A stretch of 32,000 nucleotides of DNA from Zygophlyctis sp. KS116 (taxonomy: Eukaryota > Fungi > Chytridiomycota). The notes below the pieces were generated by a model. The model did not search any database, was not told the origin of the DNA, and saw only the letters and a program-made list of their open reading frames with translations. This document shows positions 1 through 32,000 of the stretch, piece by piece; within the stretch, counting starts at the first letter, position 1, and each line of letters begins with the position of its first letter. The translations under genes were made by a program, and so were the position numbers. The stretch spans positions 19,978 through 51,977 of the forward strand of contig BAAFSQ010000053.1 of assembly GCA_054661495.1 (NCBI GenBank). Direction: 5' to 3'.

Positions 1-288
1 TTTGAAAAGAATATAGATCATGGAAGTCCAGAGTATCCTGCAGCATGCGAGAAAATCTTGGGATTTTTCCCAAAAGTTCCAAAACTCAAGAGTACTTTTA
101 AAGAATTTCATGGGAATGAACCGCCTTATACAACTATTTCAAAAGATTTTACTGGAGTCTTGGATTATATATTTATTTGGGGATCGGACATGGAAATTTT
201 TAATGTAAAGCAGATGCGTGAAATAGGAGAGATTCCTAATTCTCATTTCCCATCTGATCATGTCCCAATTGTGGCAACATTTTTATAA
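1..288 (+). CDS. 3' end of a CCR4/Ngl/PDE12-type EEP-family nuclease (5'-partial)
   Basis: Frame is open from base 1 and shows the EEP C-terminal motifs EPPYTT..FTGVLDYIF and IPNSHFPSDHVPIVATF*. Subfamily not resolvable. Confidence 0.85.
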   Translation, partial: FEKNIDHGSPEYPAACEKILGFFPKVPKLKSTFKEFHGNEPPYTTISKDFTGVLDYIFIWGSDMEIFNVKQMREIGEIPNSHFPSDHVPIVATFL

Positions 289-532
289 TTGAAATCTTAA
301 GACATAGATCAGTAGTTTGTAAAGCGTAATTACTATCCTAAAAAGTTGGATGAGTTACTAGAACATGAAGCATGCAATATATTTTCGGACAACTTTTAGT
401 TTCCTAATAACTGTATTTCAGATCTGAAACAGAAACATGATGAGTTATAAATTGAAACATGCCGTAACGGCAATAATGATTAAAGAATAAGGATGGACGA
501 TCACCATAATCTTAATCATAATTAAAAAATGA

Positions 533-757
533 TTATGAGTATGAGTAAATTAAGAAATTTTTATTAATCACTTTAATCACAATCACAGCTCTAAGCTTAT
601 AAAAATGACTGAGGATGATCAAATAGTGGAGAAGAAATAGAACAGCATAGTTCAGTAAATTCCGCAATAAAATCTTTTTATTTTCCAATTGTTTTTGATA
701 AGCATCCAATAGCTCAAGTCTTTTCTTGATTCTTTGTTGAAGTAGATACTTTGACAT
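533..757 (-). CDS. Possible small hypothetical protein (charged helical N-terminus, hydrophobic segment)
   Basis: 74-aa ATG ORF starting 38 bp from the divergent ATG at 796. No recognisable motif. Confidence 0.2.
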   Translation of the reverse strand: MSKYLLQQRIKKRLELLDAYQKQLENKKILLRNLLNYAVLFLLHYLIILSHFYKLRAVIVIKVINKNFLIYSYS

Positions 758-795
758 ATTAAAATAATTCTTCTTTCTTCGTCACTTCACAGGCC

Positions 796-1492
796 ATGAT
801 TACCCCCTATTACGTATTGGATTATAGTCAACTTTCGCTCATCACTATAAATCCGACAGGAAATTCACTTGTTGATAATTCCATATTGTCTCCAGTGATT
901 CGTTATAGATTTGGATCTATCAAACCTTACGAGAACTTACCAAGTGAAACAATTCGACTTTTAAGCAATGGCGTGCATAGAAACTTACATGTGGGCAAAT
1001 TATTCACGGTTGATCCTGAATCAACAGCTATAACAATCAATCTATTTGGTGGGATGCTTCTCCGCCTATAATTATAACCAGAATCAATCCCAATCCTGAT
1101 AAAATAGTTACATTTGCTGCCAACTGCGACGGTCAGGATCATACTGTTAGAATCAATCAATGGGATTGTTTTTTCACTACAAGTGCCGTCCGATCACAGG
1201 AAACAATTACCAGCAAGTTCTGAGTAGCAATGTCCTTTACAATGGGAACAAACAAATAGATTCCAACTTTGAAAACTGCTACAACTTCTTTTTCCAAAAC
1301 TTGCAAATGTTGCCCAATTCGGAATATACAAATCCTGTAAAGTATTTCAACATTCCTTCAAATCAAAAAGCATATACCTACCGTGCATTTTACACCGTTC
1401 AACGCAAGCAAACTACTACCGCACCTGTTCAATGCCCATTTGATAGTTGCTATACAACAGGATCATGGCCTGGTGATGAGCCATGCATATAG
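796..1492 (+). CDS. Hypothetical protein, probably multi-exon or disrupted; structure unresolved
   Basis: Two protein-like ORFs (796-1071, 1160-1492) in different frames. Candidate GT..AG sites lie between them, but I found no unambiguous in-frame join. Confidence 0.35.
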
Positions 1493-1611
1493 ATTTCTGT
1501 CGTTGAATACGATTTTAGAGTCTCAATACTATTGATTTCCTTGAGTGCAAACGTTATCAGCAAGTTTTTATGTTGACGATTGTGAGTTTGCGTTAGGTCA
1601 GCGCAGAAGAA

Positions 1612-1817
1612 ATGGGCATTGGTTTCTCTTCGGTAGATGTGCTAGACATTTGTAAAGAGGAATTACAAGCATCTCAAACATGCATGAAGAAGTGTAATTA
1701 TTCGAGAGATCGGTATATGGTGGAATGTAGGACAATCTTTCAGAAATATAGAGATTGTAAGAAAAAATGTGTACACTTATTTATATTTATGTAAAGAATC
1801 AAAAAAAGTTTGATTAG
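1612..1817 (+). CDS. COX23: Twin Cx9C (CHCH) mitochondrial intermembrane-space protein, Cox23/CHCHD7-like
   Basis: CKEELQASQTC...CRTIFQKYRDCKKK twin Cx9C. Probable 26-nt intron 1771-1796 gives the ending NQKKFD* (TAG 1815-1817). Confidence 0.7.
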
Positions 1818-3821
1818 ATTTGCAAAATTGAATTATATAATTCATGATAGACTTGCCAATGATAGACAAATAATTGTTTGCATTTGTTACCTAGAATATC
1901 GATTTCTTTTTTTAATGATACAAGCCCATGCTTTTGTAGTAATGATTCGTCCAAAAGGTTTCCATTAATAATGGTTGATAGGTGAACCTTGACTCGAGTT
2001 AAGATCAGGTTGTATAAGGCATCATTGGAATCTAGAGATTTGCTAATCATTGATGATAAAATAGAAGTTTCAGATATAGTCAAGGCGAATCCTCGAGTAG
2101 TTTCTATGAGATTTTTCAAGTCCAAAACTATATGTTCGACAGTGACATCTTCTTCATTAAGTAAAACCTTTTCACGAGATTTAACTTTTTCTAGTATTTC
2201 CATTGTACAATGCTTTCCTAACAATTGTTTGACAACCATTTGTAAAATTGAAACTATTCCAATATCTTGTATTTCACTGTGAAACCCTCTTATGCGATCA
2301 TGATCCAAAGAAAATGTCTCTGGAATATCACCATATGATAGCGTTGGTAATGATATTAATAGTTCCAAAAAAGAGTTTAAGAAAAGATCCCTAGTGTTTA
2401 ATTCTTCAGATGGAGTTCCAAAAGCGGCCATCCATTGAGCAGTTGCATCTAATCCAATGATTTCACAATCTACTCGATCTTTGAACCATTTCCATTCGAA
2501 TTCAACAGCCTTTTCCAATACAAATGGACGTAGACGGCTCATTTGATAATTGGCATAATCTAATTTCATAAGCTCTAAAAGCTCAAATAGATGTTGCATC
2601 GTTTTCCCAAAATCCCCCGATTTGCAAGTTTCAACCATGGCTTTTACTGTTTCATCTCTTATAGGAGCGCAGTGTCTGAGAAGTATCGTTCCAAGACTTT
2701 GGATTACAGTGAATGGGTTGAATACTCCATGAGTGAGCTGTTGAGATACCAACTTGACATCTACCCATTCAGAAATTTCTGTGACTATATGATCCGATTT
2801 TGGTAACAATTCCAAAAGTATAGTTTTTACTTCATGGAAAAGCAGCGGGACTCTATAAAAATGACCTTGAGCAACTTCATCTGAAAAATCTTTCCAAAAT
2901 TGAGCAGTAACTTCTCTTTTTGTATCTCCAGCTTCGCCTTCTTCAATATTTGGCTTGAATTTAAGATTAGGATCAAATACGAGATCATGTCTTATCTGAG
3001 CATTTGATACTATTTCTACAACATCAAGTTCTCTTAAAGCAAAATGATTAATTGCCGGTAATAATGGCAAAAGATCCATAAAACTTAACTCATCCAATTC
3101 CAAGAAAGTTTCTGGATCTAAAGATTTCGTCTCTTGGGCCTTTTCTGCAATACTTTCATTACACAGCAACCGATACAAATTTTTTGGAGATAAAAGAGGT
3201 AATTTATCATCATCTGATTCAAAACTTTCGGGTTCCAGCTCTGGTACATTTAAAGTACTACAAGAGTCATGTTCGAACAATTCCATTAAAGAATCTGAAA
3301 GAACTTGATTTAGTGTATTCATTTTTTTAAATTTCTGAATCAGTGCCACATTCCTTTGTATTAGCCCATTACAAAACTTACTGTACGTATTCAATTCTTG
3401 CAGTCCATTTTTCGATATTTGATTGTAAGAATGCCTGACGCTTAATAGAAGCTTTAGATTGAGCATAATCAATTTTAGCCTTGAGTTTGAGTCTCATTAA
3501 TTTTGATTTGTGAGTCATAATCATTTTCCTATACTGTAACTGATAATGCCTAGCTTTCAGCCGCTGTATCCTATCCATCATAAACTTGTCTCTTCTTTTA
3601 GAATGCATTGCACATTTCTGATTCAAGTCCTTTTCTGTGATTGTGTTTTTAGAGTGTTTCATGAAATGAGTGCATTTATGAGTATCCAATGCAATGTAGA
3701 ATGAAACTGATCTCTTTTCACCAGTAACAGCATGATCATGAGATTCTTTTGTACAAGATTGATCATTGCCAGTATATGTAGGGATCACTGATTGACTAAT
3801 GATGATATGTCCGGAATGCAT
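1814..3821 (-). CDS. SOK1: TCP11/Sok1 family protein
   Basis: NAQIRHDLVFDPNLKFKP, CAPIRDE, LELMKLDYANYQ and PETFSLDHDRI motifs. A 28-nt intron 3381-3354 (GTAAGT..GCTAAT..AAG) joins ORFs 3378-3821 and 1814-3472 in frame. Confidence 0.88.
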
Positions 3822-3845
3822 TTTTAAAATTTAAACCGATAGTGG

Positions 3846-3877
3846 CGTCTATAAATATGGGCTGCCGTCTATAAATA
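3846..3877. promoter_or_regulatory. Duplicated TATA-containing element (CGTCTATAAATA x2) in the SOK1/cyclin C divergent promoter
   Basis: Exact 12-nt direct repeat at 3846-3857 and 3866-3877 (20-nt period). Confidence 0.5.
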
Positions 3878-4017
3878 GAGAGAAGTCATTATATGCTATT
3901 TTTGATACCAAAGTCTATTTATGAAACAAGATGCTATTAATGGATTGTAGATTCTGCCCAATGTAAAGTGTTAAGTCGATGCGGGAGTCGTAGGTGAAGT
4001 GGATCGTTGATAAGCGA

Positions 4018-4699
4018 ATGGCTGCATTCTTTCAATCCTCAACTCACAGGTACATTTTAATCATTAAATCTTAGAGATCAATGGGTGATCAATAGGCCGT
4101 CCGGAATAATATCGGAGACGCTCGCATACATTACATTTATAGATCAACTTGCTGTAAGACTAAAACAAAGGAGAAAAATAGCAGCGACGGCAACTGTTTA
4201 TTTCTATAGAGTCTTTAAAAAACTATCCACTTTAGATTACTATTTGGTGTGCTGTACGTGCTTGTTTTTAGCGTCAAAGGTGGAAGAATGCCCAGCCAAT
4301 TTAAAAACAATGTTGATAGAGGCATCATGCTTGAAAATAGACTTGGTTGCAGAGATATCGGATGTCATTGATACTGAATTATTATTACTTCAGGAGTTGG
4401 AATTCTCCTTGATTGTGTTTCATCCTTATCCGCTTCTTTCTAGGTATTTAAAGGATATGGGACAATTAGAAATTCTGGATTTGGCTTGGAACGTGATGAA
4501 TGATTTATACAAGAGTAGTGTAATTTTACAGTATTCTCCTCACTCTTTGGCTCTTGGAGTTATATTTTTTTTATTGGTTTTCAAGGAATTAGAGATTAGT
4601 AATTCTTGTTGGTCAGACGAAAGGTTTAATTCTGTTGAAGCAGCATCAATCATTCAAAATTTACTCATTGTATACAAGGAAATGAAAGATTATAAATAG
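4018..4699 (+). CDS. SSN8: Cyclin C (Mediator CDK8 module)
   Basis: MAAFFQSSTHRDQW N-terminus via 25-nt intron 4050-4074. ATATVYFYR, CLFLASKVEECP and LIVFHPY cyclin C motifs. Confidence 0.88.
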
Positions 4700-4704
4700 A
4701 TGGA

Positions 4705-6588
4705 TTAAACTTCTTCTTTAGGTTTTTTACTAGCTGAAACATCTTCTGCTGATCCTGCTTTTCTCTTTAAACCAAACGTGATTTTTTCTCTTGGTTCAGT
4801 CTCTAACAAAGGTGCATTGCTTTGCTCAACAACTACAGGAGGTAATGGACGCTGGGCTGGAGCTTGAGTCTTTATCTTTTCAGGGGCAATAGTTGGAAGT
4901 TTAGCACTATGAATAAGTTTAATAGGAGACTTACGCTCTATTTCCAACACTAAGAGTAATGTACGCATTTCCAGACTGTTTAATAGTTTCAGAAACTATT
5001 TGGGCATTATTCATACTCACTGCTTCTGCTTGTTTAGCTTTTCTCTCTTCTTCAATTCTCTGTAATCTTTTTTCAGCCTTTTTCTTTCCAGGCATATGTC
5101 CATGAAATTTATGTGCAAGTTGTTTATAGGCCTGATAATTATAAAGATTAAAATACCTCTTTTGTATTGAGTTCTCTACCAAATTCATCATAGTATGCAA
5201 TTTTAACATCAGGCACATAATTTTTAAACTTTTCTTCTTTTAGTCTAATTTGCTCTCTTTCCAGTCTTTTAGCATCAATCTCTCTCTGTCTTTCCAAATC
5301 GCGACCAGATAATTTATGCCCACTAGCTCTTTGTTTTTCTCTTTCTTTTTCCCTTTCAGCAATTCGAAGTTTTTCTTTTTTGCGTTGTTCAACCAACCAC
5401 AATTCCCTTTCTCTCAATTTATTTGCTCGCTCTTGTTCTTCTGGGGATAATCTTTGAACTAGACCTTTTTGACTTAGTAGAGCAAGAGTTGCTCCAAGCC
5501 CAGAAGACACCAATGGCTCTGAATGAAAAGCAGCCTCTTCTTTAACTTCTTCTTCTTCAAAGACTTCTTCTTTTACGTCTTCTTCTTTGACATCAACCTC
5601 CATCTCTTCAAAATGAACTTTTCTCTCTCTTTCAATATTTTCAACTTTTTCAGCATTTTCAGCATTTTCAGGAATTCCACTATCCCCTAGATGAGAGGGA
5701 ATATCTGTAGCCATCTCTTCTTGTTTCACATAAACTTGTAAATCTTTTTCCAACTTTTCCACTTTTAAATCCTCTGTTGGACTTAAATTACCCAAATTCC
5801 TTATAAACTCTGTTGCTTCTGAAATCACCAACCCACCTTCATCCTCTGAAGATTCTTCATGTTGGTTTGAAATTACTTTTTTTTTAAAAAAAATATTAAA
5901 ATATACCATTTGCTACATACTCTGCACCCATTTTAACTTTTTCCTTTCTTACTTTTGAAATTGCATCTTGTAAATCATCATCATCTACAAAATCCCCAAT
6001 TATTTTCTTCTTATTTGAAGTAGATCCTTGCTTCAAATCTTTAAATTCTATAGAAAAATCCGAATCTTTCTTTCTTGATCTAATCTTTTTCTTCAACTTT
6101 TTAAAACTAGTATCATGATCTGTAACCATTTTCTTTTCCACAAAACAAGAAATCCCAGCTTCCTTTTCTTTAGTTTCTTGAATTTTATTAATTCTAGTGA
6201 CTGAAGCTGTCGAGATCTTGAATCCTCCAGTAATAATTTTATCATCCTCTTCATCATATTGACTTAGAATATTTATTCTCTGCCCAGGATTTTTAAATTC
6301 GTCATCATCTACTCCAGTATATAATTTCCCCTTGTGTACTTTTGTAGGAATAGAAGCATCAATTAAAACATCGTCTTCATCTTTAAGAATTTCAGAGTCT
6401 TTTAGAACCAGTATATGATCTTTTCCAGCCTGAAAATCATTGAGATCATGAGAGACTTGAATATCAATATTATCATTGTTTGCATTGGTAGAAGGAGTAC
6501 TTTTGGTATGAGTCGATTTAGCAATCTTTTGAGATTTAGCCTTTTGTCTCTGTATCCAAGCCAATGGATCGTCCAAGTGTTTGCTCAT
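4705..6588 (-). CDS. SNU66: U4/U6.U5 tri-snRNP protein Snu66/SART1
   Basis: ILVLKDSEIL, ILSQYDEE, GLGATLALL, YYDEFGREL and KEAYKQLAHKFHG motifs. Introns 5906-5876 (31 nt), 5156-5132 (25 nt), 4934-4907 (28 nt). Confidence 0.92.
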
Positions 6589-6610
6589 CCTTGTCAAATT
6601 TGTTCTTTGA

Positions 6611-7324
6611 ATGGATGAGATTCAAGTTGATTTCGATTTCTGCTCAATGCAAGAGTCCGATTACTTTGGTTTACTCTTTCTCATCAAACAGATCTTTGGA
6701 GAAGATGCAAAAGAGTTGGGCTTTCTAAGATTGCTGGTGCAAGTTGTGCTTGAATCAAACGGTACAGTCGTAAAAGTTGATGAGAGTGATCCTTATGCAT
6801 TAATGACAATTATTGATTTTGATCAAGATGTAAAGACTTACTTTAACAAGTCTGATCAGCTGTCCAAATATCTAGATAAGAGTTGTTGGTTGGTAAGTGA
6901 TCGGTTGATAAATATGCCGCCTCAACTTGTTCCAAATCTCATGAGATTGGTCTTGGATGATATTCAAATACAAAAGGAGTTTGTTGTCTACTTTTGTAAA
7001 ATGGGTATTTTATCATGGCCTTTTTTTAACATTTTAGGGAGATATGTTGAATCACCACTTGAATTAGAAGAATCAAATAATAGGCCTGGTAAAAAGAGAA
7101 GGATTGAAACTTCAAGTCAAGAGTTTTACTTTCAGCCAGAAGATGAAGTATTCCAAAAATATGCTATTGAAAAGTTTGATTTTGAATTTGATAAACAATC
7201 AATGTCTTCAGATGCAAAGAGAACTTTTCAAGATCAAGGAATTGTACCTTTTAGGAGAATTTTGATTCTGAAAAGTAACTTATTAAGTGATATTCAGACT
7301 GAATTAGTAAAGTTTTTGCAATAA
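6611..7324 (+). CDS. BCP1: Bcp1/BCCIP ribosome biogenesis protein
   Basis: IQVDFDF..DYFGL, LVSDRLINMPPQLV and YFQPEDE motifs. Probable stopless 33-nt intron 7005-7037. Confidence 0.88.
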   Translation: MDEIQVDFDFCSMQESDYFGLLFLIKQIFGEDAKELGFLRLLVQVVLESNGTVVKVDESDPYALMTIIDFDQDVKTYFNKSDQLSKYLDKSCWLVSDRLINMPPQLVPNLMRLVLDDIQIQKEFVVYFCKMGILSWPFFNILGRYVESPLELEESNNRPGKKRRIETSSQEFYFQPEDEVFQKYAIEKFDFEFDKQSMSSDAKRTFQDQGIVPFRRILILKSNLLSDIQTELVKFLQ

Positions 7325-7329
7325 ATGGC

Positions 7330-10300
7330 TTAGCCTTTTTTATCTAGAGCTTTTAATTCTGCATTCAAGGTGGATTCTTTTAAAGTTTCAAAGAGATTAC
7401 GTCGCTTTGAATTTTGAATTAATGCTTTCCAATCTTTACTCTTTGATAAAGTTTGAGAATTTCCAAGGACAATCATTGTCTTTTTAGCTCTAGTAAGAGC
7501 AACATTCTGTTTTTTTCAAGATTATATAAATTACCATTCTTCGAGTGTCAGTAATGAATCCAAGTCCTCCGCCTGCACGAACACAGCTAAGGATAATAAT
7601 GTCCTTTTCTTGGCCTTGAAATCCATCAACAGTCATGACATCTATACTTTCGGCTAGAGCACGATCCAGATGCTTGTTTAATTGATTTTTAATAGGACGT
7701 ATTTGGTCCCTGTAAAATGATATGATTCCAATCTTATTAATAAAATTAGTTTCTTCTTCAGATCGGCACAAGAGTTTTACTAATTTAGCACAAATGATTG
7801 CTTCTTCAATATTGAGTAGGGAATTACGTGACGTTTTTTGCTCTCTTCCAAACGAGATATCGATAAATCTATAAGCCCCAAAAGTCTTGAGTTTGTGCCA
7901 CGATGCTGTACACAAAGATAAAACATTAGGGCCATTAAATAATTGAGAGTCGTAAAAGTATTCGCTAGGAAATTGTGATATTTCTGGATGCATACGGTAT
8001 TGCAGACTATTTTTTAAACTATCAATATAATACTTTAATAAATGAACAGATTTTCTGTTTACATTCATGATTCTTTGAAACAAACTTTGATTATATAAAT
8101 ATTTTTGGGCTTCTTGTGATATGACAGTAGGAGGAAGCTTGTATATTAAATACTATTACTTGTAAAAATACCTGGTTTGGATCACCAACAAGAATGCATT
8201 TCTTAGCCTTATATTGCAGTGGTATCAAGCAACTGATCTCAATAGATTGACAAGCTTCGTCGATAATGACCTATGCTTAACGAAAAAAGAATTATACAGT
8301 GTCAAAATTCAAATCCCGTATTTCAGAAAACATTTCATGACCAGAACCACTAAGTGTACATAAAATAATATCGGCATTAGATACTAATCTGGCTCTTAAT
8401 TCTCTGCGGGCCTTTTCTAGAGCAGCATTCCCTCTCTCTTTTGAGGTCTTAATTTCGTCCAAATTTTTGTGAAGAGCTGTCAACTTTTTATTGATTTCCT
8501 TGACTTCATTTTCCAGATCAGCACCGCAAGCAGTTGGATCCTTTGAAATCCTCATTCGTATCGTATCACGATCATCATGTAAAGCGGATATTTCGCGTGA
8601 AATTCCATTCTTTCTTTCTTCTATTTTCAACATGTTAGATTCTGATGAAGAAACAGAATCTTTTAATCCTTTCTCCATTAAAGAATCCTTAAAATTAGTA
8701 TTTCATCCTTTAAATTACCAATGTGACGCTTTGAACGGAAGGGTGAACAGAAGCTTTGCCAAATCGAATGATATTCGGAAAAAATGTTTTCCCATATATG
8801 TCAAATATACCTGATAGCAAACGCCGGCAAATTTCATCAACTGCAGCATTTGATGGTGCACAGCATAAAATTCGATTATGATTTAACGGTAATGATTCAT
8901 TTACAGAGCCTGGAGTCGGAATAGCTCTAGACTTCTTGATTGAAGCACCTATTATCCCAAGAATGGTCTTAGTCTTGCCCGTCCCTGGTGGGCCTTGTAT
9001 CATTATAAATCCTCGGTTCTGTGTAGTTGCTGCAATTATAGCTTCAGCCTGGGGTCCATTAACCTTAAATGCACTCATTATTTTTGATGTTCTAGATTTA
9101 TCGACCTGAGGAACTGATATTTTAGTTGGATTGAGGATCTGGTAGCCAAGAGAATATTCTCCCAGCTTGACCATTGCTTCGTATTCTCGAAGAGATGGCG
9201 TAAGAGATGTTATTTTCTTTGCAGACCAAACATTGCTCCTTATAAACGAAAATCCAGGAAGATAAACATTCAACGTCATATTCTTCGTTTCAGGGGACCT
9301 TGAAGTGACTGACTTAACGCGAGCCAATGCGCCAGGATGTGAATCAGTTCCTGATGCCTTCCAGATCATCAGCACGTCATTATCACAGAGCTCAAGTTCA
9401 TATATGGCACTAGATTCGACTGAAAAGGTTACATCTAATTGTGAGAAAGTTTAAAATTAAAAATACCAATAAAATCACCAATATGTGAAACATGTTGAGT
9501 TTCTATTTCAGTCACACCATTAGATCTATGTTCTTTCCATTCTGATGTTAGCTGACCCCATAATTCCGTTAAAAACAATGGATAGAAAGAATCAAAGTAA
9601 GACTGATAATCAACGTAAGAATCTTTCGGACGTTCAAGGCAGCCTATGCCAGGAGGAGTTGCACTAGTACTATCGGCAATATTCCAGGATAGTATCTGAC
9701 GATAAAATTTATCAATATCATGCAATTTAATATGCTTCTTTTGAGAGGCTATCACGCTTACTGAGCTTGAAATGGGATTGAGTGAGGTAATATCCAAGAT
9801 TTTTGTGGAACGCTTTTCCTTGACTGGACTTTTTTCCGGACCAAGTTTCGGAGCTGGCTTCGTGATAGATGCAGAATCATTCATTCTGCGAGCTTCAACT
9901 CTGACACTAGAGTTGGAAGATCGAATTTCAGCCTTGATTTGGCTAAGTTTCGATGATGATTTCTGATTCAGAGCGGGGGTTATTTTCTTGGAATTTCTAT
10001 TTACTTGAAACGAACTTTCCTTTCGCTTCAAAGAAGAGGTAGCCAGGTCAGTCCAAGAATCTAAGCTTCCCCAATGCCTATTTTGCTTGACTACATTTGA
10101 AACGTTTGCAACATATTCAATCTTCTTATCTTTGGCCTTCTCCAAACGAGCTTCTGGATCACTATTTTGATCATCTTTCATAAACGGCACTCCTGCTTTG
10201 GAGAAGAAAGATATATACGATGATGTGACATCATTTCCTACACCAGAGGAAGGTAAGACGTTTTCTAGCATTTTTGACAACTTGACAAGATCTTCATTCT

Positions 10301-12697
10301 GCAAAAGAGATGATCCCATGTACAGAATTGACGTCCCTAGACATGCTTTTCGAGTTTCATCATCATTCACCAGAACCCATTTAATCAGCAAACAATTTAA
10401 ATAATTCATTTGTTTCCTATCTGACTTCATGAACGAAAAATACGTCTTTAAAAGGTTCAACTGACGCAGTACAATATTTTTAAAATCTTTTGGGTATTGC
10501 TGCATTTCTATGAGCCATTTATGAGATATTCGAAGGATTTGAATCATCAGATTTTGAAATAGGCCTTTAAAAATAGAAATTTTTTCATCCAGATCAGACC
10601 TGGTACTTTTAAATATAGGAGCAAATAAGGCTGAGACCGCATCTACAATTCTATTTATGACCTGTAATTTTGGCTGCATATTTTCAGAAATTGAAATAAA
10701 AACTGATAAAAATTGTTCTGTGGTGTCTATAAATCCTTTTGAATCTTTCTTCATCAAGCTTTCTAGAAATTCATTTAAATTAAAGTTATCTGTCGACCCA
10801 GTAATAATTCGAATCAATTCATCATAGATGCCGTTAGAATCTAAAAACAGCAAAAACAGTATACGAGTTTGTAAAGTTCTTATAAATGCAGAGCGAAAAG
10901 ATCTTTCACTTCTTCCGATTTCTCTGATCATATTTACAATCAGCGATTGAATATGAGTATTTAAAGAGTCTAATTCTTGTGTTGTCTTTATCAATGATAA
11001 ATAACAAATTTCAGAAAAAGATTTTATCGCCAATACTTTATAAGCCCTATTTATACCATCTTGTGAAACTTTAATGTACAGTTGAGTCGCATCTTTTGAT
11101 AATTGGTTTATGTTTTCCAATTTAGGATTGTAAATACTATTTACTAAAACTTTAAGATCTCCAGCCTTTATAAGAAAACATGCTTCTATTGCTTGTAAAA
11201 TACTAGGATTAACTTTTGGGTCCTGTAAAAAGAAGACACAAAAATCTGTAGAATTTGAAAAATCCTTTTTAAAAAGTTCAGAGAGAAGAGAATTTAAATA
11301 ATCTTGAAAAGTGCAAGTCCAGCTAAATGACAGATTTCTTAGAAATCCTAAATATTTTACTTGTTCTGGAAACTCCTTTAGCCATCTCGGAACCCAATCC
11401 AATAATATTTTCTTATAAGAAAGAGAAGAATCCATTTTACACGTAGAATCCAAAATCTTTAAAATTTCCTTGAATTTCTCTACAGTCCCGACCTTTGCTT
11501 GAATATTCAAATTTGTATAAATCCTTAGATACTGATAAAAATTTGTATATTTTTCCTGAAACCTTTTTCTTACAATCTCTAAAAAGTCTGGAAAATCCCC
11601 AAGCATCCTAACAACCACTATCAGTTAGTTTTACATTATCGGACAAGACCATGAACAGGCTCTACTACGTTTTCTAGGAAACCTAACTCTACAATGACCG
11701 ACCACTAACGCTAAAAATCTAGAAACCTAACGCTAGGAGTCCAAAAGCCTACCTCTAAAAATCTAGAAACCTAACTCTAGAAATCTAGAAACCTAACGCT
11801 AGGAGTCCAAAAGCCTAACGCTAGGATCCTAGAAACCTAACGCTAGAAATCTAGAAACCTTAAAAGAAACTCCTAAAAGCAGCCCCTAAAACCAAATCCT
11901 AAAAGAAAGATAGAAAGAGCCTGCCGAGTCTCTTAAGAAAAACAATAAACCCACCTTTTTCATCCATTTTCTCTATTAAATCTCCCATCATCTCCAACAT
12001 TTCCTTTATATCCACAAACTTGTCCCATTCCGTCTCTTCCCCCCTTAAAATCCTAATAAATACTTCAAAAGTAGAGACTTGATAATCAGACTCTAAAACC
12101 CTAGATTTCTTGTTTAGAATTTCTATAGCCCATTTACTACATATAGATTCACGACTACACCTTAGCATTAAAATTCCAGGTAATATTTTATCTGCTAATT
12201 TTAGAGCAGGAAGTTTTCTAGAAATCAATTCCAAAAGTTGACAAATCAAATTCAAAAGTTGCATAATCCCTGATGGATCTGATAAAATTTCAAATAAAAC
12301 CAATAAAATCCTATTTCTTACAAGAGAAACATCTGCTTCTTGTAAAATTCTTTTATAAGTTGATTTTAAATTACATTATTAAACTCTTTTGAAGCCTAGA
12401 GACATCCAATTCCTTGCATTTTACAGTTTTACATTCTTTAGAGATTTTTAAATAACTTAGCACACATTCAAAACAGTTTGTCAGATTTTCCTGTATTTCT
12501 GTAGAGCCCTGAATATACTCTTGCAGTCCTAGAGCAGGATCTGAATGAAGACGATGCATTATAGAACTTGTAAACAGTGCCCCAATTGCACACACTATAT
12601 AAAAAGTGTATAATATTAGAATTTTAAGTAGTAATAAAACTGTTTTACAATTCCAAGTGTTGATTTCACTCTGTAAGACTCAAAAGTATCCAGCCAT
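7330..12697 (-). CDS. SEN1: Sen1/senataxin SF1 helicase with Sen1 N-terminal domain
   Basis: IQGPPGTGKT, CAPSNAAVDE, IIDEACQ, VGDPNQLPPT, QYRMHPEI, TVDGFQGQEKD and NVALTRAK motifs. Introns 12374-12350, 11954-11618 (long; donor uncertain), 9466-9435, 8718-8688, 8297-8271, 8171-8138, 8033-8007, 7534-7507. 5' end uncertain. Confidence 0.9.
11665..11864. repeat. 22-nt tandem repeat array inside the long SEN1 intron
   Basis: Units start at 11711, 11733, 11755, 11777, 11799, 11821 and 11843 (A=CTAGAAATCTAGAAACCTAACG, B=CTAGGAGTCCAAAAGCCTAACG; order ABAABAA). Diverged units at 11665 and 11689. Confidence 0.92.
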
Positions 12698-12754
12698 TGC
12701 AATTACTCGGGTAAATTTACAAAAATATGATAATATCAGAAAATATATTGAAGA

Positions 12755-13126
12755 CTACTCGTTACTACGACAACAAATGTAATCATTAAACTGTTTTTCG
12801 CATTTTCCTTGCAGGCATGAGGCCATGTTTGCAGAATTTCTGCATGAATTTTTGTAAACATTTTCGCAGGTTTGTTTGATAGATTCAAGTCGATTGGCAT
12901 TATTGTTACTAGGACAGAGATGTTCAGTACATTTGTTCTCACATATCGGTACATATTTGTTAAAACAATCAATGACATTAAGATCTTCAGTACAGTCCTT
13001 GTTTTGTCCACATTGATTTACTGAATCCGAGCAGTAATAAGCCATGCAATCGGATAGTTTTTCCCGAGAAATACAATTTACCATGACTGCAGATGATAGA
13101 AGGAGTAAAGCTTTTGGAAAGATCAT
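12755..13126 (-). CDS. Small secreted cysteine-rich protein
   Basis: Signal-peptide-like MIFPKALLLLSSAVMVNC; 15 Cys in 123 aa; repeated C-x4-C spacing; intronless. Confidence 0.75.
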   Translation of the reverse strand: MIFPKALLLLSSAVMVNCISREKLSDCMAYYCSDSVNQCGQNKDCTEDLNVIDCFNKYVPICENKCTEHLCPSNNNANRLESIKQTCENVYKNSCRNSANMASCLQGKCEKQFNDYICCRSNE

Positions 13127-13520
13127 TTTATTTTTAGTTAAAAATGTTGCCGTTAGTTATAGTAGCTAGTACATGCCGCCGCATGCCGTATCCATTATGC
13201 GGCCAATCATAGTTAACATTTGGATCCTTGTAAACATGATTTTTTAATAATGAGTTTGGATATGTAGGAGTTTTAGAGTTTTCAGTACAAATGTTCGAAA
13301 AGGCTTCTATATTCAGGTTTTTTTAGGATCAATCACAAAACATCATATTAAGTAGCCAAAGTTGACTTTTCTTCTTTCAAAAGCTTATAAAACGATAGTG
13401 ATCTAACATTTATTTTATAATAATGTTTGGGATATGATGTATTCTGTCTGAAGATTGTGATTACGTAATCAGCAAAGGGCGCGTCCAAAAAGACTGAAAG
13501 AAATCTTAATCTTTTGGATA

Positions 13521-16500
13521 ATGTCTGATTTAACGGCATCTGAGCCTGTGCTTCGATACAAGGCTCTATTGAAATATCTTTTAGAGACTAGAATAGATCT
13601 GGAAGAACAAGAAGGAATAGATATTATTTCTCTGTTGAGAGATTCAAATAAGAAAATTAGATTTGCTGCAGGAAATGTATTATCTAAATATTCTACAAAT
13701 TTAAAACAAAATCTTTTAAATCTTGCTATTTCTGGAATTCTAAAATCTACAATTACAGTTTACTCGAATATAGAAACTTTTAAAGATTTTGATAAATTCA
13801 CGGCAAGAGTGGTTTTGGAAAGTAGGATTCAGGCTATATACAATTTAAAAGGATTTATAAAACATATTGATTCTAATCAAAAGATTTGCGAATATTTAAA
13901 TTTTATACTCAAAAATATTCTAGAGTCGGGGAATGTACTCCTGATAAGAGCAGCAATTGAATTTATTACAGTTTTGCCAAGGACTCAAAGAAATATAGTT
14001 AGGGTCTTTACTCTGTTTTACCCTAGAATCATAAAATTAGAAGGCTCTCATGAACAATTGCTACAAGTAATTGATACATTTAGGTCAGTTTGGGAACATT
14101 ATCAATTTAAAAATGAAATATGCATCAAAGATATTAAAATACGTATTTTAAAGGGGATTGGCGGCATAAGGAATTTTACGAGGGAATTACCGATTTCAGA
14201 ATCTGGGATTTCTGAAACTATTGAATTTTGGCCAAAGTTTGAAAGCCAGGCCAAAGAAGAAAAATGTATTGCAAGCCAGAAAGGATTTTTGAAGTTTGGT
14301 CCAGATTTAGGTCTAGTGCTAGCCAGTTTTCCATTTCAAGAAACCGTATACATAAAGAATACTTCAATTGATAAGGAGATCAGTTTCGGTCTGCAAGTAT
14401 TTCCGGTAGATTTTTTTACTGTTTCTCCAGCATTTGGAAATTTAAAAGGAGGAGAAAGTATGGGAATAAAGGTCAAATTTAGGCCAAATCCGATCAATAA
14501 TCATTTATTGCAAGTTATTTACGGTTTTATAAGGATAAAAAGTATGGGATTGGCTATGGATAGGTATGATTTTAGTAAATGTTAAAATATAGGCTAGAAA
14601 TAGCTGGTTATAATCTCCCTCATGTTAAAATTGCACCAGATAACTTGGATTTTGATATCGTTCAGATATTTGAAACAAAATCAGGTTGTATATCTATTGA
14701 AAATTTACTTCCTGTGGATATTTCTGCTGTAACGGTTTTAAAAAGATTAGAAAAGGATAGCCCTTTCAATCTGGAAAGCTCTCAAGTCTCTCTTAAAGCT
14801 TCAAGCAGGACCAATATTCCTGTACATTTTCACCCTAGAAAAGGAAAAGGAATTATCAAGGAACAGCTTATTATTTGTATTTTGGGAGTTATTTACAGAG
14901 TTGAATTAGTTGGTTTTGTAGGAGAACCTTTGGCAGTAATGAACCGCAAGCTGGATTTTGGATTCACTCATATTAGCTCTGAAAAACCGTGTAAAAAACT
15001 TTACTTAATGAATGAATCAAAAAAAAGTCTCCCTGTGGCTCTTGTAAGCTCCACCAATGAAATTTCTATTAACGATGGAAAACCAATAATTCTGGAACCT
15101 CTAGAACAACGAGCAATCCCGGTGGAATTTAGTGCAAATTTAACGGGAACTCGAAAAGAGCACATTCAAGTTTTGGCTCCTTACTCTTCATTGTCAATTG
15201 TAGACGTTTTCTCTTTTGTTGGGCAAAGCTTACTTATACCTATTCAGGAAGACATTTTTTTTCCTGTAGTAATGGTTGATGGGATGTCTAGTGCTCAATT
15301 TCCAATCACAAATGTGTATTCTACCTCCATTCAGTTTAGTCTGATGTTGCCCATGTTTTCGCCCTTTAAGATAATGTCGGTTGAATGGGAACGGTACAAT
15401 AATAAATCCACTTCTACGGGAATTCTGGCAGATGTAAAGCCGTTTGATGCAGGAGGAAAGAATGGATATTTGATTACGTTAGGTACTAATGTCACGGCAG
15501 TTGTAGAACTTTCGTTTTCTCCTAGCTTATCAAGAATGGTTAGAACTCCGCTTGAAATTTCAGCAGTGAAGCCTACTAAAAGCTACTCTAGGACATTGTT
15601 TTTAAATGCAATCGCATTGGATTTAAGTTTTTTTCGTCAGGAAGGACTGCATTTATCTCAAGTTAGAAAGTTCTCTAGGAACCCATTTAGGGAATCTGTT
15701 ACATCAACATTCTCTAAATCGCCCATGACCGAAATGAAACGGCTACGGAATTCTTCAAAGATTTTTCAATTAGATCCCCCGACTCAAATTGTTTTTGGGA
15801 CTCATTTGGAAAAAAAATTGCGGACTGACATATATGAATATGTAACTCTTACAAATACTACCAACCGCACACAAAATTTTCAATTGATTGTATCGCAACA
15901 TTTTGTTGTGGACATTCCCTTAGAAGGAGAACTTCCAAGTTTATCGAGCTTGCAAATCCCAATTAGACTGAACAGATATTTTTTCACAAATGGTGTTGGA
16001 ATCACTGAAGAAACGGCTTCATTCACAGGGGCTGGTTCAATTACTGTCCTGGATTTTCATACATCAAATCCAGGTACAGCTTCAGTTAATTTATACGGAA
16101 TCATGAATGACTTGGTGGATATCGAACTGAGACCTGACATGACCCTTTTGACTTTCCCCAACTGTGCGCCTTCGCAATCTCTTACAAGATCAATTCATCT
16201 TAGAAATTGTGTGCCTATGGCCGTAGTGTGGGAGGCAGGTATTGGTTCGGTTGATGATAAAATGATGCAGAGCAGAATCGACAGTTCAACCTTTAAGCTT
16301 TCATCTAATCGTGTAATGTTGAAGCCCTACGAATATGCGACAATTGATATATCCTTTGGTTCGACATTACCAGGATTTTACCAGGCGAAACTATTTATGG
16401 AATATAGAGATTTCATCGAACATGGTGGTATATTTGATAGATCAATAATTGAACCGTCGCGAAGCTTGAAAGGTGTTGATATGTCTGGTCTGGTAGGAAA

Positions 16501-19500
16501 TCATTTTTTGGATATTGATTCGACATTTATAGATTTTGGCCGTGTGTCTTTTGATTCTGTCACTCATAAACAAATTCAGTTGACGAATCTGTCTCATGAA
16601 AGCACAAGTCTTATAGTTAATCAATCAAGCTCATTTACGTACTTTCTTAATGATATAAAGCTGAAGCCAAGCTCGAACGCATTTCTGGATGTATCATTTC
16701 AAGCTGCCAGCAAACAATTCTGTTCTGATTATTTGTTAACCGTATACCCCTTTTCGTTTTCATCAATTTATTGCTTTGCCTGGAGTGGAACAGTTTCATT
16801 ATCATCAAATTTGGGCATATTTCACGAATCAAAAGGCAATGATGCTTATGTATTAAAAGCGAAACAAATAAATGTTGGATTAGAACAGAGAAAAATTGTG
16901 CCCATAACATTAAAAAATGATGGGTCTTTTGATATTATCATTTCAGAAATTAATCTTGAAGGAGAACCGGTAGTTTGTGAATATCAGCTTGAAGATGATA
17001 TCTTGAGTCGATTTTATCGGCCTTTATCTGAAAAACTTGATGAAAATTCTGCTCTGTTTGATGGTGACGAATTTGAATATCTATCAAGCCATCCTAAATC
17101 AGTCAAATCTGCGTCTCTGTTCTCTTTAAAGAAACGGACTCAGTCTAAGGATGTATTAAAAATTAGCAAGAGTATCAACCGGCTTAATTCCAAATCTACC
17201 AACATAAAATCTAAATTAGAAACATACATATTTCCAATTCTTTTATTGCCAGGAAAAACCTTAGATCTACATATCATCATCAATTCGAATATAAAGGTAT
17301 GAATTGAAATGATAAAATTAAGGGCAATATACAAAATTCTCTTCAATTCATTGTGGAAACGTTTGGTCAATTGAAGAAAAATTATTCAATTCAATTACCT
17401 TTGATGGTACAGCCTCTGTTATCAATAGAGCCAGATATTTTAGATTTTGGGGTATGCTCCAATCATAGAAATCATGTAAGTTACATTATGCCAATATTGA
17501 AAGGTTTCTACTGTGACATTTACAAACAAAGGAGACATTCCATTGAATTGGGAAGCGCAATTCTTAAATACTTTATTGAAATGTATGATTGAAAAGGACA
17601 AGCAAGACATTGTAAACAATTCAGCACCACTAGAAATTTTCCCATTGAGTGGGCTACTTCTACCAGATCATTCTCAAAAATTACAAATCAAGTTTGCTCC
17701 AGTATATAAAAACTATGAATTCATTAGTCTGCTCAATATTTGTACAGAGTCTTTTGGATCTTCAAAACTTATGGTGAAAGGAGTTGGGGCGTGTAGTATT
17801 ATTACTATTGACAAAGAATCTCTAAAGTTTGGAGCACTTAGAATTGGAACAAAAAGTTCGATGAAAGTTACTGTCAAAAACAGGGGTAATCTATCTGCTA
17901 GATTTCATCTAGAAAGCTCCAGTGTCAGTTTTTCTACGGATCCTGAGGTTTTTGTTATCGAAGGGATGTGCGAAGTTGTTCTATCGATTATTTTCTGCCC
18001 AAAAGATATTGGAAATATAAAAACTACTCTTTTAATTGTGCCATCAAATCTAAAAGAAAATCAAACGCTTACACTAAAGCTAGAAGGGACTGGAAGCTAT
18101 CCAGACGTTACTGTTCTAACTCGAAAAGTTGATTTTGGAGTTGCTCTGTACATGAACAGAAATATTATGCCCATCGAGATAGAAAATAAAGGTGCCGCAG
18201 AAGCTGAAATTTCTTTCATTTGCAATCACCAAGGTATTCAGCTGGAAAATCATGATCAAAGTGCTGTGATAAAGCCACTGACAACGCAAATATTTAATTT
18301 GGTTTATACTCCACAAATTGTAGAAACATTAGATTCTAAAATTTTTATTCGATCAACTGATAGTCGCAGTTTTGAATTTGTGGTTTTTATAAAGGGGAAA
18401 GTTGGAGTACCTAAGCTGGTTTTTGAACCGCCAGAAGTCGTCGCGGGATTGAATTTCGACACTACTTTTCTATTTAAAACAGCTCAACGAGATTTTATTA
18501 TTAGGAATGATGGAAACATTGTTCTTAACTTTAAGATCACGGCGGAAAAAATGAAGGAAAATGTTCTAATGGGGAACTTGAATGAACAGAATGGACTTTC
18601 TTCGTTGATGCCGAATGACATATTTAGTATTGAGCCTGAATCAGGATTAATCCAAGTTGGTCAAAGTAAGGTTATTGTTGTTAAATTTACTCCATCACGC
18701 GTAATGGAATATCATTATGATCTGATACTATCATATGACTATCAAACAAAAAGAGTTCCTTTATTCGGGAATGGTGGGCAATATCTTTTGCAAATGGATA
18801 ATCAACTAAGATCTATTGATTTTGGTCTTTGCAGAATTAACAGATTTTTCCAAAAAGTTCTCAAACTTAAAAATTTAGGGAATCTTGGGTTCAGATACTT
18901 TGTCAGGCCCGAACCGCGTAATCACAACTGGGAAGAATATAGAGATGATGTTTTAAGTCTGATCAATAATGCGGATATAAATAGTATAGGATCTCTTAAT
19001 TTAGGCTGGGAAGCACAGATTGCTGCTCTTGGATATAAAATATCCAATTATCAGGGCTTCTGCCCCCCAGGCGAATTTGCAGACGTCATAATAAGTTTTT
19101 CGCCCTTATCTGAGGCTGCAAGTGGTATGGTTCTACGGATATTCTATGAAGACAAGTTCTTAGATATTGAAATCCAAGGTCAGGGTGCACATCCTAAATT
19201 ATCTGTTTATGATCCGCTGACTCTTCAGTACATTCGCCCAGACGGAAAATCAACCATAGATATCGGAGTACATCCTGTTGATTCATGTTATGGTCATATT
19301 GTTCAGCTGATAAACGAGGGTGCTTTTGGACTTGATTTTTACGTCCAGCCTATGACTTTAGCTGAATTTGATGTAGGCCCGGTTCGTGGATACATTGAAC
19401 CGCAAGATTCAATACCCCTTACTATCAAATTCAGAGCATCTGCCGAAAATAATTTCCATTCTCCTCTTAAAATATTTTGGGAAAAAAAGTCAATCAAGGC

Positions 19501-22500
19501 AAATATTGTTGGGAAAGGAGGCCTTGGAAAAATGCAACTGACTTTTAACGGAAACGATTCCCTCGAAAAAGGCTTCAATTTCGGAAATCTTCCTTTAGGT
19601 TCTTCAAACCAAAAGAAATTCGCCATCAATAATGTAGGAATGGTGTCAATGAGTGTTATAATTGATGTAGTGCATGATGAATTTGCTATTGCTATCGGCT
19701 CAGATTCACTTTCTATATCACAAGCTAGTAGTTTTCTTTATTCTGGATTAATTCCTAATTCTGATCGCTTAAAGTGGGGCTCTGCTATTCGGTTATTGCT
19801 AGAACCCAACACGGGAATAGTTATTGTTGTCAAGTTTTCCGCAAAATCAACTACATTAGCTTCTGCAAATTTAGTCGTTAAAACAGAATTTGATAGACTT
19901 AGCATGCCTGTGGTCGGTCATGGTGGTACAATCGTTCTGTCACATAGGGGTGATTTGAATTTCGGTGAAATAGCTTGCAATTACACTTATTCTCGGAATA
20001 TTGTCTTGGTAAATTCTGGATCTATATCTGCAAATATGTCGGCCAGATTTGCCCTTTCAGGCCATCCGTGTACTGAAAACGATCCTGCATTTGTAAAGTT
20101 TTCTGAAGTCTATACCGGATTAGATCCCCGCGCAGGCTGGGCGAAACAACAATTTTGCCGAGAGAAAGATCTTGACCCGTCCAAAGCAAAGCTGGCTCCT
20201 AGAGAAAACTGGAAGCTAGTAGCATTTTTAATCTTGAAGCATTTAGTGAAGGAAGATGTGATTTCAGATTCAAGCAAAAGTAAGTTAGTAATCGGTCGAA
20301 GGTCAAGTATCGTCGGTATTATGAGCAATTCACATGCGAGAATTTCAGCTTCGGGACTAAAGAAAATCCCCAACGTGAATGCTTCTACTCACTTTAAAAG
20401 AAAGCAAATGTTTTACCATTTAATCACAACCACCCAGCTGACAAGTCAATCTACTTGCAGGGTGAAACCTTTTATGAAAGCACATCCAAGTTTCACATCA
20501 TTACCTAATTATGGGGAGATCGAATATAGCGTCGAGGTCAATGTTGCAAATGAAACCCCTATTATTGGAACTCTAACGTTGACCTCAGATATTCCCAACA
20601 CATCCCCTTACGAAATATCTATTTCATTACAGCCTAAATCTGTTAATATTATTTGCAATGACTCTAGGATGCTGAATTTTTATCGCCAGCCACTAGGAGG
20701 CTCTGAAACCATCGTCAGAACTTTTTCAAACGTAGGTAAAAAGGAAATAACCTTTAAATTTCTGAATCCTAATTCTTCCTTAGTAATCAGTCCTCCTAAA
20801 GGGGCTCTTAAAATTGGGCAATCAATAACTGTAACTTTCACATTCACCCCAACTGATGAAGGAATTCAAAATTCGGATGTTATTTTTGAACCTGATTGCT
20901 CCCAGCCAATTAAATTAAAAATGTATGGAGGTGGAGGGCAGGCGATCGCTTCTCTATACCGATATAGGCGATTTGATTTCGGCCATTGCATGATTGGGAA
21001 GGAAACAATCTCATATTTGCCTGTGTTAAATGAAGGAAATGCGGTCCTACATCTTACAAAATTCGAGCTTGTTGAAACTGCCACATTCTTTAAAGGCCCA
21101 GATTGGCCATTGTCAAGAATCAGCTTATTCCCAGGGAAAAGTTTTAATCTGCCGATTGTTTTCAATCCTTCAGAGGAATCAGTTTCCCCAGGCAGGCTTG
21201 TCGTTGGAACCAATTCAGAATCTTTTGAAATAGAGCTGACTGGCTCCGGCAGGGAGGCTGTTCTGATTGTATCAAAAGTAGCCCTTGAGTTTTCTGAATG
21301 CTTAATTGGAAATTCTTACGAGCAAAAATTAGGACTTAAAAACATTGGAGATGTTAACTATCCTGTAACTTTCAAGCTAGAAAAGGAATTTCCTGATGTC
21401 GAATTTGTACCTTCATCGATGTTAATTACTCCTTTTACTGAAAACTTTGTCATAGTATCTTATACCCCATCTCGAGAAACAAAAACCACAATTGTTTTGA
21501 CTATTCAATCTCCATACAGCACACATAAGGTTCCGCTTTTGCTTCACGCGGGAACAGCGATTTTAGAGTTTGAATCATCAGTTTTAGATTTTGGTCTATT
21601 TGAAAAGACAACAAAACCCATCCTCAATTTGGTCTTTAAAAATACTGGGACTGTCAGAACTTCTTATCTGGTCAAAGATCCTAACAAGCCTTCAATGTTT
21701 TTTATATCTCAGCCCAAGGGAATTTTACCTCCTGGTAAGTCGGTAGAAGTTCCAATTATGCACGTTCGACATGAAATTGAAGAGTTCGAACATAAACTTA
21801 TCATCAAGTCCGACTTGGTCAATAAAATTTATAATATCAAAGCTAGGGGACAATGTGAAGAGACAATAATTCATCATGGAGAATTTTCAACACTAAATCT
21901 AGGGACATGCCCGGTTTTGGAATCAAGCTCAAAACCGCTTTCCTTCAAGAATTATGGTAGATTTCCTTTATCCTACAATATCAAGGCCAGTTATCCATTA
22001 AAAGTGGTACCTGCCATCGGGAAAGTTGAAGCAGATCAAACTGAAACTGTTTTGGTAACTTGGAGCCCGTCCGGTGCTTACGAATTACGTAGTCAAATTG
22101 TGATGGATACCAACATTGGAAGCTTTAACATTAATATAAGAGGAAAAGCAATATTCGCAGACCTTTCTGTGGACAATATGTATATCGATTTTGGAATATG
22201 TGCAGTTGATCACGTCTATCAAAGAAAAATAGTTGTCGAAAACCACGGGAAGGTGATTTCGAAATTTTCTATACCTGATTCAAGGGATCCATCTTTCTGG
22301 GTTTCAAAGAAAACTGGGATCCTTGAACCCAAGCAAAAGGCTGAAATCGATATATTTTTCAAACCGAACGCTATCCAAAGATTTCTTAGTAGCATAATGG
22401 TGGAATGTAAGGGGATACATTACAAGGAAATAGCAACGATAGGAGTTGGCGGTGTACATAAGCTAGAAATCATCCCCTCCTCTATTGATTTAGGTAAATA

Positions 22501-23468
22501 ATTTATATTTAATCAGAAAGGCCGTTTTCCTTTTAATCTTCAGTCGACGGTAACTTTTGCATTAAAGAATTCCGGAGATGTGCTAGTTGAAGCAGAATTC
22601 AACGGCCCTAAATCTTTGGACCAAAATTGTATCTTCTTTTTACCAGAGCCTGTGTCTATTCCACCAGGTAGAACCATCAAATGTAGCTTTGGAATTAAAT
22701 CACAAATTGTTGGACCTTTTACCTCTGAAATAGGGATTCAAACAATAGAAGGATTATATATCGTCCCAATCAAGGGACTTGTTGTCCAGATTCATCTGAC
22801 TGAAAGAAATCGTGAGATTTTGAAATCTGAAAAAATCGCAACGGTAAGATATTCGATATTTAATTCTAGACACAAGCATTAGAAACAGGAAGACTGATAT
22901 ATAAAATGGACGAATTAGATCTAATATTAAAACGATATTCAAAATCCTTTAAAAATGACATGGAAATTGCAAACAAATTTGGTGAATTATATGCAAAAGT
23001 AGGAGTTGGTAGCGAAATGTCTCTTGAGAATTTAAAGACTGAAACACTCACTAAAGAAATTTTGGAATCTCTCGAGAATCCCTCACTACAAATTTTAGAT
23101 TCTCTATTTGATAGATTTATTCAAGAAAAGCAATCAAATTACCAAGGATACACCATTATACAAGATAACCACATTCAAGAAATATTAGAATATGGTCACT
23201 TGGAGGTATTTTAAAAATTATTTAAAATTCTTTAGATCCAACCTGTCTCATACCAAGTTATTACCTCTTTTGTAGAACCAAAACTTGACCTGGATTTTAA
23301 CATAGTTCTAGACCGCCCCTCTCCCTTTTTGGGCCCAGAAAAGGTAAATAACTTGTAACCTGACGTCAGAAGACTCAAAAAGACAAAAAGTCTGATAATT
23401 TTTCAAAGCATCTACCCCTCTTAAGACAATCAAGGAATGCCAAAACTGTAGATTTCTTTAAAACTTAA
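13521..23468 (+). CDS. Giant (~3250 aa) protein: N-terminal HEAT-like region plus many ASH/PapD Ig-like repeats (Hydin/CFAP47/CFAP65-like, probably flagellar)
   Basis: Recurrent [LI]DFG.C....L.N.G and P..G.L.P motifs. Eight exons join in frame via introns 14564-14592, 17297-17322, 17476-17503, 22494-22520, 22844-22869, 23206-23235, 23344-23369 (9756 nt CDS). 5' end not certain. Confidence 0.82.
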
Positions 23469-23668
23469 AATTCCAATAATTCCATCAAATTCTTGGCGAA
23501 TCTATCCTTGTAAATTTGTTTTTTCGGAATATGTGCTGATTTTCCCAATATTTCCAGGCATACTAAATCATTAACACAAAAGGCACATGTTTTAAATTCT
23601 ACATTATGCTTACAAATAACAGAACTAGAACTTTTCAATCGTAATTTATTAATCTCGACAATCCACAT
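23465..23668 (-). CDS. Small hypothetical protein with a C-x-H-x6-C-x2-C motif
   Basis: 67-aa ATG ORF that almost fills the gap between QCR7 and the giant gene. Its stop overlaps the giant gene's stop (TTAA 23465-23468). Confidence 0.4.
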   Translation of the reverse strand: MWIVEINKLRLKSSSSVICKHNVEFKTCAFCVNDLVCLEILGKSAHIPKKQIYKDRFAKNLMELLEF

Positions 23669-23690
23669 TTACTGTCCCAGATGTTGTCAT

Positions 23691-24086
23691 TCATACACGA
23701 TTTCTGCTTTTAAGCTGAGAAGGAATTTCAACTAAATTATCAAAATTCTGTCTTGTAGCAATTTCCAATTCCACTTGTTCAATAATTGGTTTTAGATAAG
23801 GGACATCCATTTCAGCAGTAGTCCAATCATTCTTACCCAACTCTTCCTTTTTGATACTTGAATTGATAGCTCTTCTAAACCTGAAGAGTCTCTCATAATA
23901 TTCTTTGGGTGTGAGTCTCTTTAGAGCTTCCTGAACAATTTCACTCTCATCTGGAATCAAATCATCATATACTAGTCCCATTTGTCTATATCCCATTGCA
24001 TTCCTATACATTTCTGTAAGTTTCAAGAGTGGTTTCTGGGCTCTAAGACCTTTGAGAGTCGAGAGAAGAGAAATACTCGTCGACAT
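23691..24086 (-). CDS. QCR7: Cytochrome b-c1 complex subunit 7
   Basis: YRNAMGYRQMGLVYDDLIPDE..VQEALKRL, RLFRFRRA and DVPYLKP motifs. ATG at 24086. Confidence 0.93.
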   Translation of the reverse strand: MSTSISLLSTLKGLRAQKPLLKLTEMYRNAMGYRQMGLVYDDLIPDESEIVQEALKRLTPKEYYERLFRFRRAINSSIKKEELGKNDWTTAEMDVPYLKPIIEQVELEIATRQNFDNLVEIPSQLKSRNRV

Positions 24087-24104
24087 TTTTCTTAACGCGC
24101 GGTT

Positions 24105-24164
24105 CTGACCGCCAAAATCGTTGACTAGGGTGAACTGACCGCCAAAATCGCTGACTAGGGCAGA
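24105..24164. promoter_or_regulatory. 30-nt direct repeat (x2) in the QCR7/COG2 divergent promoter
   Basis: CTGACCGCCAAAATCG[T/C]TGACTAGGG at 24105 and 24135. Each copy has CCGCCAAAA (E2F-like) and TAGGGY (Tbf1-like). Confidence 0.6.
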
Positions 24165-24215
24165 CCAACGGCACACAATTTAACTCTTTAATCCAGTGTT
24201 TTACTCACTGCATTC

Positions 24216-26270
24216 ATGATTTCTAGAGAAAAATTCAAAGGATCAAGTTTTAATGAATTAGAGTTTTATCTGTCGGTGAAATATTTGGATCTGGAATTAA
24301 TTCAACAAGAATTGAAAACAATTCAAAAAAATGTCTTGGAACAGGTTCAAGATTATGTGAATGCAGAATATTTAAATTTTTTATCGCTCAGTAGGGATTT
24401 GGATTTTGTAGAAGAGGAATTACAGGAATATTCAAGGGAATTTTACAAATTGTTGGATAATGTCTCTGAATTTGACTCTTTATTGTTGAAAAATAGTCAA
24501 GAAGCTATTAAATTACTTCAAGAGACGCAGACACAGAGAGTCTTGCGGGAAAAATTAAAGGAAAAATCATTATTAAGTATTGGGGAAATTACAGAAATTT
24601 CTAGGGGGGATTTAGTCAAGGGAATAGTTTTGTTTTTAGAATTGGAACGGTTTTATCAGACTAGTAATTCTAATACAGATGAGGAGGATCAGAGGAAGAA
24701 AAGTTTAGGAAAAGTTGAACAAGTCTCTGTTTTAAAGAGGGAATTAACAAATTTGTTGGATTTGAAATTAAAAGAGTCTTTTCAGGGTCTAATTGGAGAT
24801 AGAGTGCAAGAAAGTCTAGAAATTTTATTCACGGGTTCAAATTTACTAGAAAATTACTCTCTAGTGGCTAATAGATTTATGGCTGATGTTTTAGAGCCTT
24901 GGATGGAGAAGAGTCTTGTTGGGTAAATTTTTAAAAAGGTTTATGTTAGATTGGATGGAGAAGATTGGGTGTTTAAAGATTTCTTGGATGGTTTTATGGA
25001 ATTTATTAAAGAAAAAGTATTGTATTTTGTAGATTTGGGAGATAAGTGCTTTAATAAACAAGATTTCTCTCTCTTGACAGATGCAGGTAATTTCTATTAA
25101 TTAAGTTGATTTAGTTTGGCCGGTTTTTGTTAATAGAATGGCTCAAATGACTACAGTAAAAAATCCAGCGCATTTAAAAGATTTTCATTGTAATTATTCT
25201 TTAGCAATGGATTTTGTTGGAGGTTTTGAAAAGCTTTACTCTGATTCTGAATCTATTACTCGTTTGAGAAGTCAATCGACGTATTCAGAATTTTTAAAAA
25301 TGTGGCAGCTCTCTGTGTATTATCAAATAAGGTAGTTTTTAAAATTTAACAAGTTTAGAACCAAAGAAATCCAATCAGTTATGGAAAGTAATCTTAAATT
25401 AGAAATAATGGAACCTAAAAATGGTATTATCCTATGAAATAATCTTTAGGTGTCTCTTGTAAAGCTTCACAGTCTTTACTAGAATGCATTGAATCCCTTT
25501 GGGCTCCTGATATTTACTTGAATGGTTTACAATCCAGAGCTTTAAAAGCAACTTTTCAAGTATAATTTTCTTTATTTACTCTAGTCTATATCAATTTTCC
25601 TAAATTATATAACAGAATCTATAAAGGAAGAGACTCGAGATACTTCTAAACCAGAAGATATATACATTACTACACTCTTGATTTTATATAGTGATTTACA
25701 ACTCTTAACTGAACCTCTTTTAAATTTTGCAAAATCTTGGCCAATCCCAGAAAATTTAAAGGATAAAGTGAATTCAGAGATGGAAAATATCTGGAAAAAG
25801 GATTATGAACCTATCCAAATTGATATTGAATCTAGAATTGTGAATTTAATCTTTTCTAAATCCAATGAAATCATTAAACAGGTTAGAAATATACCATCAC
25901 AGTTTCGTGGAACTCAAAAAGAGGTATATTTCTAAAATTCATTATAGACCCCAACTAAACCATCATTATTTCTTAATGGAATACTTATCCCTATTTCTAG
26001 TTTTAGAAAAATGCACAGCTCAAATTTAGTACCTCAAATCTCCCAAAAGATCTTGACTCAAGTCATCAACAGGTAATTATTTAAATTTTATTATTTAGAT
26101 ACGATGACACTGTCTCTGAAACTCTTAATAGCGTTTCTAATATTGAAGCTGGTCTTCGTAGATTCAAGAGAACTAAAAACCCCTCTGAAGTTTCTGATGA
26201 AGATAAAATTCGAAGACAATTAGAGATTGATTCTGAAGAATTTAAGCGTTTAGTCACAATGTTTGAATAA
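24216..26270 (+). CDS. COG2: Conserved oligomeric Golgi complex subunit 2
   Basis: [35 protein letters not shown] and [10 protein letters not shown] motifs. Introns 24923-24949, 25087-25114, 25332-25358, 25424-25449, 25560-25584, 25924-25947, 26073-26098. Confidence 0.87.
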
Positions 26271-26286
26271 AAACCCTAAAGCCCTA

Positions 26287-27927
<1,641 letters not shown>

Positions 27928-27929
27928 AA

Positions 27930-28418
27930 TTATCGAATTAAATGCTTTGCTAGAACTGGCTTTGGAACAACCTATTTTTTAAAGAGTTCCAACTTACATC
28001 ACTGAGAAATTCCAATTCAACTGATGAATCAACAGCCTTTGCTTTATTTTAGATTGTAAAGCTTACCGACATCTTTATACAATACAGTCTTTCTTGAATC
28101 TGCAGAAGTAAACTTCCATGCAGATGATGCAAATTCCTGTAGAAACAATTCAGTCGCTGCCGACATTGCCAAGACTGCATCTGAAGATATCATTGAAACT
28201 TCATCATCGGCCTTCATGATTGCCTTTATTCTAGCGGCCGGGAAGTTTATCTTTTTAGAAGGAGACTCCATCTTTCGCTTAAATGCTTCTGGGGCCATGG
28301 GACTTATTGCAGAAAATGCAGAAATTGGAGGGAGCTGTATCGGCTGCTGTTGTTCAGGCTGTTCGACAGTCTGTTGGACAGGAGGAGGAAAGTGAAACGG
28401 TTGCGATTGATTTTCCAT
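27930..28418 (-). CDS. DPB3: H2A-like histone-fold protein, Dpb3/POLE4/CHRAC15-like
   Basis: FPAARIKAIMKADDEV..ATELF..RKTVLYKDVAKAV..EFLSDVVP. Introns 28066-28042 and 27998-27972. Confidence 0.75.
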
Positions 28419-28445
28419 TAAACTACAAAACTGCGCGGCAATTTC

Positions 28446-29659
28446 CTACTCTGTCAAATGCTCTAAAATCAATCTACTCTCTTCCAACAATGCCAACATG
28501 ACATCTTTCCCTTCCTCATCAGTTGTTGAATTCAACAGACTTTCCAAAGATCCTAATTTCATTTTATAAGGCATAATTTCATGATCAGACAAACTGATTT
28601 CAAATTTCTCCAACTCTCCCAAACATTTCTTAAGAGTTAGTAATTGATTATAATGAGGCATTAATTCATCAGAGACAGGTTCCATTGAAGTTATGAGTTT
28701 TCTTACTAATCTATAACATTTATGCAATAAAAAGTGTAAGACAGCTTGTCCTTGAGGAATAGACCCATCTGAAGCCATAAATTTCCCATCAACACGAAGA
28801 TTATCAATTTTACCCAATTCTTGTTGTATAATAGACAATGAAGATGGATTCAAAGTCCATCTAAAAGTCATTTCATGTGATTCTAAATTTGCTCTAACTT
28901 GAATTAATTTCTCATAAACTCCTCTTAAAGGATTATCCATTGTTAAAACATCCTTTGATGATAATAATTCATGAATATCCTCATAACAACTCTCCAAAAG
29001 CCCAAAAACTAGAGCTTGTCCTTTTGGAATTGTATATTCTACTTGTCCTTTTAGATCAACAAAACAAAATTTCCCATCAGACTATAAATTTTAGTAGAGT
29101 AAAATACCTTTAGTTTTTCAATTTCTCTTAATTCATCTTGAAGATTATTAACTTGTAATAGAGAGTAAGAATGACTGGATTTCCTAGAAATTAGAACTTG
29201 AATTTCCTTTTTAATAGCTATTAATCTTGAATGCACTGGTTTTAATTCAAGAGAAATCAGCGACAATTCTCTTTTAATCTTTTCCAAGACTGAATTTGCT
29301 TGTTTGAGATTATAATAAATCCAAAATTCCGGACATGTAATTTCCAGACTTAAACTTGGAAATTTCTGCATTTTCTCCTTCCAAAAAACCACCGATTCCT
29401 GAGAAAATAGTCCTGATTCCCATTCAAAATTAAGAGAATTCAGAATGTCAAAAGAAGCGATTGCCAATTGCTTTAGATTTTCGTCCAATTTCCCAAACTT
29501 TTCCCAATTTTTAAAAAATAAATTGATAATTTCTTGAATTTTAGTTTCTATTTCAGAATCATTGATCCCCTTTAAGACGCTTTTGAACTTTAGTAAAATT
29601 TCTATAAACTCTTGTTCCTGCAAGTCAGCATTGACGAGTGCAAACTTGATTTCGTCCAT
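28446..29659 (-). CDS. DUF2408 family protein (yeast Cub1/YPL260W-like)
   Basis: Repeated DGKF..IP.GQA..LL.C.Y motif. A 26-nt intron 29107-29082 joins the two ORFs. Confidence 0.75.
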
Positions 29660-29737
29660 TACCGCCCACCCCGCGCCAGGGACCTTCTTCCATCTTGGCT
29701 GCCTTGGTTGCCTTGGTTCTGACCAAGGTCAGAGGTT

Positions 29738-31140
29738 ATGGAGTTGTTGGAGTCGGATATCAAGGTAAAGATTGCCGGATCTGATATAGATGGGATTGCA
29801 AGGGGCAAAGTCATTTCTAAAGAGAAATTCTGTAAAATATTAAAATCTGGAATGGGATTTTGCGACGTTGTTTTTGTAATTTAAATGCTTAATGGCAGGG
29901 ATGGGATTGTATGGATAAATTATATTCGTTTGATACAAATACGAGTTTTTCAGATATTTGTGCGATTCCGGATCCGGACACTTTTAGGAGAATTCCTTGG
30001 GAAGATGATATTCCATTTTATATTTTGGATTTTTATTCTCAAGATAAGAAATTGTTGGAATTTGCTCCAAGATCACTGTTGAAGAAAATGATTGGGAAAT
30101 TATCTGGCTTCAAGGCTCTGGCTGGAATGGAGTATGAATGGTACAATTTTAAAGAGAATTCTGAAAGTCTGGCTGAATCCAAAGGTGTTGGTTTAAAACC
30201 ATTAACTAATGGAATGTTTGGATATTCAATAACTAGGCCAAATTTGAATCAAGAATATTTTTCAGAAATTTTTGATTCTTGCTCTAAATTTAAAATTCCT
30301 ATAGAAGGTTTACATACAGAAACAGGTCCAGGTGTTTTTGAAGCTGCTTTAGAGTATACAGATATTTTAGAAATGGCAGATAGATCGCACTTGTTTAAGA
30401 CTAGTGTGAAGCAGTTGGCTCAAAAGCATGGGATTACTGCGTGTTTTATGGCAAAACCTCATTCAAATCTTCCTGGTTGTTCGGGTCATATACATTTTAG
30501 CTTGAAAAATTTGAAAACTGGTAGAAATGAATTTGATCAAACAACTGAAGGTCAATTATGTAATTCAATGAAATTGGCTGTCGCGGGTCTTTTATGTACT
30601 TTACCTTCAATGATGGCAATTTATGCTCCTACTATTAATAGTTATAAAAGACTTGTGGAAAATTATTGGGCTCCTGTGACTGTTTCTTATGGTTTTGAGA
30701 ATAGGACAGCTTCTCTTCGGATTATTTGTCCTCCTTATTGTGAACCAGAGGCTACAAGAATTGAAATAAGAGTTCCAGGTGCTGATGGTAAACTTTTTTT
30801 ATGCTAAATTTAGTAAATCCTTATCTTGCTTTAGCGGCTATACTTGGATCTGTCATTTATGGAATGGAAAATAATTTGGAATTGACGGTGCCACCCTCTT
30901 TAAAAGACAAGGTGCATGTGTCTGGAGAACGTCTTCCTAGAAATCTTAGAGAAGCTACAAACAAGATGATGGAGGCAAATAGTCTTGCTCGCAAAATTTT
31001 AGGGGATGTTTTTGTAGATCATTACTGTGCAACTAGATATCACGAGTGCAAGGAATGGGATCAAGCTATCACGAATTGGGAAGTAATTTTAATGCATTTT
31101 CTTACATGTTTAGTTGATGCGATATATGGAAACTATTTAA
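29738..31140 (+). CDS. Glutamine synthetase type I-like (gamma-glutamyl ligase) protein
   Basis: DIDGIARGK, GMEYEW, HTETGPGVFE, FMAKP..PGCSGHIHFSL, APTINSYKRL, ENRT and RIEIRVPGAD motifs. Introns 29876-29898 (23 nt), 30788-30813, 31083-31113. Confidence 0.92.
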
Positions 31141-31894
31141 TTTACTTGAATAGTATCCAAAATTTTCATAATGCTTTTTAATCCTAATAGTACGCCACGG
31201 CGTTCCTCTACGTACTCTTTTTCGTTTTCATTTTGAAGAACCGTACTATGTGCAAAATCTATCAAATTAACAACTGGTAGTTTTCCCCCCAACTTTGAGC
31301 CTTCATATATGATCAGTAAAGACGCACCAATCAGTACAATGTTAGCTTCTGTATATGCCGCTTCTAATTTCTTTACTGTAGTCTTTATCCATGACATATC
31401 TTCCCCTGTTGAAAATTTGAAGAATGAGATTAATCCATCCGAAACATTGTCATCGCGAAGGGATTTTCCATATAGTCCATCAAAAGTCTCATATTCTCCA
31501 GTGTTTGCCTTAAAGATCTAAAAATGTTATGATCCGTAGATACCTTCATTCCACATATTCTGAATCCTAAAGATCCAGACGTTGTAGTCGCAGCTACTTT
31601 TTCCATTCGATCCTTCTTCTCCGGAGACGCAAACCCATCATAGAGAATTGTCCCCAATTTGATATCAATAACGTTTGGGGCTTTAAAATCATATGTGAGA
31701 TTGCCCATTACTACTGAATTATTTCTGATTTCGTATAGATGAGGAATAAATGGCTTCAAAGATAAATCAAGCCGTTGGACATTTAAATAGAACTCAATTT
31801 CAAAATGATTACAAACTTTGATCAGCCTAGTTTTATCACCAGGGTAAAAACTTAATTGATCCTTATGTCCGGCAACTTGATGATCAAAATACAT
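31137..31894 (-). CDS. ARG82: Inositol polyphosphate multikinase (IPK family)
   Basis: HQVAGH, PNVIDIKLG (PxxxDxKxG), GFRICGM, SLLIIYEG and IDFAH motifs. Intron 31543-31518 (26 nt). Confidence 0.85.
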
Positions 31895-31915
31895 TCACCG
31901 GCCCTAAATGGTCTC

Positions 31916-32000
31916 TCAAGCATTCATCGGCCCAATTATTCCCCAATCACTCGTCTTACCGTCTACTCCAATACCTTGAATGCGATATCGATAGCTTCTT
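31916..32000 (-). CDS. Probable 3' end of an upstream gene (fibronectin-III-like C-terminus), partial
   Basis: Open frame RSYRYRIQGIGVDGKTSDWGIIGPMNA* resembles FN3 terminal strands (Y.Y.V.A...G..S.W). Confidence 0.4.
   Translation of the reverse strand, partial: RSYRYRIQGIGVDGKTSDWGIIGPMNA

Follow-up and report, generated by a model that had tools for sequence, protein, structure and literature searches.

A long SEN1 intron with a predicted rod-like fold and a tandem-repeat interior in a genome of mini-introns

The N-terminal region of a gene that, judged by homology, is a SEN1-type helicase is interrupted at positions 11954..11618, on the minus strand of the 32,000-nt window (the whole stretch of DNA analysed), by 337 nt that are confirmed at the sequence level as a U2-type GT..AG intron whose position and phase are conserved and whose interior is not. 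The transcript of this intron is predicted to form a stable rod that would bring the 5' splice site near the branch site, and we infer that such a fold may rescue splicing by a length-constrained machinery. Most of the extra length is due to a 21-22-nt unit that has been duplicated in tandem within an older inverted repeat.

Intron borders, splice signals and host gene

The gene and the intron signals are laid out as follows.

12374-12350, minus strand: 25-nt mini-intron before the upstream SEN1 exon
11955..12349, minus strand: upstream SEN1 exon (52% identity with the L008 exon, continuing as far as the donor)
11618..11954, minus strand: spliceosomal intron of the SEN1-like gene, phase 1, 337 nt (from the frames on both sides, orthologous exon ends and stops in three frames)
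11949..11954, minus strand: 5' splice site GTGGGT (from the sequence; identical in L030)
11618..11629, minus strand: branch site and 3' splice site ACTAAC-TGATAG (ACTAACTGATAG)
9467..11617, minus strand: downstream SEN1 exon, about 716 codons (relatives P0001, 68% identical, and P0002, 60% identical)
9466-9435, minus strand: 32-nt mini-intron after the downstream SEN1 exon
7493..9375, minus strand: helicase core exons of the SEN1 gene, AAA_11 and AAA_12 (Pfam)

The exon ends at the 11954/11618 junction (..GAAAAAG upstream and TGGTTGTT.. downstream) join in phase 1 to read ..EKMDEK/VVVRMLGDF, restoring the reading frame across an intron whose three frames contain 9, 11 and 14 stops. These borders are backed by orthologous exon ends at the same codon in two relatives. 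L030, a near-identical lineage (6% divergence at 4-fold sites), carries the same intron at 334 nt with a donor identical to GTGGGT. In L008, a 68%-identical species, an intron of 122 nt occupies the same codon, where protein similarity halts on both sides; its donor, GTATGT, is at the same place, its branch and acceptor read ATCTAATGATATAG, and its interior cannot be aligned with that of the 337-nt intron. The original prediction of a 337-nt outlier, with a GTGGGT donor and an ACTAAC-TGATAG acceptor, is thus upheld by the in-phase join and by two relatives with the same borders. A metagenome scan yielded one further contig (L009), which ends inside another repeat-rich non-coding stretch and is therefore uninformative for the SEN1 intron.

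The exons were searched one by one. The helicase core has as its best match among solved structures the yeast Sen1 helicase (5MZN, E = 8e-42), the value for Upf1 being 1e-21, and the upstream exon resembles SEN1_N weakly, with an E value of 0.001 that does not reach the Pfam cut-off. All remaining SEN1 introns are mini-introns, in the window and in L008. Farther upstream, within or before the SEN1 gene, lies a non-coding stretch of at least 78 nt (12757-12680), possibly a spacer or another long intron.

Elsewhere short introns are the norm, as had been claimed: the 12757-12680 stretch aside, the window has about 25 clear mini-introns, with lengths of 23-32 nt, and 141 high-confidence mini-introns from 232 kb of the genome are mostly of 23-33 nt, with a mode of 25. 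Measured against this set the SEN1 donor is atypical, having G at +3 where nearly all mini-introns have A, although +5 and +6 are still G and T. Counting back from the last G of the intron, the branch A is 7 nt away (5 nt between A and AG), a distance that agrees with the 141 mini-introns, whose branch-like motif is mostly found 6-8 nt from the 3' end. By its motif the branch site is unusually strong. The full CTAAC, described at the outset as setting this intron apart from most of the tiny ones, is indeed present in only one of the 141, and each of the three long introns checked by homology (SEN1, its L008 counterpart and BiP) has the broader CTAA[CT] motif, as against 8 of the 141 mini-introns.

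Predicted fold and repeat architecture

Folding of the intron transcript predicts a rod of about 120 bp at -114.5 kcal/mol (z = -5.1 to -6.0). This is the comparison with shuffled controls that had been proposed as a check, and none of 100-200 shuffles was as stable. Among the 120 pairs of the minimum-energy fold 38 are G-U, and the antisense strand folds far worse (-61.3 kcal/mol) because some of the pairing between the arms is G-U. A repeat array, itself possibly a by-product of slippage, supplies much of the excess stability, and the duplex formed by the flanks outside the array reaches -34.1 kcal/mol, compared with -23.4 +/- 3.7 kcal/mol for shuffles (p ~0.005). The elements involved are listed here in their order along the transcript.

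11896..11948, minus strand: 5' arm of an imperfect inverted repeat, intron nt 7-59, holding TTATTG, GAGACT and GCAGGCTCT (from the flank duplex and pair probabilities)
11853..11908, minus strand: 4.4 copies of a 13-nt tandem unit that reads TTTAGGAGTTTCT in the transcript, adjoining the array (TRF)
11705..11860, minus strand: tandem array in which a 22-nt unit recurs 7.1 times, or a 66-nt higher-order unit 2.4 times (TRF)
11633..11680, minus strand: 3' arm of the same inverted repeat, at intron nt 275-322, holding AGAGCCTGT, GGTCTT and CGATAA

The nested complementary blocks that had been read from the letters hold up in their inner part, where GAGACT/GGTCTT (11932-27 with 11650-45) and GCAGGCTCT/AGAGCCTGT (11924-16 with 11663-55) both pair with probabilities of 0.9-1.0, whereas the outermost TTATTG/CGATAA stem, in the register first proposed, is weak at only 0.1-0.27, neighbouring registers closing equally. 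In 89% of sampled structures the 5' splice site is no more than 20 steps from the branch site, and the end-to-end path of 9 steps compares with a shuffle median of 17-18, with 15-21% of shuffles as short. The figure of 24 unpaired nt, put forward as a return to the intron norm, was likewise reproduced (23 unpaired nt plus one stem, counted as 24, in the constrained minimum-energy fold), but the coincidence with the norm is not significant, since 20% of shuffles have an exterior loop as small and the shuffle median is 32.

The array, absent from the earlier account, fills about half of the 337-nt intron with its 22/66-nt periodicity and clearly exceeds in strength every other tandem repeat that TRF finds in the window. 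On the transcript its units read GTTTCTAGATTTCTAGCGTTAG and GCTTTTGGACTCCTAGCGTTAG, and their mutual pairing runs partly via G-U. When the 12.7-Mb assembly was searched with the whole 337 nt, only the locus itself was found; the 22-mer unit likewise had no occurrence there outside the array except one chance match, a look-alike within an antisense ORF on contig C143.

Comparison with L030 separates the behaviour of array and stems. Most array units have been replaced in that lineage, where they measure 21-22 nt and mostly start with GC, and the fold nevertheless comes to -114.2 versus -114.5 kcal/mol (z -3.4 against shuffles). The inner stems pair with a probability above 0.9 in L030 as in the window; the outermost stem is missing from the L030 minimum-energy fold, in which about 39-40 nt are left unpaired. 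None of the 42 positions in the three core stems has changed, while 15 of the 63 remaining flank columns have; at 6% neutral divergence about 2.5 changes would be expected among the 42. The changes in the flanks cluster in slippage-prone T tracts, and the last 48 nt of the 3' arm are identical. As a sign that the fold is conserved, this invariance of the stems is only suggestive. The 122-nt intron of L008 is marginally structured (z -1.5 to -1.7), with a different, weak closing stem and an exterior loop of 32.

Other long introns, proposed mechanism and alternatives

Further long introns were sought ab initio in a 200-kb sample of the genome by means of open frames, codon score and splice-site matrices, which recovered SEN1, BiP and about 20 more candidates of 45-370 nt, several of them mis-parses. 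Pfam assigned one candidate to the space separating the ORC4 gene from KNTC1, traced another to a false donor inside a RING finger, and resolved others into a mini-intron, a micro-exon and a second mini-intron. Within this impure candidate set, folding assigned significant structure to SEN1 and BiP only. When Pfam was used to look for split domains (Pkinase, HSP70, DEAD, Sec1), many gaps of 22-32 nt emerged, with BiP as the sole long intron. HSP70 model positions 136 and 138 on its two sides verify this intron of 161 nt, which is predicted to form a hairpin (z -3.2) that leaves about 41-42 nt unpaired, above the mini-intron norm.

The explanation favoured here, held with moderate confidence, is that an ordinary U2-type SEN1 intron has outgrown the ~26-nt norm and that its inverted repeat, together with an apical self-pairing array, folds it into a rod. 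The inverted repeat lies just within the splice signals, and a CTAG-rich unit of 21-22 nt would have been duplicated in tandem at its apex. Such an array would keep turning over, and since its units would pair with one another, partly by G-U, the insert would zip into a rod of ~120 bp at any copy number. The rod would leave the 5' splice site and the ACTAAC branch a few tens of nt apart within one open loop and would bury about 20 decoy TAG acceptors; this geometry, the strong branch and a donor still able to pair with U1 at +5/+6 may together cause the intron to be treated as a short one. The array would be tolerated because its expansion leaves the end-to-end distance unchanged. It is an unlikely further step to regard the array as a self-zipping minisatellite, free to expand, shrink or be replaced without parting the intron ends; if true, it would represent one of few routes for intron growth under a length-measuring splicing machinery. 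In a stronger version of the proposal, the rod would also make SEN1 splicing sensitive to RNA unwinding, giving rise to a helicase feedback loop.

It is possible, though doubtful, that the fold is incidental, having arisen by slippage of a CTAG-rich, partly palindromic unit, and that strong signals drive splicing in a genome where rare long introns are tolerated. Shuffled sequences do collapse nearly as far, pairing in the outermost stem is weak, no significant structure is predicted for the 122-nt orthologue, CTAA[CT] is present in each of the three verified long introns, and the array turns over between near-identical lineages at a fast pace resembling that of a neutral minisatellite. On the other side, the flanks outside the array are complementary beyond chance (p ~0.005), 42 of 42 stem positions are the same in L030 despite changed neighbours, the L030 array reaches the same energy with its units replaced, and BiP, the other verified long intron in the sample, is a significant hairpin too. 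A foldback or MITE-like transposon lodged in a former mini-intron, with the complementary flanks as its terminal inverted repeats, had been raised by the original prediction and is highly improbable. The imperfect inverted repeat does lie directly within the splice signals, and with all that lies between the outer arms removed a perfect 24-nt mini-intron is left; yet the copy search found no second copy in the 12.7-Mb genome, of the whole or of its units, and no target-site duplication is seen by eye. Moreover, the arms pair partly by G-U and fold to -61 kcal/mol in antisense against -114 kcal/mol in sense, unlike an inverted repeat at the DNA level, and a recent insertion into a mini-intron is not supported, as the intron at this position is already 122 nt long in the more distant relative.

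A regulatory or processed RNA, whether a rod sensing helicase activity for self-regulation of SEN1 or a substrate for small RNAs, is very unlikely, even with an RNA/DNA helicase gene as host, a long intron kept at the SEN1 position in three lineages and two Piwi-domain (Argonaute-type) genes in the genome. The interior sequence is not conserved even in close relatives, and a similar hairpin intron resides in BiP, a non-helicase gene. Nor is a known ncRNA, such as a snoRNA or miRNA hosted by the intron, supported, an ncRNA having been another suggestion made at the outset: the intron's best Rfam hit, mir-1305, has 27 bits where the gathering score is 63, and it resembles miRNA hairpins only below threshold, as any hairpin would. 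There is next to no probability that the array represents stacked 22-nt mini-introns removed successively (recursively, with zero-length exons). Its units open with GT or GC and close with TTAG, and their 3' ends score 4.6-7.5 bits, in the manner of real acceptors (17th-47th percentile), but their donors, GTTTCT and GCTTTT, score 0 bits or less, under all 141 real ones by a matrix that is GTA-trained and somewhat biased. The units also lack a branch-like motif, their 22 nt fall short of the usual minimum of 23, flanks of 96 nt and 65 nt would be left over, and the L030 units, of 21-22 nt, mostly start with GC.

Relation to known systems and significance

A long intron bridged by structure is of a kind already known from yeast and diplomonads. 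In Giardia, Spironucleus and Trichomonas, structured long introns have a short-class single-stranded distance between their splice sites (PMC6679479). As in the SEN1 case, the diplomonads and parabasalids described there have mostly uniformly tiny introns and a few long ones able to form extended stem-loops, and the branch site is near the 3' splice site; they are, however, intron-poor protists with a simple stem-loop, whereas SEN1 belongs to an intron-rich, fungus-like genome and its intron carries a fast-evolving tandem array as an insert. A shuffle control, by which the SEN1 match to short length does not on its own exceed chance, was not found in the consulted passages of that source. Zipper stems of yeast shorten the effective distance by pairing, the interior being extruded from the spliceosome (PMC2536676, PMC12350175). 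There, as predicted for SEN1, a segment just 3' of the 5' splice site pairs with one just 5' of the branch site, but the effect of the yeast stem has been demonstrated by mutation and in vivo probing, whereas the SEN1 stem is known as a prediction, and yeast introns, normally of 100-500 nt, have no counterpart to the 26-nt norm of the SEN1 genome.

Closest in setting is the 161-nt BiP intron, which shares with that of SEN1 the same genome, rarity as a long intron, a stable predicted hairpin and strong splice signals. The SEN1 intron is longer, has a tandem array as its bulk, and shows turnover in a near-identical lineage with the stems kept. A self-regulating helicase intron is found in DBP2/DDX5 of yeasts. 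Both that gene and SEN1 are helicase genes with an unusually long structured intron, but the interior of the SEN1 intron is not conserved.

Folding back to 24 nt was also achieved by many shuffled sequences, so that claims of this type need shuffle controls. Every 100 kb of the genome holds hundreds of tiny introns, alongside which there are a few long introns that can fold, and L030 supplies a natural swap of the interior in which the stems are kept. If the fold is indeed required, the SEN1 intron would constitute a natural test bed for how length is measured by a spliceosome tuned to introns of ~26 nt.

The long SEN1 intron and the short-intron norm

The large minus-strand gene in this window carries AAA_11 and AAA_12 helicase domains in its 3' exons, whose top solved-structure match is the yeast Sen1 helicase (5MZN, E = 8e-42; Upf1, E = 1e-21), and a weak, below cut-off SEN1_N match (E = 0.001) lies in the exon directly upstream of the following feature.

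11954..11618, minus strand: SEN1 intron, 337 nt, starting GTGGGT and terminating ACTAACTGATAG, between two long open frames

Its excision fuses ..EKMDEK with VVVRMLGDF.. in phase 1, and its three frames contain 9, 11 and 14 stop codons. Relatives are split at the same phase, upholding the donor, acceptor and in-phase join originally predicted, and from the sequence comparison this is a real intron of conserved position. No parse of it exists as a mini-intron, a micro-exon and a second mini-intron. The remaining SEN1 introns measure 25, 32, 31, 27 and 28 nt. Further upstream on the minus strand, a non-coding stretch of at least 78 nt (12757-12680) separates a 123-aa ATG ORF (13126-12758) from the first clear SEN1 exon; the ORFs are frame-compatible, and the L030 counterpart (from a close relative described below) differs in length and is unalignable. 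Another over-length intron may lie here, or else a spacer ahead of the true SEN1 start.

The intron is the outlier it was described to be. About 25 clear mini-introns in the window, identified by the bridging of open frames with good codon scores, span 23-32 nt, and 141 high-confidence mini-introns in 232 kb of genome are nearly all 23-33 nt long (mode 25). Their donors follow GTA[A/T]NT, with GTA in ~85% of unambiguous cases in the 232-kb sample and G at +5 in only 26%, and their weak, TAAT-like branch motif (mostly TTAAT or ATAAT) lies 6-8 nt from the 3' end. One of the 141 has CTAAC, so that the full branch site of the SEN1 intron is indeed unusual.

Repeat anatomy and predicted fold

The original prediction missed a feature of the intron interior that outscores every other tandem repeat of the 32 kb by a wide margin (256 vs <=71).

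11705-11860, minus strand: tandem array, 7.1 copies of 22 nt, grouped into a 66-nt unit that is repeated 2.4 times at 90% identity

On the transcript its units read GTTTCTAGATTTCTAGCGTTAG and GCTTTTGGACTCCTAGCGTTAG, with CCUAGCGUUAGG-type motifs that are palindromic only if G-U pairs are permitted, and a 13-nt tandem repeat adjoins it. The array caps an imperfect inverted repeat whose arms are intron nt 7-59 and 275-322, and the predicted structure of the intron is a stable rod, more stable than its shuffled counterparts.

Predicted folding of the SEN1 intron compared with shuffles
Whole intron: -114.5 kcal/mol (z = -5.1 to -6.0) for the sense strand, -61.3 kcal/mol (z = -3.1) for the antisense
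Minimum-energy fold: 120 pairs, 38 of them G-U
Flank duplex without the array: -34.1 vs -23.4 +/- 3.7 kcal/mol, p ~0.005
Flanks joined through a short loop: z = -2.4
GAGACT/GGTCTT and GCAGGCTCT/AGAGCCTGT: P = 0.9-1.0 for the isolated intron, 0.55-0.88 once 60 nt of flanking exon are included at both ends
TTATTG/CGATAA in the proposed register: P = 0.1-0.27, with competing neighbouring registers

Two of the three stems proposed earlier are thus well predicted, while the outermost, TTATTG/CGATAA, is not in that register. Folded without constraints, the intron is predicted to pair its GUGGGUU 5' splice site directly with AACUAAC, the branch region, so that in naked RNA each signal would mask the other. 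With the first six bases of the donor and the tail from branch site to acceptor kept single-stranded, the minimum-energy structure left 23 unpaired nt plus one stem, reproducing the predicted figure of 24, and the donor lay at most 20 steps from the branch site in 89% of sampled structures. Dinucleotide-shuffled interiors, however, collapse nearly as far (median donor-branch path 17-18 steps vs 9 in the real intron, 15-21% as short; median exterior loop 32 vs 24, 20% as small), as is usual for long RNAs, whose two ends tend to lie near each other, and the match to mini-intron length therefore carries little weight. Exterior loops in other introns are 40 (L030), 32 (L008) and 42 (BiP).

Relatives and other long introns

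Separate exon searches identified three relatives. L008, a Logan contig with a 68% identical exon and syntenic neighbour genes (BCCIP, SART-1), has protein similarity that ends at ..EKMDQQ and restarts at VVQRMLHDF, with an intervening 122 nt (GTATGT..ATCTAATGATATAG) at an identical phase; its other SEN1 introns are mini-introns in the same places as in the window species. The interiors of the two long introns do not align, and that of L008 shows a 4-5 bp closing stem in minimum-energy and centroid folds, its overall structure not being significant (z -1.5 to -1.7). L030, an ENA metagenome scaffold, represents a very closely related lineage, 98% identical in amino acids and diverged at 6% of 4-fold sites (12/201).

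L030:3350-3683: the same SEN1 intron, 334 nt

Its length and fold energy nearly equal those of the window intron (-114.2 kcal/mol, z -3.4; flank duplex -36.0 kcal/mol) even though 21-22-nt units of the form GCTTTTGGATTCCTAGAG(T)TAG have taken the place of most of the array, a natural swap of the intron interior. None of 42 positions in the three proposed stems has changed, whereas 15 of the 63 remaining flank columns have (Fisher p = 2e-4 by column, ~0.01 by event), and a 5'-side T>A together with 3'-side changes re-pairs as CUCUAUC/GGUAGAG. This conservation is suggestive, not decisive, support for the fold, since at 6% neutral divergence only ~2.5 changes would be expected across 42 sites, and those seen concentrate in T tracts prone to slippage. 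The third species, L009 (exon 60% identical), is uninformative on the 337-nt intron because its contig breaks off 67 codons downstream, in a different repeat-rich non-coding stretch. This stretch (L009:1-232, upstream of ..LLDWIPKW) comprises at least 230 nt up to the contig end, with a polypurine run and a 16-nt GC-rich tandem repeat, ends ..TAGACAG, and may represent a long, repeat-rich intron at a site that lacks one in the window.

An ab initio search of the window and 200 kb more of the genome recovered the SEN1 intron and one other.

G000:C6:23257-23417 (= L027:3257-3417), minus strand: 161-nt BiP/HSP70 intron, verified by HSP70 Pfam model positions 136|138

The BiP intron is predicted to fold into a significant hairpin (z -3.2) that leaves 41 nt unpaired, and its branch site reads ATCTAAC. 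About 20 other candidates showed no structure, but several proved mis-parses on Pfam check, so that a rule of end pairing in long introns is neither confirmed nor refuted in this sample. A firmer regularity is branch-site strength: CTAA[CT] is found in all three homology-checked long introns (SEN1 in the window and in L008, and BiP) vs 8 of 141 mini-introns. Separately, an automatic parse at L010:7426-7550 (minus strand) split a RING finger that in truth consists of coding sequence (..HKCPLCN) and then a mini-intron of 26 nt, showing that micro-exons easily mimic long introns in this genome.

Origin of the intron and its splicing

Insertion of a MITE, one of the origins first proposed, finds no support: the 337 nt and its units are single-copy in the 12.7-Mb assembly, where one 3-mismatch look-alike of the array unit lies inside an antisense ORF. 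Nor does the intron match any Rfam family. A stack of 22-nt mini-introns has acceptor-like ends and lacks credible donors (by a matrix trained on GTA donors and hence somewhat biased), and the units are shorter than real introns. Two genes with Piwi domains of Argonaute type (G000:C95:7358-8288 and G000:C10:69581-70562) make a small-RNA pathway in this organism probable, although beyond their presence nothing supports a small-RNA role for the rod.

A more serious competitor, to which we assign roughly one chance in three, is that strong splice signals suffice for splicing and the fold is incidental. The GUGGGU donor could pair with the U1 snRNA 5' end at +1, +2, +5 and +6 and form wobbles at positions +3 and +4. 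That the rod itself would allow splicing is plausible by analogy, with good precedent in yeast zipper stems (PMC2536676, PMC12350175) and in the structured long introns of Giardia, Spironucleus and Trichomonas (PMC6679479). The SEN1 intron owes its extra length mainly to a tandem array that evolves fast, pairs with itself and lies within an older inverted repeat, and adds one member to an already known kind, the structured long intron.
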